Source: an archaeon (lineage in GTDB: Archaea > Nanobdellota > Nanobdellia > Pacearchaeales > JAPDKA01). Taken from it: a stretch of 64,000 nucleotides of DNA. The notes below the pieces were generated by a model, which saw nothing but the letters and a program-made list of their open reading frames with translations, was not told where the DNA came from and made no database searches. The position numbers were made by a program, and so were the translations under genes. The stretch spans positions 2,065-66,064 of the forward strand of contig JAPDKA010000003.1 in the NCBI GenBank assembly GCA_029258825.1. Direction: 5' to 3'. Positions 1-64,000 of the stretch are shown piece after piece (position 1 is the stretch's first letter; the number at the start of each line of letters is the position of its first letter).

Positions 1-415
1 AATTTACTACTTCTCTCGGTTTAAATGCTGGAAATGGATTTTCAATCTTAATTGTGTCCAGACCATATTTCAGATATAAATTTTTAATCAGTTCAGGAAA
101 CCATTTATTGAACTCGTGTATGTTGACTCCACGTTTTTCAAATTCATCAATTATGTCTAGAACAATATTATGAAGAATGTTGCTAAGCTGATTGTTCTTA
201 TTAAATTTGTGTGAATTTGTAGTTTGTTTTTTTTCAGATCTTTCATACTTATTAGCACTTATTACATAGAGATTAGATGGGTCATTTTTATCGATCACTG
301 TATATACAACATCAGGAACCACCTCTCTAAAATAATCGTTAGATAAATTGGGACTTCGTATATTTGTGCTTGACATCAACGCCAATACAAGCTGTACTAA
401 TGTTGCGAATCCCAT
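1..415 (-). CDS. hypothetical protein, partial (runs off window start); N-terminal hydrophobic segment
   Basis: Manual reverse-complement translation from ATG (plus-strand cat at 413-415) is open to position 2: MGFATLVQLVLALMSSTNIRSPNLSNDYFREVVPDVVYTVIDKND... Not in the ORF track because it is truncated by the window edge. Confidence 0.5.
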   Translation of the reverse strand, partial: MGFATLVQLVLALMSSTNIRSPNLSNDYFREVVPDVVYTVIDKNDPSNLYVISANKYERSEKKQTTNSHKFNKNNQLSNILHNIVLDIIDEFEKRGVNIHEFNKWFPELIKNLYLKYGLDTIKIENPFPAFKPREVVN

Positions 416-439
416 GATATAATAAAGATGGACTGCTAT

Positions 440-1324
440 TTAAACCTTTCGGTTTTTACCATTTGTTAGTGAGTGCAAATTTTGCATAATTACACAGGCT
501 TGACAGTTTGGTTTGGCTTTGCAATATGTTTTAGCAAATTCTACAAGCAACGCATGATAGCACTTATAAAGCTTAACGCTACGTGGCAAAGCGTTAACAA
601 ACAAGGATTGCCATTCGCCATAGCTAAACCTGCTTGCTTGCATTGCAAGATGTGTAAAAATATTTGCGATTTTTGATTTTGCTAACGGCTTGATATCTCT
701 CTTGTTATTGTTATCTTTAACAATAGCAAAATACAAGTTTGGTTTAGCAGCAATCCGTTTAAACAGTCTTAACATTATACGTTTTGTATAAGCGTCAATT
801 ACAAATGCTGGCTTGTTAAAAGCATAAAGCAGTATGCTGTCTGCTGTTTCATTGCCTATGCCCTTAATGCTAAGCAATAGCTCCCTAGCTTTTTCAACAG
901 GCATTGCCTGTAGTTTTTTGCTATAGCGCAGCCAAAAACTGGCAAATGTCTTAATGCGGGCCGCTTTTTGCTTGTAAAAGCCAACAGGCTTTATTGCATT
1001 TTGCAACTCCGACAATCTTGCTTTTGCCATTATTTTAGGCAGTAACAATTTTGTTTGCTTTAACCTTGCTATAGCCTTCTCAACATTGCTCCAAGATGTA
1101 TTTTGCGTTAATATAGCACCGATAGCTATTTCAAAGCTAGGGCTAGCGTTAGCATCTATACTGCTATGCTGTTTATGCCAATGCTCATCATATGGCCACC
1201 AATACAGCAAATGTTGTTCTTTATAACCAAGAGCAGATTTAAGATATCCATATAATGCCCTAATAAGGCTTTTGATTAAGTGATGTTTTGTATGCACATT
1301 GGTATCATTGATACTAGCAGGCAT
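440..1324 (-). CDS. nth: Endonuclease III-like HhH-GPD DNA glycosylase with C-terminal 4Fe-4S Cys cluster
   Basis: HhH-GPD hallmark motifs (ILTQNTSWSNVEKA, GIGNETADSILLYAF) and a C-terminal Cys cluster (CKAKPNCQACV) typical of the EndoIII/MutY Fe-S loop. Confidence 0.75.
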   Translation of the reverse strand: MPASINDTNVHTKHHLIKSLIRALYGYLKSALGYKEQHLLYWWPYDEHWHKQHSSIDANASPSFEIAIGAILTQNTSWSNVEKAIARLKQTKLLLPKIMAKARLSELQNAIKPVGFYKQKAARIKTFASFWLRYSKKLQAMPVEKARELLLSIKGIGNETADSILLYAFNKPAFVIDAYTKRIMLRLFKRIAAKPNLYFAIVKDNNNKRDIKPLAKSKIANIFTHLAMQASRFSYGEWQSLFVNALPRSVKLYKCYHALLVEFAKTYCKAKPNCQACVIMQNLHSLTNGKNRKV

Positions 1325-1473
1325 TTTTTGTAATTAAAAATAAATTTCTAATTTTTCTTCAAAATCTAGCAATATAGCATTGATTTTTATTAAATTAGAT
1401 TATTATAAATATTTTTAGATTGAGCAAACTTAGCATCGAAAAATAACCAACATAAAGTTAGAAGATAAAAAGC

Positions 1474-1520
1474 AAATAAAAGGCAAGCAAGTTAAATTCA
1501 TGCCGCTTTGGAAATGGTTA
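1474..1520 (+). repeat. Orphan duplicated 3'-end fragment of the COG1373 ATPase gene
   Basis: The 47-bp string aaataaaaggcaagcaagttaaattcatgccgctttggaaatggtta is identical to 2821-2867 (the C-terminus GKQVKFMPLWKWL of the downstream ATPase), but sits in the intergenic region upstream of that gene. Confidence 0.7.
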
Positions 1521-1574
1521 AAATGTTACAGTATACCGAAACATTTAAATATAAGAATGTTATAGTATAGAGTA

Positions 1575-2882
1575 ATGATAGAAAAAGTAGCCCCTATCAA
1601 TTTTTGGCATAAGGACCAAGATATAGGAATAAAAAGGAAAGAACTTAGCGAAGTGATGCCTTTACTAGATATAAGGGAAACTGTGTTTGTATTAACAGGA
1701 GTAAGAAGATGTGGAAAATCCTATTTGGTAAAGCAAATTCTTGCAGAAAAGATTAGCAATGGTTTAAGAAAAGAGCAAACACTTTATATTAATTTTGAAG
1801 ATGAAGACATAGAACCGTTTATCGCAAGGGGGATTATAAACAAAATATACTCTTCTTATAGGTCACAAATAAATCCTAAGGATTACTCAATTATTGTTCT
1901 GGATGAAGTACACAAAGTTCCGGAGTGGGAAAGATGGGTAAGAACAATGATAGATAGAAAAGAAAATGTAAAAATTATAGTTACAGGGTCTGGTTCAAGT
2001 CTTGGCGAAAAAACACCAAGCTTATTGACTGGTAGGAAAATATCATACAAGCTATTTCCCCTTTCCTTTCAAAGTTTCCTTATCTTTAAAGGAATAAAAA
2101 TTAAAAAATATGAAAAGTATCTGAGTTATTTAGAAGAATATCTCAAATATGGAGGATTTCCTTTAGCTGTATTAACTGAATTACCCATACAAAAATACAC
2201 CTGGCTTCAACAAACATACACAGACATTTTAACAAAGGATATTCTTATAAAATTTAAACTTAGAGAGGAACTAATACTTAAAAGAGTAGCCTATTTAACT
2301 CTTAATTCCTTTGCAAAATTTGTAAGCATAAGGAGGGTTGTCAACAGCATAAAAAGCATAATGAAGTTAAAAATTTCTCCTTCCACTGTAAGTTATTACT
2401 TTGATTATTTTACTTTATCAAACTTATTTTACTTTATACCTATTTTCTCATATAACATAAAAGATCAGGAGCAATACCCAAAAAAAGTCTATTGTGTGGA
2501 TACAGGAATAATAAATTCGGTATTAAAAAGCTTTTCAGAGAATTTAGGAAGGTTAATGGAAAATTTAGTAGCTATACAACTATTAAGAAAAAATTCTTTG
2601 AATGAAAACTTTTGGTTGGCATATTGGAAAGACACGCAAGGCAGGGAAGTAGATTTTATCATTAAACAAGGCACAAAAGTTAAACAACTTATACAAGTAA
2701 CTTATGCTTCAGGCAAAGACGAAATTGATAAACGTGAAATTAGAGCATTGTTAAAAGCAAGCGAATTGCTAAAATGCAGGAACTTGCTTGTTATTACTTG
2801 GGATTATGAAGCTATCGAGCAAATAAAAGGCAAGCAAGTTAAATTCATGCCGCTTTGGAAATGGTTATTGAAAAAATCCTAG
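1575..2882 (+). CDS. AAA+ ATPase, COG1373 family (AAA_14 + DUF4143 architecture)
   Basis: Walker A GVRRCGKSY, Walker B IIVLDEVH, and a C-terminal DUF4143-like region. Paralogous to 5996..7138, 7259..8526 and 54336..55580. Confidence 0.75.
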   Translation: MIEKVAPINFWHKDQDIGIKRKELSEVMPLLDIRETVFVLTGVRRCGKSYLVKQILAEKISNGLRKEQTLYINFEDEDIEPFIARGIINKIYSSYRSQINPKDYSIIVLDEVHKVPEWERWVRTMIDRKENVKIIVTGSGSSLGEKTPSLLTGRKISYKLFPLSFQSFLIFKGIKIKKYEKYLSYLEEYLKYGGFPLAVLTELPIQKYTWLQQTYTDILTKDILIKFKLREELILKRVAYLTLNSFAKFVSIRRVVNSIKSIMKLKISPSTVSYYFDYFTLSNLFYFIPIFSYNIKDQEQYPKKVYCVDTGIINSVLKSFSENLGRLMENLVAIQLLRKNSLNENFWLAYWKDTQGREVDFIIKQGTKVKQLIQVTYASGKDEIDKREIRALLKASELLKCRNLLVITWDYEAIEQIKGKQVKFMPLWKWLLKKS

Positions 2883-3231
2883 TTTGCCGTCGATAAAAGA
2901 ATGTAATAAAAAATATATAATTTTGTTACTAGATATAAGCATTTAGATAACAAAAAAATATGTTTTAAAAATATTAGGTTTTTTACAACACATGTGGGCA
3001 ATTAACCTATATAATAGCAGTATATAGGTTGGGCCTTATTAGAGTTGTTACATCAAAATCCAAGAAGGATAAATATACCATATAAAAGTGACACCACAAT
3101 ATTTATAAAGGGTAAGCCTAAAATGGCAAAAATAGGCTAACTAAAGCATAAATACAGCAAAAACAAACAGAAAGCTTTAAAAAGTGTCAATAAATAGTAT
3201 TGTTCATAACATAGGCGCCTAAAACAACTGA

Positions 3232-3409
3232 CACTGGCCAGTGCAGTGACGACTTCTATAGGGATTACAGTAAGCTTGAATAAGCAATTATGCTCAATAA
3301 GCAACTAGGCCTGCCCAGAAGGGCAAGCTGCAAAAAGCAGCATAGGCCTAGTTGCCGGCTACCAGTTCCAGCAAAATACAGCAGCGTGCTGGAACTGGGA
3401 AGCCAACTA
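3232..3409. other. GC-rich multi-hairpin structured element (candidate small ncRNA or structured 5' leader of the S-layer gene)
   Basis: A locally GC-rich island in an AT-rich intergenic region. It contains a palindrome cactgg/ccagtg (3232-3243). A 10-bp perfect stem caactaggcc (3303-3312) / ggcctagttg (3345-3354) encloses two 5-bp hairpins: tgccc-agaa-gggca and gctgc-aaaaa-gcagc. A 12-bp perfect stem ccagttccagca (3362-3373) / tgctggaactgg (3387-3398) follows. The core is flanked by a 7-bp direct repeat caactag (3303-3309 and 3403-3409). Confidence 0.4.
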
Positions 3410-3436
3410 GAAATAAAATAAAAAAACAAAAATAAA

Positions 3437-3443
3437 AAGGAGG
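3437..3443 (+). promoter_or_regulatory. Shine-Dalgarno-like aaggagg 8 nt upstream of the S-layer ATG
   Basis: The sequence aaaaaggaggtttcaaaATG places a strong GGAGG match immediately upstream of 3451. Confidence 0.6.
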
Positions 3444-3450
3444 TTTCAAA

Positions 3451-5874
3451 ATGAAACTGAACTTGAAAAAAGCATTTCCAGTTTTAGCTACTGGTTTAAT
3501 GTTAGGAGTAACTGCTTTTGGTGCTATGGCTTATGACTTAGGCAGCTGGCCTGCCCCATTCGTTGAAGGTGGCGTGGCCGATGTAACAGTAGTATATGGT
3601 GCAGATGCAATGGCAATTGACGCAGCTGCTGCAGCAGACATTGTTGGTGATTTGCAAGCTGCATTAGGCGGTGTGACAACAGAAACTGGAGAAACGGTAA
3701 CGGGGGAGGCTGTAAAAATAGAAGCAAGTAACAATAAGTTAAACCTTAATGAAACATTCGCTAGTATTGAGGGTGCTGGATTTGACGATGATGAATTGCC
3801 AACAGTATTAGCCGACGGGACATATAGAGCAGATGACGGAGAAGATTTCCCATACATCCAAAAGATAGAATTCGGCTCTAGCTATCCTTTAGCAACATTC
3901 AGAAAGGATACAGATTATACAGATCCAGACAAACCATACCTAATGATATATGGTGACGACTATACAGAATTCCTAAACTATACATTAGACTTTACTAAAG
4001 CTGCAGCAAGTACAAATACCAGTGGTACCTTAGACGACTTTGAAGATACACAAATAGAAATACTAGGTAACACTTACGATATAGTAAATGCAGAAGTCAG
4101 TGGAACCAAGATAACATTAGATTTAATGACCGGTCCTGTAAAAGCGACATTACAAGAGGATGAAGAAGCAACATTTACAGTTAATGGCGAAACCTACACA
4201 GTAAAACTAGTAATGATAGACAGTAATGGAAGAGCGAAATTTATAGTAAACGGTGAAGAAACAGACCCAATTAGTGAAGGTGGTACATACAAATTCAAGA
4301 ACTTTGATATGGAGATGGGTGTAACAGAAGTGTTAAGACAAGATTGGAGCGGTGGTAAAAGACAAGCAACATTCTATCTGGGCTCACAAAAATTAAGAAT
4401 TGAAGATAGTGATTACACTAGCTATGGATTAACAACAAATGTAGAATTAAATGACGAAGATGTAGAGGACTTGTACGCAAATGTATTTACTACATGGGAC
4501 GGAACAGACTTAAAGATAGATAAAATAGTGTTTACATGGTACCCTCAAAATGAGATATTTATAACAGAAGACGAACCTGCAGTATTCCCTGGACTAGGTT
4601 CATTTAAGATTACATTTGAAGGTTTGAAAAAAGCAAAAGAAGAAAAAATTGAAATTAAAGACGCTTCCAGTAGTGCACTAGAGTTAGTAGTGCCTCTAGA
4701 GACAGGTACAGTAACAATACCTTTCTTGTATGGTAATGGTACAACATGGACAGGAATTGGAAAAGATGCTACCCATAAATTAGTAACATCTGGTAGCTCG
4801 ACAGTAATCTATGAGTATGATGATAGTGATGGTTCTGCCGACCAATATTTAATAGTAACAGATACTACAAATTATGAATCGTACTTAGTCTCATTAAGAG
4901 TGTATACAGAGGATGGAACAAACTATACAAAGATAAAAGATGAAGCAACTGGTCAATGGGTCTGCGAAAACTTGAAAGCAGGAGATACTTGTGCTATCGG
5001 CAGCGCTGTAGTAACAATCAACAGTGTAAATGTAGCAGGAAAAACTGTAAACTTAACACTACCAGCAGCACCAAACAAGATATACACAGAAGAAGGACTA
5101 GTAATATACTTGCCATACGATAGTGCAACTGCTGGATGGCCTGCTATTAACTTAACAGCAAAACCAAGCACATATACTTTAAAGATGGTGGAAGAAAGCA
5201 TAGACACTGAAACCAGTGAAGGTGGAGCAGTATTAAACTTCACACTTGGATGGACAAGCGATGCTAAGGCAACTGTATCAGCTGTACCAGATAGCGAAGC
5301 AGATAACGTAATTGGTTATTCAGAAATTGATGATACAGATGACTACGCAGCTTACAGTAAGTTTGGTACATACATTCTTTATAAAACTGGTGGAAGTCAA
5401 GATACAGTAGAAATAACATATCCTGGAGAAGCCGCAGAAATGGTCGCTTATGTAGCAGAGGAAACAGCAAGTATTGTAGTAACAACAGAACCAACGACAA
5501 CAGGTGCAGAACTAGGCAGTGTAACATTCGCAGACACAGAATTAACAGATGAACTTAAAGCAAAGAACTTGATTGTGATTGGTGGTAGTGCTGTAAACAG
5601 AATAGCTGCTGAATTGCTAGACTTGCCATATCCAACATATGGTACAGATGAAGTATGGGTCAATGCAACAGGTGTTGACGGTCCAGGTAAAGCAATAGTG
5701 AAATTGATGGCAAACCCATACACAGAAGACAAATACGCATTGTTAATTGCTGGTTGGGAAGGCACAGACACACAAAGAGCAGCTAAAGCATTGATTGAAG
5801 GTATAGAAGGCCTAGCAGGTAAAGACACTGTATTGCTTGACACAAGCACTGAAAATACTGTAGTTATAGAATAA
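3451..5874 (+). CDS. Secreted surface protein, putative S-layer (glyco)protein
   Basis: N-terminal signal peptide (MKLNLKKAFPVLATGLMLGVTAFGAMA). 807 aa rich in T/G/D/S/A/V with many N-x-S/T sequons and no TM segment after the signal peptide. Strong RBS, a long structured upstream region and a T-rich terminator, consistent with a highly expressed cell-surface protein. The S-layer assignment itself is inferential. Confidence 0.55.
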   Translation: MKLNLKKAFPVLATGLMLGVTAFGAMAYDLGSWPAPFVEGGVADVTVVYGADAMAIDAAAAADIVGDLQAALGGVTTETGETVTGEAVKIEASNNKLNLNETFASIEGAGFDDDELPTVLADGTYRADDGEDFPYIQKIEFGSSYPLATFRKDTDYTDPDKPYLMIYGDDYTEFLNYTLDFTKAAASTNTSGTLDDFEDTQIEILGNTYDIVNAEVSGTKITLDLMTGPVKATLQEDEEATFTVNGETYTVKLVMIDSNGRAKFIVNGEETDPISEGGTYKFKNFDMEMGVTEVLRQDWSGGKRQATFYLGSQKLRIEDSDYTSYGLTTNVELNDEDVEDLYANVFTTWDGTDLKIDKIVFTWYPQNEIFITEDEPAVFPGLGSFKITFEGLKKAKEEKIEIKDASSSALELVVPLETGTVTIPFLYGNGTTWTGIGKDATHKLVTSGSSTVIYEYDDSDGSADQYLIVTDTTNYESYLVSLRVYTEDGTNYTKIKDEATGQWVCENLKAGDTCAIGSAVVTINSVNVAGKTVNLTLPAAPNKIYTEEGLVIYLPYDSATAGWPAINLTAKPSTYTLKMVEESIDTETSEGGAVLNFTLGWTSDAKATVSAVPDSEADNVIGYSEIDDTDDYAAYSKFGTYILYKTGGSQDTVEITYPGEAAEMVAYVAEETASIVVTTEPTTTGAELGSVTFADTELTDELKAKNLIVIGGSAVNRIAAELLDLPYPTYGTDEVWVNATGVDGPGKAIVKLMANPYTEDKYALLIAGWEGTDTQRAAKALIEGIEGLAGKDTVLLDTSTENTVVIE

Positions 5875-5878
5875 ACCA

Positions 5879-5916
5879 ATTTTTCTTTCTTTTTTTCTTT
5901 TTGATTTTTGTTTTGA
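5879..5916 (+). terminator. T-rich archaeal-type terminator after the S-layer gene
   Basis: The run ttttctttctttttttctttttgatttttgtttt sits immediately after the TAA at 5872-5874. Confidence 0.5.
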
Positions 5917-5945
5917 GCTAGGTTAAGATTAGGTAGTATAAAAAT

Positions 5946-5995
5946 AAGGATTTTAATTCCGAAACATTTATAAATAGATAGGAATTAAATTCCTT
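5946..5995. promoter_or_regulatory. 15-bp inverted repeat bracketing a TATA-like box at the start of ATPase gene 5996..7138
   Basis: aaggattttaattcc (5946-5960) and ggaattaaattcctt (5981-5995) have 1 mismatch and are separated by gaaacatttataaatagata, which contains tttataaata. The right arm overlaps the ATG at 5996. Confidence 0.4.
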
Positions 5996-7138
5996 ATGGA
6001 AATATTAGAAAAAACGAACCCTCACTGGTTTGATGAAGAAGATGAAGATTTAATTAAATGGAAAAATAAAACTATCCATATAATCCCAAAATGGATTTAT
6101 GAACTTTCTCTCCAGCCTTTCAGTCTTAATTTTGTTCTTGGCCCTAGAAGGGTTGGCAAAACAACAGGTATAAAGTTGTTAATTCAAGAATTAATTAAAA
6201 GAAAAGTAAAAAGAAAGGAAATAGTTTATGTTAATTGCGACCTCATATCAGAACTCTCTTTCTTTCAACGTATATTAAATTATATCTCTGAAAATAATTT
6301 TAAATTTATTTTCATAGATGAAGCTACGAGCTTAAAAGAGTGGTGGAAGCCCCTTAAAGGATTTATAGACGCTGGCTTGTTCAAAGACAAGGTGATAGTA
6401 GTTACAGGATCGATTACGCTTAAAGTAAAAAAACATGCAGAATTTTTTCCTGGAAGAAAAGGCAAGGGAAAAACAATAGAGGTTTTACCGCTTTCTTTTT
6501 CACAATATGTTAAATTGTTTAATGCTAAAAAGCTTTCTGAAATAAGGAGATTATTTAAAAAATATTTAATAACAGGTGGTTTTCTTGGAGCTTTAGACAA
6601 TGAAAGTGCATTTATGAAAGAATTAATTGATGCAATTAAAAGTGAAATCTTAAAGGTTGGATTAAGAGAAAAACTTGTATTTCAAATTATGAGTTCCTTA
6701 CTAAGAAAAATACCTTCTGCTTTATCCTATCAAAGTATTGCAAGCGAAATTGGAATCGATTATAAGACAGTTGCCCACTATCTTGAAACGCTTGAGGAAA
6801 TGTACTTGCTGGGAATTGCTTATTGGAAAGAAAAACAGGTAAAATGGAGAAAAGAAAAGAAAATATTTTTTAGAGACGCTTTTTTATTTAATACTTTCAA
6901 ATTTTGGGTATCTACAAAGCCTTTAGAAAGTGCTTTATATGAGCATATAGTTCAAGAACATTTGTTCAGAAAATTTGGCGAAATCTATTATTATCGTAAC
7001 AAGTATGAGATTGACTGTATAGCAGGTAACATGAAAGTTGAAGTTAAAGCAGGCAAGCCTTATCGAAAGTATCCGCGTGGTGTTAAGGTTGTTGATGAGG
7101 ACAATATAGCTGAATTTTTGTTAGAGTTAGAAAAATAA
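5996..7138 (+). CDS. AAA+ ATPase, COG1373 family (AAA_14 + DUF4143)
   Basis: Walker A GPRRVGKTT, Walker B FIFIDEAT. Paralog of 1575..2882. Confidence 0.7.
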   Translation: MEILEKTNPHWFDEEDEDLIKWKNKTIHIIPKWIYELSLQPFSLNFVLGPRRVGKTTGIKLLIQELIKRKVKRKEIVYVNCDLISELSFFQRILNYISENNFKFIFIDEATSLKEWWKPLKGFIDAGLFKDKVIVVTGSITLKVKKHAEFFPGRKGKGKTIEVLPLSFSQYVKLFNAKKLSEIRRLFKKYLITGGFLGALDNESAFMKELIDAIKSEILKVGLREKLVFQIMSSLLRKIPSALSYQSIASEIGIDYKTVAHYLETLEEMYLLGIAYWKEKQVKWRKEKKIFFRDAFLFNTFKFWVSTKPLESALYEHIVQEHLFRKFGEIYYYRNKYEIDCIAGNMKVEVKAGKPYRKYPRGVKVVDEDNIAEFLLELEK

Positions 7139-7224
7139 AAGATATAAGAATAGTTATAGAATGGTTTTGGAGAAAAGAGTTGGAGAAGTTTGTTTAATTT
7201 TTATGAATATTTCCTAAAAATAGT

Positions 7225-7246
7225 AAACTTTTTAAATAGTTTTTCC
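7225..7246 (+). promoter_or_regulatory. Promoter (BRE/TATA-like aaactttttaaatagttttt) about 21 bp upstream of the ATG at 7259
   Basis: A tttaaata TATA-like box at 7231-7238. Nearly the same 18-mer recurs at 28111-28128 upstream of the ATG at 28142 at the same spacing. Confidence 0.4.
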
Positions 7247-7258
7247 TAAATTTATTAT

Positions 7259-8526
7259 ATGTTTGATGAAGCATTTGTGATAGAATATTTCGAAAAATTA
7301 TTCGAGAAATTAAAAAAAGAAAAAATAAGGCAAAGAGAACTAAAAATTTCTTTTATAAAAGGAAAAGCCACCGCAATTATTGGCCCTAGGAGGTCAGGAA
7401 AAACTTACTTTGTTCTTAAATTTTTAAAAGAGAATGAATTTATTTTGATTTAGAACATGCAGCATTTAAGGATTCAACTTATAAAGAATTTTTTGAAATC
7501 ATCTCCATTTATGAAGAAAGATTTAAGATTAAAGTAAAAAATGTCCTGCTTGATGAAATTCAAAAGATCGAAAGTTGGGAATCCCTAGTAAGGAGCTTAA
7601 TAGATAGTGGTTACCACGTAATTGTCACTGGTTCAAGTTCAAAATTAGTAAGTAAGGAGATTGCTACACAGCTTAGGGGAAGAAGCTTAAGCTATTTTCT
7701 TTTTCCTCTAAGTTTTAGAGAATATCTAGAATTTCAAAATTTTAAACTCAAAAAACCAATTTCTTTATCAGAAAAAGTCAAAATAATTAATTTTCTGAAA
7801 AAATACTTAGAGTGGGGGGCTTATCCAGAGGTATTGCTTGAATGGAGTAAGAAAGAGAAAATTTTGAGAGAATATTTCGAAACAATCTTGCAAAAAGATT
7901 TTATAGAGAGATTCGAAGTAGTTAATGTAGAAATAGCAAGACTAATTTTTGAATTTGTGTTTCAGAATTTTTCTAAAGAAATAAGCATTAATAAAATTGC
8001 AAATTTTGTTTCTTCCAAGCTTAGGAAGGATGTAAAAAATATTGTTTATAAATATGTTGAAAAACTCCTAGATAGTTTCTCAGTATTCTTCATAGAAAAG
8101 TTTGAAAGTATCTATAAGAGAAAAAGTTTTATGAAAAAGATTTATATTTGTGATATTGGTCTTTCAAACATAATCGGTTTTGAGAAAGATATAGGCAAGA
8201 GAATGGAAAACACAATATTCCTAGAGTTAGTAAGGAAAACTAATGAAAAACCACTTATGGAAATTTTCTACTGGAAAGATTACCAGCAAAGAGAAGTAGA
8301 TTTTGTTGTTAAACAAGGCACAAAAGTTAAACAACTTATACAAGTAACTTATGCTTCTGAAAAGGATGAAATTGATAAGCGTGAAATTAGAGCATTGTTA
8401 AAAGCATCAGAGCTGTTAAGGTGCAAAAACTTACTTGTTATTACTTGGGATTACGAGAGTGAAGAAATTGTTAATGGTAAGAAAATTAAGTTTATGCCTT
8501 TATGGAAATGGTTGTTGAAAATTTAA
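7259..8526 (+). pseudogene. COG1373 AAA+ ATPase paralog disrupted by a single-nucleotide frameshift in a T-homopolymer (about 7439-7446)
   Basis: Frame A (7259-7453) encodes the Walker A GPRRSGKTY and then hits TAG. Frame B is open from 7438 to 8526 with no start codon and continues YFDLEHAAFKD...LLDEIQK...VTGSSS... collinear with the paralogs. Adding one T to the run gaatttattttgat restores EFIFDLEH. The ORF track splits this into 7259..7453 and a Met-started 7834..8526. Confidence 0.7.
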
Positions 8527-8572
8527 AGAGGATAAAGTATTTTTTGAAATACGTACTAAAAAATTGTATTTA

Positions 8573-9895
8573 CTATGGATAAAAACGGTTAATTGTTCTG
8601 GGAAATGCAATAGCGTCTCTGATATGCTGCAAACCGCACAACCACATGATAAGCCTTTCTGTGCCCAAACCAAAACCACTGTGCTTTACTGCGCCATATC
8701 GGCGAGTATCAAAGTAAAACTGATACGCATCTAGATTCTCGCCAGCTTTTTTCAATGCTTTTTTCATTGCTTCAATGTCGTTATCACGTTCGCTACCACC
8801 TATAAGCTCACCCACATTTCTAACAAGCAAATCAAAACATAACGCAACTTTTGGGTTTTCTTTACTTGCTGGCTTATAAAATGCCATAATCTCTTTAGGA
8901 AAATGTGTAACAAACACTGGTGTGTCGAACAAACTCGTAAGTTTTTCTATTTCTAATGTACGCAAATCTTTACCCCACTTTACTTTCATTCCATGTTGTT
9001 CAAGCAATTTTAAAGCCTCATCATAAGTGATACGTTTCCATTTCTTTTGCAATGCTGTTTCTAGTTCAGCTGTATCGCGTTGCAATAACGCAAGTTCTTG
9101 TTTATGCTTTTCCAACACCCTTGCTATAACATGTTTCACCATCTCTTCTGCAACATCCATAATCTCATCCAAACCAAGCCAAGCAGCTTCAACTTCAGTA
9201 TGCCAATACTCTGTTAAATGTCTTGGTGTCCTGCTTTTTTCTGCACGAAAGCTAGGAGCAATAGTAAAGATCTTTTCAAGCGCAAATATAGCAGCTTCTG
9301 CATAAAGTTGCCATGTCTGTGTAAGATATGCTTTTTTATCAAAATACTTAACCTCAAATAGCGTTGGACCTTCTTCAGCAATTCTCGGCACTATTATAGG
9401 AGCATGAAACTCGTAGTAGCCTTTACTAATAAAAAACTCTCTGATTGCCTGAAACACAGTATGGCGTATCTTAAGAATTGCGGTCATCTTTCTGCTTCTT
9501 AACCATAAATGCCTATAATCAAGCAACAACTCTGTAGATTGATATTTACGAATCGGAAAGTCCTCAGCAATACTTATAATGTTGATCTGCTCTACTTGTA
9601 ATTCATAGCCGTTTGGCGCGCGCTTGTCCTTCTTAAGTTTGCCTTTAACCTCAAACGAACTTTCTATTGTTAATTTTTGCGCATTATCCCATGCTTCGCT
9701 ATCAGTTAAGACAACGCATTGAAGTATGCCAGTAACATCACGCAACACAAGAAATATTTTTTCTTTCAACTCCCTTTTTCTGTATACCCACCCACGCAAC
9801 CATACGCTATGCTTGCTTAATGCTTGCTCTGCCAGTTTTTCTTTTTCAGCAAGTTGAATTGCCTCATCAACATGTAAAAATGTAGCAACCTGCAT
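8573..9895 (-). CDS. asnS: Class IIb aminoacyl-tRNA synthetase, most likely asparaginyl-tRNA synthetase (AspRS not excluded)
   Basis: Class II motifs FRAEKSRTPRHLTEYWHTEVEAAW (Asn-type FW rather than Asp-type) and GGSERDNDIE...HSGFGLGTERLIMW...AFPR. Start moved to the internal Met MQVATFLHVDEA (cat at 9893-9895), with a TATA-like tattaaaa about 25 bp upstream. The ORF track's longer N-terminus is probably spurious. Confidence 0.7.
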   Translation of the reverse strand: MQVATFLHVDEAIQLAEKEKLAEQALSKHSVWLRGWVYRKRELKEKIFLVLRDVTGILQCVVLTDSEAWDNAQKLTIESSFEVKGKLKKDKRAPNGYELQVEQINIISIAEDFPIRKYQSTELLLDYRHLWLRSRKMTAILKIRHTVFQAIREFFISKGYYEFHAPIIVPRIAEEGPTLFEVKYFDKKAYLTQTWQLYAEAAIFALEKIFTIAPSFRAEKSRTPRHLTEYWHTEVEAAWLGLDEIMDVAEEMVKHVIARVLEKHKQELALLQRDTAELETALQKKWKRITYDEALKLLEQHGMKVKWGKDLRTLEIEKLTSLFDTPVFVTHFPKEIMAFYKPASKENPKVALCFDLLVRNVGELIGGSERDNDIEAMKKALKKAGENLDAYQFYFDTRRYGAVKHSGFGLGTERLIMWLCGLQHIRDAIAFPRTINRFYP

Positions 9896-10014
9896 AAAAT
9901 AGCAACATAATTTGAGTATTAAAAGGTTTTGCCAAGTTTTGCTCAAAAACCGTGTTGTATTTATAAAGTGGTTATTATCGAAAAGTTTAAAAAAGCGTAT
10001 CTTAACATTTTGTT

Positions 10015-10467
10015 ATGACTAGTAAAATTGAACAAAAAGTTATGGAAATTATAAGAAAAATAGAAAGCAAACCAGATAAAAGAAAACGTGAAATTCTAAT
10101 GTACAAATTAGATGAACTCAAAAATAAATATGATAAGCTCATGCAAATGAGTGATGATGGGTTATGCATTTATAATGCAAACTTAACAAATGAAAAAGAT
10201 TGGTTTTACCGACCAATAACACAAGAAGTAAGAGAATTACTTCTAAAAAGAAAGTTAAGCGAGAATCAATATAAGATTTTAGAACTTACGAAAAACTATA
10301 TTGAAAAAATAATTTATTGGGCCGCAGAGAGCACAAAAATAGAGATAATGAAAGAAATTGAAAAGATTGTTATCGAAAGAGAAATATCAAAAAAAGATGT
10401 AAATGAATTTAGAGATGTATTAAACATAGCTACTGCTTATCTATTATGCTTCCAGCATATTGGTTAA
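10015..10467 (+). CDS. hypothetical protein
   Basis: 150-aa ORF with charged helical composition and no recognisable motif. Confidence 0.45.
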   Translation: MTSKIEQKVMEIIRKIESKPDKRKREILMYKLDELKNKYDKLMQMSDDGLCIYNANLTNEKDWFYRPITQEVRELLLKRKLSENQYKILELTKNYIEKIIYWAAESTKIEIMKEIEKIVIEREISKKDVNEFRDVLNIATAYLLCFQHIG

Positions 10468-10640
10468 GATGGGATCAAACAGAAAGAAACAGAATATATG
10501 CAGAAATTGTTCCTCATATACCTTCTGCTTTAGATTACAGAATAGATAGGGATTTAGGTGTGATAAACGTTAAACCACCAAATCGATTCTGGAAGAGGTT
10601 CTTAAAACGATTATGAATTACAAAATAAAAAGAAAAAAAC

Positions 10641-11261
10641 TTAAACCAGGTGTATTCCAAACTTTTTAAGCAGTAAATAATAAAGCAAGATTACAGAAGT
10701 TATTATGAATAGCACAACGATCAATCTGTGTTTAAAGATGTGTTTTCTATATTTTTCTCTAAACTCATGCCTTGCAACATCTATAAGCTCGTCGCCAAAA
10801 TAAACAGATAAAAAAGTACCAATGCATGACAGCACTATAATAGACCAGAAAGGAACAGGATTAAGTAAAATATGTTTAAAGAGCTTCAAAAGCATTGTAG
10901 TTTCATAAACAGAAGGATTAAACAAAATAGAAGCAGTGTTCAAGGTTATAGCAAGAGCCCACACAGCAATTTCTGAACGTATCATTCTTATTCTTGCAAC
11001 CAAGCGAATAGGAAAATCAAGCAGCAATCCAGCATCACATATCGGCGTGCACAAAACAAAAAAAGACCAGGTTAACAGTGTAACAATAAAGCCATGCTTA
11101 ACACCATAACGAAAAGAAATAAAAATAAAATAGGCAATAACTATTGCAAGAACAGCAAAGAACTTTTTCAATACAAGGTTTTTTGTTTCATGTGCAATGT
11201 ATTCGCTACGAGCAATTTTTTGTGTAATTCTTTGCCTTGCCCTAGCAATAAAACTTGGCAT
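10641..11261 (-). CDS. hypothetical multi-pass membrane protein
   Basis: At least 5 hydrophobic TM-like segments in 206 aa. Confidence 0.55.
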   Translation of the reverse strand: MPSFIARARQRITQKIARSEYIAHETKNLVLKKFFAVLAIVIAYFIFISFRYGVKHGFIVTLLTWSFFVLCTPICDAGLLLDFPIRLVARIRMIRSEIAVWALAITLNTASILFNPSVYETTMLLKLFKHILLNPVPFWSIIVLSCIGTFLSVYFGDELIDVARHEFREKYRKHIFKHRLIVVLFIITSVILLYYLLLKKFGIHLV

Positions 11262-11351
11262 GATTATTTTATTTTTAGACTCATATAAAAAGTTTGCCTT
11301 TACCAGAAAATCATCACAAATTATAGAAAATTCCTGTTTTCTTTTTATTCT

Positions 11352-11813
11352 TTAATCTTTTCTGTTCATTGCTGCATACGCCAGATTTGTTATCCCAAAA
11401 ATTCCTAATAAGATACTAAATATGTATGACCACCTTTTTGTAGGTTCTTCATAAGATAATTCTATATTTTTTATTTTTTTCCCTATATTCTCTAGAACAG
11501 GTTGGTAAACACTTGGATTTTCAGATTCTCCAATTTCTGTAATTATATCCTTTACTTCTTTTTCCAATTTACTTACATCTTCTCTGAACTTTTCATTTTT
11601 TCTGACAATTGCGAGAGTTTTTTGTACATATTCTAGTACATTTTTTGGATTTTCTCCTTCATATTGTTGTTGTATATAACTGGAGATTCCTTCAAGCATA
11701 TGTAGTTCTGGTATATTTTGTTTTGGCTCATAACCATATATAGCAAAAGATAACGTTATGCCTGAAAAAAACATACATGCACCCCCTATAATAAGATCTA
11801 TTATTTTTCTCAT
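11352..11813 (-). CDS. hypothetical membrane-anchored protein
   Basis: N- and C-terminal hydrophobic segments with a charged helical middle. Confidence 0.5.
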   Translation of the reverse strand: MRKIIDLIIGGACMFFSGITLSFAIYGYEPKQNIPELHMLEGISSYIQQQYEGENPKNVLEYVQKTLAIVRKNEKFREDVSKLEKEVKDIITEIGESENPSVYQPVLENIGKKIKNIELSYEEPTKRWSYIFSILLGIFGITNLAYAAMNRKD

Positions 11814-11957
11814 GTTTTTAACATTGTATTTGACATTTATAAATTTTTCGGTTTTTGTTACTTCTATTAAATAATTATAAAAAACTCAACTAGAAATTTT
11901 TAATTTTAGTTATAAATTTAAATTTAAGCTATCCTAAACTTAACCAAAACATTTTTA

Positions 11958-12161
11958 ATGTCTACTATGCTATTAATTAGCATGACAACGCAAGAAATGA
12001 GGACATACCAATGTGAAGCATGTGGTTATAAGTTTAAAGCAACAAGATTGCATAAGATTTGCCCTTATTGTGGTAAAGAAGGTACAGTAAAGCCAGTGAA
12101 AGATGCAGAAACAATACTTAAAGAGGTTGATCAAGAAAATCAGGGAGGATATCAGCAATAA
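11958..12161 (+). CDS. small zinc-ribbon protein
   Basis: CEACGYK...CPYCGK is a CxxC-x17-CxxC motif. The true start may be an internal Met. Confidence 0.5.
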   Translation: MSTMLLISMTTQEMRTYQCEACGYKFKATRLHKICPYCGKEGTVKPVKDAETILKEVDQENQGGYQQ

Positions 12162-12184
12162 AACTATAAAAGCAGATAAAGCAA

Positions 12185-13135
12185 ATGCGTGCAGAAATTA
12201 CCAAAATTCTCGGCGAAGATTTTTTCAGTAATGAGTTTGTTTCTAAGCTTATTACTCAAGCAAAAAAATACAATGCCAAAAGAGGAGTAAGATTACTACT
12301 ACCTGAACAAGACGAAAGGGTTAAGCAAGCAGTAGAAATAATCAAGCAATTAAAAATAGCTTTGCCAATTACAATCGCAAAAAATCTTGCTAAGAAAAAA
12401 ATAATGTTAAAGCCAGAAAAGATATGTAGCATAACAGAACAATTGATAAAGCAAAACACTATTGATGCAGCAATACTTGGTGCGAGCTTTGCAACAAGAT
12501 ATACGTTAAAGCTTGCTTTCAAGTTTATGCATAACGCTAAACGAGTTAGTGGGGCAATGTTAATGTTACCAAAACGCAAAAACAAACCTGTGTTTTTTAT
12601 TGCAGACATCGCAGCAATGCCAAACCCGAATGCTGATCAACTTGCAGAAATTGCACTTCTTACAGCAAGAACGTTTAATGTTGTCAAGTTTTTGTTCAAA
12701 CGTAACGCTAACATAGCTATGTTAAGCTATTCTACATTTGGTTCTGGTAAAGGTGATGATGCGATGAAAATGCGGGAAGCTGTAAAAAAAGCAAGAAGAT
12801 TGCTCAAAGCCAAGCTTAATGCTGTAATTGATGGTGAAATGCAGCTTGATGCAGCATTAATAAAACAAGTGGCAATAAAAAAAGCAAAAGAAATGCATGT
12901 AAAGCCATTAATTAAAGGTAATGCTAATGTGTTAATCATGCCTAACCTAAGCAGTGCAAATATATGCTACAAAGCAATTCAGCATATTGCAGATTATTAT
13001 GCTGTTGGTCCAATATTACAAGGTGTAAAGCCTCCAATAAATGACTTAAGCAGGGGCTGCAGCATTGCTGACATTGTCTTGCTTGCTGCCTTCACTACGT
13101 TGCAAGTTCATAAATCAATTTCTGAATCAATCTAA
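12185..13135 (+). CDS. pta: phosphate acetyl/butyryltransferase family (Pta/Ptb-like)
   Basis: Family motifs DGEMQLDAA, PNLSSANICYK, GPILQG, INDLSRGCSIADIV, and an overall length of 316 aa. Confidence 0.7.
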   Translation: MRAEITKILGEDFFSNEFVSKLITQAKKYNAKRGVRLLLPEQDERVKQAVEIIKQLKIALPITIAKNLAKKKIMLKPEKICSITEQLIKQNTIDAAILGASFATRYTLKLAFKFMHNAKRVSGAMLMLPKRKNKPVFFIADIAAMPNPNADQLAEIALLTARTFNVVKFLFKRNANIAMLSYSTFGSGKGDDAMKMREAVKKARRLLKAKLNAVIDGEMQLDAALIKQVAIKKAKEMHVKPLIKGNANVLIMPNLSSANICYKAIQHIADYYAVGPILQGVKPPINDLSRGCSIADIVLLAAFTTLQVHKSISESI

Positions 13136-13217
13136 ATTTAAAAGTAAAAGATTGTAAGTATAATCATAATTATAGTAACTGTGATTATATGTATAAAACA
13201 TTCAACAAACTTGGCTC

Positions 13218-13685
13218 TTAAAAGTCCAACCTTGTTTGCTTGAAGTATTGATGTAAAAAGTGATGCGCTCTTTCGAGTAGTTCTTTTTGCGTTTTGAACT
13301 TTAGTTTTTTTATAGCTTCATCAAAGCTTAACCAAAAAAACGCATCATGCTCTGTAAGTCTGACTTGCTTTGTATTTGCTTTCGCAAGAAAAAATACAGA
13401 GGTTTTAGCAACAAGTTGATTATTGCGTTTAAATAAAAATCTTACCTCATGCCTAAAACCAGGAATCAGTTCGACATCTAACGATGTTTCCTCTTTAATT
13501 TCACGCAATGCTGCTTGTTTTTCTGTTTCGTTAGATTCAATTTTGCCGCGGGGAAAACCGTAAAACTCTTTAAAGCTATTGCTAGCTTTCCTATAGAGTA
13601 TAAGATATTCTACAGAAGGCCATTTACCATAAAAAACTACTGCGCCAGCAGACTTTTCTTTTTCCATTTTGTTTTTGCTTTTCAA
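13218..13685 (-). CDS. NUDIX hydrolase
   Basis: Nudix box GFPRGKIESNETEKQAALREIKEETSL (GX5EX7REUXEEXGU). Confidence 0.75.
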   Translation of the reverse strand: MKSKNKMEKEKSAGAVVFYGKWPSVEYLILYRKASNSFKEFYGFPRGKIESNETEKQAALREIKEETSLDVELIPGFRHEVRFLFKRNNQLVAKTSVFFLAKANTKQVRLTEHDAFFWLSFDEAIKKLKFKTQKELLERAHHFLHQYFKQTRLDF

Positions 13686-13692
13686 AAGATTT

Positions 13693-14253
13693 TCAACTTT
13701 TTAACTTTAATTCATAAACATATAACGTTTCAAAAAACAACTGCTGTTTCGCAACAATACGCTTTACATAATGCTTAGCTATTGTTTTTTCAACTATGCT
13801 GTCTGTCAAAGAACTAAGCAACAGTAAAATAACACCGTTTGACTTTAAAAAATGCCTTGCTTGTTCCAAAAATTTAACAATAACTTCACAATTTTTTCCT
13901 GCGATAATTGCAATAGCTTCTGTATCAGCAAGATGTACATCGCTAGAAGAAGGTGGCAAATAAGGAGGGTTAAAAACAATCACATCAAATTTTCCTTTAA
14001 TATTGCTAAATAAATCGCTATGAACAACTTTAATGTTTACACCTGCTTTACTGGAATATTGCTTTACCAGTTTTACTGCAGCCATATTAATGTCAGCCGC
14101 AACAACATCGCAACCTGCTTGCGCTGCTGCTATCGCAATAATGCCTGAACCGCATCCCATATCAAGCAAGCTTATGCCTTTACGAAAGTATTTTGTTGCT
14201 GTTTTTAACATTAAAAAAGAATCTTCTCTAGGCATATAAACAGCTTCATACAT
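13693..14253 (-). CDS. HemK/Mtq2-like N5-glutamine (NPPY-type) SAM methyltransferase
   Basis: SAM motif I LDMGCGSGIIAI, catalytic FNPPY, and a small size (186 aa) typical of archaeal Mtq2-like enzymes. Confidence 0.65.
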   Translation of the reverse strand: MYEAVYMPREDSFLMLKTATKYFRKGISLLDMGCGSGIIAIAAAQAGCDVVAADINMAAVKLVKQYSSKAGVNIKVVHSDLFSNIKGKFDVIVFNPPYLPPSSSDVHLADTEAIAIIAGKNCEVIVKFLEQARHFLKSNGVILLLLSSLTDSIVEKTIAKHYVKRIVAKQQLFFETLYVYELKLKS

Positions 14254-14254
14254 C

Positions 14255-14983
14255 TTATTCTTGCGGTTTTAACTCAAGTATAAGTTTTTCGTTTTCAAGC
14301 CTGTAATTGATAATAGGCAATGCCAACGGAATAAGTTTGAAATAAACTTTATCTTTTGCTACTGCTTTAATCTCTATGGAATTATGTAATTTTGTTATAA
14401 ATACGTCTTTTTCACTTTGCACTCCAGGCATGTCTATTTCATAAACAATTCTGTCGCTTAACCTCTTTACACTCGATTTTGCTTCCTTCTTCGGTAATTT
14501 TGCTATTTTTTTGATGGTTTTTTCATCCAGTTTTGCTGTTTTCTTAATCGGCTCGACTTTAACTTTTATAGGCACTTCACTAACTTTTCCCTTACCAATA
14601 CGTCTAACTTCTATTTTTGGTTTTTTGCCAGTGCTTGTGGAAATGCTTATGCTTATACCGCTAACTTTCGGTTTTGTTTGCTTTTCATTTGCCAATTGTT
14701 TATCTATTTCCCTAAACTGTCTTTCTATCTCTTCAAGCAAACCAGAAAAGACTGTAGAGAAGTTCTTCATCATTGCTGTGGCAAAATCATCAAAGCCAAA
14801 ACTACCAAAGCTTGGTTGCATTAATTCGTCAATTCTATCAAGCAAACCATCTGGCTCAATAAGCTTTGCACCGCAATACGGACAATACCTAAAACGTGAA
14901 TCTATAAGCTTGCCGCATTTTTTGCATCGTTTTTTCATGTTTATATGCAAGACTTCGCTTTTTAAATGTTTTTGCTTCTGCAA
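14255..14983 (-). CDS. zinc-ribbon protein fused to an Hsp20/alpha-crystallin-like C-terminal domain
   Basis: N-terminus CKKCGK...CPYCGA. The C-terminus IVYEIDMPGVQSEKDVFITKLHNSIEIKAV resembles the sHSP ACD core. The likely real start is M16 (cat 14936-14938). Confidence 0.5.
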   Translation of the reverse strand: MQKQKHLKSEVLHINMKKRCKKCGKLIDSRFRYCPYCGAKLIEPDGLLDRIDELMQPSFGSFGFDDFATAMMKNFSTVFSGLLEEIERQFREIDKQLANEKQTKPKVSGISISISTSTGKKPKIEVRRIGKGKVSEVPIKVKVEPIKKTAKLDEKTIKKIAKLPKKEAKSSVKRLSDRIVYEIDMPGVQSEKDVFITKLHNSIEIKAVAKDKVYFKLIPLALPIINYRLENEKLILELKPQE

Positions 14984-14991
14984 AAAAACAA

Positions 14992-15996
14992 TTAGATTGT
15001 TCTTAATGCTTCATAAATTCTGCATAAACATTCGAGTCGAGAAAATATTTCAGCTTGTTTTTGTTCTAAACGGTCAACATTAAATTGTTTTTTACTTTCT
15101 TCAATTAAACCATGAATTTTCTGGTTGAGAGGTGCTTTAACCTCAAGTTGAACATTATGATTTGTATCATCCAATACGCCTTCCAAAACATCACAATGCT
15201 TATCTTTATTCCACATAACATTTACCACATTATTAGCAAAACCGAAATACCTCTCTGCGTTTTTATTCAGTTCGATCCACACATCAACAGGTTGTTCGTT
15301 CTTGTCATGCGTACTAAATTTTATTAACGAATACATATCATTTTTCTTTACTACAGTTATATCTTCTGAAGTTATATCAAAGCCCATCTCTTGCATTATA
15401 CTTATAACATGACTACCTATATCGAGCCAAATTTGTTCCCAACTTAATTGTTGGCTCAGCTTTAACTTACTTGGCCCAACACTATAGCCTATCTTAAATA
15501 CATGTTTAAATATGTCGTGTTTGTTTACTATTTCTTTATATTTTGCCACATCGAAAACAAGCTGGCAGTCTTCATCAACAAATGTTTTTGTGTTCTTTGC
15601 TTCATTAAATATTTCATTTATCTGCTTAAACATTTGTTCTCTAGCTATGTCTTCGCCATTTCCAGCGTAAACAAGCACAAACGGTTTTTCAATGAGCATT
15701 GCTTTTGGATGCAATTCAAGCGATTGAAGAGCATGATCATAATGTAAATCAGGAGGGCTAACTATACTAACATAGTCTACATGATGACTATCGCGAATAG
15801 CCTTTTCTAAATTTGTATAAGTAACGATCTCTATTTTTCTACCAATTCTTTCTGCCTCACTCTCCAGTTGATCAACAATTTCTGACAATTTATTTTCATC
15901 ACGCCTAACAAGAATAAGTTTATCACAATGTTTTAGCCACTCCTTTGCATGCTTAAAGCCAAATTTGCCGACACCAACAATTACTGCAGTAAGCAT
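14992..15996 (-). CDS. Gfo/Idh/MocA-family NAD(P)-dependent oxidoreductase
   Basis: Rossmann-type N-terminus VIVGVGKFG and the family signature LIEKP. Confidence 0.55.
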   Translation of the reverse strand: MLTAVIVGVGKFGFKHAKEWLKHCDKLILVRRDENKLSEIVDQLESEAERIGRKIEIVTYTNLEKAIRDSHHVDYVSIVSPPDLHYDHALQSLELHPKAMLIEKPFVLVYAGNGEDIAREQMFKQINEIFNEAKNTKTFVDEDCQLVFDVAKYKEIVNKHDIFKHVFKIGYSVGPSKLKLSQQLSWEQIWLDIGSHVISIMQEMGFDITSEDITVVKKNDMYSLIKFSTHDKNEQPVDVWIELNKNAERYFGFANNVVNVMWNKDKHCDVLEGVLDDTNHNVQLEVKAPLNQKIHGLIEESKKQFNVDRLEQKQAEIFSRLECLCRIYEALRTI

Positions 15997-16059
15997 AAAA
16001 TATCAAAAATCACAAAATTTAAAAAATTTTTGGATGAATTAACTTTTGTGTGGTAACAG

Positions 16060-16950
16060 TCAATCTTCAAAGAAATAATCCATTGCTTCTCGTATGTTTT
16101 GTACTTCTACAACGTTAATGCCAACTTCCTCGCCAATGTCTACTCTCTTTGGTATTTGCTCAATAGTGCAGAATTCAGCCATTCCGAATTTTTCACAATG
16201 TTTTTTTGTTTCATAGATAACCTCTTTGCTCTGAGTAAGAGGGACTAAAAATGTTGTCATGCCAGCTTGTTTTGCAGCCTCAGCTTTTGCTTTTATATCA
16301 CCAACCGGCCCGATAGTACCATCATGATTAATACTTCCTGTTATACTTACATTAGGCTTTATTGTTTTGTTTAGCAATGCAGCAATCGTTGCTATTGTTA
16401 TAGCAGCGCCAGCAGAAGGACCTCCAACAACACTGGCATTAGCATAAATATAGTAAACAAGATCGTAATTGCTTACATTAATACCAGTAACTTCTTGTGC
16501 TACTTTTCTGGCTATCCTTATACTGTTTTGTGTATCTGCCCAATATAACAGATTGTTAATATCAACCAAAGTTCTGCCACTCCCTTTAGCTGCCTCTACC
16601 GCAATGATTGTTATAACACCGTTACCGTCCCTGTCTACTGCTGGTACATAAATAGTTTTTATACTTGCGTTTGTTAAACTTAGACCTTGCTTTGGTAATT
16701 GAATCTGCTCAACATGTTTTTGTTTTTCAATTTTTTCAATTTTTAAAGGTAAAAAGGAATCATGACTCAATAAAGTATAATTAAGCTTATAAGCGAAATA
16801 ACTCAATAAGCAAATTAATAGTAAAGAAAAAACAAACAAAGCAAGGCGTTCCCTCTTTACAGTTTTTAATTCTGCTTTTGCAATAGCATATTTTTCAAAT
16901 AATTGTTGATAACTTTTAGCGCTATTTGTTTTTATTTTGCGTTTTTTCAT
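16060..16950 (-). CDS. membrane-anchored Lon-like S16 peptidase (proteolytic domain only, no AAA+ module)
   Basis: Single N-terminal TM segment (LALFVFSLLLICLLSYFAY). The Lon protease C-domain has the catalytic Ser motif VGGPSAGAAITIA and a downstream Lys (GDIKAKAEAAK). Confidence 0.65.
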   Translation of the reverse strand: MKKRKIKTNSAKSYQQLFEKYAIAKAELKTVKRERLALFVFSLLLICLLSYFAYKLNYTLLSHDSFLPLKIEKIEKQKHVEQIQLPKQGLSLTNASIKTIYVPAVDRDGNGVITIIAVEAAKGSGRTLVDINNLLYWADTQNSIRIARKVAQEVTGINVSNYDLVYYIYANASVVGGPSAGAAITIATIAALLNKTIKPNVSITGSINHDGTIGPVGDIKAKAEAAKQAGMTTFLVPLTQSKEVIYETKKHCEKFGMAEFCTIEQIPKRVDIGEEVGINVVEVQNIREAMDYFFED

Positions 16951-17028
16951 TTCACCTCTTTTTTTCGCTTTCTTTTCCTTTCTTTGCCTTTTCTTTTCTG
17001 TTTTTATTTTTTAAAATAACTGATAAAG

Positions 17029-17133
17029 TGGGCCCGGTCGGATTTGAACCGACGACCCCTGGTTTTCTTAGACCTGCCAAAATGGCAGTGGCCATATAAG
17101 ACCAGTGCTCTAACCAGGCTGAGCTACGGGCCC
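17029..17133 (-). tRNA. tRNA-Ile, anticodon UAU, with an approximately 30-nt intron at the canonical 37/38 position
   Basis: The reverse complement reads GGGCCCG-TA-GCTC-AGCCTGGTTA-GAGC-A-CTGGT-CTTATA[intron TGGCCACTGCCATTTTGGCAGGTCTAAGAA]A-ACCAG-GGGTC-GTCGG-TTCAAAT-CCGAC-CGGGCCC-A. It folds as a standard cloverleaf: 7-bp acceptor stem, D-arm, 5-bp anticodon stem, T-arm GTCGG/CCGAC, positions 34-36 = TAT, U33, A37. The intron contains a CTGCCA/TGGCAG helix consistent with a BHB motif. No encoded CCA. Confidence 0.8.
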
Positions 17134-17270
17134 ACCTAGTGTATACTACATAAATTGGTTTTAAAAGTTTTTCTTCAAAAGTTTTTCTCTACGATTTTTG
17201 GATAAAACTGTAAATAAGTAACCAAACAACTAACAAAATATTTAAAAATCATCATTGCCTAACAAACAAC

Positions 17271-18680
17271 ATGAGAAACATAATAAAAATAAAAAGCTAT
17301 TTCAAAAATTATTTCTTTGTAAGTATTTTGTTGTGTTTTGCTTTACTTGGTTTGCTTATCATTAGTGCTCAAACAACTCATGCATTGGAACTAAGCAAGA
17401 CATATCTGCAAAAAACAATAGTTGCTGAACTTTATAGTGTTCCTGTAAAGTTTAATTTAACCATAGTCAACGACGCTGGTGAAGATAAAATAAGGATATT
17501 TACGCTGCTTCCTATCTTGATGTTTCCAAATGAGGAAATAACTATTCCTGCCAATGCTGCAAAGACAATAGCTGTAACAGCTTATCTTAAAGAACGCAAG
17601 CCTGGAAAATTTACTTATAGCTATTATATCAAAAGTCAAAATGAAGGTCTAATCAAAGATAGTTTTACAGTAGAAATAGTGCCATTAGAAGAAGCATTAC
17701 AAATAATTCTGCCTGACTCGATTAGCGTTAACGACAAACAAGTTAACATCACAATAAAAAATAATAAAGCGATAAACTTTGGTAATATTACACTCTCTTG
17801 TCATGATTTACTTGAGTTTGACAAAACAATCACGCTTATGGCGAAAGAAGAAAAAACAATTCCAGTGAATGTAAGTCAAAACATACATAACGCATTAGCA
17901 GGGTTAAATGAAGTAAATATAGCACTAAACATTAATAATGAACAGATAACAATAAAAAAACTTGTTAATGTTGAAGCACACGAATCAATTGATGAAACAA
18001 CCCAAGAAATACAAAAATTTTTGCTTAGGAGAAAAATAATAACAAAAACAAATACAGGAAATAAAGAAGTTACAGCAACAATCGTAATGAAGTTCAAACC
18101 TATAGAGAGAGCATTCACAAGTTTCAACATTAAACCTGATAAAAGCTTGAGAGAAGGTAATTGGCAAATATTCAGTTGGCAAAAAACATTACAGCCTGGC
18201 GAGTCTTTTAGCGTTGTTGCCACAACAAATTATGCATGGATTTTTATTGTGTTGATTGTTATTGCAGGCATTGCTATTGCTTTAAGACAAACAAAAGAAA
18301 GAGAAGTTGAGATCATAAAAAAAGTGAAAAAGCTGAAAACAAAACAAGGATATTTTGCAATAAAAGTAGTTCTAAACATAAAAAACAGAAAAGACAAACT
18401 AACCGATGTAAGGCTTGTTGACGAATTGCCAGAAGTGATGCAAGTATATGAAAGCGATAAACTAGAAATAACATTGCCGCACGAACAAAAACAAGGAAGG
18501 CTCATATGGCATCTCGGTGAAATGGAAAAAGGAGAAGAAAGACTCATAGAATACATAGCTTATTCTAAAGTTAAGTTAATAGGAAAAATTGAATTGCCAC
18601 AAGCAATTTTAGAGTTTAAACTCAAAGGCAAGCCACACACAGTAAAAAGCGAAAAAGTCTATATCATTGAGGAAGAATAA
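17271..18680 (+). CDS. hypothetical secreted/membrane-anchored protein
   Basis: N-terminal signal/TM segment (FFVSILLCFALLGLLIISAQT) and a second TM near residue 320 (AWIFIVLIVIAGIAIAL). 469 aa. TATA-like aatatttaaaaat about 20 bp upstream. Confidence 0.6.
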   Translation: MRNIIKIKSYFKNYFFVSILLCFALLGLLIISAQTTHALELSKTYLQKTIVAELYSVPVKFNLTIVNDAGEDKIRIFTLLPILMFPNEEITIPANAAKTIAVTAYLKERKPGKFTYSYYIKSQNEGLIKDSFTVEIVPLEEALQIILPDSISVNDKQVNITIKNNKAINFGNITLSCHDLLEFDKTITLMAKEEKTIPVNVSQNIHNALAGLNEVNIALNINNEQITIKKLVNVEAHESIDETTQEIQKFLLRRKIITKTNTGNKEVTATIVMKFKPIERAFTSFNIKPDKSLREGNWQIFSWQKTLQPGESFSVVATTNYAWIFIVLIVIAGIAIALRQTKEREVEIIKKVKKLKTKQGYFAIKVVLNIKNRKDKLTDVRLVDELPEVMQVYESDKLEITLPHEQKQGRLIWHLGEMEKGEERLIEYIAYSKVKLIGKIELPQAILEFKLKGKPHTVKSEKVYIIEEE

Positions 18681-18713
18681 GCACAAATACAGAAATAATT
18701 CGATACAGCCAAT

Positions 18714-19046
18714 TTATATTTTAACAATATTCAAATTGAATTGCTCAAGCATAAACTCGAAATGTTTCTCTGTATGACCAAACTGGATTAAGGCAATCTT
18801 GCTATATTTTTGCTTTAGCATGTTTACTGCATTGAGTGCAAGATCGCAGAAACCATAACAAGTATTGAGCCAAATAAAGATAGCACATTTATGCTTTATT
18901 TTTTTATTTAGCTCATCAACGATGGAAGTCGCAAATTGCTTTATGCCGTCTGGCAATTGTAAAATAATGGCATCATAGCCATTCTTGCTTATTATAGCAG
19001 CGATTTTATCTATATCTAACTCAAAAGGTAATGTCGCTTTTGCCAT
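18714..19046 (-). CDS. dph2: diphthamide synthase Dph2-like N-terminal domain only (truncated; possible gene remnant)
   Basis: YDAIILQLPDGIKQ...HKCAIFIWLNTCYGFCDLA...IALIQFGHTEKHF matches the N-terminal domain of archaeal Dph2 (LIQSPEGL...NYGACD...ALIHLGH). The ORF is only 110 aa against about 340 aa for full Dph2. Confidence 0.55.
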   Translation of the reverse strand: MAKATLPFELDIDKIAAIISKNGYDAIILQLPDGIKQFATSIVDELNKKIKHKCAIFIWLNTCYGFCDLALNAVNMLKQKYSKIALIQFGHTEKHFEFMLEQFNLNIVKI

Positions 19047-19078
19047 ACAAACATAACTAAAAAAATATTTAAATAGCT

Positions 19079-19702
19079 TTGCATGTAATTATTTTAATGC
19101 CTAATCAAGTGCCTGAACAAAATGTTAATGAGCTTTACGGTGAGAGAGACCACATTATAAAAGTTCTTTCAAAAGTAAAAAAAGCATTAAAACAAAAAAA
19201 CATTATTGAGCTGAAAAACTTAAGCAACATGACAATACATTCAGCTTCTATTCATCAGCAAGAAGATTTTATAGCGTTAGCAGTAATCATATATAGCATA
19301 GCAAAAATTGTGGAAAGAACAAAATATATGGAGTATGAGCAATGGCCAGAATTTTATGTATCTGTAACAAGCTATCTTGATAATGCTATAAAAGCACTAA
19401 AACAAAAAAACATACAACAATTTAGGAAATCCTTAATTAACATAAGGCAACAAATCGAAATGCTTACAGGCAAGTTTGGCGAATACATAAGAGAGGTATT
19501 TAGAAAGGCAATGATAAACAAAGCAAGCAGGATATATGAGCATGGTATAAGCATGGAAAATACTGCAAAGTTGTTGGGTATAACTTTGTTTGAGCTTGCA
19601 GAATATGCAGGAAAAACAGGCATAAGCGATGTTGATTTAAGCATAACTAAAAGCTTAAATGAAAGGTTAAACATAGCCAAGCGCATTTTCGGAATTGAAT
19701 AA
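19079..19702 (+). CDS. hypothetical protein with putative C-terminal HTH
   Basis: GISMENTAKLLGITLFELAEYAGK resembles an HTH; otherwise no motif. Confidence 0.4.
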   Translation: MHVIILMPNQVPEQNVNELYGERDHIIKVLSKVKKALKQKNIIELKNLSNMTIHSASIHQQEDFIALAVIIYSIAKIVERTKYMEYEQWPEFYVSVTSYLDNAIKALKQKNIQQFRKSLINIRQQIEMLTGKFGEYIREVFRKAMINKASRIYEHGISMENTAKLLGITLFELAEYAGKTGISDVDLSITKSLNERLNIAKRIFGIE

Positions 19703-19727
19703 AATTAGGTAAATTAAGCAAAAAAGA

Positions 19728-20411
19728 ATGGATAAAATGGAAAACAACAGAATACTTATACTTGATTCGAGTAGCATTATTACATTAGCATTAACGAGTT
19801 TACTGTTTGTTCTTGAAAAATTAAAGCAAAAATTTAACGTGCGATTCGTGACAACACAATATGTGCTAAATGAATGTGTTAAAGTACCATTGAACATAAA
19901 ACGTTTCGAGCTTGAAGCATTGATGATAAAAAAACTAGTCGATGACGGTATAATTGAAATAATTAAGGTCGACAATAAAGATGTAAATGAAATAATGAAT
20001 AAAGCCAATACTGCATACAAAGCCAGAAATGATTATATAAAGCTTATTCATGCAGGTGAAGCTTCATGCATTGCACTATATAATAAATTACAAACACAAG
20101 AAAAAGCCATAGTTATAGATGAAAGAACTACACGTATGTTGTGTGAAAATCCAGAAAATCTTAGAAGATTGCTGGAGAGAAAATTGCATACATATGTCAG
20201 TATGGATAAAAATAAATTGAAACAATTTTCCGGCATTAATGTAATACGAAGCAGCGAAATCGTTTTTATTGCATTGAAGCAAAGTATAATAACAGAAGCT
20301 ATAAGTAAAACAAGCAATAAACAAGCAATTGATGCATTGCTTTATGCTTTAAAGTTTCATGGATGCGCGATAAGCAAACAAGAAATTAACGAAGCTAAAT
20401 CGATGGTGTAA
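19728..20411 (+). CDS. hypothetical protein, possible PIN-domain nuclease fold
   Basis: ILILDSSSII at the N-terminus, then TTQYVLNEC, then GEASCIALY...AIVIDERTT, matching the spacing of PIN acidic residues. Low confidence. Confidence 0.35.
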   Translation: MDKMENNRILILDSSSIITLALTSLLFVLEKLKQKFNVRFVTTQYVLNECVKVPLNIKRFELEALMIKKLVDDGIIEIIKVDNKDVNEIMNKANTAYKARNDYIKLIHAGEASCIALYNKLQTQEKAIVIDERTTRMLCENPENLRRLLERKLHTYVSMDKNKLKQFSGINVIRSSEIVFIALKQSIITEAISKTSNKQAIDALLYALKFHGCAISKQEINEAKSMV

Positions 20412-20480
20412 ATTTATGTTGTATTTCTTTCGTCTCTGTCTGGCATTAAATTTATAAATCCTAAAGATTGAATTAGGGAT

Positions 20481-21467
20481 ATGAAAAAGAAAAAAGAGGT
20501 AAAAACTCTTGAGGTTTGGACAGAAAAATATAGGCCAAAAGATTTTAGTGAGATTGTTGGGCAAGAAGAGATAGTAAAACGTGCAGAAGCATTTGTAAAA
20601 GAGCGTAATATGCCCCACTTATTGTTTGCAGGTCCTGCTGGCAGTGGTAAAACAACACTTGCTTTGGTTATAGTACAAAAGCTGTATGGGGATGCTTGGC
20701 GAGAGAACTATCTTGAGTTAAATGCAAGTGATGAGCGCGGCATTAATGTTATACGTGAGAAAGTTAAAGATTTTGCGAGAACAAAAGCGCTAAGTGATGT
20801 TCCGTTTAAAATCATTTTCCTTGATGAAGCAGATGCATTAACAAAAGAAGCACAACAAGCATTAAGAAGAACTATGGAAAATTTTACACGCACATGTAGA
20901 TTTATTTTAAGCTGCAATTACAGCAGCAAGATTATAGATCCAATACAGTCAAGATGTAGCATTTTTAGATTTAGAGCATTAACACTAGACGATATAGCGA
21001 AAGTGCTAAAACGTATTGCAAAGTCTGAGCATTTGAAAATTGACGATGCTGCGATAAAAGCGTTGTATGAGTTTAGCAATGGGGATTGTAGAAGGGCTAT
21101 AAACTTGCTTCAGGCAAGTGCTTCTGTTAGCAATCACATTACTGAAGCACTTGTATATAAAATAGTAGCACAGGCAAAACCTAAAGAAGTGCAAGAAATG
21201 ATACAGCTTGCGCTGAAAGGCGACTTCGCTAAAGCAAGAGAACTGCTACTTAACATGTTAACAAGAGAAGGTATTAGTGGTATTGATGTGATAAAAGCGA
21301 TACAGCGTGAGTGCTTAGCGCTAAATATAGACGATACAGCAAAACTGAAAATTATAGAGAAAGTTGGTGATGTTGAATTTAGGCTTGTTGAAGGTAGCGA
21401 CGAATTTATACAACTTCAAGCATTACTTGCATTTCTTGGCCTGTTTGGTTTGGAAATGAAAAAATGA
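20481..21467 (+). CDS. rfcS: replication factor C small subunit
   Basis: WTEKYRPKDFSEIVGQ, Walker A GPAGSGKTT, IIFLDEADALT, the SRC motif IDPIQSRC, 328 aa. Confidence 0.9.
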   Translation: MKKKKEVKTLEVWTEKYRPKDFSEIVGQEEIVKRAEAFVKERNMPHLLFAGPAGSGKTTLALVIVQKLYGDAWRENYLELNASDERGINVIREKVKDFARTKALSDVPFKIIFLDEADALTKEAQQALRRTMENFTRTCRFILSCNYSSKIIDPIQSRCSIFRFRALTLDDIAKVLKRIAKSEHLKIDDAAIKALYEFSNGDCRRAINLLQASASVSNHITEALVYKIVAQAKPKEVQEMIQLALKGDFAKARELLLNMLTREGISGIDVIKAIQRECLALNIDDTAKLKIIEKVGDVEFRLVEGSDEFIQLQALLAFLGLFGLEMKK

Positions 21468-22651
21468 AAAAGAAATTTCAAGCAATGTTAGAAAATTGGG
21501 CTGAAAAATACAGGCCAAGAAATCTTTCTGAGGTAATTAACCAGGAACAAGCAAAACTTAAGCTCAAACAATTCTTGATGCAGTGGCATTCAAAACAAAA
21601 GCCAAAGATAAAAGCTGTACTTATGTATGGTCCTGCTGGAACTGGAAAAACAGCATTAGCATATGCTTTAGCTGCTGAGTTTGATATGGAAGTGATAGAG
21701 CTAAATGCAAGCGACTTTAGAGATAAAAGAAGTATTGATGCAGTGATAGGAAATGCAATGCAACAGCAAAGTTTGTTTGCTAGAAAGAAATTAATCATTG
21801 TCGATGAAGTGGAAGGCATAAGTGGAAAAGAAGATAGAGGAGGCTTAGCTGAACTTAGTAAATTCATAGATAAAGCCACATGGCCGATCATATTGATAAG
21901 CAATAATCCTTTTGACAAACGATTGTTTGTGCTAAGGCAAAAATGTTTATTGCTAGAAATAAAAAAACTTGACTACAGAAGTATTATCAAAATACTACAA
22001 CGTATATGTAAGCATGAAAACATTAAAGCTAGTAGTGATGCATTAAAAAGAATTGCTGTAAATGCGAAAGGTGATGCGAGAGCTGCAATAAATGATTTGC
22101 AAGTTATTGCTGCTGGAAAAAATCAATTATCGCTTGATGATGTTAATGCTTATCTCGAACTTGCAACACGCGACAAAGAAGAAACAATATTCAATGCACT
22201 ACGTCTTGTTTTTAAATCACGTTATCCTGTGTATGATGCTTTTAATAATGTTGATGCCCAACTTGACGAAATACAATACTGGATTGATGAAAACATAACA
22301 AAAGAATATAAAGGCCTAACACTCATTAAGGCAATAGATGCTTTAAGTAAAGCGAATATCTTTCTTGCGCGTATTCAAAGATGGCAATACTGGCGTTTTA
22401 TTGTATATGCTAATATTTTTCTTACTGCTGGAATAACTCTAGCAAAATTTCATGATGGCAAAATACGGGAACAAGATTTAAGCAGAGGTTTTGTTGCTTA
22501 TTCCAGGCCTGTAAAGTTTCAAAAATTATGGGAAGCAAAACAGAATATCCAACATAATGAACTCATAGCAAAACTCGCATCAAAAATGCACTGCTCAAAA
22601 CGAAAAACAATTAACGAATGGCCTATTCTGAAGATTGCGCTTGGCAAGTAA
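21464..22651 (+). CDS. rfcL: replication factor C large subunit
   Basis: WAEKYRPRNLSEV, GPAGTGKTALAYALA, ELNASD, IIVDEVEG. Overlaps rfcS by 4 nt (ATGA). Confidence 0.85.
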   Translation: MKKKFQAMLENWAEKYRPRNLSEVINQEQAKLKLKQFLMQWHSKQKPKIKAVLMYGPAGTGKTALAYALAAEFDMEVIELNASDFRDKRSIDAVIGNAMQQQSLFARKKLIIVDEVEGISGKEDRGGLAELSKFIDKATWPIILISNNPFDKRLFVLRQKCLLLEIKKLDYRSIIKILQRICKHENIKASSDALKRIAVNAKGDARAAINDLQVIAAGKNQLSLDDVNAYLELATRDKEETIFNALRLVFKSRYPVYDAFNNVDAQLDEIQYWIDENITKEYKGLTLIKAIDALSKANIFLARIQRWQYWRFIVYANIFLTAGITLAKFHDGKIREQDLSRGFVAYSRPVKFQKLWEAKQNIQHNELIAKLASKMHCSKRKTINEWPILKIALGK

Positions 22652-22672
22652 CCTTTGATAGAGGCTGTTAGA

Positions 22673-23407
22673 TTAAACACACAACTCCAAAATCTTGCCG
22701 CGTTTGCCGACATTGATTACCTTTGTTTTGTAAACTTTTTCTTCTATACCTTCTGCTTCATGCGCATGACTGCATATGAGCAAATCTGGTTTGAATTCTT
22801 TTATTGCTTTTCTCACTGCAGCACTCGCCGGAACTTTACTAGTCAGTTTTTCCATTAACGTGCCTTTTGGATGCACATGAGTAACCATAAGCTTAAATTT
22901 TGCATCTTTCACTTTCTCAAAACCTTGCTTTAATAAATCAAATAGTTCATCTTCACTAACTATAAGCTTAGGACCGACACCTACAGCACCTCCAGCACCA
23001 AATATACCTATATCACCAATTCTAACAGCATAACCATGAATGTTCTTTGCCTTCGGCGCATACAAATCTGCCAAAAAATGTGCAGTAGCTACAGTCTCGT
23101 GATTGCCTGGAATAAGCAGCACTTCTATATTGCGTTTAACAAATGGCCCTATCAAGTAAGCTGTTGAACTTTCAGCCATTGTTATATCACCAGTCAAAAT
23201 TACAAGATCAACATGTTGTTTTTCTGCAAGCTCAGCGAGACGCTCAACTTGTTTTATATCTCCATGAATATCACCAATAGCCATAATTTTTATTTTTCTT
23301 TTTGTTTTTGCTTTTTGTTTCTCGCTTTTATCTTGCTTTTGTTTTTTGCTTACTTGGCCTTTGCCTTGCTTAGTAATTTTTGTTGATTTTGTTTTGGTTT
23401 TCTGCAT
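22673..23407 (-). CDS. calcineurin-like metallophosphoesterase with Lys-rich N-terminal tail
   Basis: Motifs IGDIHGD, LVILTGDIT, GNHE, and the N-terminal K-rich low-complexity tail. Confidence 0.65.
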   Translation of the reverse strand: MQKTKTKSTKITKQGKGQVSKKQKQDKSEKQKAKTKRKIKIMAIGDIHGDIKQVERLAELAEKQHVDLVILTGDITMAESSTAYLIGPFVKRNIEVLLIPGNHETVATAHFLADLYAPKAKNIHGYAVRIGDIGIFGAGGAVGVGPKLIVSEDELFDLLKQGFEKVKDAKFKLMVTHVHPKGTLMEKLTSKVPASAAVRKAIKEFKPDLLICSHAHEAEGIEEKVYKTKVINVGKRGKILELCV

Positions 23408-23412
23408 TTTGA

Positions 23413-24540
23413 CTAACGAGTTACTTTTAATTGTTCAAATTGTTGTTGCAATTTGACAATGCTTGGCTTAGCCAAATACTTTCTCGCCGGTTCGAGCAGT
23501 TTAATTAAATAATCAGCAAGGGCATTTTTTAGATCAAGAGGGTGCAACTTGCCCTGCCTAAAATCTTGTTCAAGATGGTCATAGCTATGATAACAAACAT
23601 CACCACCATACTTTTCTGGCCTGTGCACTTCAAGTATAGCTTGTTGGTTAAACACAAACTGTTTAGCCCATATCAAAACAGGATTATAGCATGTTTCCTT
23701 TTCTGGACAAAATGCTTTTCTAAGTTTTGTTTTTATTTGTTCTGGTGTGTCTGTAATAAAAATAGCACTCTGCGGTTTGCTCTTACTCATTTTCATCTCG
23801 CTAAGTACTTGTTTCAGTTCATTGCTTGTTATAGGCCATTTTGGTGGTTGCGTTAATCCAGGCACTAAAGGATGATGCACTGCTATAGGTTTGTATGGCT
23901 TATTATTATGCATTAATTTTGCATATTTCAATTTTAATGCTACTTCTCTTGCAATAACATGCGCTTTTCTTTGATCAATGCCTGCATGAGCAAGATTAAT
24001 GCCCTGAACGAAAATATCTGCTACCTGCATTGGTGGATACAACAATGTAGCAAAGTTAACGGCTTCGCCTTCTTTACGGCCAGCAATAGTAATAGCACGC
24101 ATTACCCTATGTAATGTTAAATGCTTGCATATATCAACAACAGTTAACCAATATTCATCATTTTTTTCATACAATTTAGAGCCCAAAACAAAATTAACTT
24201 TTGATTCATCAACATGAGCAACTTTCAATGATGCTATTAACATATGCTTAAAAAATTCTGCACCGATCTTATGTATTGTTTCAAGATCTCCACCAAGTTT
24301 GTTATTTATCCAACTGTGCCAATCTGCAAGAAAAATACTACAATGCACATTTGCTTTTAAAAAATCAGCAATCTTAAAAGCTGTCATTAAGCCACTGCCT
24401 ATATGCAGTTTTCCAGAAATCTCAAAGCCGATATAATGCTTTAACTTTACACCTGTCTCTAACATAACACGCAGATCATCAATTGTTAGCACTTCCTCTG
24501 TATTTCTTGTAATCAAATTAAGCTTCTCCACAGTATCCAT
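23413..24540 (-). CDS. tyrS: tyrosyl-tRNA synthetase (class I, archaeal type)
   Basis: HIGS (HIGH-like), GIDQRKAHVIAREV, KMSKS, and an AFCP tail, all resembling archaeal TyrRS. TrpRS is less likely. Confidence 0.75.
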   Translation of the reverse strand: MDTVEKLNLITRNTEEVLTIDDLRVMLETGVKLKHYIGFEISGKLHIGSGLMTAFKIADFLKANVHCSIFLADWHSWINNKLGGDLETIHKIGAEFFKHMLIASLKVAHVDESKVNFVLGSKLYEKNDEYWLTVVDICKHLTLHRVMRAITIAGRKEGEAVNFATLLYPPMQVADIFVQGINLAHAGIDQRKAHVIAREVALKLKYAKLMHNNKPYKPIAVHHPLVPGLTQPPKWPITSNELKQVLSEMKMSKSKPQSAIFITDTPEQIKTKLRKAFCPEKETCYNPVLIWAKQFVFNQQAILEVHRPEKYGGDVCYHSYDHLEQDFRQGKLHPLDLKNALADYLIKLLEPARKYLAKPSIVKLQQQFEQLKVTR

Positions 24541-24633
24541 ACAAGCATAAAAGACAATTCACTTTTAAACTTTTGGTTTTGTTTGCTCTAATCTACAACA
24601 GAGAAAAATCTAAAATGGTTAAACAAAGGTTTG

Positions 24634-25359
24634 TCAACCTATAGTTTCCCTAATTTTGAAAAATTGCAATATCTCATGCGCAATTATTTTAGAATCTTTT
24701 TTTGAATTGACATTTATCCCATGTGTATAGTGATCAAACCAGATAATTTTTTTGTTCTTGTTCGGAATTTTTTTGAAAATATAGAGAGCACTTTTTGGAT
24801 TAGTAATATCATCTTTTTTTGATTGAAAAATCAATGTTGGACAATTTATTTTTTTGAGCTCTTTTTTATTTCCATCTATTAGAGAATCTTTAATCTCAAG
24901 AATGTTTTTAATTGGCAAACCATGAAATATACCTTTGTTCTTTTTGTTGATTATTTTTAATATAATCTTTGCGGTAGAATAAGCAATAGATAAAATCTTG
25001 GATAAAAATATCGGGGTTCCTATCAAAATTAGTCCATCTACTTTATATTTTGAAGCAAGTTTTATCGAAATATTTCCTCCAAGACTTACACCGCCAACAT
25101 AAATTTTGTCACACTTTTTTCTAAACTTGAGAAACTCTTTTTCGGCATATCGTATCCATTTTTTTGTAGGAGTAGACCAAAAATCTTGGAAATAGGTTTC
25201 TCCATTTTTTCCTGTTCCATGCCCAGGAAGCAAGGGACAACAAGTTTTTATTCCATTTTTGTTAAGAAAAAAAGAGATTTTTTCCAGTTCTTTTGGAGTT
25301 TTCGTTATTCCGTGAATAAGAAACGCACCTATTTTTTCCATCTCAAAAAAGAAGTGCAC
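24634..25359 (-). CDS. alpha/beta-hydrolase fold esterase/lipase
   Basis: Nucleophile elbow GGVSLGG and a C-terminal HGI His. Confidence 0.6.
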   Translation of the reverse strand: MHFFFEMEKIGAFLIHGITKTPKELEKISFFLNKNGIKTCCPLLPGHGTGKNGETYFQDFWSTPTKKWIRYAEKEFLKFRKKCDKIYVGGVSLGGNISIKLASKYKVDGLILIGTPIFLSKILSIAYSTAKIILKIINKKNKGIFHGLPIKNILEIKDSLIDGNKKELKKINCPTLIFQSKKDDITNPKSALYIFKKIPNKNKKIIWFDHYTHGINVNSKKDSKIIAHEILQFFKIRETIG

Positions 25360-25450
25360 TAATTTTTAAATTTTTCTTTTTCGCCATGGTTCAAAAAGCC
25401 ATAAAACTATAATAAAAAACTTTTTAAATGCATAAAGCAGAGAAACAAAC

Positions 25451-26020
25451 ATGGCAAAAGGGCTATATGGCTTTTTACAGCAGTTGTGGAAGAAACCAGA
25501 AACAGTTCCTGATTACAAACAAAAATTAATGTTATGGCGAAAGCAAGCTGCAATCGTCAGAGTTGAAAAACCAACAAGGCTCGATAAAGCAAGAAGATTG
25601 GGCTATAAAGCTAAGCGTGGCTTTGTTGTTGTTCGTGTTCGTGTTAAGCGTGGCGGTCATAAAAGGCCAAGACCAAGAAAAGGTAGAAAAGTGAAAAACT
25701 TAACTATTAATAAAAACCTAAAGATGAACTACAGGTGGATTGCTGAACAAAGAGCTGCAAGAGCTTACCGCAATCTTGAAGTGCTAAATAGTTATTGGGT
25801 TGGAAAAGATGGTCAGTATTATTATTATGAAGTTATTCTTGTTGATCCAAATATGCCTGAAATAAAAGCAGATAAGGACATATCATGGATAATAAATAAT
25901 CGTGGCCGGGCCTTTCGTGGTTTGACATCTGCAGCAAGAAAAGCAAGAGGATTGCGAGTTGGAAAGAGAGCAAGCAAAGTAAGACCAAGTTTAAGAGCTA
26001 AAGGTAACAGAGGTAAGTAA
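25451..26020 (+). CDS. rpl15e: 50S ribosomal protein L15e
   Basis: LGYKAKRGFVVVRVRVKRGG and the basic composition are characteristic of L15e. Confidence 0.85.
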   Translation: MAKGLYGFLQQLWKKPETVPDYKQKLMLWRKQAAIVRVEKPTRLDKARRLGYKAKRGFVVVRVRVKRGGHKRPRPRKGRKVKNLTINKNLKMNYRWIAEQRAARAYRNLEVLNSYWVGKDGQYYYYEVILVDPNMPEIKADKDISWIINNRGRAFRGLTSAARKARGLRVGKRASKVRPSLRAKGNRGK

Positions 26021-26069
26021 TCGGTTATTCTTTCAACATTTTTTACGCAATATTGGTTAGTGTCAGCAA

Positions 26070-28040
26070 GTGTCGATAAGTTTTTTAATATGTACACCAT
26101 TGCTTATTATGCTTTACATAGAACTCGCAGAGCTTTACGAGAAATTAGAAGCAACTACAAAAAGACTAGAAAAAACTTTTCTGCTTGCAAATTTTCTGAA
26201 AAAAGCAATTGGGATGTTTAAGCAAAAAAAACTTAGCGAAGAACAACTTAAAGATCTTGCTTATCTTGTACAAGGTAAAATAATGCCAACATGGAGCGAA
26301 TCTGAAATCGGTATAAGCTCGCAATTAATTATCAAATGTATCTCAAAAGCAACAGGAATTAACGAAGAACAAATAGTGAAGCTATGGAAAGAGGTCGGCG
26401 ATCTCGGTAAAGTTGCTGAAACTGCTAGTAGTAAGAAAAAACAAGTTACATTGTTTAGCAAAGCATTAACAGCAAGTAAAGTTATTGAAAATCTAAGAAA
26501 AGCAAGTAAAGTTGAAGGAGAAGGCAGTGTTGACAAAAAAATCATGCTTGTTGCAGAACTGCTAACAAATGCTCAACCAAAAGAAGCCCGTTACATAGTA
26601 AGAACGATTCTTGAAGAATTGCGTATTGGTGTTGGAGAAGGTATTGTTCGTGATGCAATAGTCCAAGCAACAATGCCGATAGCTACGCCATTATTTGTAA
26701 AATGCAAAAATTGCAATGCAATTGTGCCGCAACAAAATTATTGTGTTAATTGTCAAAAACAACTTGATGCAGAGGCGCTTAATGGAGATAAGCTAAGCTA
26801 TGAAGAAGTTGTAAAACTTATACAGCATAAAAAGCAATTGCCAAATGTAATAGTTGCATCAAGCATAGATGAAGCACGCAAGATTTATCAGCTGTTTATT
26901 GATAAAGTGCAAGAAGCGTATGATATTTCTGCAGATTTTGGCGAAGTGTTAATCAAAGCTGCGAGAAGCATTTACGAACTTGACAAGATAGAACTAAAAC
27001 CAGGAAAACCTGTAAAGGTGATGCTTGCATTAAAAGCATCAAACATTGAAGAAGCATTCAGTAAAGTTGGTAAGCCGGCACAAATCGAATATAAATATGA
27101 TGGATTTCGCGTGCTTATTCACAAAAGTAAAGATGGAAAAATCAAGATTTTCACAAGGCGTCTAGAAGATGTGACAAAACAATTTCCAGAAATTGTGCAA
27201 TATGTTAAACAGCAAGTAAATGCTGAAAGTTTTATTATTGACGGTGAAGCTGTCGGCTATGATCCAAAAACAAAGAAATATAGACCATTCCAAGAGATAA
27301 GTCAAAGAATAAAGCGTAAATACCATATTGCAGAGATGGCAAAAGAATTGCCTGTAGAAGTGCATATTTTTGATATTCTTTATTTAAATGGTAAAAGCAC
27401 AATCAAACTTAAGTTTGGTGAAAGGCGTAAACTGATAGAAAAAATTATTAAGCCTGTACCATATAAACTTGTTCTTGCTAAGAAGTGTGTTACTTCAAGT
27501 GTTGAGGAAGCAGAAGCATTCTACAATGAAGCGCTTGATAATGGCCAAGAAGGTGTGATGTTCAAAAACCTTGAAGCACCATACAAGCCTGGCGCTAGAG
27601 TCGGTTATATGCTAAAGCTTAAGCCGGAAAAAGCGACTCTTGATTTAGTTATTGTTGGTGCAGAGTGGGGTACAGGTAAACGAAGCGGTTGGCTAAGTAG
27701 TTTTGTTGTTGCGTGCTATGATAGCATTACTGGGCGTTGGTTGACAGTTGGTAAAGTAGGCACGGGTGTGAAAGAAAAAGAAGCCACAGGGCTGACGTTT
27801 GAACAGCTTACAGAAATGTTAAAACCACTGATTATTGAAGAGAAAGGGAGAGAAGTAAAAATAAAACCACAGGTTGTTGTTGAAGTAATGTACCAAGAGA
27901 TACAAAAAAGTCCAACTTATGAAAGTGGATATGCCTTACGTTTTCCACGTATAATTAGATTAAGACCAGATAAAGCACCGGAAGAGGCCGATACGATTGA
28001 TACAATAATAAAATACTACAAAGAACAGGGTGCAAAGTAA
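26070..28040 (+). CDS. lig: ATP-dependent DNA ligase with an inserted C4 zinc-ribbon segment
   Basis: KYDG adenylation motif EYKYDGFRVLIHK, the C-terminal OB domain, and N-terminal LAELYEKLE. The probable true start is the internal Met at 26109. CKNCNAIVPQQNYCVNCQKQ lies in an insertion of about 80 aa between the DNA-binding and adenylation domains. Confidence 0.85.
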   Translation: MSISFLICTPLLIMLYIELAELYEKLEATTKRLEKTFLLANFLKKAIGMFKQKKLSEEQLKDLAYLVQGKIMPTWSESEIGISSQLIIKCISKATGINEEQIVKLWKEVGDLGKVAETASSKKKQVTLFSKALTASKVIENLRKASKVEGEGSVDKKIMLVAELLTNAQPKEARYIVRTILEELRIGVGEGIVRDAIVQATMPIATPLFVKCKNCNAIVPQQNYCVNCQKQLDAEALNGDKLSYEEVVKLIQHKKQLPNVIVASSIDEARKIYQLFIDKVQEAYDISADFGEVLIKAARSIYELDKIELKPGKPVKVMLALKASNIEEAFSKVGKPAQIEYKYDGFRVLIHKSKDGKIKIFTRRLEDVTKQFPEIVQYVKQQVNAESFIIDGEAVGYDPKTKKYRPFQEISQRIKRKYHIAEMAKELPVEVHIFDILYLNGKSTIKLKFGERRKLIEKIIKPVPYKLVLAKKCVTSSVEEAEAFYNEALDNGQEGVMFKNLEAPYKPGARVGYMLKLKPEKATLDLVIVGAEWGTGKRSGWLSSFVVACYDSITGRWLTVGKVGTGVKEKEATGLTFEQLTEMLKPLIIEEKGREVKIKPQVVVEVMYQEIQKSPTYESGYALRFPRIIRLRPDKAPEEADTIDTIIKYYKEQGAK

Positions 28041-28110
28041 ATGTAAAATAATTTTTGAGAGTTTTTTGATAATTTTTTCAAAACTAATAAATAGTAACAA
28101 ACACCAAAAG

Positions 28111-28128
28111 CTTTTTAAATAGTTTTTT
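28111..28128 (+). promoter_or_regulatory. Promoter (ctttttaaatagtttttt) about 20 bp upstream of the ATG at 28142
   Basis: Same motif and spacing as 7225-7246. Confidence 0.4.
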
Positions 28129-28141
28129 CTTAGGTTTAAGC

Positions 28142-28498
28142 ATGGCAAAGTTAGTAGAAGTTATGAAAACTGAAATTGAAAACTTTGGCATTTTACCTTT
28201 CTTGCGAAAAAAGGATTTAGAAGTGCAAATATTACAAGAAAGCAAGCAAAAAACTGTAAAATGCTACATAAATGGTAAACCTGCACAGATTTACATCGTT
28301 CAATGTGTCGATGAAAACAATGAAAATTGCATACTCCTTTATTCTTTGAAAGGAAACAGAAAAATGAAGAGTGCATCAATGCCTTATTATTTTGCTGAAA
28401 ATATCTTAAAAAAAGTGAAAGAAGTAAAGCCACCTGAAATTAACGGTTGGTACATACCACTCAAATTTGTTGCCTTTCCAATTTACAAAATTGGCTGA
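28142..28498 (+). CDS. hypothetical protein
   Basis: 118-aa ORF downstream of a promoter-like motif, with no recognisable domain. Confidence 0.45.
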   Translation: MAKLVEVMKTEIENFGILPFLRKKDLEVQILQESKQKTVKCYINGKPAQIYIVQCVDENNENCILLYSLKGNRKMKSASMPYYFAENILKKVKEVKPPEINGWYIPLKFVAFPIYKIG

Positions 28499-28858
28499 TA
28501 ATAATTTAACTCTACAGACTCTACAGACTTATACGCTTCCTGGCTACTGGTTAGTTGAAGAAGGGTTGGTAACTTATCTTGAATTTTTTATATAGATAAC
28601 AAAACAGAAAAAATTTTGGAGTACTCAAAAATACAAGATTGGTGCTGTAAGTTCTATGGAAAAGCTGCGATGAGATGGTACAGTTTCTTAAAAAATAAAA
28701 AAATAATGTAAATAAAAAAAATAAAAAGTTATTTCAAGTTATTAGAAAAATCTGAAGAAGAAAAAAATTTTTGGAAAAAGCTACATAATTCAGCAATAAA
28801 TCAAAATAGGTTTGTGAAATGAATTAATTAAGTTCGATGTCGATAATTTTTTATATAT

Positions 28859-29461
28859 ATGCTTCTTATCAAAACTATGCAATTTGATGAACTGTTAAAG
28901 TCACGATACTCTTGCAGACATTTTAGCATTGTTAATGGCAAACCTGAAAAGATATCATTGGACAAACTTATAGAGATATGCAATGCTGCAAGACTCACGC
29001 CAATGGCAGGAAACATATATAGCATCAAACTTATTCTTGTTACAGATAGGGAAAAAATAATTAAGCTTGCACAAGCCAGCATGCAATCATGGGTTGCTAA
29101 TGCTTACGCAATTATTGTAGTTTGTACAGATGGAAAGCAAACGAGGATTGCTTACGGCAAAGATGCTGAACGTTATTTGCCACAACAAGCAGGTGCGGCA
29201 ATACAAAACATGCTTCTTAAAGCAACCGAGTTAGGCATTGGTAGTTGTTGGGTTGGTGCATTTTATGAAGAAAAGGTTAAAGAAATATTAGGAATTCCAG
29301 ACGACATCAAGGTGGAAGCGATGGTTGTTTTAGGCATGCCAACAAAAAATAAGTTAAAAAAAAGGTTACTCAAACAAAAACCAAAACCAGAATTAAGAAA
29401 CATTTTATATTTTGACAAGTGGAAAGGAAAACGATACAAAGAGAAAGTTCCGGGAGCATAA
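28859..29461 (+). CDS. nitroreductase-family flavoprotein
   Basis: LLKSRYSCRHFS at the N-terminus and AIQNMLLKATELGIGSCWVG. C-terminal K-rich tail. Confidence 0.7.
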   Translation: MLLIKTMQFDELLKSRYSCRHFSIVNGKPEKISLDKLIEICNAARLTPMAGNIYSIKLILVTDREKIIKLAQASMQSWVANAYAIIVVCTDGKQTRIAYGKDAERYLPQQAGAAIQNMLLKATELGIGSCWVGAFYEEKVKEILGIPDDIKVEAMVVLGMPTKNKLKKRLLKQKPKPELRNILYFDKWKGKRYKEKVPGA

Positions 29462-29483
29462 TTGTTTTGAAATTTTTTGAATA

Positions 29484-29536
29484 AATATTCATAATTCTGT
29501 TATGAATATATATTCATAACTAGTTCATCACTAGTT
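29484..29536. terminator. palindromic hairpins between the convergent nitroreductase and rtcB genes
   Basis: atattcataa (29485-94) / ttatgaatat (29500-09) is a perfect 10-bp inverted repeat with a 5-nt loop, plus aactag...ctagtt. Archaeal terminators are usually T-tracts, so a terminator function is inferential. Confidence 0.3.
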
Positions 29537-29542
29537 GATACT

Positions 29543-30997
29543 TTAACCTTTCAAAACGCCGAGAGGGGTAAAACGAGCAATTTTGATGTTTATACCATAA
29601 CCAACAACAGAATCAACTACTGCATCAACATCTTTGTATGCTTCAGGTGTTTCTTCTGCCAAACCCTTAAAGCCAGGACTTCTTGTTAATATGCCTCTCT
29701 TCTCTAAACGCTCTTTAACTTCTTTGCCTCTAAATAACTTTAATGCTTTATGCCTTGACATAGTCCTGCCCGAACCATGACAGCTACTACCAAATGTTTC
29801 ACGCATAGCTTTTTCTGTTCCTTCAAGTAAATAGCTAGCAGTACCCATACTACCAGCAATGAGCACAGGCATATCAGGAAAACTTCTTGTTGCACCTTTA
29901 CGATGCACATAGAGCCACTGCTGCTTACTTGTGCCAGGCAAAAAGTGCTTTTCATATTTAACAATATTATGACATATACTATAAATGAGATGCATATCTA
30001 AATCCTCCCATGAACTACCAAATACTTTTTCAAAGCTTTGTCTTGTCCAATGCAAAATGATTTGCCTGTTAGTGAATGCAAAATTAACTGCAGCTTGCAT
30101 TGCTTTAAAATAATCCTGACCTTCTTTACTGTTGACAGGAGCACAAACAAGTTGAGGATCCGGCAATTTAATGTTGTATTTTTTAACAGCACTTGCGTGA
30201 ATCTTCAAATAATCTGTTGCAACTTGATGGCCTAGTCCTCTTGAACCTGTATGAAGCATAATTGTTATTTGCCCTTCATGTGTAATGCCATATTTCTTCG
30301 CTCTTGCCTTATCATAAATTTTGTCAACTCTCTGTATTTCAAGAAAGTGATTACCACTGCCTAAAGTGCCAAGCTGTTCTAAACCACGACGTTTTGCAAG
30401 ATCGCTAACTTTACTTGCATCAGCACCATGCATCACGCCATGTTCTTCAGTCGCTTTTTTATCTTTTTCATTTGCGAATCCGTGCTGTATTGCCCAATCA
30501 ACGCCATTAGCAAGAACTTGATCAAGCTCATGAATGCTTAACTTAAGCCTTCCAGTTGCACCAACACCACAAGGAATAGCATCAAACAATACATCCAACA
30601 ATTTACTAAGTTTTGGTTTGACATCATCAACGCTAAGGTTTGTCCTTATTAACGACACACCACAATTAATATCAAAGCCACACATACCAGCACTAATAAC
30701 ACCATCCTCATTAAAAGCACCGACAGCGCCCATAGGCAAACCATAACCCCAATGCATGTCAGGCATAGCAAGAACAGGCTCAACCACACCAGGAAGCATG
30801 GCAACATTACTAAGTTGCTGCACAGCTTGATCTTCGGCAGCATCAATAATTGCTTTATTTGCGATTATTTTTGCATTAACATGCATTCCAGCACGGGCTG
30901 TTTTTGGCAATAACCATTCATAATCGCTAATTTTTCTCAATTTTTCCTTCCACATAATGCTTAAACACAGTAAGGGTTTAAAAATGTAGCGAGACAA
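29543..30997 (-). CDS. rtcB: RtcB RNA ligase (tRNA-splicing ligase)
   Basis: RtcB signatures DMHWGYG, CHGSGR, GVCAP, HNH-like. The likely true start is MWKEK (cat 30953-30955). Confidence 0.85.
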   Translation of the reverse strand: MSRYIFKPLLCLSIMWKEKLRKISDYEWLLPKTARAGMHVNAKIIANKAIIDAAEDQAVQQLSNVAMLPGVVEPVLAMPDMHWGYGLPMGAVGAFNEDGVISAGMCGFDINCGVSLIRTNLSVDDVKPKLSKLLDVLFDAIPCGVGATGRLKLSIHELDQVLANGVDWAIQHGFANEKDKKATEEHGVMHGADASKVSDLAKRRGLEQLGTLGSGNHFLEIQRVDKIYDKARAKKYGITHEGQITIMLHTGSRGLGHQVATDYLKIHASAVKKYNIKLPDPQLVCAPVNSKEGQDYFKAMQAAVNFAFTNRQIILHWTRQSFEKVFGSSWEDLDMHLIYSICHNIVKYEKHFLPGTSKQQWLYVHRKGATRSFPDMPVLIAGSMGTASYLLEGTEKAMRETFGSSCHGSGRTMSRHKALKLFRGKEVKERLEKRGILTRSPGFKGLAEETPEAYKDVDAVVDSVVGYGINIKIARFTPLGVLKG

Positions 30998-31041
30998 AAC
31001 ACGGAAATATTTAAAAGTAAAAAAATAATCAAAAAAGCAAA

Positions 31042-31518
31042 ATGAAAATAATTGTCACGTATGGTGTTGGAAAAGCCAGCACAGAGTTGGCAGCATTTCA
31101 CAATGCATTGAAAGATGCAGGCATAGAAATGTTCAACATTATAAAATTAAGTTCTGTCATTCCGGCCAATGCTACAGTTATAGTAGACGAAAACAAACAG
31201 CTTATTAATCAATTAAAGAAAAATGCAAAAGTGGGCGATAAACTTTATGCTGTGATAGCTGAAAAAGCCGGTAACAAAGTAGCAGCAGGTCTTGGATGGA
31301 GCATAACAGATAACGGTGGTATTTTTGTGGAGCATGTTGGTAAAAATAAGCAGGAAGTTGAAATGCTGATAAGAAAAAGTCTATCAGATATAGGCTTGAA
31401 CAATGTGCAAATGAAAATTGTTGAAGCAGCAACACAAAGCGAAAGCGAAATTGCTTGTGCAGTCGTTTGTGCCGTATATGCTATTGGGGGGTGGGATAAC
31501 TGTAAAAAAATTTATTAA
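31042..31518 (+). CDS. pdaD: pyruvoyl-dependent arginine decarboxylase
   Basis: GVGKASTELAAFHNALKDAGIEMFNIIKLSSVIP resembles PdaD, including the Ser-Ser self-cleavage site. 158 aa. Confidence 0.7.
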   Translation: MKIIVTYGVGKASTELAAFHNALKDAGIEMFNIIKLSSVIPANATVIVDENKQLINQLKKNAKVGDKLYAVIAEKAGNKVAAGLGWSITDNGGIFVEHVGKNKQEVEMLIRKSLSDIGLNNVQMKIVEAATQSESEIACAVVCAVYAIGGWDNCKKIY

Positions 31519-31539
31519 TGTTAGATTCTTTATAGTATC

Positions 31540-31818
31540 ATGGAAAGAAAATGGTATGAAATGCTGGATGAAGAAACAAAAAAACATTTTGAGAGGTTGG
31601 TGCTTGCTAGTTATTTGCATAAGCATGCATTTGAAAAAGCAGAAAGGCCTGCAATTGCCCAACTATGGATAGCACTAGCCATGTTAAGCAAGAAGAATGA
31701 AGAACTAACAAAAAAAATTAATGAAATAACGCAACAAATAAGCAGAAAAAAGCAGGCTAAGAAAAAAGCAAGCAAAACGAGAGCAAAAAAGGCAAAAATA
31801 AAAGCGAAAAAGAAATAA
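31540..31818 (+). CDS. hypothetical small basic protein with Lys-rich tail
   Basis: 92 aa with a C-terminal K/A-rich low-complexity region. Confidence 0.35.
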   Translation: MERKWYEMLDEETKKHFERLVLASYLHKHAFEKAERPAIAQLWIALAMLSKKNEELTKKINEITQQISRKKQAKKKASKTRAKKAKIKAKKK

Positions 31819-31853
31819 CGTTAAATCGGCAAGTTTCATATCTCTATGCATTG

Positions 31854-33077
31854 TTATCTTAATTGGTGTTCGATTTTCATAAGCCTTAATATCTTTGCCA
31901 TGCGTTCTCTTCCTGTAATGCCTACTTTAACATAATCTGCATGCCATGCAACAGCTAAATCAGCAAGCCAGTCATCAAGAGTCTCGCCAGAACGATGAGA
32001 AAAAACAAGTTTAATCTTATGCTTAATCGCAAGATCAACTATTTGTTTTGTTTTTATCAAACTACCAACCTGATTAGGCTTGATTATTATCGCATTTACT
32101 GCTTTCATCTTTATTGCTTTTTTTAACCTATCTATGTTTGTAGCAATAAGATCGTCACCACAAACTACAGCTTTGTTTTTGGTTTGTTGCAATAACAATG
32201 CAAAATAATCAAAGCTGTCTTCGGCAAATGCATCTTCAATATAAAAAAGATTGAACTGTTTTGTTATTGTGTTAACAAAACTGAGTTGTTGCTTTTCATT
32301 AAGCTTTGCTTTGCCTGGAAAGTTGTCATAGCAATAGTAATAGCCATTCCACAAACTTGATGCAGCAATATCAAGACCAAGCGATAGTTCTATTGAATAA
32401 TTTTTATTTATAAACTCCTTTACAGAGTCAAGCAATCTTAACACTGCAACATTGTCTAGTTGCGGACAATAAGCATTTTCATCTGTATAAGTAAACTTTA
32501 CTTTTGATTTTTTTAACATAACACCTATTTGTTTGTATGCTTGCATATTGATGAACTGTGCTTCAGCAAAAGATTTTGCTTTTGGCAATAGCAGAAATTC
32601 TTGAAAATCTGGTTTGATATGCTGAATGCTATGCTTGCCGCCCCCGATTGCGTTGCCTAAAGGTAAAGGCATTCGTTTAGGCTTTTTTTCTGCTAGGAAT
32701 TGCCATAGCTCAACTTGCTGGAGTTTTGCAAAAGCCCTAAGCAATGCCAACTCAAGAGCAAGCAAAGCATTACCACCTATATGCTTAAGCTGTTGAGTTG
32801 CATCATATTGTTTTGCAAGTTGTTCAAGTTTTGCAAGATCATCAAATTGCTCAATTTTAAAGTTGCTTGCTATTAGTTTTTTGCCTATCTCATTAACAAA
32901 ATTTATACTTTGTTTTATACCACCAACAGCAATGTCGCACACTTCATAAGCACTTTTACTTTTACCTTTTGGCACTGAAGCAGAAACAACAAAATTATCG
33001 CATTTAACAATAACTTCAATAGTCGTATCATTACGCGAATCTGTGATTGCCCTTGCCTTTATGCTTCTTAAATGCAT
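31854..33077 (-). CDS. eno: enolase (phosphopyruvate hydratase), divergent
   Basis: C-terminal signature SHRSGETLDDWLADLAV and an N-terminal RAITDSRNDTTIEV barrel start. Confidence 0.7.
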   Translation of the reverse strand: MHLRSIKARAITDSRNDTTIEVIVKCDNFVVSASVPKGKSKSAYEVCDIAVGGIKQSINFVNEIGKKLIASNFKIEQFDDLAKLEQLAKQYDATQQLKHIGGNALLALELALLRAFAKLQQVELWQFLAEKKPKRMPLPLGNAIGGGKHSIQHIKPDFQEFLLLPKAKSFAEAQFINMQAYKQIGVMLKKSKVKFTYTDENAYCPQLDNVAVLRLLDSVKEFINKNYSIELSLGLDIAASSLWNGYYYCYDNFPGKAKLNEKQQLSFVNTITKQFNLFYIEDAFAEDSFDYFALLLQQTKNKAVVCGDDLIATNIDRLKKAIKMKAVNAIIIKPNQVGSLIKTKQIVDLAIKHKIKLVFSHRSGETLDDWLADLAVAWHADYVKVGITGRERMAKILRLMKIEHQLR

Positions 33078-33165
33078 AACATTAAAGACATAATATGGTA
33101 TAAAAAAGCTTCGAAAAACAAAAAATGCGCAGTAGATTTAAATAACTTCATAAATTATAAGTCGC

Positions 33166-33870
33166 ATGAATTTTGCAAATAAAAGATTAAGCAGGATAAA
33201 TTGGGAAAGATATCACAATCCAAAATTAATAGAAAAATATAAAGAAAAAGCTATTGAAGGGTTGACAACAGAGGAAAAAGACATAATAAAGCAATACTGT
33301 CACAAATTTTTGAAAAAAAGAAACGTGAATGTGTTAGTTATAGGTAGCGGAAATGGACGAGAAATCTTTGGAATAAAAAATGAGTTCAACGTTAATTGGA
33401 AGTTTGTAGGCATAGATTATTCCCTGCCATTAATAAAACAAGCTAAAGAGATAAGAAAAAAATTCAATATAAAGAATGTTAGCTTCATTTGCAAGGATAT
33501 CACAAAAATAAAATTAAAAAAGAATAGTTTTGATATAGTTCTCGCATTTAACTGTTTTCTTGATCTGATCATTGGAAAAAACAAAGAAAAGCTAATTAAG
33601 AAAATTTCTGAATGGTGTAAACCTGGCGGGATTATTATATTCAATCTTAACCGAATACGTAACTTTTTACCTGAAATGTTTATCAAAATAATAAGAAAAG
33701 ATTTTTCTTTTGTGATAATAATGAATGATGAAATAGGGATCAAAACAGCTGTTAACCCGCTTCCTTCCTTTATTTACAAAAAGATTATCTTCAAAAAATA
33801 TTTAAAAATTATAAAAATTATTTTATGCAAACATACTTACTATATTGTTTGTACTTCAATTAGAAATTAA
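33166..33870 (+). CDS. class I SAM-dependent methyltransferase
   Basis: VLVIGSGNGRE (motif I), IDYS, DIVLAFNCF, and PGGIIIF. Confidence 0.5.
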   Translation: MNFANKRLSRINWERYHNPKLIEKYKEKAIEGLTTEEKDIIKQYCHKFLKKRNVNVLVIGSGNGREIFGIKNEFNVNWKFVGIDYSLPLIKQAKEIRKKFNIKNVSFICKDITKIKLKKNSFDIVLAFNCFLDLIIGKNKEKLIKKISEWCKPGGIIIFNLNRIRNFLPEMFIKIIRKDFSFVIIMNDEIGIKTAVNPLPSFIYKKIIFKKYLKIIKIILCKHTYYIVCTSIRN

Positions 33871-33875
33871 GAACG

Positions 33876-34325
33876 TTACTCCTCAAGTTCGCCTTCTTCA
33901 GCAGGTTTTTCTTCTTCGGTTTCTTCCTCTTCGACACCTTCAAGCATTTCTCTGACAGTTTCTTCAACAACTTCTTTTTCTGCCTCTTTCTTTTCCTCTT
34001 CAAGCTCTTCTTTTGGTTCAACAACTTCTTCAAGCTCAACAGCTTCTTCTTCAAGTTGCTCTATTTTTAGAGGAGCAGGCCTACGTATCGTGATAGGCAA
34101 CACACCCGCCATGAACTCAAGCTCAGCAATTTTTATAGGATCATAACGCACAGCACGGAGTTCATCATCGCTAAGTTTTAATAGTATAGGCGCATTCATG
34201 CTTATTTGCAATGCCCTCGCACCGATTATTCTAGCAATTTCAAATCTAGTGTAGTGCCTATAAATAGAAGGTATTTCTTCCTTAATACGGACTTGCAACG
34301 AATCTTTAAGGTATTCGCGCTTCAT
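33876..34325 (-). CDS. rpoK: DNA-directed RNA polymerase subunit Rpo6/RpoK with a long acidic C-terminal extension
   Basis: [22 protein letters not shown] matches the Rpb6/RpoK core. The last 65 aa or so are almost pure E/K/V. Confidence 0.65.
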
Positions 34326-34361
34326 GTTAGCCTAGCGAAGTTTAAGTTTAAAAATCTTGCT

Positions 34362-35204
34362 TTATTTTTCTTTGCTTGTTGCTTTTTTTGTTTTTGCTTT
34401 TTTTAACTCTTTCTTCACAATATCGAGCAAGTATGATGCCGCTTCTATAGCTCTATCAAAAGCACTGCCAAGTTCATCAATTGAAAACGGTTCTATGCCA
34501 TGTTTTTGCAATGCATTTATGACCGGCTTGTTTTTTGGAAATGATACAGCCACACTTATGCCAGCCTCAACAGTTTTTTCTTCAACACTTGTAGGGTCGA
34601 TAAGCAGATTACCATTTATTTTGTAAACAGTTACAAGTATTGGCATTTTATCGTCGACAAGCGGCAATGGCTTGTCTGTAAATTCACCAAACAATACTTT
34701 ATCGTTTTCGTATTTTGGTAGTACTGCAGTTTTCAAGGCTAAAACACTAGCAAGAGCTGCAGCATCAAGCAGGTTGCCATCATCATTGATAGGATAAATA
34801 TCAAGATAGATTGCCCAAACTTTTTCACCAGGTTTTATGCATAGTTTTTTAAAATCAATAAAACCGCTCTCACGAATACCTCTATCAATAATCCTGCTTA
34901 ACTCTATTGCTTTTGCATCGGGTGCGCCTGGCTCAAACTCGTCTGAAGCTAAAGGAATAAGTTCTGCTGACGTGATTAATATGCCTTCCTCCGGCGTATC
35001 AGGAAATGGTTCGAGAGCATTAAGCTTAACACCAGCAATAACCTTCGTATTGCCAAATTCTACCATTACACTGCCTTCAGCATTTTTTGAAACACCGAAT
35101 GTTATTTTTATGTCTCTATATTCGTCTGCTTTTCTGTTATCCAACCTTATATTTTCATCCAACAATTCTGCTATACGCTTTTTTGTTATTTTCGATATCT
35201 CCAT
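34362..35204 (-). CDS. rrp42: exosome complex component Rrp42 (RNase PH-like)
   Basis: RNase PH fold signature RLDNRKADEYRDIKITFG, and position after rrp41. Confidence 0.75.
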   Translation of the reverse strand: MEISKITKKRIAELLDENIRLDNRKADEYRDIKITFGVSKNAEGSVMVEFGNTKVIAGVKLNALEPFPDTPEEGILITSAELIPLASDEFEPGAPDAKAIELSRIIDRGIRESGFIDFKKLCIKPGEKVWAIYLDIYPINDDGNLLDAAALASVLALKTAVLPKYENDKVLFGEFTDKPLPLVDDKMPILVTVYKINGNLLIDPTSVEEKTVEAGISVAVSFPKNKPVINALQKHGIEPFSIDELGSAFDRAIEAASYLLDIVKKELKKAKTKKATSKEK

Positions 35205-35209
35205 TTTAT

Positions 35210-35914
35210 TTATTCATATTTTATTTTTTTCAACACATCAACTTGCAGCTTGTGTATTTTTTCGCATGCTTTTTGGCCTAGTTTTATTGCCTCAAGCAAT
35301 TCCTGCTTTGTTATATCACCATCAAGCTGAAGCAAGCTGATTTTTTTCGATATAGGTAAGTATGCTAATGCAATGTCTGTTGCCATCTTTACACCATTCT
35401 CTTCATAATCCTCCTCATCTTTGGAAACATCAACCACAAGCTTACCGCCGATTTTACCTACAGAAACTGCAGTGACAAGCTCTTTCATAGGTATGCCTGC
35501 ACTAGCTAATGCAAGCGATGCAGCATTTATACCAGCAACCCTTGTTGAAGCATTTGCCTGCATCACATAAACAAAAACATCAACAACAGCATTAGGAAAG
35601 TTTTCAAGCATCAACGCAGGCTCTAAAGCACGTGTTGACACGCTCGAAATCTCTATGCTTCGTCTTGTGGGGCCGGGCCTTTTGCGCTCTTTAACAGAGA
35701 AACTCATCATATCATAGTAAACCCTCAACAAAGCTTTTTCAGGATTTTGCAAATGCTGTGGATAAAGCTGTCTAGGCCCATAAACAGCAGCAATAGCTAC
35801 TGTATCACCGAATGCAAACAATGCCGAACCGTTTGCTTTAGGCACAACATTGATTTCTGCTCTGATCGGTCTAGTTTCATCAAACTTCCTACCATCAAAA
35901 CGTTTGGTGTACAT
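35210..35914 (-). CDS. rrp41: exosome complex exonuclease Rrp41 (RNase PH)
   Basis: RFDGRKFDETRPIRAEINV...GSALFAFGDT. Confidence 0.8.
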   Translation of the reverse strand: MYTKRFDGRKFDETRPIRAEINVVPKANGSALFAFGDTVAIAAVYGPRQLYPQHLQNPEKALLRVYYDMMSFSVKERKRPGPTRRSIEISSVSTRALEPALMLENFPNAVVDVFVYVMQANASTRVAGINAASLALASAGIPMKELVTAVSVGKIGGKLVVDVSKDEEDYEENGVKMATDIALAYLPISKKISLLQLDGDITKQELLEAIKLGQKACEKIHKLQVDVLKKIKYE

Positions 35915-35915
35915 T

Positions 35916-36614
35916 TTACTTCTTTGTTTTTTGTTTTGATTTTTCTATTTCTTTTTTTCTTTGTTCGATAAACTCTTTGACCTTCTCTGTTAAACCATCA
36001 AGCAAAGGCTTTGCTGCAACAAGTTCTATAGCTTCTTTAGCAACAATTTCATCATCTGCTGTTTTACCACTTATCCATATTAGGCCGTTCTGGCCAACAA
36101 TAATTTTTGTGTTTGTTGCTTGTTTAATAGCATTAACCATGCTTCCGCCACGGCCAATGATTCTTGCTACTCTGACCGGTGATACTCTAATGATTAACCC
36201 TGTTGTTAGTTTTTGCATGCCTTTACCTTTCATACTAAGCTCGATGCTTCTCAACTTAACAGAGTTAACTTTAGCCACAATTATATCATGCACATTAAGA
36301 TACTCTGCCAAATCGTCTTTATTAACAAACCTTCCACATTCTGTGATAGGAAGGAAACCAAGATGAGGAGCTAGCACGTCAATTAACCAACCGTTGAACG
36401 TTATGTCTACAACCTGGCCTATGACAGTATTACCAACTCTCGGTATATATGCGCCAGCAAGAGGAATGATTTTTGCTGTATTGTTTTCTATGTTGAGCAA
36501 TCCATGCTTTAATGCAACTATATCTTTTCCAACCCTTCTTGTGCCGTCTCCTGGCAATATATTATAGCCAGAAGCAACGACTTCACCAGGAACAACAATC
36601 TTCCGTTGTTGCAT
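35916..36614 (-). CDS. rrp4: exosome complex RNA-binding subunit Rrp4 (S1 + KH)
   Basis: VVPGEVVASGY at the N-terminus, an S1 domain, and KH motif ARIIGRGGSMVNAIKQ. Confidence 0.8.
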   Translation of the reverse strand: MQQRKIVVPGEVVASGYNILPGDGTRRVGKDIVALKHGLLNIENNTAKIIPLAGAYIPRVGNTVIGQVVDITFNGWLIDVLAPHLGFLPITECGRFVNKDDLAEYLNVHDIIVAKVNSVKLRSIELSMKGKGMQKLTTGLIIRVSPVRVARIIGRGGSMVNAIKQATNTKIIVGQNGLIWISGKTADDEIVAKEAIELVAAKPLLDGLTEKVKEFIEQRKKEIEKSKQKTKK

Positions 36615-36686
36615 TTGTAATAATGTTACTTGCTTTAATTTGGTTTTATTTTATTTGTTAAAAAATATATTTTTGATTTTTGCTTT

Positions 36687-37202
36687 TCAGCTACTCATCA
36701 TTTTCTGCCTTTTTAAATCTTTTGTTTTGTAATTATGAATTTCATTTTTAAGCATAGTTCTTATTTTTTCGATTTGCTCATTTGTTATAGTGTTAATCAG
36801 CTCTTTTATTTCCAAAATTAAATCTCTTAGTTGATCAAAGTTAATTGTAACTTTTTTATTTTTCAAATAATATTGATTATCAATTCTCAACTCTTTATCT
36901 CTTTCAAGCATTTTAGCAATCCCCTTCTTTATGATTCCCTGTCTCTCAAGAAACTTTAAAATTTCTATTGTGCAAATATGTATTTCCGATTTTATACCTA
37001 TACGCATTAGTAATGCATATAACGCAAAGTATTCGCAATAATATTTTGTAGTGGCTAACCACATATTAGATTTTTTCTCTATAGCCCTTAATACAAGTAA
37101 AGTTTCTTCTGCACTTCGTAGGTATTCTCTTGCAAGATTTTCGTTTGGTTCGATAAATTTCACCTCTTTTTTATTAAAACACCACTTTAACTTATCAACC
37201 AT
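36687..37202 (-). CDS. HEPN-domain protein (toxin-antitoxin partner of the adjacent MNT)
   Basis: PF05168-like pattern NLAREYLRSAEETLLVLRAIEK...KYYCEYFALYALLMRIG...SEIH. Overlaps the MNT gene by 16 nt. Confidence 0.55.
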   Translation of the reverse strand: MVDKLKWCFNKKEVKFIEPNENLAREYLRSAEETLLVLRAIEKKSNMWLATTKYYCEYFALYALLMRIGIKSEIHICTIEILKFLERQGIIKKGIAKMLERDKELRIDNQYYLKNKKVTINFDQLRDLILEIKELINTITNEQIEKIRTMLKNEIHNYKTKDLKRQKMMSS

Positions 37203-37735
37203 TTTATTAACTCCTCACTTCCTTGAACAATAAGATGTTTATTAATAATTTCTTTTTTTAAAGTTTCATTTACTTGTTTTAAATTTTCCACATGGATTAT
37301 ATGAAACTTCAAATTAAGCTTCTTCTCTAAAACCACTAATTCTGATTTTTTTAGTTTACCTACAACTAGCATATCTACATCTCTTGCTTTTTTCAAAGAG
37401 TGTGTAGCAGAACCAAAAATTAAGATCGGGTTATCAAATTTATGCAAGTAACTAACAATTTCCTTTAGCAATAATTCTTCTCGACATCTTTTAATCAACT
37501 TTTCTTTTTCAATTATTGTCAAATAATCTATAAGTAGAGGATTATGTTTTAATTTGTAAAATGTTTGTCTACCTTTTTTTTCTTTTGAAATTAAACCGAT
37601 TTTTTCAAATACAGCTAACTGCTTTCTTACAGTTGTATGGGGCGACTTAAGTTTTCTTGAGATCTCTGCTAAATGAACAGGTTCTGAATATAACAATGGT
37701 TCTAAAATTGACCAAATTGAAATTTTTTTAACCAT
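37187..37735 (-). CDS. wHTH-fused minimal nucleotidyltransferase (MNT) of a HEPN/MNT pair
   Basis: N-terminal wHTH (LAEISRKLKSPHTTVRKQLAVFEKIGLI) and nucleotidyltransferase motif ILIFGSATHSLKKARDVDMLVV (GS...DxD). Confidence 0.65.
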   Translation of the reverse strand: MVKKISIWSILEPLLYSEPVHLAEISRKLKSPHTTVRKQLAVFEKIGLISKEKKGRQTFYKLKHNPLLIDYLTIIEKEKLIKRCREELLLKEIVSYLHKFDNPILIFGSATHSLKKARDVDMLVVGKLKKSELVVLEKKLNLKFHIIHVENLKQVNETLKKEIINKHLIVQGSEELIKWLIS

Positions 37736-37833
37736 GTTGTTATTTTTGTAACGAATATTTAAAAATGTTTCGATTCAATTTTTAGAAATACAACAAATTA
37801 AGAGAAGCTTAGAAGCTTTATTTTTAATTATTT

Positions 37834-39015
37834 TTATTTACTCTTTTTTACAAATTTAGCTTTCGCAACACCCCAACGCACAAGCAAGTTTGAGAAAAGT
37901 ACAGGCACGACAAACTTAAACACTATGCTTGAAGCTACAATTATGCTATACAAATCTGATGCAACTAAACCATAATCATACAAAATTTTTATGATAATAA
38001 TACTTGTACTAAATCTAACAGACAAACTAATTCCAAGAAGTAATGATTGTCTTGGAGTTAATTCACGTCTTGCCACAATAAAGCTCGCTAAGAGCTTGGC
38101 ACCTTTCGATACAACAACAACAAGAATGATAAGCAAAGGAAAAGTAAGTAAGTAATGCATATCCAAACTTGCGCCAACCCATAAGAAAAATATTGGTGCA
38201 AAAAAACCGTAACAGATGGCTTTAACTTCATTCTTAATTAACTCTACACGTTGTTTCGGCATGAACGTCTTTAAGCTTATGCCGGCAAGTAAAGCAGCGA
38301 GAGGAGAAGCTTCAGCAAGATTACCGATTCCTAAAAACAAAAACAAAACAAACAAAGCAAATAGCAACAATGTTTCTATGCTAAAGAAAGCAAACTTTTT
38401 GCCGTACTTTTTGAATTTTGTAAACACAACAGTAAGCAAAAACAACATGAATAAGGAAAACAATATAGCGTGAATGCTGAATTGTGTTTTGAAACTAGAA
38501 CCAACCAAAAGCGAAACAAGAATCAATGTAAAAATTTCAAAAATATCATCAAGAGTACCGATACCAATAATAGACTGGCCAAGCTTTGTGTTTATTATGC
38601 CAAACTCATCCAAGATAGGAACAAGAATTGCCTCTCCAACTGTAGCAAAGGAAAGTGAAACAAGAAACGAGATAAACCAAGAATAGTGAAAAACAAAACG
38701 AATAAGCAAACCGCCGAACAATGCTTCAAATAAAATGATGAATAATGTCGCTTTAACAATAAACTTGCTGTGTGTTTTTAATTCTTTTAAGTCTATTTCA
38801 AAACCGATTATAAAAAGTAAGAAATACATGCCTAACTGTGCAAGCAAGATAAACGCTTGTGATGAAGTAATTTCAGAGAAAGGGTTATGAATGGCTAAAA
38901 AAGCTCCTATAAGCAATGCTGCAAAAATCCATGGCACGCGAATTTTTTCAATGGCTCTACCTAGCAAAAACGTCAGCAAAAACATTAATGCCAAAAACAA
39001 AAACAGGTTTACCAT
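37834..39015 (-). CDS. cation:proton antiporter (Na+/H+ exchanger, CPA family)
   Basis: About 12 TM helices, GTLDDIFEIF, and a Kef/NhaP-like architecture. Confidence 0.7.
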   Translation of the reverse strand: MVNLFLFLALMFLLTFLLGRAIEKIRVPWIFAALLIGAFLAIHNPFSEITSSQAFILLAQLGMYFLLFIIGFEIDLKELKTHSKFIVKATLFIILFEALFGGLLIRFVFHYSWFISFLVSLSFATVGEAILVPILDEFGIINTKLGQSIIGIGTLDDIFEIFTLILVSLLVGSSFKTQFSIHAILFSLFMLFLLTVVFTKFKKYGKKFAFFSIETLLLFALFVLFLFLGIGNLAEASPLAALLAGISLKTFMPKQRVELIKNEVKAICYGFFAPIFFLWVGASLDMHYLLTFPLLIILVVVVSKGAKLLASFIVARRELTPRQSLLLGISLSVRFSTSIIIIKILYDYGLVASDLYSIIVASSIVFKFVVPVLFSNLLVRWGVAKAKFVKKSK

Positions 39016-39244
39016 AAACAGAACATTATTTTTGTGTTTTTAAATTCAACGTTGCATTTTTTAGCTTATCGTCAATCTTTTTCAATTCTTTTGTTGCAAT
39101 GATTAACTGTGGTAGAATATCAAGATATAGGGTTGCAATAGGGCTATGGCTAGTTATTTTTCTAACAAAATTATAAACTCTAACAAAATTGTTGCTTTGC
39201 TTGTCGTTTTTTGTTTTGCTTTTTTTCATTTTGCTTGTAGAAGA

Positions 39245-39955
39245 TTATTCTCTAACACCAAGGTCTTTTGTTAATGCTGTTCCATTCGTTAATTTATTTA
39301 GTTTGTTGTAGAACTCTGCCTGTAATGCTGTAGGTATTGTTACAATGCAACGCAATGAGCCATCGTCAAGCCATTCTTCTTGTTGTTTGTTGTATCTAGC
39401 AAGAAAGCTGTATGCTTTTCCTGTGTATGCTGCAGGCACAATTACTTCAAGTTGCATAACCTCAAGCTTTAGTGGGAGTACTTTTTGCAATTCAGAAATT
39501 ACTCTGTTGATTTGCTCGTCAACACTCTTAAATTCATCGATTTTTATTCCCGCTTCTTTTATGGCTTTTTCAATTCTTTCTGGTGATGGTACCGTTCTCG
39601 TTACAGTATCTATTGCATTTCTTGCAAGAAAACTAATGATTTGCTTTAATTTTTCTTCTCTCAATTTTGCTCTGTATTCGGTTGGCAATTGTAATTCACC
39701 ATAAAGCAAGATTTGCTTTGCTATTTTATAAACATCGTCTGTACCAAACGCTTCCACAAGGTCTTGAGTGCTTGGCTTTAATCCTTTTTTATGATCAGTA
39801 AATATTGTTGCTATTGCCAACACATTGCTGAGTTCTAGTTTTAATTGTTCATCATCAAGCTTGTTGAGTTTTTGTTTTAGCTCTATGGCTTTGTCAAGAT
39901 CGACTAGAATTTCAAAATGCTTGCCAGCCTTCTTTATTCTGGCTATAGTCTCCAT
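39245..39955 (-). CDS. sdo1: SBDS/Sdo1 ribosome maturation protein
   Basis: ARIKKAGKHFEILVDLDKA, the FYSB N-domain, and position downstream of psmA. Confidence 0.7.
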   Translation of the reverse strand: METIARIKKAGKHFEILVDLDKAIELKQKLNKLDDEQLKLELSNVLAIATIFTDHKKGLKPSTQDLVEAFGTDDVYKIAKQILLYGELQLPTEYRAKLREEKLKQIISFLARNAIDTVTRTVPSPERIEKAIKEAGIKIDEFKSVDEQINRVISELQKVLPLKLEVMQLEVIVPAAYTGKAYSFLARYNKQQEEWLDDGSLRCIVTIPTALQAEFYNKLNKLTNGTALTKDLGVRE

Positions 39956-39974
39956 AGCAAAAGCCGGCGTTTAA

Positions 39975-40688
39975 TTATTTTACATATTTTTTAATTTGAT
40001 CCTTGCTTAAACGTGTTGCTTTTTCTCCATCTTTAACCATAACAACATCAAGACGATCGATGTTAAACTCATTGCCTAGAAGTTTTTTCATTATGCTAAT
40101 GCCTAACTTGATTGCGTCATCAATGCTCATGCCTTCCTTGTAGCTTTTTCTTAACATTTCTTTAGCTTTTTCATCTTTCTCACCGATTGCTGTTGCTTTA
40201 TACGCTACGTAGTTGCCAGTAACGTCTGTAACATAAAGTTTTTTTTGCTTGTTAGGGTTTACTCCTGCAAACATTACCTCAACGCCGAATGGTCTGGCAC
40301 CACCGTATTGTGTGAATGCTTGTTTAAGATTTGCTACATCTCTAACAACTGCTTCAACATCGATAGCATCATCATAAGTAACTCTGTGTTGCTGCGCTAA
40401 CAATTGTGCACGCTCGATAAGTATGCGTGCATCGCTTAGTATGCCTGCCGCACTTGCTATGATATGATCATCTATTTCGTGCACTTTATACATACTTCCA
40501 CCTTGAATTAAGCTATCTTTAATACGTTTATCTGCAACAATTACAACACCGTCTTTGCATACAAAACCAATAGAAGTCGCGCCGAGTCGCACTGTTTTTT
40601 CAGCATACTCAACTTGCAATAGCCGCCCTTCTGGGCTAAACATTGTAGCTGCTCTATCATAACCCATCAAACCTGCTTGGATGTCCAT
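39975..40688 (-). CDS. psmA: proteasome subunit alpha
   Basis: YDRAATMFSPEGRLLQVEYAEKTV at the N-terminus and GATSIGF. Confidence 0.9.
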   Translation of the reverse strand: MDIQAGLMGYDRAATMFSPEGRLLQVEYAEKTVRLGATSIGFVCKDGVVIVADKRIKDSLIQGGSMYKVHEIDDHIIASAAGILSDARILIERAQLLAQQHRVTYDDAIDVEAVVRDVANLKQAFTQYGGARPFGVEVMFAGVNPNKQKKLYVTDVTGNYVAYKATAIGEKDEKAKEMLRKSYKEGMSIDDAIKLGISIMKKLLGNEFNIDRLDVVMVKDGEKATRLSKDQIKKYVK

Positions 40689-40730
40689 ACTCCTACATAA
40701 TTGAGATAGTTTTTAAATGTATCGATAATT

Positions 40731-41072
40731 TTAATATTTGAACTTCCTTTCATAATTCTTATGATCAAGCCATTCCAAAATTATTAGAAGAATAATTACA
40801 TTACTGCCTTTTATAGTATAAATTAATCTCCAAGCATTGGGAAGGTTGTATTTCCATAGATTATCAAGTTTTCCAAATCTTTTGTGATATTCTTTGGGAA
40901 TTAATCTCTTCGGAATTTGAATACCACAAAAAGGATTTTCTTCTAAATCTCCAAAAGCTCTTTCTAACCACTCTCTTAATTTTTTGTCTTCAGTTTTTGA
41001 GTTTTTTAATTTTTCAAAGGCTTTTTTAACCCGCTCATCGGCAAATACAACTTTTGACTTCATTTCTTCCAA
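40731..41072 (-). CDS. RelE/ParE-family toxin-like protein
   Basis: LWKYNLPNAWRLIYTIKGSNVIILLIILEWLDHKNY fits the RelE/ParE core (hydrophobic-R-hydrophobic-hydrophobic-Y ... ighR/HK..Y). 113 aa. Confidence 0.5.
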   Translation of the reverse strand: MEEMKSKVVFADERVKKAFEKLKNSKTEDKKLREWLERAFGDLEENPFCGIQIPKRLIPKEYHKRFGKLDNLWKYNLPNAWRLIYTIKGSNVIILLIILEWLDHKNYERKFKY

Positions 41073-41329
41073 AATAGATGTTTTTTCTTTAGATATCTAG
41101 CTACAGCTTCTTCATCAAAAATCCATGCAACTTTTCCTTCCTTATCAATAGCTATCTTGCCTGACTTGAGCAAATAATCGAATATTACACAAAAAGTCTG
41201 GTACATAACTTTCCTTGGAAGTTTTTCCCAAATTTTATTTTTTGTAAATTCTCCAGAGTGCTTTCTAATAAATTCTTCTACCATAAGTACAGTATCCAAT
41301 CTTGGGTAATGTAGGATTTGTGTAGGCAT
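41060..41329 (-). CDS. putative cognate antitoxin (small protein overlapping the RelE-like gene by 13 nt)
   Basis: 89-aa ORF immediately upstream of and overlapping the toxin-like gene. No recognisable DNA-binding motif, so the assignment rests on context. Confidence 0.35.
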   Translation of the reverse strand: MPTQILHYPRLDTVLMVEEFIRKHSGEFTKNKIWEKLPRKVMYQTFCVIFDYLLKSGKIAIDKEGKVAWIFDEEAVARYLKKKHLFWKK

Positions 41330-41448
41330 TTTAATTTTTTATTTGTTTTTAGTTATATAAATTTATATATTATATAAACTTATATAATTTATGAAATTTA
41401 AGCTTTATAAACCTTTTGTTCAAATTACTAAAATTACTAATTTAAATA

Positions 41449-44034
41449 CTAATCTATTTGTTGCATTTCTTCAAGTTCATTCAAAAATCGGTTGATTGTC
41501 TTGATTAAATGCTCTGGCTGTGTTCTGATTACGCTGCATGCTTGTTTTAACAATATATCGTCAGTAGCATCAATTGCTTCAACGCTATTAAATTGTTTTT
41601 TGAGCAATTCTGTATCTTGCTCGCTTGGCTGCTTTTTTGCTTTTCTTAACTTTCTCAATTTTTTCCATTTTTTAAACAGCAAATCGATTGCATTCGGTAA
41701 TTGTTGTTTGGTTACTCCAAGCAAGGCGCTTGCTTGTTCAAGCAAGCTTGCTATAGCATTGCTCACTTGTTTTGCTTTTTCACCAGCAACAAACACAAGT
41801 CTATATGTATTGTCAGCAATCTTATCAATGCTAACAATCTTTATCATGCCTGCTTCGCTTGTATTGCTTAAATGTGTGCCGCCGCATGCTTCTATGTCAA
41901 GATTGTCTATTTTTACAATACGCAACTCCTCAACAGGTATAGCACCACCTTGGTAAATTCTAAATCCATATTGTTTTTCAGCAGTAGGCCTGGGCAGTAT
42001 TTCTGTAGTTACATCAATAGCATCGTTAATTACCTTATTTGCGATAGCTTCAATTTGCTGTCTTTGATCATCGCTTATCTGCTTGTAATGTGTTATGTCA
42101 AGGCTTGCCTTTTCATCGCTCACAGCACTACCTGTTTGCCATACATGATTGCCAAGAACTTGCCTGCATGCATAATTAATAATGTGAACAGATGTATGAT
42201 GTTTCATAATGCTCAAACGTCTATCAGCATCAATACTGCAGTTAACTTCATCATGCTGTGTTAAACCTTCAGTAGAATTAACAAAATGCACAATAACATT
42301 ATTATATTTCTTCACATCAATAACTTTTGCTGTAGTTTTCCCATTAGAAATGATGCCTGTATCTGCAATCTGCCCGCCAGATTCTGCATAAAATGCTGTT
42401 TTGTCAAGCACAACAGCATTCAGTTTATGGTTTATTGCCACTATGCTTGCTTTGAATTGCTTAATCATCGGTTTTTCATAAAACAATATTTGTGTTGGTT
42501 CAAGTTTGATATGCTTATTGATATGCTCTAACCATTCTTGCCATTCTTGTTTTGCCTGAATTTTTTTCTTTTTTATTGTTTCAAGAAGTTCGTAAAATTC
42601 TGTTGTGTTTAACTGTATGTTGTTTTTCAAAGCATATTCTCGCAGCAATTCTGGCTGGATGCCTTTACTTTGATAAAGTTCAAGAAGTTCATTGCCAGTT
42701 ATAACAGCACTATTTTCTGCTTTTTTCTTTTCGATAACTTTAACTATTAAATTGGCAAGCTTGTTGCGTGTTTCGTTAAATTTTTTCTGTTCTATTTCAA
42801 ATAGCTCTATAAAACGGTCAAGCGTGCCTTCATTAATTTGTTTGAATTTTGCTATTAACTTTAGTTCTAGCTCGACAAGCTTATGCAGATCAATTTCAAT
42901 GTTTAGAGCATGCATGAAGTTGAAGATACGCCTGAATAAAACACGTAAATTATAACCACCGCCAGTGTTGTTGGGCAATGCATAATCGTCTATAGCTAAA
43001 ATAAGACTGCGCAAGTGATCTGCAATGCTGTAAATAGCTTGTAACGGCAGAATATGCTGTTTATATTCACTAGTGCTTATTCCTATTTTTTTTAATGCGT
43101 CGCTAAAATTAACAGTATCTAGTTCAATGCTTGACAGCTTTTTGAGGAATGATGTATAAATTTGTGAATGCTCATCATAGTTGACAAGTTTTTTCAACAG
43201 CTTTAGCGTGTTTGCATAAACAACATCATACTGTGTTAATGTTCGTTGCATTAGCCAAGTAAATCTGCCAAGCCCAGCACCCATATCAATTACTTTTTGT
43301 TTCATAACTGTAAACTGTTCTGGAGTGCCCAGAAATTCTGTAAAGACGCAATTGCCCAGCTCTAAGCCACCAACAAAATATTCTAAGCTGTAACCAAAAG
43401 CACCAGCACCAAGCCAGGCGTCCTCCTTAAATGTTATATGCTCTGGCTTTATTTTGAACACCTCTGTAAGCATTCTGTAATCAAGTTCAACAGCATTTTC
43501 CTTCCAATAACCTTGTTTACCATCATACAAGCTGTGCTGTCCTATCATTACAAAGCTTGTTGCATGCCTGCCTGTTAAGCCTACTTTATCTATGTCATTA
43601 AAACGCAAGCAAAACTGAGGTATGATTAAAGGATTGGCAGGAAACTCAAACACAGTAGCATCGTTAGTTTTGCGCTGGAATGCAACAATACTAGCAAGAG
43701 TAAAGCTCAAACCTGGAAACCACCTGCACACAACAGGATAACTAAGCAAAGCAACATGCCCATTTTTAACAAAAAAGTTCTTGATTGCTTGCCAAGTTTC
43801 AACATAATCTAGTTTGGCATTAGCATAGCTCTTATCGAGAAAAGTATAGCCAACACAGCCAGCATCATTGCAGTAATCTTGCTCAACAACACTCCAAAAA
43901 TATCTGCCGCATTTCTTACATTTTTGCCTTTTGAAGCCATGCTCAATCAAGAAATCAATCTTCCAGTAGTCTTGCCATTTTTGCTGCAGCTGCTTCAACA
44001 GTTGCAATTTCTCTTGCATAGACAAGCAAAGCAC
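41449..44034 (-). CDS. alaS: alanyl-tRNA synthetase, archaeal type
   Basis: Archaeal N-terminus with CKKCGRYFW, the editing-domain HxxxH...C motif (HHTSVHIINYACRQVLGNHVWQTGSAV), and a C-terminal DHHA1-like region. 861 aa. Confidence 0.9.
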   Translation of the reverse strand: MLCLSMQEKLQLLKQLQQKWQDYWKIDFLIEHGFKRQKCKKCGRYFWSVVEQDYCNDAGCVGYTFLDKSYANAKLDYVETWQAIKNFFVKNGHVALLSYPVVCRWFPGLSFTLASIVAFQRKTNDATVFEFPANPLIIPQFCLRFNDIDKVGLTGRHATSFVMIGQHSLYDGKQGYWKENAVELDYRMLTEVFKIKPEHITFKEDAWLGAGAFGYSLEYFVGGLELGNCVFTEFLGTPEQFTVMKQKVIDMGAGLGRFTWLMQRTLTQYDVVYANTLKLLKKLVNYDEHSQIYTSFLKKLSSIELDTVNFSDALKKIGISTSEYKQHILPLQAIYSIADHLRSLILAIDDYALPNNTGGGYNLRVLFRRIFNFMHALNIEIDLHKLVELELKLIAKFKQINEGTLDRFIELFEIEQKKFNETRNKLANLIVKVIEKKKAENSAVITGNELLELYQSKGIQPELLREYALKNNIQLNTTEFYELLETIKKKKIQAKQEWQEWLEHINKHIKLEPTQILFYEKPMIKQFKASIVAINHKLNAVVLDKTAFYAESGGQIADTGIISNGKTTAKVIDVKKYNNVIVHFVNSTEGLTQHDEVNCSIDADRRLSIMKHHTSVHIINYACRQVLGNHVWQTGSAVSDEKASLDITHYKQISDDQRQQIEAIANKVINDAIDVTTEILPRPTAEKQYGFRIYQGGAIPVEELRIVKIDNLDIEACGGTHLSNTSEAGMIKIVSIDKIADNTYRLVFVAGEKAKQVSNAIASLLEQASALLGVTKQQLPNAIDLLFKKWKKLRKLRKAKKQPSEQDTELLKKQFNSVEAIDATDDILLKQACSVIRTQPEHLIKTINRFLNELEEMQQID

Positions 44035-44136
44035 GATGGTTTTATAAATTTAATCAAAAAATAATAGTCATTTCTTAATATATTCACTTAAAAGTAACGA
44101 AAGGTTTATAAATGAAAAAGAATTAGTAATATCATA

Positions 44137-44934
44137 ATGGGAAACACATACAAAAAGAGCCTGGAGAAAATTGTGGAAGAATTAAGAATAGTAGACCAAT
44201 ATATAAAAAAAGAAAAGCCAAATCTTATAGTAGTACCTTTAAGAGGAGCTGCACCATTTATAGACATACTCAATATAATTGATGACGAGTTCCCAAATGA
44301 AATAGTTGAGTACATCATAGCATCAAGTTGCGTAAAAAAAGTGAGGGAGATCATAAAAAAATCTTTATTTAGTCTAATAGTTGATAAATTATTTGATGGT
44401 GGAAAAATAGTTTTTATTGATGAAGTTGTAAGTGGTAATTCCTTGGTAAGGATATATAAGCAATTTCATGCAGCATTGAATGAATATGCTGAAAGAAAAA
44501 TAATTAGCATTTATGGAAAAGACGTTGATATGACTAGGGAAAATATTCAAAACTATAAAGAATCGCTTATTAAAAAATTTGAAGAAAGACATATAGGATT
44601 AGTAGAAAAAAAGAAGGTAAATAAAAACAAAGAATACCTAGAACTTGTTAATGAAGGGATTGTAATCCCTTTTTATGTTCAGCGTATTCCTACAAGGGAT
44701 CAACCAAAATACAGAATAATACATTATAGAGAAAAACCTTTGGAAGAAGATAGAATAAGATATCTTCCTGAAATTGAAAAGGTGGAAGCATCTCAAGAAT
44801 ATTTAGAATTACTAAAGGATGTCGCCATGATTATCGGTAAGGACCCTGAATCTGTAAAGATAAATAATATTGAGAAAATCTTGAACGCAAACGAATGGCC
44901 TAAACTCTATGATGAATTGAAAGAGAGCGTGTAA
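44137..44934 (+). CDS. hypothetical protein with phosphoribosyltransferase-like (PRTase type I) motifs
   Basis: LIVVPLRGAAPF and IVFIDEVVSGNSL resemble the PRPP-binding loop (hydrophobic4-D-D/E-x2-S/T-G). Confidence 0.35.
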   Translation: MGNTYKKSLEKIVEELRIVDQYIKKEKPNLIVVPLRGAAPFIDILNIIDDEFPNEIVEYIIASSCVKKVREIIKKSLFSLIVDKLFDGGKIVFIDEVVSGNSLVRIYKQFHAALNEYAERKIISIYGKDVDMTRENIQNYKESLIKKFEERHIGLVEKKKVNKNKEYLELVNEGIVIPFYVQRIPTRDQPKYRIIHYREKPLEEDRIRYLPEIEKVEASQEYLELLKDVAMIIGKDPESVKINNIEKILNANEWPKLYDELKESV

Positions 44935-44935
44935 A

Positions 44936-45505
44936 TTAACCACTCAATAAATTTTTACTTGATTGTAAGGTTGCTAATTGATTTAACAGGATAGAATAAG
45001 GAGTATCGGCGTCTGCTAAACCGACAAATTGTATTTCAGGCCTTGGTAATGTGCTTCCTGCTGTTTGAATATTAAGAGAAGCTAAACCAACCATTCTCTC
45101 TCCCAAACCTTGAGAGACAGCCACATCAGTTATCTTATATAAAGGAATACTCTTAATCTTTCGTGAAATAACACCTCCTTTAAAGATAACTCTTTGAGTA
45201 GTTATATAATATTCGTAAGTTTTTATTAAGGCTATATTGTATAGAAATATGATTAGTAGCAATATAACAAAACTAACTGGAACAATAATAGTCAAATTTT
45301 GGTGAACCACGAAGAACGCTATACCTATAAATAAAGTAATAAATAAAGCTGGAATTATGGAATCGAAAAACCATAAAACGAGAAGTTTGCCACTTGGACG
45401 ACCCTGATATAAAATCTTTTCATTCTTTTGTAGGGTAAATCGCATAATATCAAAAATTAGCTTAAGCTTTATAAAATTAACGTGATTCTGTAGCAATAAA
45501 TACAC
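44936..45505 (-). CDS. membrane protein with bacterial-type PH domain (YdbS/DUF304-like)
   Basis: Two TM helices followed by ...TTQRVIFKGG...IPLYKITDV.... The likely start is MRFTLQ (M21). Confidence 0.5.
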   Translation of the reverse strand: MYLLLQNHVNFIKLKLIFDIMRFTLQKNEKILYQGRPSGKLLVLWFFDSIIPALFITLFIGIAFFVVHQNLTIIVPVSFVILLLIIFLYNIALIKTYEYYITTQRVIFKGGVISRKIKSIPLYKITDVAVSQGLGERMVGLASLNIQTAGSTLPRPEIQFVGLADADTPYSILLNQLATLQSSKNLLSG

Positions 45506-45577
45506 ATTTTTATTATTTTTGTCTTTGCTTCAACTAGTGAAGAAAATTTTTATAAATTCATTCTGTTTTGAAAATAA

Positions 45578-45937
45578 ATGAAAAACAAATTAGCTTTAAG
45601 TTTGATCATTCTTGTTGTTCTTATTATAGCAATCATTAGCATATTTTACCATTACCAAAACAAACAACAAGCAAACGAGCAGGAAACAAATCTGGAATGG
45701 AAGCAGCTTCCTGATGGAAGGTGGAAGCTGATAGACAAAGCATGCGCTGAAAAAGACATTCCGCAGTACTTGTGCGTAACAAACTGCTTTGACCATTCCC
45801 ATACAGAAATATGGCAACTATGCAAGGATAAAGGCAAAATAATGACAACAAACACAGGCATAGAAGTGCTCTGCTTTTCCTCTGGCTGTCTCCCAAACAT
45901 AGTCAATGGTGAATGCCAAATAATGTGCGTGTCATAA
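45578..45937 (+). CDS. small secreted Cys-rich protein
   Basis: N-terminal TM/signal segment and 10 Cys in the C-terminal 70 aa. Confidence 0.45.
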   Translation: MKNKLALSLIILVVLIIAIISIFYHYQNKQQANEQETNLEWKQLPDGRWKLIDKACAEKDIPQYLCVTNCFDHSHTEIWQLCKDKGKIMTTNTGIEVLCFSSGCLPNIVNGECQIMCVS

Positions 45938-45982
45938 CAGAACAAGTATAGATTTTTAAAACAGAATTGAAATAAATTTTCA

Positions 45983-46393
45983 ATGAAATTATATCATGGA
46001 TCTCCAAAAAAGTTGAAAGTATTAATACCGAAAAAAGCTAAAGGGATAGAAAAATTCGAAAACCAAAAAGCAATTTTCTTGACAAAATCGTTCCTACAGG
46101 CTGCCCTTTATGCTATAGGCAAAACGCTAAAGGGAAAAACAACCTTTGCATTACCTCCCAGAAAGCTTATCATAGTAGGAAAACATAAACCAAAATCTGG
46201 CTATGTGTATGAAGTTAACGTTAAAGCAAAAAGATTGCCGTTAGGTCAATACACCTATGATAAACCAATCAAGGAATTCAAAGTTTACAAAGTAAATCCA
46301 AAAGATTTTGAAAAACACATAATTTACGTTAAAACCAAACAAGAACTGATGAAGCTCGTTGATAAAGAGAAAAAACGAGGGAGTGCGTACTAG
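45983..46393 (+). CDS. hypothetical protein (N-terminal YHGS motif)
   Basis: 136 aa beginning MKLYHGSP, with no confident family. Confidence 0.4.
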   Translation: MKLYHGSPKKLKVLIPKKAKGIEKFENQKAIFLTKSFLQAALYAIGKTLKGKTTFALPPRKLIIVGKHKPKSGYVYEVNVKAKRLPLGQYTYDKPIKEFKVYKVNPKDFEKHIIYVKTKQELMKLVDKEKKRGSAY

Positions 46394-46630
46394 GACAGTC
46401 TCTTTGTGGGGCTTGTTCATAGCTAGGCAAGAGAGGACATTATCACATCATATATTTTAGATAGGAGCCACAAAAAGATGAGGGTTATTGCAATAGTTAT
46501 TACAACTGCAGCAAGCTTTTTAGGGCTCATAAGATAATTAAGAATCTGTCATTTTTATACATTTATCTTGTGTCTTTATTTTGAAGTAATAGCCGAAATA
46601 CTTAAAAAGAATTAAATTTTATCAATTAAC

Positions 46631-46912
46631 ATGAACCGGGATCGAATGATGAGGGGACTGAAAAGAAGAAGAAGGAGAAATTTAGAATATCAACTGGGAG
46701 AACTGGAGAAAGAAGAGATAAGGGTGGTTGATGGTATGTATGAAGGTGTTTATTTTCCCATCATATCTGATCTTTTTGGAATAAATCTTTATGTAACATG
46801 TGGTAATTGTAGAAGAGGGTTTAGACGAAGAGTTGATAGACTTCCAAAATATCTCGTATGCCCTTATTGTGGATCTATTAACCGTTTCAGACGAATACGA
46901 AAAGTTTTCTAA
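46631..46912 (+). CDS. Arg-rich zinc-ribbon protein
   Basis: CGNC...CPYCGS C4 ribbon and an RRRRR N-terminal cluster. Confidence 0.45.
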   Translation: MNRDRMMRGLKRRRRRNLEYQLGELEKEEIRVVDGMYEGVYFPIISDLFGINLYVTCGNCRRGFRRRVDRLPKYLVCPYCGSINRFRRIRKVF

Positions 46913-47043
46913 TTGGTTTTTGAGTGCTTTTTTTAGATTTTATCTAATGCTATGTTGATTTCTTTATTAATGCGTATTCCTTTATTTCAACCACCATTAT
47001 GAGGTTATTTTTCTTTCTCCATAGAAAGAAATTAGGTCAAAAA

Positions 47044-50013
47044 TTATTTTTTATGAATTACTTCAAAAATCGATTTAATAGTATCGAACCAATATTTTTT
47101 ATAACCCTCCGAAGGCTTATTTTTATCTTTTGTAAACAAGAAAAGAAATACTCTTATTTTGAAATTGTTATGAGTAAAAGCCTTAGGTTTTTCTTTTTCT
47201 TCAAAGAATTTTCTAAACCAGTCAACTTTATGTTGATATTCTGATCTACCTATGCCTTTTGGATCTACAAACACAATAAAGTAGTTGTCTCCCTTAGCAA
47301 ACCAAAATATAAAATCTGGTTTAAACTTTCGAATTTTATTCGATTCAGGATCATAATAAGGTATAAAAACCTCGTCAAAATATTCATCTATTTTACTGAA
47401 TAACCACCAATCTACAGATATACTTTTTATATTTTTCTTAAGGAATTGCTCTAATTTCTCAATAAATTCTACTTCACTTTTTGTTTTTATCACATGTTTA
47501 ATGTAATCAATCTTTTCTTTTTCTGAAAGGATTAAGGGAACATAATAATGGTTTATTATATGTTTTATTCTCAAATCTTTAAATCTTTCTTCCTTTGAAA
47601 GTCTGGCAAGTTTTTCTATTTCGGTAGCGAATTCGTCTATTTTTATCTCACCTTTTTCAAGCATAATTTTTAACTCCTCTTTTCTCTTCTCAGAAAACCT
47701 AAATTGAGAAACATTTCTTATTTTTTCTTTTAGCTCATTCATTTCTTCTTTCGTTTTTAGAAATACTTTAATTTTCTTAAAATGCACTATTTCCTCCTCG
47801 AGTTTCTTAAATCTATCAAATTCTTCGATATCCAAATTAAAGTGACTTATTAATTTTTGTGCTATTACAAATAAGGGTAAAGTCGGATTGTCAACGATTC
47901 TATAATATGTGTTTGCATTTTGAAAACTTTTTTTTATATGTTGCAACAATTCTACAGACAAATTGTTTTGCATAAGTAGAACTCTATCGTCTATTTCATT
48001 AAAGTATTTTTGAAGTAATTCATAATCTTGTTGAGATATAATGAACTTCTGTGGTTCTTTTATTTGATACAATTTTTTACCAGAGAATTTATAAACAGGA
48101 ATTAAAAGTATTTTCTCTTTAGCTTCTTCAACCACTTCCAATTCAAGAGTTTCTTCTATCTCTTTCTCTATTTTTAATGTTTTTATAACTTCTTCCAGGG
48201 CACTTCTGTTTGTACCGAAAATGAATAACGTCTCTAAAGGCTGAACTAAAAAATCTCCACCAATTTCCATGAACATTTCGTCATCTTCTCCTCTATTGTA
48301 AAGATTTTTTAACCTCTTTCTTCTATCTTTAATAGGTTCTATTCTTACTCCTCTTCCAACAGATTGAATGACGAATTTCTTTGCTTCTGTACCAGTACCT
48401 ATATTTATGAAGAGAATTATATTTGGTCTGTTTGAATCCCATCCCTCATAGAAAGCTCTAGATCCCATTAAAATGCTTATATCTTCTCTTCTATCTAGCT
48501 CCTCAAATACACTCTTATCTTCAAATTGTTCGGTCGGAGTATATTTGTAATCTTTCAAGTTGTCTTTAACCCATTTTAGTGCGTTTCCTATTCTAATTAA
48601 TGCAAATGCTTTATGACTACTTTTCAATTTAAGTACTATTTCTTTATTCGTGCCTGGAATAAGGGTATATTCTACTTGACCAAATGAAGAAGAATTATAA
48701 ACAAATTTTAATATGTCTTGGAGAGTTATCTTTTTTAGAATATCTCTTTGAATGATTAGTGGAATACTCTCATACAATAGCAAAGGTTTTTCAGAAAGTT
48801 CTTGTAAGATTTCCTCTTTAGCCTCCTCAAAAATCTTGGTGTTGACATCACCTTTTCCAATTTTTTCTATTTCTTCAAAAAATAATTTTAGATCTGGTTT
48901 CTCTTGCTTTGCTTCTATAAGATTGACTGTGTTAACTAGAGTTAACATCAATGGCTCGTGATAAACATTTTTTACAACTTTTCTTATCTTTTTTGCAATT
49001 TTCTTAACATAAGTCAAAAGAATCAAAGATTTCAAAACAATTTTTTGCTTTTCAGCTCTATTATAATCTTCCTTTTCCCTAAAAGCCCTTATCTCTTGTT
49101 TTAAAATATAAATGTGCTTTCCGTAACCTTGGGAAATAAACTTTTCTAAGTTAAAGTTATAAGCAGTAGTTATTCTATCGTGCTCATCAGTAAATGTTGC
49201 TGAAAAATTAAATAAAAATCCGTTTCTACTCATTATGGAGTAAATAAATTTAGCTTTTGATTCTTGCATTTTACCTTTGTGTGCTTCATCCAAAATTATG
49301 TACCAGTTACCATTATTTTCATAATTTCTAAAATCTATTCTTACGATTCCTTTCTCGTCCACAACATTTGTTGATTTGTAGAAAAATACACAAATTTGAT
49401 TGAAATATGAAATTAAACTCTCTTTTTTTATTTTATCATACTCTGTCAACTCTGCAAGATTTACTTTAAATCCCCTTTCCATTGCCAATTCATTAAATTC
49501 TTCTATATGCTTCTTTAATTGATTTATTAAATCATCTCTATGAGTCAAAATTAGAATATCTTTCTTCGGAATTTCTCCAGCATCCATCAATTTTTTTAGA
49601 ACTTCTATTAATTTTACTATCAACAAAGTTTTCCCGCTTCCGGTAGCCATCCAAAAGGCGGCTCTGTTTATAAAATTCTTGAATTTTATATTTCCATCTT
49701 CTATTGGATAATATTCCTGAAGAATATTGGCTATTTTTCTCTTAACCTTTGCTAATTTTATATCTAAATTTCTTTCTAAATCTTCATCTAAACCATTAAG
49801 CACATATCTTTGATAAAATTTTGATTTATCTGCTTGATCTTCTTTGAAGAAAAGATAAAGTACTTTAATAGCATTTTTCAGTCCTTCTTGTTGAAAATCC
49901 CAAAGTTTTTTCTTTTTTGAAAAACTTACTGTATCTAATAAACTCCAAGGGGTAGGTAAATCATCAAAATTTATTTCTTCAACTATTGATTGGAGGATGG
50001 GTCTAAGGATCAT
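47044..50013 (-). CDS. res: Type III restriction enzyme Res-like protein: SF2 DEAH helicase with C-terminal PD-(D/E)xK nuclease
   Basis: Q-motif LWDFQQEGL, Walker A WMATGSGKT, DEAH box ILDEAHKG, motif III SAT, motif VI QSVGRGVRI. C-terminal FKPDFIFWF...IVFVDPKG is a PD...D-x-K nuclease motif. 989 aa. Confidence 0.75.
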   Translation of the reverse strand: MILRPILQSIVEEINFDDLPTPWSLLDTVSFSKKKKLWDFQQEGLKNAIKVLYLFFKEDQADKSKFYQRYVLNGLDEDLERNLDIKLAKVKRKIANILQEYYPIEDGNIKFKNFINRAAFWMATGSGKTLLIVKLIEVLKKLMDAGEIPKKDILILTHRDDLINQLKKHIEEFNELAMERGFKVNLAELTEYDKIKKESLISYFNQICVFFYKSTNVVDEKGIVRIDFRNYENNGNWYIILDEAHKGKMQESKAKFIYSIMSRNGFLFNFSATFTDEHDRITTAYNFNLEKFISQGYGKHIYILKQEIRAFREKEDYNRAEKQKIVLKSLILLTYVKKIAKKIRKVVKNVYHEPLMLTLVNTVNLIEAKQEKPDLKLFFEEIEKIGKGDVNTKIFEEAKEEILQELSEKPLLLYESIPLIIQRDILKKITLQDILKFVYNSSSFGQVEYTLIPGTNKEIVLKLKSSHKAFALIRIGNALKWVKDNLKDYKYTPTEQFEDKSVFEELDRREDISILMGSRAFYEGWDSNRPNIILFINIGTGTEAKKFVIQSVGRGVRIEPIKDRRKRLKNLYNRGEDDEMFMEIGGDFLVQPLETLFIFGTNRSALEEVIKTLKIEKEIEETLELEVVEEAKEKILLIPVYKFSGKKLYQIKEPQKFIISQQDYELLQKYFNEIDDRVLLMQNNLSVELLQHIKKSFQNANTYYRIVDNPTLPLFVIAQKLISHFNLDIEEFDRFKKLEEEIVHFKKIKVFLKTKEEMNELKEKIRNVSQFRFSEKRKEELKIMLEKGEIKIDEFATEIEKLARLSKEERFKDLRIKHIINHYYVPLILSEKEKIDYIKHVIKTKSEVEFIEKLEQFLKKNIKSISVDWWLFSKIDEYFDEVFIPYYDPESNKIRKFKPDFIFWFAKGDNYFIVFVDPKGIGRSEYQHKVDWFRKFFEEKEKPKAFTHNNFKIRVFLFLFTKDKNKPSEGYKKYWFDTIKSIFEVIHKK

Positions 50014-50720
50014 AGTTTTTCACCAAAGTGTTTCTTATGAAGCTCTTTAATTAAATCTAAAATGTCTTGAAAATTAGTCTCCTCTATTTCTTTTTTAGTA
50101 GCGATATGATAAAGTGAATGTGCCATTTCATTAGCTCTCTCTTTAAATCTATCGGCTAATTGACATATTCTTTCTACAATTTTTCTTTCACTTTCAAAAT
50201 CCTTGCTATAGATACTAAGATTTTTCAATAAAACATTGAAATCGTGATTTCTTTTTCTATTAAAGTCAAAATACTTTTCTTTATGTTCTTTCTTCTTTTC
50301 CGGATATTTTTTCCGTAGAATTTCTACTATCAAGTTTTCTAACACTTTTCTCATTAATACAAAACAGGCAGTATAACATTTATGGGTGTATGTTTTATTG
50401 ATCTCATTGATATGAGCTTTTAGAAATTTGTTGTTAGTTTCAAATTTTGCAATTTCTATGATTTTTCTTTTTTTATATTGTTTAGGTATTTTAATAGTAA
50501 CCTTTTCTATTTTTATATTTTCCATCGACTTTCTATCTTCTTCTGATAAATATTTTGCAACAGAAATTCCTTTTTTTTTAGCAAATATATGTGCTGCGGC
50601 ATTTATTGTAAGTTGGGGGTAGTCCCTTCGTATTTCTGATAGTTTAGTTCTGATACTTCTTTCTTTACATCCGGTTCTTTTTTTTAAAATTTCTAAAATT
50701 TTAGGATTAAGTCTTTTCAT
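50010..50720 (-). CDS. HEPN-domain protein, DUF4145-like (restriction-system-associated)
   Basis: YTACFVLMRKVLENLIVEIL...FKERANEMAHSLYH has the DUF4145-type conserved helix and Rx5H (RANEMAH). The stop overlaps the res ATG (ATGA). Confidence 0.5.
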   Translation of the reverse strand: MKRLNPKILEILKKRTGCKERSIRTKLSEIRRDYPQLTINAAAHIFAKKKGISVAKYLSEEDRKSMENIKIEKVTIKIPKQYKKRKIIEIAKFETNNKFLKAHINEINKTYTHKCYTACFVLMRKVLENLIVEILRKKYPEKKKEHKEKYFDFNRKRNHDFNVLLKNLSIYSKDFESERKIVERICQLADRFKERANEMAHSLYHIATKKEIEETNFQDILDLIKELHKKHFGEKL

Positions 50721-50994
50721 TTTTATCGCTTGATTTCTTACGTTTTGAATAAAGGTAAGATGAAACGCTTCCTCGGTCTTTATATCCTAGAATATCGGCT
50801 ATTTCTGTTGGTGTGAAATTGAGAGAATGTAGTATTTTAACTGAAGTTTCAACTGTAAATTCTTTTTTACCTAAAATTTTGTGCAACTCTATAAAAAATC
50901 TAATAATCGCATTTAATCTTTTTATAACTTTTATGTTCTCGTTTTCTTCGCTCAAACGTTTTTTACTTTTTCTTTGTTTTTTCATCTTTAACAC
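50707..50994 (-). CDS. mini HTH protein, paralog 4 of a tandem array (sigma70-r4/LuxR/HTH_10-like)
   Basis: A hydrophobic helix LNAIIRFFIEL followed by NFTPTEIADILGYKDRGSVSSYL. Overlaps its neighbours at both ends. Confidence 0.5.
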   Translation of the reverse strand: MLKMKKQRKSKKRLSEENENIKVIKRLNAIIRFFIELHKILGKKEFTVETSVKILHSLNFTPTEIADILGYKDRGSVSSYLYSKRKKSSDKNEKT

Positions 50995-51160
50995 CTTTTA
51001 TTTTACTTAAAGGAAGAATGTGACGTACAGTACTATCGTCAATATTTAAAATTTTTCCAATATCTTTTGAGGTAAGACCAACTTGTGCCAGTTGCAGAAT
51101 TAACAAAATAGTCAATTTTTTGTCGATCTCTTCTAACTTTTTTAATATTTTTTCATTCAT
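50963..51160 (-). CDS. mini HTH protein, paralog 3
   Basis: LTILLILQLAQVGLTSKDIGKILNIDDSTVRHIL. Confidence 0.5.
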   Translation of the reverse strand: MNEKILKKLEEIDKKLTILLILQLAQVGLTSKDIGKILNIDDSTVRHILPLSKIKGVKDEKTKKK

Positions 51161-51386
51161 TTTTCTTACCTCTTTTTAATAAGGATTTTTCTTTAGCCAC
51201 ATATTTTTCGGAGATGTCGAGTATTTTAGCAATGTCTTTATTACTTAGACCAAATTTAGATAATAGTTTTACCCCCTCTTTGATTGTGAGTTGTTTACCT
51301 TTAAGATTTAAAAATATAAGTACACTTAATTTTGCGCTTATTTCTTTGAATATTTTTTCTATCTCCCCTACCATTTTATTCACCAT
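51153..51386 (-). CDS. mini HTH protein, paralog 2 (closest to the LuxR/GerE-type consensus)
   Basis: LSVLIFLNL...LTIKEGVKLLSKFGLSNKDIAKILDISEKYVAKEKS resembles GLxNKEIAxxLxISxxTV. Confidence 0.55.
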   Translation of the reverse strand: MVNKMVGEIEKIFKEISAKLSVLIFLNLKGKQLTIKEGVKLLSKFGLSNKDIAKILDISEKYVAKEKSLLKRGKKNE

Positions 51387-51630
51387 TTAAAGCTTTCTTT
51401 AATTTTTCTCTTCGTTTTTTAATTGTTGAAATCTCAACTGCTATATAGGATGGTTTTTTGTTTAGTAATTGTGCAATTTCCTTATAGTTTAATCCTGCAT
51501 TATACAAGGTTGCAATTTTTTCTCTAAGTGTAATTTCTTTTTCTGTATAACCTTCTCTCAAATCTATAAGTAACGCTATAATCATGTTAAGCTTCTTTAG
51601 TAATTGTTCACGAAATTCTTTTTCTTCCAT
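51376..51630 (-). CDS. mini HTH protein, paralog 1
   Basis: MIIALLIDL...ITLREKIATLYNAGLNYKEIAQLLNKKPSYIAVEIS. Confidence 0.55.
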   Translation of the reverse strand: MEEKEFREQLLKKLNMIIALLIDLREGYTEKEITLREKIATLYNAGLNYKEIAQLLNKKPSYIAVEISTIKKRREKLKKALNGE

Positions 51631-51736
51631 AGTAATATTTTAACTAAATTAAACTTTAAAAACTTTTTGGTTATTGTTTTTTTTCCTTGAAAAATGCATT
51701 TTTCAAAAATGTGAAATTTAGTTTTATTTAGTTAAG

Positions 51737-54229
51737 TTACCACCATATTAACGGTTTAATTATCTTGTAATCCAAATCCTTAATGTTAATCTTTTCTTCA
51801 TCTTCAAACTCAACATAATCTTTTCCAACTTTCTTTATCCATTTTCCAAGCAAATTTGAAAGAGTTTCGGCTATGTCAATATTTTGATAAAGTTTTTCTA
51901 AATTAACTTTTACTTTCTTGTTTTTATAATCAATTTCCAAACCTTCCAATAATTTCAAATCTTTCATAAAAATGTATTGATTGTAAGGGTCTTGTGTTGG
52001 ATCAAAGAAGGGATCGGTATCAGCATATTTCACTCTTCTTAAGGTGTCCTCGTATTGTTCTAATTCATAATACTTAAAAAATCCACCACCTTTCCATCCT
52101 ACTTCTTTGGAGATTCCATAAGGTTCGTGATTCCCTTTTCCTGCTAAGACTTCTTTCATTCTTACTAAAATCCCACCTAAAATTTTTCTTCTTTCATCTA
52201 AGAAAGGATAGAAATGATCTCCCATTTCTATACCTATCCATTTTCTGTTCAATTTATGAGCTACTGCTGTAGTAGTACCAATACCTAAAAAGAAATCTAA
52301 TACTATATCTCTCTCTTTAGTACTTACCTCTATAATTCGTTTAAGAAGTCTCTCATGATTTTCTGTAGAAAAACCCCATGCAGGAACGACAGAATAACCA
52401 GGTATGTCCATCCAATTTGTGCCAATTGTCTTTTTATCCAGCAATATCTTAATTTTGTTATTTTCGATCTTCACCTTTCCTAGCTTGTATAATTTTTCAA
52501 TATTCTCTTGCGATTGTACCCATCTTCTAAATCTAGGTGGATAAAATTTTTTACCTTCTAATATAATAGGATCATTTTCCGCTTTAGAAGACGGACGAGT
52601 GCCTAAATCGACCCATTTTGGTTTTATGTCACCCCAGATAGAATTAAATCTAAATTTATCAGTTTTCGAATATACTAAAAGATTTTCGGTTTCTTCAACA
52701 AGATTTTTATCACCTGTCTTAGGAAGTCCTTGATTTCTTTTGATATCTATTTCATTCCTGAAATTTTCCTTACCAAAAATATCATCCATCAAAAATCTAA
52801 CATAATGATTTCCATGATAATCGATTCTCACATAAATACTTCCTGTATCTTTCAAAATTTCCTTAGCCAATCTTAACCTATTTTCCATCATTGTAATCCA
52901 AGCAGAATCTAAGAATCTGTTAATGTACATTGTAAATTCATTGCTTCCTGTGTTGAACGGTGGATCTATATAGATTAACTGTACCTTTTCTCTAAATCTT
53001 GGTAAAATTGTATTCAAAGCTTGCCAGTTTTCACTTTTAATTAACCAACCATCTAGTTCTTCATCCAAATTATCAAACAAACTCAAAATTTCAAGCTCTA
53101 AATCTTTGAAATACTTTGTATCGATTGGTAAATACTGATATTTTGGATTTAGAGATTTTCCTTTAAGAGTTGTTATAAAAATTTCTTTAGGATTAAACCC
53201 ATCATCAACGATTCCCAATTCTTTCCATTCTTTAATCTGCTCTTTAAAATTAGGATGTTTTAAAATTTTTTCAATAATTTCTATTCCTTTTTCTTTCTTA
53301 GCAATTCTATCTAATGTAATCACATAATTGCTATTCAAAACAAACTTTGGTTTCTGCCAAATTTTAACTAATTCATCTTCAAATTGAGAAATAAAATCAA
53401 TTATTTTGTAAGCAACTTCTTTCAAGACTTTTAGTTGTTTTATCCTTTCTGGCGTAAACTGAGTTTTATCTGAATAGACATATTGATAAAGCCACAAATC
53501 AAATTGCTCCTTCAAGAATTTATTAGCATTTTTATTTATAAAATAATCTATTTCGTTTTGCTTTTCAAAAACTCTAAAAGCTCTTTCTAAAGTTTCTTCA
53601 TCTAATACAATACCCTTCTCTTTTAATGCTTTCAAAATATCTTTTACTTTCTTCTTCCTTCTTCTTTCAGAATAATAAACATAAAAAACTATTTTCCTGT
53701 TTTCTATTCCCTTAAGTTCGTAAATTAATTCTCTTTTTTCCCAAGCCTTTTTATGCTGTAATTTTGATACGTCAAAGAAAAACTTAAAGCCGTTAATAGA
53801 CACTTCCATATTTTTTGGTTGAATGTCGGTTTTGACATAATAAAGCATGTGAGTCTTCCAAAACATCACAACATCTTTATTTTCAGTATAAACTCTTTCA
53901 AAAATCCTCTCACTGAAAGGAGTATGTCTAAAGTAAATAGATCCGCTCTCACTAAAGTATCTTTTAAAGAAACTATAAAGTTTATCAAACAATTCTTTTT
54001 TGAATGCTGGGAATTCTTTTGTTTTCTCTTCAATTTCTTCCTTCAGAATTTTGAAAATCTTATCAAAGTATTTTGATTTAATCCTCATTAGATTTATGTA
54101 CCCAGATTCTCCTTCTATCTCTTCACCTATAAAAACATCTTTTAAGGCTTCAAAGAATCTTGTTTCCCCATTTATAAACTGAATGTGCTCTTCACCCAAC
54201 CTTTTAGGCATACAAATTAAACCCAGCAA
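51737..54229 (-). CDS. mod: beta-class N6-adenine/N4-cytosine DNA methyltransferase (Type III Mod-like) with about 400-aa N-terminal extension
   Basis: Motif IV LIYIDPPFNTG precedes motif I LDFFLGIGTTTAVAHKLNRKWIGIE, the beta-class order seen in Type III Mod and M.PvuII-type enzymes. 830 aa. Confidence 0.75.
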   Translation of the reverse strand: MLGLICMPKRLGEEHIQFINGETRFFEALKDVFIGEEIEGESGYINLMRIKSKYFDKIFKILKEEIEEKTKEFPAFKKELFDKLYSFFKRYFSESGSIYFRHTPFSERIFERVYTENKDVVMFWKTHMLYYVKTDIQPKNMEVSINGFKFFFDVSKLQHKKAWEKRELIYELKGIENRKIVFYVYYSERRRKKKVKDILKALKEKGIVLDEETLERAFRVFEKQNEIDYFINKNANKFLKEQFDLWLYQYVYSDKTQFTPERIKQLKVLKEVAYKIIDFISQFEDELVKIWQKPKFVLNSNYVITLDRIAKKEKGIEIIEKILKHPNFKEQIKEWKELGIVDDGFNPKEIFITTLKGKSLNPKYQYLPIDTKYFKDLELEILSLFDNLDEELDGWLIKSENWQALNTILPRFREKVQLIYIDPPFNTGSNEFTMYINRFLDSAWITMMENRLRLAKEILKDTGSIYVRIDYHGNHYVRFLMDDIFGKENFRNEIDIKRNQGLPKTGDKNLVEETENLLVYSKTDKFRFNSIWGDIKPKWVDLGTRPSSKAENDPIILEGKKFYPPRFRRWVQSQENIEKLYKLGKVKIENNKIKILLDKKTIGTNWMDIPGYSVVPAWGFSTENHERLLKRIIEVSTKERDIVLDFFLGIGTTTAVAHKLNRKWIGIEMGDHFYPFLDERRKILGGILVRMKEVLAGKGNHEPYGISKEVGWKGGGFFKYYELEQYEDTLRRVKYADTDPFFDPTQDPYNQYIFMKDLKLLEGLEIDYKNKKVKVNLEKLYQNIDIAETLSNLLGKWIKKVGKDYVEFEDEEKINIKDLDYKIIKPLIWW

Positions 54230-54335
54230 ACTTTTTTAACCTTTTCTATCCCCGCACAGTCAAAAATCCTGCCGACTCAAAACCAACCTTACCAACCATA
54301 TTATAGAGCTTAATGAATTTAATGAATTTTACGTT

Positions 54336-55580
54336 TTACTTTAGTATGTATTTCCACAATGGAACGTATTCAATTTTATTTTCCTTTTTTTCAATATCCT
54401 CAGTTATTATTAAAATTTTCTTTGGTTTAAATTTTTTCTCAAAATAGGAGATATTTCTTATTTCGTTTTTTCCTATTTTCTTTCTGTACTTAACCTCTAT
54501 ACCAACAACATCTTTTCCGTTAACCACGAAGTCTACTTCCTTATTACCTTCTCTCCAATAGTATTTTGCTTGACTCTCAAACAAAACCAAATTTTCTGCA
54601 ATCTTTCCTTTTTCCTCAAAACCGTAAACAAGAGAAAAACAAGGGTGCGAAGGATAATACCTCTTCAATTTTCTTGACGAAGCCCTCCTAGAACCCTTAA
54701 AGTTCCTCAGACTCTTTATTAAAAATCCGTTCTCCAAATAAAAAAGATAATTACTTAAGGCCTGTCTAGTAATGGCCAACTCGTTTGCCACCTCATTTAA
54801 ATTAATCATTATTCCTGGCATATTAGCAATTATTTCGACAATCTTTCCAACTATTTCTGGTTCCCTAACATTAAAAAGCTGTGTAATATCCTTTAATACA
54901 ATCATATCTATTATACCCTCTTTCAAATATCTTTTTGCCAAAGTTTCATTTGCATTAATAATCTCTGGAAAAGGTCTAAGCAAATAGTTATTTAACTCTA
55001 TTTCTACCTCTCTTTTCCACAACCTGACATTTTCTCTGATTTTCTTAATATCTTTACCTTTTAACTCTAAAAATTCTTCAAACAATAAAGGAGTCAAATA
55101 AAAATAAAAGATTCTTCCAGCCAGGCTTTCCTTAGCTTTTAACATAACATTAAGAGAAGCAGATCCAGAAACGAAAAACTTCATATTAGGAAAAGCATCA
55201 TAATAAATCTTTAATTTATTCTGCCAATCTTTCAATTTTTGTATTTCATCGAGAAAAACAAAAATTTTCTCTTTTTGAAGGCTCTTAAGCAAGATTTCCT
55301 TTTCATAAAAGTCAAAAAGTTCTTCTAAACTTATAGAGGATTCATCAAAAGAAAAATAAAGAATATTTAAAGGATTAATTCCTCTCTTAATAAGATAATC
55401 AATTACTTGATACATCAAAGTTGTCTTTCCTGTTCTCCTAAGCCCTACTACGGCTATTATTTGTCTTACTTTCAAATATTTCAAAATTTCGCTAAAAAGA
55501 TTTCTCTTAAATTCTGGAACAAGTTCTTTCCTTACTTCCCCCTCCTTCCACCAAGGATTAAGCATCTCTATTACTTTCAT
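54336..55580 (-). CDS. AAA+ ATPase, COG1373 family (AAA_14 + DUF4143)
   Basis: Walker A GLRRTGKTT and Walker B FVFLDEIQ. Fourth paralog in the window. Confidence 0.7.
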   Translation of the reverse strand: MKVIEMLNPWWKEGEVRKELVPEFKRNLFSEILKYLKVRQIIAVVGLRRTGKTTLMYQVIDYLIKRGINPLNILYFSFDESSISLEELFDFYEKEILLKSLQKEKIFVFLDEIQKLKDWQNKLKIYYDAFPNMKFFVSGSASLNVMLKAKESLAGRIFYFYLTPLLFEEFLELKGKDIKKIRENVRLWKREVEIELNNYLLRPFPEIINANETLAKRYLKEGIIDMIVLKDITQLFNVREPEIVGKIVEIIANMPGIMINLNEVANELAITRQALSNYLFYLENGFLIKSLRNFKGSRRASSRKLKRYYPSHPCFSLVYGFEEKGKIAENLVLFESQAKYYWREGNKEVDFVVNGKDVVGIEVKYRKKIGKNEIRNISYFEKKFKPKKILIITEDIEKKENKIEYVPLWKYILK

Positions 55581-55584
55581 ATTA

Positions 55585-55642
55585 GTTAATTATAATTAAC
55601 TAATATTTAAATTTTTCGTTAACTATAATTAACTAATATTTA
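55585..55642. repeat. Two 25-bp direct repeats in the promoter of the ATPase gene (candidate tandem promoter/operator)
   Basis: gttaattataattaactaatattta (55585-55609) and gttaactataattaactaatattta (55618-55642) differ at 1 of 25 positions. Each carries a tttaaatatt TATA-like box when read on the minus strand; the proximal copy is about 25 bp from the ATG at 55580. Confidence 0.5.
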
Positions 55643-55867
55643 CAAACCTATAGATGTTTTTCTCTCTGAAACCTGCATCAAAGCTAAACTCAAGCAACTT
55701 TTTGAATAATATTTCATATCATAAGAAAAATCTGATGCTGCTCTTAATTTAAGTTGGATTCTCATAGTATAGTTTAGTAACACAATATTTTAAAATTTTA
55801 GTATTACAAAAACTTTAACTGCTAATCCTGCCTGAAACCCACGCCCAAAAAACAAATCTAAAAAACC

Positions 55868-57544
55868 TTAATCTTGCTTAGCGTCTATCACAACCACGTT
55901 AATGCTGTCTCTCAACAGCTTGCTTATTAAATCACCTGTATGAGCTGCTCCGTACACTACACCAAAAACAGAAGTGCTGTGGGAGTTAAGGAATTCTTTT
56001 ATTTTCTCTACCAAAACAGAATCCCTCTTATCAATGGCAAAATGATAATATTCAAGAGGAGACTCAAATAAGTTCAGTTTCAGTTCAAGACCAAGATATT
56101 TCATTAGATCTACAAGGCTCGCATTGGGATTGCTTTTGAAGAACTCTTCTGAACTTTTAATCAACCAATCTGCACTTTCCTCTATTTTTTCTTTAGAACT
56201 TTCTATCTCCTTAAGACGCTCTTCAATATCACGGGAAACAGTTACTGGATTCAATATTTTAAGTATTTTATACAGTCCGCAAACGTAGTTATCAACATCA
56301 CAAGGATACAATTTGCCCTTTTCTCTCTTGTCAGGCGGAGGGCAGTAGAAAGGATCTTCCATTTCTTTAAACAATCTCCAATCTTCAATATCTGAAATAA
56401 ACATCCTCAAAAACATGTATTCGAAATTATCAGAAAAGTTATCAGACCATACGGTATCGAACTTATAAAGGTGGGCAAGCATTTCAGCTATAACAAGTGG
56501 CATAAGAGATAACTTACCAAAGAAGCGGACAAGTTGATAATAAGCATTTATTATTTTAGACCGAATACTTGCTCCTTTACAAGATTCGCCCAGATAATCG
56601 GATAAATGATAAGTAAGAATGGATTCTGCTCGTGCAGAATCTCCTGCTAATGCTAAAGAGTCTGCAGTACAAAGAATCATGAGATCTTTAGACTTCAGAA
56701 CTTCAAAGAAAAAATCTTTTCTATTTTTCCATTCAATATACTCTCTAAGAGAATTGAATGCCTCATCATTTACTTTTCCCTCCTCCGCTGGGAGCAATTT
56801 AATCTGTGGGTTCTTAACTGCTGCAAGCACATCACCACCAAAATAAAGATAAAAGATATCCTCAATAATCGATGCGTTTTCTTTGATTTTTTCCTTCATA
56901 AAGTTAATATATTTCCAATACTTGGGTGGAACAACTTCTCTATTTTTTTCTAATACTGTAAGCATACGATCAGCTTCCTCAACCAAGCTATCTAGCTTAG
57001 CGATATTCTTTTTTGCAACTTGTTTACGTTCGGCGATTCCCTCTTCTGTTTCGAATCCTTCCACAAAAATGTAGGAAAGGCCAAGATTTGCATGCAGTTT
57101 TGATATGATCGAATCGAGGTTTTTTTGACACTTAATAGCAGCCTTCGTGCTTAGATATTCTGTTGAATCGGTAGAGGGCCACCTTATTACTTCATACGAA
57201 TAAAGAGGACTTTTATGTATTTGCGGAAGGTAAATGCATGTTGCTATAGCATGGTCTGCTTTATACAGTTCAACATTAGGAAATTCGCTTTTTCTTATTC
57301 TAAGGGTATCATTACGAGCAGGCACAACCAAATATTCATCTTCAGGTTTATGCTCAACAACTTGCTCTTGCTTTTTTGTCTGAACAGGTGTCACATTATT
57401 AGATGTAGAATTGACTAAGCTGAGTGAAACACAGTTTGGCAACCAAAATGCTAGTGCCACTAATAGGTTTCTAATTAGATTTCTCATTATGAAGTAGTCG
57501 CTTTTTGTTTTATAAAGTTTTCTGTTTTGTGCATGATTCAGCAC
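55868..57544 (-). CDS. hypothetical secreted protein
   Basis: Signal peptide MRNLIRNLLVALAFWLPNCVSL after the probable start M20. 558 aa with no recognisable domain. Confidence 0.5.
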   Translation of the reverse strand: MLNHAQNRKLYKTKSDYFIMRNLIRNLLVALAFWLPNCVSLSLVNSTSNNVTPVQTKKQEQVVEHKPEDEYLVVPARNDTLRIRKSEFPNVELYKADHAIATCIYLPQIHKSPLYSYEVIRWPSTDSTEYLSTKAAIKCQKNLDSIISKLHANLGLSYIFVEGFETEEGIAERKQVAKKNIAKLDSLVEEADRMLTVLEKNREVVPPKYWKYINFMKEKIKENASIIEDIFYLYFGGDVLAAVKNPQIKLLPAEEGKVNDEAFNSLREYIEWKNRKDFFFEVLKSKDLMILCTADSLALAGDSARAESILTYHLSDYLGESCKGASIRSKIINAYYQLVRFFGKLSLMPLVIAEMLAHLYKFDTVWSDNFSDNFEYMFLRMFISDIEDWRLFKEMEDPFYCPPPDKREKGKLYPCDVDNYVCGLYKILKILNPVTVSRDIEERLKEIESSKEKIEESADWLIKSSEEFFKSNPNASLVDLMKYLGLELKLNLFESPLEYYHFAIDKRDSVLVEKIKEFLNSHSTSVFGVVYGAAHTGDLISKLLRDSINVVVIDAKQD

Positions 57545-57572
57545 GAATTTTTATATATTTTCTAATTTTTCT

Positions 57573-58154
57573 TTGAACATGCCAACCACGTTGCTTGATT
57601 TAATAGCATCAGACATTGTTTGGGTTGCTGTGATCGCAATAGTTGTTTTGCTTGGGAAGCACAAGAAAAACACACATAAGTACAGCAAGATAAATGCTGT
57701 ACTCAATTTTAAAATAAAACTAGACAATAGCATAAAAACAATACTCATTCCTGCGTTGTTGAGCATTGCCTTATTCAGTGTGTTTGCACTAACAAGCAAG
57801 CAAAAGATTATTGCTTATGATGTTCCGTTAGCTTATTTATTGATTTCTGCTGTTGTTATTGCACCAATAGCTGAAGAATTGCTATGTAGGGGTATTTTAC
57901 TTGGATGTTTTTTGTATTGTTCAAGATGGATAAAAAACAAATATGCAAGAATCAGCTTTATAGCTGTTGGTTTTCTGCTACAACTTTCTATCTTTGTAAT
58001 TTTTCATTTAAGAACCAAACCTTTCGAAATTGTCATGCTTGCAGCAAATGGTTTTTTATTCAGCATACTTTTTCTTGCATATAGAACAAACTTACTACCG
58101 AGTATAATTGCTCACGCTGTGAGCAATTTAGCAGTAATATTGACGAATTTCTAA
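57573..58154 (+). CDS. CPBP-family intramembrane metalloprotease (CAAX protease / Abi-like)
   Basis: Motifs EELLCRG (EExxxR), FxxxH (IFHLR), and HAVSN (HxxxN). Multiple TM helices. Confidence 0.7.
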   Translation: MNMPTTLLDLIASDIVWVAVIAIVVLLGKHKKNTHKYSKINAVLNFKIKLDNSIKTILIPALLSIALFSVFALTSKQKIIAYDVPLAYLLISAVVIAPIAEELLCRGILLGCFLYCSRWIKNKYARISFIAVGFLLQLSIFVIFHLRTKPFEIVMLAANGFLFSILFLAYRTNLLPSIIAHAVSNLAVILTNF

Positions 58155-58210
58155 TTAAAATTAGTTAAAATTTTTTCAAGAAAATTTGATATATTTAGTA
58201 GAGATTTGTA

Positions 58211-58699
58211 TTAAATTAATCCAAAATAAATAACTCCTGGAATTTTTTCTTTAAAATAGAATTGTAAATATCGGATTTTACGTAATTTTACAACAATTTT
58301 CTCGAAGTGGATTTGCCAATGTTTATGATTATGCTCTGCCGGAAAAGCTATAAACAAAACAGCTTTGTTTTTATAGTTTGTCGATTTTAATTTTTCAATA
58401 TCATTTATTATTCCTTGTATATTCTTTGTTATAGGACGTGTTTTATTTTTTACATTTTCATATCGAATATTAGTATTAACTGTTTTAAGTTCAATTGCCC
58501 AATTTTCAAAAGTGATGTCAATTCTATCTCGTTCGGGGGTTACATCTTTAAAAAATTTGGATAATATATCACATAATTCCACTTTTAACCAACCCTCAAA
58601 TTTGGCCCTTTCTCTCGCAAAAATAGACAAACTTTGACTATTTTCCAACTTTAGTCTAAGTTGATTAATTATTAATTCGGCGACCCTTTCGAATTTCAT
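58211..58699 (-). CDS. hypothetical protein with PD-(D/E)xK nuclease-like motif
   Basis: ...FEGWLKVELCD...DRIDITFENWAIELKTV has the D...E-x-K spacing of restriction-endonuclease-like folds. Low confidence. Confidence 0.35.
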   Translation of the reverse strand: MKFERVAELIINQLRLKLENSQSLSIFARERAKFEGWLKVELCDILSKFFKDVTPERDRIDITFENWAIELKTVNTNIRYENVKNKTRPITKNIQGIINDIEKLKSTNYKNKAVLFIAFPAEHNHKHWQIHFEKIVVKLRKIRYLQFYFKEKIPGVIYFGLI

Positions 58700-58820
58700 T
58701 GTAAATTAAATATATTTAATTTTTTGTTTAATGCTATCAATCTTTTATAGGTGAAACTAGGATCAAAAAGTTTGTTGTACGGATAGCTGTACACAAGCTC
58801 TGTTTTTGGAATTCTAATAA

Positions 58821-59183
58821 TCATTTTTTCCTGACCTTTACAACCAAATGTTGGCCTCTCAAAGCTTCAGCTTTAGATAGTTCCCAGTCCAGCTTCATTA
58901 AACTTTTAACAAAAGGATGAGACAAATTCAATTTATAGTATATAGATTTACCGATCTTTCTCGTTTTTATCACAATACCATATCGTAAAAATTTAGGAAA
59001 AAATTTCTTTAGAGTGTTATAACTAACTCTGCTCTTTCTTGCTATTTCTGTGATAGGAAAATCAAAAAAATGATTCTCCATTAAAAAATCTATTACCCTC
59101 ATTTGAGGCGTGCTACCCATGTATTGCAGAAATATAGATTTTCTCTCCCTCATTCTCCGACCATCCATCCGACCACCCACCAT
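58821..59183 (-). CDS. winged-helix transcriptional regulator
   Basis: PITEIARKSRVSYNTLKKFFPKFLRYGIVIKTRKIGKSIYYKL is HTH plus wing. The real start is probably the internal Met MGSTPQ. Confidence 0.5.
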   Translation of the reverse strand: MVGGRMDGRRMRERKSIFLQYMGSTPQMRVIDFLMENHFFDFPITEIARKSRVSYNTLKKFFPKFLRYGIVIKTRKIGKSIYYKLNLSHPFVKSLMKLDWELSKAEALRGQHLVVKVRKK

Positions 59184-59309
59184 TTATTTTTTGCAAAGCA
59201 ATATTTATTTATCATATCAAATAATACCTACGTATTAATACATGTATCAAACAACAAAAATATTTATAAATCTTTCTATCATTGAAACTTTAATTTCAAA
59301 AATTGAAAA

Positions 59310-59570
59310 ATGCAATCAGACATAGAAACCATAAAAGCACAGATTATGTGGAAACTTGTAAGGAAAGGAAATTGGGGCCACTGCTATGACAGATTAGAAC
59401 ACTTCAAAAGATTTCCCATGCTAGATAAAGCAATAAAAGAATTAGTAAAACAAGAATGGATAATCATACATAAAAAATCAAGATTCAAAGCAATTTCTCT
59501 CAACCCCAAATACAAATATGAGATTATCAAATTCATTGAAGATAAGATGAAATATATCAAAGAAAGTTAA
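59310..59570 (+). CDS. hypothetical small protein
   Basis: 86-aa ORF with no motif. Confidence 0.35.
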   Translation: MQSDIETIKAQIMWKLVRKGNWGHCYDRLEHFKRFPMLDKAIKELVKQEWIIIHKKSRFKAISLNPKYKYEIIKFIEDKMKYIKES

Positions 59571-59686
59571 AAACTGTTTATTGCGAAACCTTTAAAAAGC
59601 TATAAAGAGGTGTTAAGCTAAGTTAAGCTAAGCTTGTGGGGATTCGGGGAGTAGAAAAATGATACTAAACATTTATTTAGGAGGAG

Positions 59687-60685
59687 ATGGCAAAGGCACA
59701 CAAACCACGCAAAGGAAGCTTGCAATTTTGGCCGCGCAAAAGAGCGTCAAAGCTAGTGCCTAGAGTAAACTGGAAACAGCTTGAGGCAAAATATAATGAT
59801 ACTTGTTTGTTAGGATTTTTAGGCTATAAAGTAGGTATGTGTTCTGTACTTGCAAAAGACCTCACAGAGCATTCAATGACAAAAGGCAAAAAAATTGTTG
59901 TTCCTGTTAGTGTTGTTGAATGCCCGCCTATGAAAATTCTAGCAGTAAGGTTTTATAAAGACGGCAAAGCTGCATGTGATGTTTTATCGTGCAATCTTGA
60001 TAAAGAACTAAAGAAAAAACTAAAGCTACCTCAAAAACAACTAACTAAAGACGATGTTCTTGCAAAGCTAAACGAAATAGAGCAAAAACTCGATGAGCTT
60101 GGCTATGATAATGTCAGGCTTCTTGTTTATTCACTTGTGAAAAAAACAAAGATAAAGAAAAAACCAGACATAGCTGAAATTGCTGTTGGTGGCAAAAACA
60201 TAAGAGAAAAATTAGCATACATAAAAGAACTAATTGGCAAGGAAATAGATGTAAAGCAAGTGCTAAAGCCTGACATGCTTATAGATGTGCGCGGTGTAAC
60301 AAAAGGCAAAGGTACACAAGGTCCAATTAAGAGGTTCGGCATAGGAAGAAAGCAACACAAGAGCGAAAAAGGTGTAAGACGTCCTGGTAGCCTTGGTCCA
60401 TGGACACCAAAGAAAGTTTCGTTTAGAGCACCAATGGCTGGTCAACTTGGATTTTTTAAGCGTGTACAGTACAACAATAAAATGCTTGACATAGCAAACA
60501 TAAATGAAAAAGACATTAATCCAAAAGGTGGGTGGACGCATTACGGTTTAATAAGGACTGCATGGATAATGCTAAAAGGCTCTGTGCAAGGACCACCAAA
60601 AAGACCTTTAATGCTTACATATGCCTTAAGGCCAACAAAGAGAACTGAAAAATTAAAGTTGGATGTGCTAGAAATAATAAGTTAA
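59687..60685 (+). CDS. rpl3: 50S ribosomal protein L3
   Basis: Archaeal L3 N-terminus RKGSLQFWPRKRA...GFLGYKVGM. SD-like ggaggag upstream. Confidence 0.9.
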   Translation: MAKAHKPRKGSLQFWPRKRASKLVPRVNWKQLEAKYNDTCLLGFLGYKVGMCSVLAKDLTEHSMTKGKKIVVPVSVVECPPMKILAVRFYKDGKAACDVLSCNLDKELKKKLKLPQKQLTKDDVLAKLNEIEQKLDELGYDNVRLLVYSLVKKTKIKKKPDIAEIAVGGKNIREKLAYIKELIGKEIDVKQVLKPDMLIDVRGVTKGKGTQGPIKRFGIGRKQHKSEKGVRRPGSLGPWTPKKVSFRAPMAGQLGFFKRVQYNNKMLDIANINEKDINPKGGWTHYGLIRTAWIMLKGSVQGPPKRPLMLTYALRPTKRTEKLKLDVLEIIS

Positions 60686-60686
60686 A

Positions 60687-61682
60687 ATGATTAAAGCAAA
60701 TGTATACAACTTGAATGCAGAAAAGGTAAAGCAAATTGAGTTGCCATGGTCTAAACAAGCATTCAGACCAGACATCATTTTTAAGGCATGGGAAGTCTTA
60801 AAGCTCAATGCAAGACATCCATATGGAGCTTATCCTTTAGCAGGCAAAGAGGTTAGCGCAAGCAGCAAGCAAAAGCACAGACGTCATAGATGGAAAAGTT
60901 TATACGGAAGAGGCATTAGCAGAGTGCCGCGTAAAATATTATTGAGGAGGGGTGAACAATTCCATTGGGTTGGCGCATTCATTTCTGGAACTAGAGGTGG
61001 TAGGCGTGCTCATCCACCAAAACCAGAACGTCGCACATTAAAGATAAATGAGAAAGAAAAATTGAAAGCATTGTTAAATGCCTTATATGCATGCAGCGAT
61101 ATCAACATTGTAAAGCAAAGATACAGCAAAATTAAAGATAATGAAGAAATTGCAAAGCATTTAGCAAATATTGGCTTGCCTGTTGTTATAACAGCTCTTG
61201 ATGTTGACAAAGCAAAAACATTCAAGCAGTTTTTAGAAAAAATATTCGATAAAGCAATAGATGTTGTGTTGAAGAAAAAGAAAGTTAGAGCAGGAAAAGG
61301 TAAGATGCGTGGAAGACGATACAAAACAACTGCAGGAATGTTGCTTGTTATTGCAAGCAGTGAGGAAGAAAAAGCAAAAAAGATTAGAAACTTACCAATA
61401 GAAATTGTCAAAGCAAAATTATTAAGCATTAAACATCTTGCTCCTGGCGGTCATGCAGGCAGGATTGTCATGTTCACTGAAAAAGCCATCAATGAACTTG
61501 CAGAAAGATTAAAACAAAAACAAGAAAGCTTAGCAAAAAGAAAAACGAAAAAGATTGAAAAATTAAAGATAAAAGAAACAGAAGAAAAAACAAATCAGGC
61601 AGAACAAAGCAAAGAAAGCGAAAGCAAGAGCAAAACAAGCAAAACAAAAAAGCAAAGTAAAAAGCAAAGTAAATCAAAATAA
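60687..61682 (+). CDS. rpl4: 50S ribosomal protein L4 with K/E-rich C-terminal extension
   Basis: L4/L1e core, then an extension of about 75 aa of low complexity (KQKQESLAKRKTKK...SKKQSKSK). Confidence 0.85.
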   Translation: MIKANVYNLNAEKVKQIELPWSKQAFRPDIIFKAWEVLKLNARHPYGAYPLAGKEVSASSKQKHRRHRWKSLYGRGISRVPRKILLRRGEQFHWVGAFISGTRGGRRAHPPKPERRTLKINEKEKLKALLNALYACSDINIVKQRYSKIKDNEEIAKHLANIGLPVVITALDVDKAKTFKQFLEKIFDKAIDVVLKKKKVRAGKGKMRGRRYKTTAGMLLVIASSEEEKAKKIRNLPIEIVKAKLLSIKHLAPGGHAGRIVMFTEKAINELAERLKQKQESLAKRKTKKIEKLKIKETEEKTNQAEQSKESESKSKTSKTKKQSKKQSKSK

Positions 61683-61691
61683 TAACGCAAA

Positions 61692-61937
61692 ATGGTGCTT
61701 ATCAAACCATTAATGACTGAAAAGCTGTTGAAACTTGTAGAAAGTGAAAACAAAATAGCATTCGAAGTTGAACGCAAAGCAAACAAAAGTGCGATTAAGC
61801 AAGCAGTAGAAAAAATGTTTAATGTTAAAGTCGTCAAAGTTAATACCATGATAAGGAAAAACAAGAAGATAGCAATAGTAAAGCTAGCAAAAGAAAATCC
61901 TGCAATAGACCTAGCAACACAGCTAGGCATAATTTAA
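61692..61937 (+). CDS. rpl23: 50S ribosomal protein L23
   Basis: KPLMTEKLLKLVESENKIAFEV...KVVKVNT. Confidence 0.85.
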   Translation: MVLIKPLMTEKLLKLVESENKIAFEVERKANKSAIKQAVEKMFNVKVVKVNTMIRKNKKIAIVKLAKENPAIDLATQLGII

Positions 61938-61971
61938 TAATTAAACAAAATTAAAGCAATAAAAAGCCAAA

Positions 61972-62676
61972 ATGGGTAAGCGGATCATACAACAAAGACG
62001 TGGAAGAGGAAGCCCGACTTATGCAGTCAGAAAACGTGCATACAGGTTTAAAATAGCTTATCCCCCGCTTGATGTTGAAGGCCAAGCAACAGTCCTAGAC
62101 ATTATTAACTCACCTGGCCATACAGCACCACTAGTTAAGTTAAGCATTAATGGTAAAACATATTATAATCCTGCTGTTCTTGGGATTGCTAAAGATGATG
62201 TTATTGAAATAGGTAGTAATGCTGAAGTAAGGCCTGGTTGTATATTACCGCTTGCCAATATTCCTGTTGGTGTTGAAATATGCAACATCGAGCTAAGGCC
62301 TGGTGACGGCGGTAAACTCGTTAGAGCAAGCGGAACTAGCGCTAAGATTGTGAAAAAACTAGATGATAAAGTGATTGTCCTAATGCCGTCGAAAAAAGAA
62401 AAAGTTTTTGATGCTAGAGCAAGAGCAACTGTTGGCATTGTTGCAGGTTTTGGAAGAAAGGAAAAACCGTGGGTTAAAGCAGGTAAAAAGTGGCATGCAA
62501 TGCATGCCAGAGGTAAGCTTTATCCACGCACAAGTGCAGTAAAGATGAATGCTGTAGACCACCCATTCGGCAGTGGACGTGGCAAGAACATAAAATCAAA
62601 GATAGCAAAACGCAATGCACCACCTGGTAAGAAAGTTGGTCTAATTAGGCCAAGGAGAACTGGTAAGAAAAAATAA
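61972..62676 (+). CDS. rpl2: 50S ribosomal protein L2
   Basis: MGKRIIQQRRGRGS at the N-terminus, GSGRGKN, PPGKKVGLI. Confidence 0.9.
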   Translation: MGKRIIQQRRGRGSPTYAVRKRAYRFKIAYPPLDVEGQATVLDIINSPGHTAPLVKLSINGKTYYNPAVLGIAKDDVIEIGSNAEVRPGCILPLANIPVGVEICNIELRPGDGGKLVRASGTSAKIVKKLDDKVIVLMPSKKEKVFDARARATVGIVAGFGRKEKPWVKAGKKWHAMHARGKLYPRTSAVKMNAVDHPFGSGRGKNIKSKIAKRNAPPGKKVGLIRPRRTGKKK

Positions 62677-62735
62677 AGTAAAAATAAATTGTTAATTAAA
62701 AAACAAAAACACAAATAAAGCACAAACAAGGCAAA

Positions 62736-63134
62736 ATGGCTGAAATGGAAAAGCAAGAGTTTATGTTTAGGGGAAAAACAATAGAAGAGCTAAAACAAAT
62801 GCCGCTCAGCGAATTTGCAAAACTAGTGAAAAGTCGCGAGAGAAGAAGTTTGTTAAGGCAACTTGAACAGATGGAAAAATTTTTGGCAAGATGTGAGAAA
62901 AAGCTTGCTAAAGGAAAACCTATAAAGACGCATTGGAGAGACGCTATTATTGTGCCACGCATGATTGGCTGGACAATTCATGTTCATAATGGTAAGGAGT
63001 TCATTCCTGTTGAAATAAAACCAGAAATGCTGGGCCACAGACTTGGCGAATTTGCACTAACAAGAAAACCTGTCAAGCACTCTGCACCAGGTGTCGGTGC
63101 AACACGAAGCTCAGCATTTTTATCAGTTAAATAA
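62736..63134 (+). CDS. rps19: 30S ribosomal protein S19
   Basis: [34 protein letters not shown]. Confidence 0.9.
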
Positions 63135-63144
63135 AAACGCTAAA

Positions 63145-63759
63145 ATGACAGAAGAAAAAACAAAAGAAGAAACAAAAAAGGAAAAGCAAGAGGAAAAGCA
63201 AACAAAGCAAGAAGCAAATTCAAAGCAAGAGCAAGAGGCAAAGTCACAAGATAAAGCTGAAACTAAAACAGACAAAACTACGCAGGAAACAGAAAAAGAA
63301 AAGGAAAAGCAAACAAAGAAAGAGCAAAAGCAAAAACAGAAAAAACGCGATTATGCTATTGCGAAAGGCATAGACCTGCCTATTTCAACAAAACACAGTA
63401 TTGCAATATGCAGATTTATCAAAGGTAAACATCCGGCTGAAGCAATAGAAATGCTTGAAAAAGTAAGAAAATTAAAGCTTGCTGTGCCAATGCAAGGCGA
63501 AATACCACATAGAAAAGGCCGCATTATGTCTGGCCGTTATCCTGTTAAAGCTGCTGAATACTTTATTAAAGTATTAAAAACAGTCATTGCTAATGCTGTT
63601 CAACTTGGTTTAGATGAAAGTAAGCTTTACATAAGTATTGCAAAAGCTGACAAAGCATCAAGGCCATACAGGCCAAGCAGACATCTTGGAAGGCGTTTCA
63701 AAAGAACTCATTTGCTAATAGAAGTCCGTGAATTAAACAAGCAAAACCCAACAAAATGA
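63145..63759 (+). CDS. rpl22: 50S ribosomal protein L22 with K/E-rich N-terminal extension
   Basis: The L22 core ARDYAIAKGIDLPISTKHSIAICRFIKGK follows a charged low-complexity N-terminus of about 70 aa. Start placed at MTEEK (63145), just after the S19 stop, rather than the overlapping Met at 63091. Confidence 0.8.
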   Translation: MTEEKTKEETKKEKQEEKQTKQEANSKQEQEAKSQDKAETKTDKTTQETEKEKEKQTKKEQKQKQKKRDYAIAKGIDLPISTKHSIAICRFIKGKHPAEAIEMLEKVRKLKLAVPMQGEIPHRKGRIMSGRYPVKAAEYFIKVLKTVIANAVQLGLDESKLYISIAKADKASRPYRPSRHLGRRFKRTHLLIEVRELNKQNPTK

Positions 63760-64000
63760 TAGAGAAAAAATTTGTCGCAGAAAAAAAGCAAGAGTTTAAA
63801 ATTAAGGAATACATCAAGCAGCGCTTTGATTTTATCAGCGATGTTAAAATTGAACGAGTCCCAGTAGGTGAAAAAGTAATTATCAAAACAAGCAGGCCTG
63901 AACTTGTCATAGGAAGGCGTGGTGAAACTTTGATGAATTTAACAGAGAAACTCAAAAAAGAATTCCAACTTGAAAATCCACACATTGAAGTACTGCCAGT
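63756..64000 (+). CDS. rps3: 30S ribosomal protein S3 (partial, runs off window end)
   Basis: MIEKKFVAEKKQEFKIKEYIKQRF...VIIKTSRPELVIGRRGE is the KH domain of S3. Its ATG overlaps the L22 stop (ATGA). Confidence 0.85.
   Translation, partial: MIEKKFVAEKKQEFKIKEYIKQRFDFISDVKIERVPVGEKVIIKTSRPELVIGRRGETLMNLTEKLKKEFQLENPHIEVLP

Follow-up and report, generated by a model that had tools for sequence, protein, structure and literature searches.

Four small helix-turn-helix genes in the mod-res slot of a predicted archaeal Type III restriction-modification locus belong to a recurring cassette with a possible regulatory role

The question raised by this locus is what four small helix-turn-helix (HTH) genes, lying in a row between the two genes of an archaeal restriction-modification (R-M) locus, are for. 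The window, as the whole analysed stretch of 64,000 nucleotides is called here, carries on its minus strand a mod gene for a predicted Type III DNA methyltransferase of 824-830 aa (positions 51,737 to 54,229), which is matched by Pfam N6_N4_Mtase at 2.9e-40 and by PADLOC MTase_III at 5.1e-296 over the full profile and is located immediately upstream of the array. On the same strand lies a res gene for a predicted Type III restriction helicase/nuclease subunit of 989 aa (47,044 to 50,013), which is matched by Pfam ResIII at 6.4e-16, has GGTGA 11 nt ahead of its ATG and has twenty orthologues; no match to the PADLOC REase models was obtained for res at E ≤ 0.01. By these profile matches mod and res are assigned to a Type III R-M system.

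The minus strand between them carries four tightly packed open reading frames (ORFs) of 84, 73-77, 65 and 92-95 aa, at the coordinates given for them in the preliminary description. H1 (51,376 to 51,630, minus strand; 84 aa) is the first gene of the array and was recognised as a small HTH protein from its ORF and a match to Pfam HTH_38. H2 (51,153 to 51,386, minus strand) encodes 77 aa from the ATG at 51,386 or 73 aa from the ATG at 51,374; the second of these starts, which has GGTGA ahead of the ATG, is the more likely, and the 73-aa version is also that chosen by gene callers. H3 (50,963 to 51,160, minus strand) encodes a 65-aa small HTH protein of subfamily F2, with GAGGT 12 nt ahead of its ATG, and H4 (50,707 to 50,994, minus strand) encodes 92 aa from the ATG at 50,985, with AGGTG ahead, or 95 aa in its longest ORF from a GTG. 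H1 and H2 overlap by 11 nt, or are separated by a 1-nt gap with the likelier H2 start; H2 and H3 overlap by 8 nt, and H3 and H4 by 23-32 nt; H4 shares 14 nt with a downstream 236-aa gene, whose stop in turn overlaps the start of res by 4 nt, so that res is probably co-transcribed with the array. SD-like GGTG(A)/GAGGT motifs precede H2, H3, H4 and res and are absent ahead of H1, and there is no strong T-run within the array.

The four ORFs could in principle be chance open frames in AT-rich DNA, as the low GC content of the window (about 30 %) and the many spurious ORFs on its opposite strand might suggest, but this explanation is extremely improbable and is refuted by the conservation of the frames. 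H1 orthologues of 70 % identity head the arrays of two unrelated metagenome contigs (L001 and L002), H2 orthologues of about 70 % identity occupy the second position in both, and the order of the orthologues on these contigs is that of the window. For H1 and H2, comparison of the window with L001 and L002 gave a pN of 0.18 with pS saturated at about 0.8, and dN/dS between L001 and L002 was 0.08-0.11; conservation in relatives had been named in the preliminary description as a point to settle, and the frames are indeed kept, with pN far below pS. All four genes were called by independent gene callers, and family-level conservation is clear. H4 shares 40-51 % identity with a family that is found in several archaeal phyla. 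The array ORFs are real proteins under purifying selection.

The four proteins are also related to each other. In Smith-Waterman alignments with 1000 shuffles, the observed score was reached by 0/1000 for H1-H2, H1-H3, H1-H4, H2-H3 and H2-H4 (z 4.2-9.8), which makes five of the six pairs more alike than composition explains, and H3-H4 was the sole pair without significance in this comparison; for the best array pairs, blastp and phmmer gave E values of 1e-6 to 1e-8. The array therefore consists, as had been proposed, of four stand-alone paralogous small HTH proteins with a common architecture of N-terminal helix and HTH, encoded in overlapping frames. The local serial duplication that had been read from it found no such confirmation: neighbours inside the array have only about 30 % identity to each other, the orthologues of each copy on other archaeal contigs are much closer to it than its neighbours are, and a recent local duplication is ruled out on that ground. 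Because the closer relatives lie elsewhere, the paralogues are old and travel together as a cassette.

An HTH was indicated in all four proteins by weak or moderate Pfam matches, those of H2-H4 lying below gathering. H1 matched HTH_38 (PF13936, IS30-type HTH) at 34.1 bits and E 2.2e-8, above the gathering threshold of 27 bits, and H2-H4 gave no match to this model; H2 matched GerE at 2.7e-4 and H3 matched HTH_23 at 1.2e-4. The domains had been described as LuxR/GerE-like, a membership ruled out by score and helix count, LuxR-type domains being the nearest weak matches only: H2 and H3 scored 20.9 and 18.5 bits against GerE (PF00196), for which gathering is 23.5, and H1 and H4 had no GerE match in Pfam. 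In the AlphaFold model of H4, the only member modelled (pLDDT 72), a helix at residues 3-38 is followed by three short helices, the recognition helix (72-78) being the last before a disordered basic tail, and the fourth helix of GerE does not occur. In the proposed layout, each small protein opens with a long helix, continues with a tri-helical HTH and ends in a basic tail.

Foldseek searches of the small proteins against PDB and BFVD returned nothing at E ≤ 0.001, and the nearest PDB and viral matches were all HTH DNA-binding domains. A profile of the H4 family had no solved-structure relatives at E ≤ 1, and a mixed profile of the small proteins gave weak matches among solved structures to LuxR-type, IS21 and sigma domains, together with designed helical repeats, which reflect composition. 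Apart from the generic HTH_38 of H1, no Pfam, NCBIfam or PADLOC family was matched above threshold by the small proteins and their PHROG matches were weak and generic; for H4, no Pfam, NCBIfam, PADLOC or PHROG family was found. The H4 family is marked by the motifs KRLDALIRLFIE and LTPTEIAKILGKKSATDVSxYLYPKKK, and in a set of 1.84 billion representatives it accounts for 220 clusters at 50 % identity with E ≤ 1e-3. The 18 matches of the H4 profile to a protein of 2539 aa (P0198) were taken as compositional, the protein being one of low-complexity repeats.

The array had been placed directly upstream of a nuclease gene, but a conserved 236-aa gene (50,010 to 50,720, minus strand) intervenes between H4 and res. 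Its product begins with a small helical domain that resembles DUF2240 and the AROD domain of P. abyssi RPA; a linker then leads to a probable HEPN domain of DUF4145-like type at the C-terminus. The family has 185 homologues at 53-74 % identity across archaeal phyla, with small-HTH arrays upstream in every context read, and no Pfam, NCBIfam or PADLOC model represents it. Against Pfam DUF4145 the window protein scored 15.6 bits, below the gathering threshold of 23.1, and sub-threshold matches were obtained for 17 of 24 family members (best E 2.2e-4). The AlphaFold model (pLDDT 86) has HEPN proteins as its best PDB fold matches, which at E > 0.1 in Foldseek are not significant. The motif [KR]xxANxx[TA]H of the probable HEPN domain is conserved in the family with an invariant His; most members have Lys as the basic residue, whereas the window protein has Arg. 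The spacing of the motif presumably corresponds to that of DUF4145, as judged from the Pfam signature and one example from an R-M slot (L041). No profile-profile link of the family to Swt1-like HEPN effectors was found, and the HEPN call therefore rests on the sub-threshold DUF4145 matches, the fold neighbours and the motif, by which the 236-aa protein is a probable DUF4145-like HEPN. The replacement of the canonical HEPN arginine by lysine in most members, and the sub-threshold level of support, count against reading the protein as a HEPN effector.

Beyond the window, 18 loci carry tandem small proteins of the same subfamilies ahead of an effector, and in all 19 of the related cassettes examined two to six small long-helix and HTH proteins are followed by one interchangeable effector, which may be HEPN_Swt1, Ymh HEPN, a member of the 236-aa family, CHAT-like, Schlafen/AlbA_2 or DUF4062. 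Members of subfamily F2, the H3 type, occur in 15 of the 19. The host lineages include Aenigmatarchaeota, Bathyarchaeia, Hadesarchaea, Nitrososphaerales, Diapherotrites, Ignavibacteria and WOR-3. The archaeal effectors have DNA-binding-type N-terminal domains of their own, which hints at a mechanism more complex than simple repression.

Between orthologous mod and res genes in other genomes there are either gaps of 43-180 bp or unrelated inserts, among them a ZnR-DUF4145 protein, an RNKIAH HEPN, RhuM and a transglutaminase-like protein, and one locus (L035) has the same junction as the window, with the 236-aa gene followed by res. The window cassette sits in a variable accessory slot between mod and res.

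The 106-bp spacer between H1 and mod (51,631-51,736), where operator-like repeats had been suggested as worth seeking, contains two kinds of candidate operator in addition to a TATA-like box. The latter, TTTAAA (51,655 to 51,660, minus strand), lies at -30 to -25 from the H1 ATG and is invariant in the three H1-led cassettes, and its position, in a host that is an uncultivated archaeon, implies that the H1 transcript is probably leaderless. A proximal candidate operator, ATTTAGTTAA (51,640 to 51,649, minus strand), occupies -19 to -10, with the TATA box on one side and the start codon on the other, and is an exact inverted copy of the distal box, with TTTAGTT invariant in the window, L001 and L002. 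The distal candidate, TTAACTAAAT with a second AACTAAAT 10 bp downstream (51,716 to 51,735, minus strand; -105 to -86), is a direct repeat one helical turn apart. The TAACTAAAT box and its inverted copy are invariant in the same three sequences, and three of the five copies of AACTAAAT in the 64-kb window fall in the spacer. Boxes are also noted at an AAA_14 promoter (55,582-55,636). Between the distal box and the TATA box lies a perfect 20-bp palindrome, TTGAAAAATGCATTTTTCAA (51,687 to 51,706), of a length for which 0.3 occurrences are expected per window and four were seen; L001 and L002 have no conserved counterpart, no enrichment of its half-site was seen elsewhere, and it may be either a further operator or an element of the mod 3' end. 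The hairpin that it would form in RNA is weak (-6.9 kcal/mol, z -0.9), and a role as terminator was rejected. An operator common to all cassettes was likewise rejected: TAACTAA is 24-fold enriched upstream of arrays, yet in a minority of loci only, being absent upstream of most other cassettes, and an apparent match in L019 lies inside an unannotated small ORF. The TATA box, the inverted TAACTAAAT boxes and the SD-like motifs suggest a single leaderless operon from H1 to res.

A regulatory, controller-like role for the small HTH proteins, which had been proposed in the preliminary description, is the best reading of these observations, and on balance we consider it somewhat probable that autoregulatory small DNA-binding proteins gate the HEPN effector and Res within a mobile two-part cassette. 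The array would be the regulatory half of this horizontally mobile cassette and one interchangeable, probably toxic effector the other half. The array, the HEPN gene and res would probably be transcribed as one leaderless polycistronic mRNA from the TATA promoter upstream of H1, and the inverted TAACTAAAT boxes on either side of this promoter would probably be bound by at least one HTH protein. The proximal box is situated where archaeal repressors usually prevent the recruitment of polymerase, downstream of the TATA box and ahead of the start site; a protein bound there would make the operon autoregulated and would gate the HEPN effector and, incidentally, Res. The need for two to six different regulators in one small operon was counted against the regulatory reading.

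A dedicated R-M controller function, in line with the controller role that had been envisaged and with four C proteins timing Res relative to Mod, could be argued from the position of the array between mod and res, from the probable co-transcription of res and from the upstream candidate operators, including a perfect palindrome. It is nevertheless very improbable, and the proposed tie to the R-M system could not be upheld: arrays of these types are found mainly away from identifiable R-M systems and with non-R-M effectors (most of the 18 related cassettes have no identifiable R-M context, a methyltransferase, ResIII or Mrr-type gene being near three), orthologous mod-res pairs exist without an array, and the conserved downstream partner is the HEPN gene and not res. 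The C proteins of R-M systems are defined by an Xre/HTH_3-type HTH, and no Xre/HTH_3 match was found in the array apart from a weak one to Xre-like-HTH (PF20432) at E of about 0.01 in H2 and H3. It is quite unlikely that the array instead serves a small integrative element or a plasmid remnant as its regulatory or maintenance region (for immunity, excision or copy control), with the effector as addiction or defence cargo and no R-M function; this explanation overlaps with the preferred one and does not exclude it. Tyrosine integrases flank or adjoin cassettes at L005 (between two parts of a DUF763 gene), L021 and L024, a 480-aa gene adjoins that at L016, horizontal transfer is indicated by the spread over archaeal phyla and into bacteria, with the 236-aa family at 53-74 % identity, and the GC content of the window island is lower, at 26-29 %. 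Against this, no integrase, replication gene or terminal repeats adjoin the window cassette, many cassettes lie among ordinary chromosomal genes, and no relatives were found with three peptide patterns in the 2.9 million viral contigs of IMG/VR; on this result, with the weak and generic PHROG matches, a viral origin was also rejected.

An antitoxin or adaptor function, exerted mainly between proteins, in which the N-terminal helices build hetero-oligomers that bind and neutralise or license the effector in the manner of type II/IV toxin-antitoxin or abortive-infection modules and DNA binding serves only autoregulation or the sensing of foreign DNA, is unlikely. It draws on effectors of kinds that are typical for toxins and for abortive infection (HEPN, CHAT, Schlafen/AlbA_2, DUF4062), on tight packing with frequent overlaps as in toxin-antitoxin (TA) operons, on the long amphipathic N-terminal helix conserved in every small protein, and on the homology between small 107-aa wHTH proteins and the domain at the N-terminus of the AlbA_2 effectors (cluster F3), by which the sites of interaction or of DNA binding could be common to array members and effectors. 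The protein adjacent to the effector is not matched to the effector type, which argues against specific toxin-antitoxin contacts: the H4 type directly precedes HEPN_Swt1, AlbA_2, CHAT and 236-family effectors alike, and an H3-type or W-rich wHTH protein may take this place. In the bacterial cassettes, moreover, the array is paired with a bare 170-aa HEPN without an N-terminal docking domain. Subfamilies and effectors combine freely across cassettes, which fits generic regulators better than dedicated protein partners.

We tentatively raise the further possibility, itself open to considerable doubt, that array and effector form an undescribed class of mobile conflict (defence or addiction) cassette, mainly archaeal, in which the paralogous helix and HTH set is a joint DNA-recognition or licensing module for interchangeable effectors (HEPN RNases, CHAT protease, Schlafen/AlbA_2, DUF4062 domain). 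No cassette description was found in the literature searched for PDC-M34, for Swt1-like HEPN with HTH and, among papers on archaeal dark matter and iMGE, for small-HTH arrays, which is not proof of novelty. If such a class exists, a regulated RNase layer would have been added to the Type III R-M system, with Res under cassette control, and the locus would be a concrete example of accessory toxins with their own regulators plugging into a Type III mod-res slot. An easily recognised arrangement, small helix and HTH genes in a row followed by one effector, would mark uncharacterised conflict modules in poorly studied archaea (DPANN, Bathyarchaeia, Hadesarchaea, Thaumarchaeota) and some bacteria, giving a handle for new effectors by guilt-by-association and an amenable example of several repressors acting on one leaderless promoter in an archaeon.

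Among known systems, the HTH part of the array proteins comes closest in sequence and fold to the LuxR/GerE, sigma-70 region 4 and IS30-type (HTH_38) domains, and the helix that precedes the HTH can be likened to sigma region 4.1/4.2; the array proteins differ in being stand-alone, without receiver, sigma or transposase domains, and the H4 model differs from LuxR/GerE in having no fourth helix after the recognition helix. R-M C proteins are alike in that they are small, have an HTH and are encoded a short way upstream of a restriction gene; they too probably regulate their own expression, and their promoter contains repeats or palindromes, the sites here being candidates. A C protein is a single Xre-type protein (HTH_3) and belongs to a Type II system, whereas the window has four paralogues of another HTH type, closer to sigma region 4, IS30 and LuxR, in an archaeon with a TATA promoter, and the array types lie mostly outside R-M.

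The PADLOC candidate system PDC-M34, for which no describing paper was found, is shared through its component B by the Swt1-like effectors of related cassettes and not by the window cassette: the Swt1-like HEPN effectors of L002, L012, L017 and L019 match PDC-M34B at 1e-25 to 5e-34, the window 236-aa protein has no PDC-M34B match, and the small HTH proteins have no match to any PADLOC model. HEPN genes (DUF4145, Ymh, Abi2/Swt1) inside R-M operons are an established theme in Anantharaman et al. 2013 (PMC3710099), where the logic proposed for them is a second, RNA-level or suicidal layer of defence (PMC3710099). The window resembles these loci in having a probable DUF4145-like HEPN between mod and res, and other HEPN or RhuM genes fill the same slot in orthologous R-M loci. 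As far as it was searched, that source contains no description of an accompanying small-HTH array (PMC3710099), whereas the HEPN gene of the window comes in a self-contained cassette with its own predicted promoter, and the catalytic arginine is mostly lysine in the 236-aa family.

Type II/IV TA and Abi modules (AbiEi/AbiEii, HEPN-MNT) are alike in the translational coupling of small DNA-binding genes to a downstream effector of toxin class, and in being horizontally mobile and often located in defence islands. The cassette differs from them in having two to six different small proteins instead of one, in a HEPN without the nucleotidyltransferase partner of HEPN-MNT, and in a pairing of small proteins and effector that is combinatorial and not fixed.

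The array of four small helix-turn-helix (HTH) proteins probably forms the regulatory half of a multi-HTH-plus-effector cassette, recurrent and mobile, that has lodged in an accessory slot of a Type III restriction-modification (R-M) system. All genes of the locus lie on the minus strand, in the order mod (51737-54229; a Type III methyltransferase matching PADLOC MTase_III at 5e-296 over its full length), a 106-bp spacer, the small ORFs H1 (51376-51630), H2 (51153-51386), H3 (50963-51160) and H4 (50707-50994), an ORF of 236 aa (50010-50720) and res (47044-50013; ResIII helicase domain). The 236-aa ORF separates H4 from res, so the array is not directly upstream of the nuclease gene, where the preliminary description had placed it. 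None of the restriction-enzyme models of PADLOC matched the Res protein at E<=0.01, and a C-terminal YagJ match appears in the precomputed Pfam list. The host was assigned to the Archaea because a 105-nt tRNA gene (17029-17133), which probably carries an intron, covers the whole Rfam model and was not detected by ARAGORN in bacterial mode, because uL3, uL4 and AlaRS match archaeal-type models, and because GC content is ~30%. The island of R-M, cassette and ATPase genes (46500-55500) has a GC content of 26-30% versus 33-38% in its flanks, which fits horizontal acquisition.

The four proteins are related, as had been claimed from their shared architecture: five of the six H1-H4 pairs outscored all 1000 composition-preserving shuffles (z 4.2-9.8), the sole exception being H3-H4, which are connected via H1 and H2. 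Orthologues of H1 and H2, 70% identical, head similar arrays in the metagenome contigs L001 and L002 and are much closer than neighbours within the array are to each other (about 30%), so the array is not the local serial duplication originally proposed; an H3 orthologue was found in L001 and an H4 orthologue in L002. The reading frames are conserved in these relatives and under constraint, with a pN of 0.18 against a saturated pS of ~0.8 for H1 and H2 (window versus L001/L002), and a dN/dS of 0.08-0.11 for L001 versus L002. HTH matches were obtained for all four proteins; H1 passed Pfam HTH_38, while the matches of H2-H4 to GerE, HTH_23 and Sigma70_r4_2 all fell below Pfam gathering thresholds, and the assignment to LuxR/GerE was therefore dropped. 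An AlphaFold model of H4 (21 family members, pLDDT 72) comprises a helix at 3-38, three short helices and a disordered basic tail. Fold and profile neighbours were exclusively HTH DNA-binding domains (LuxR type, IS21/IS30 HTH, sigma region 4 and SIRV1 ORF55), none of which reached significance.

With a search profile built from 13 of the small proteins, 216 hypothetical proteins of small size were retrieved, mostly of the H4 type, which has the conserved motifs KRLDALIRLFIE and LTPTEIAKILGKKSATDVSxYLYPKKK. When 1.84 billion representatives were searched exhaustively, 220 clusters matched at E<=1e-3, nearly all of 60-110 aa. One library match to the H4 profile, P0198 (2539 aa), is likely a compositional false positive, being a eukaryote-like repeat protein with ~18 near-identical N/K/D-rich repeats. 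No relatives turned up in the viral contigs searched (IMG/VR, three peptide patterns). All 18 further loci share one layout, in which two to six small proteins, encoded in close succession, precede a single larger one. Clustering across these and the window (19 cassettes) placed the H1/H2/H4 type in all 19 and the H3 type in 15, and distinguished a tryptophan-rich wHTH group and a third array group, a 107-aa wHTH that is also the N-terminal domain of AlbA_2 effectors; such effectors thus resemble a fusion of an array-type module with an effector domain. The cluster that joins the stand-alone 107-aa array members to their homologue, the N-terminal domain of the 265-aa AlbA_2 effectors, covers L006, L008, L011, L012, L022 and L026. 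The larger protein is a Swt1-like HEPN (matching PADLOC PDC-M34B), a Ymh HEPN, a member of the 236-aa family, or a CHAT-like, Schlafen/AlbA_2 or DUF4062 protein. Archaeal hosts include Aenigmatarchaeota, Bathyarchaeia, Hadesarchaea, Nitrososphaerales and Diapherotrites; Ignavibacteria and WOR-3 carry shortened cassettes. In the bacterial loci L014, L017 and L019 an H4-type gene leads, two different small HTH genes come after it, and the last gene encodes a bare Swt1-like HEPN of 170 aa lacking an N-terminal DNA-binding domain; in L018 and L019 an unannotated H3-type ORF also lies upstream. Several cassettes are adjoined by integrases. In L005 (3829-10920), the cassette sits between two parts of a DUF763 gene: its six small proteins and one Ymh HEPN occupy ~6 kb, with a DUF763+integrase fusion gene at one end and another DUF763 gene at the other. 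It has the appearance of an element that inserted into a DUF763 gene.

The 236-aa family has 185 detected members, keeps 53-74% identity across phyla and was preceded by small-HTH genes in every context examined. It is a probable, not proven, DUF4145-like HEPN, on the grounds of sub-threshold DUF4145 matches in 17 of 24 members, a model (pLDDT 86) in which an N-terminal three-helix domain, similar to AROD of P. abyssi RPA, is joined to a C-terminal bundle of helices whose closest PDB neighbours are HEPN proteins (E>0.1), and a conserved [KR]xxANxx[TA]H motif, in which most members have lysine for the usual arginine.

The 106-bp spacer could be aligned with the sequences upstream of the L001 and L002 arrays, and three elements do not vary among them. 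The first is TTTAAA, 30 to 25 nt before the H1 ATG, where the TATA box of a leaderless archaeal mRNA is expected; the second is TAACTAAAT at about -105; the third, at -19 to -11, is an inverted copy of the second (in the window, ATTTAGTTA) and lies between the TATA box and the H1 start. The window has a second AACTAAAT 10 bp after the first. The spacer thus holds candidates for the operator-like repeats that had been sought there, and of five occurrences of this 8-mer in the 64-kb window, three fall within it. GGTG(A) or GAGGT occurs at -10 to -12 before H2, H3, H4 and res, and neither precedes H1; together with overlapping stops and starts and the absence of a strong T-run interrupting the array, this sequence arrangement points to a single operon that begins with H1 and ends with res. 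If a protein binds the candidate proximal box, it would block access to the start site, the usual mode of archaeal repression. Alternatively, the small proteins could be antitoxins or adaptors of the effector, but this is less likely, as the small-protein subfamilies recombine freely with effector types among the clustered cassettes, a pattern more in line with DNA-binding regulators of a generic kind than with specific antitoxins. The earlier suggestion of a controller is partly right in that a regulatory role is probable, but the array, given the recurring cassettes, is not specific to R-M.

Three of the window's seven copies of TTAACTAA lie in the promoter region (55579-55636) of the minus-strand AAA_14/DUF4143 ATPase gene (54336-55580), where a perfect 28-bp palindrome, ATATTAGTTAATTATAATTAACTAATAT, abuts the ATG and has a TTTAAA box just upstream of it. 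The half-site of this palindrome, ATTAGTTAA, and the proximal box of H1, ATTTAGTTAA, are identical but for one T, and a single regulator may therefore act on both the ATPase gene and the H1 operon. Further perfect palindromes of at least 20 bp are GTTATGAATATATATTCATAAC (29499-29520) and AAATTAAATATATTTAATTT (58703-58722), against ~0.3 expected per window of the same composition.

Twenty res orthologues were recovered, and in the orthologous loci (L028-L047) mod either neighbours res, at a distance of 43-180 bp, or is split from it by unrelated accessory genes: a zinc-ribbon DUF4145 protein (L041), a HEPN with an RNKIAH motif (L037), RhuM (L039), a transglutaminase-like membrane protein (L031, L042) or, in other loci, small unknown genes. 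What lies between mod and res thus varies from locus to locus, and in the window this slot is occupied by the entire array-plus-HEPN cassette; in L035 the 236-aa gene abuts res as it does in the window. The parts of PMC3710099 and of the other literature that were consulted make no mention of a small-HTH array accompanying a HEPN, and the multi-HTH-plus-effector cassette is apparently undescribed so far. HEPN and RhuM genes within R-M operons are already described (PMC3710099), and the known kinds to which the locus may be likened are the HTH-controlled toxin or defence module and the HEPN gene in an R-M system.
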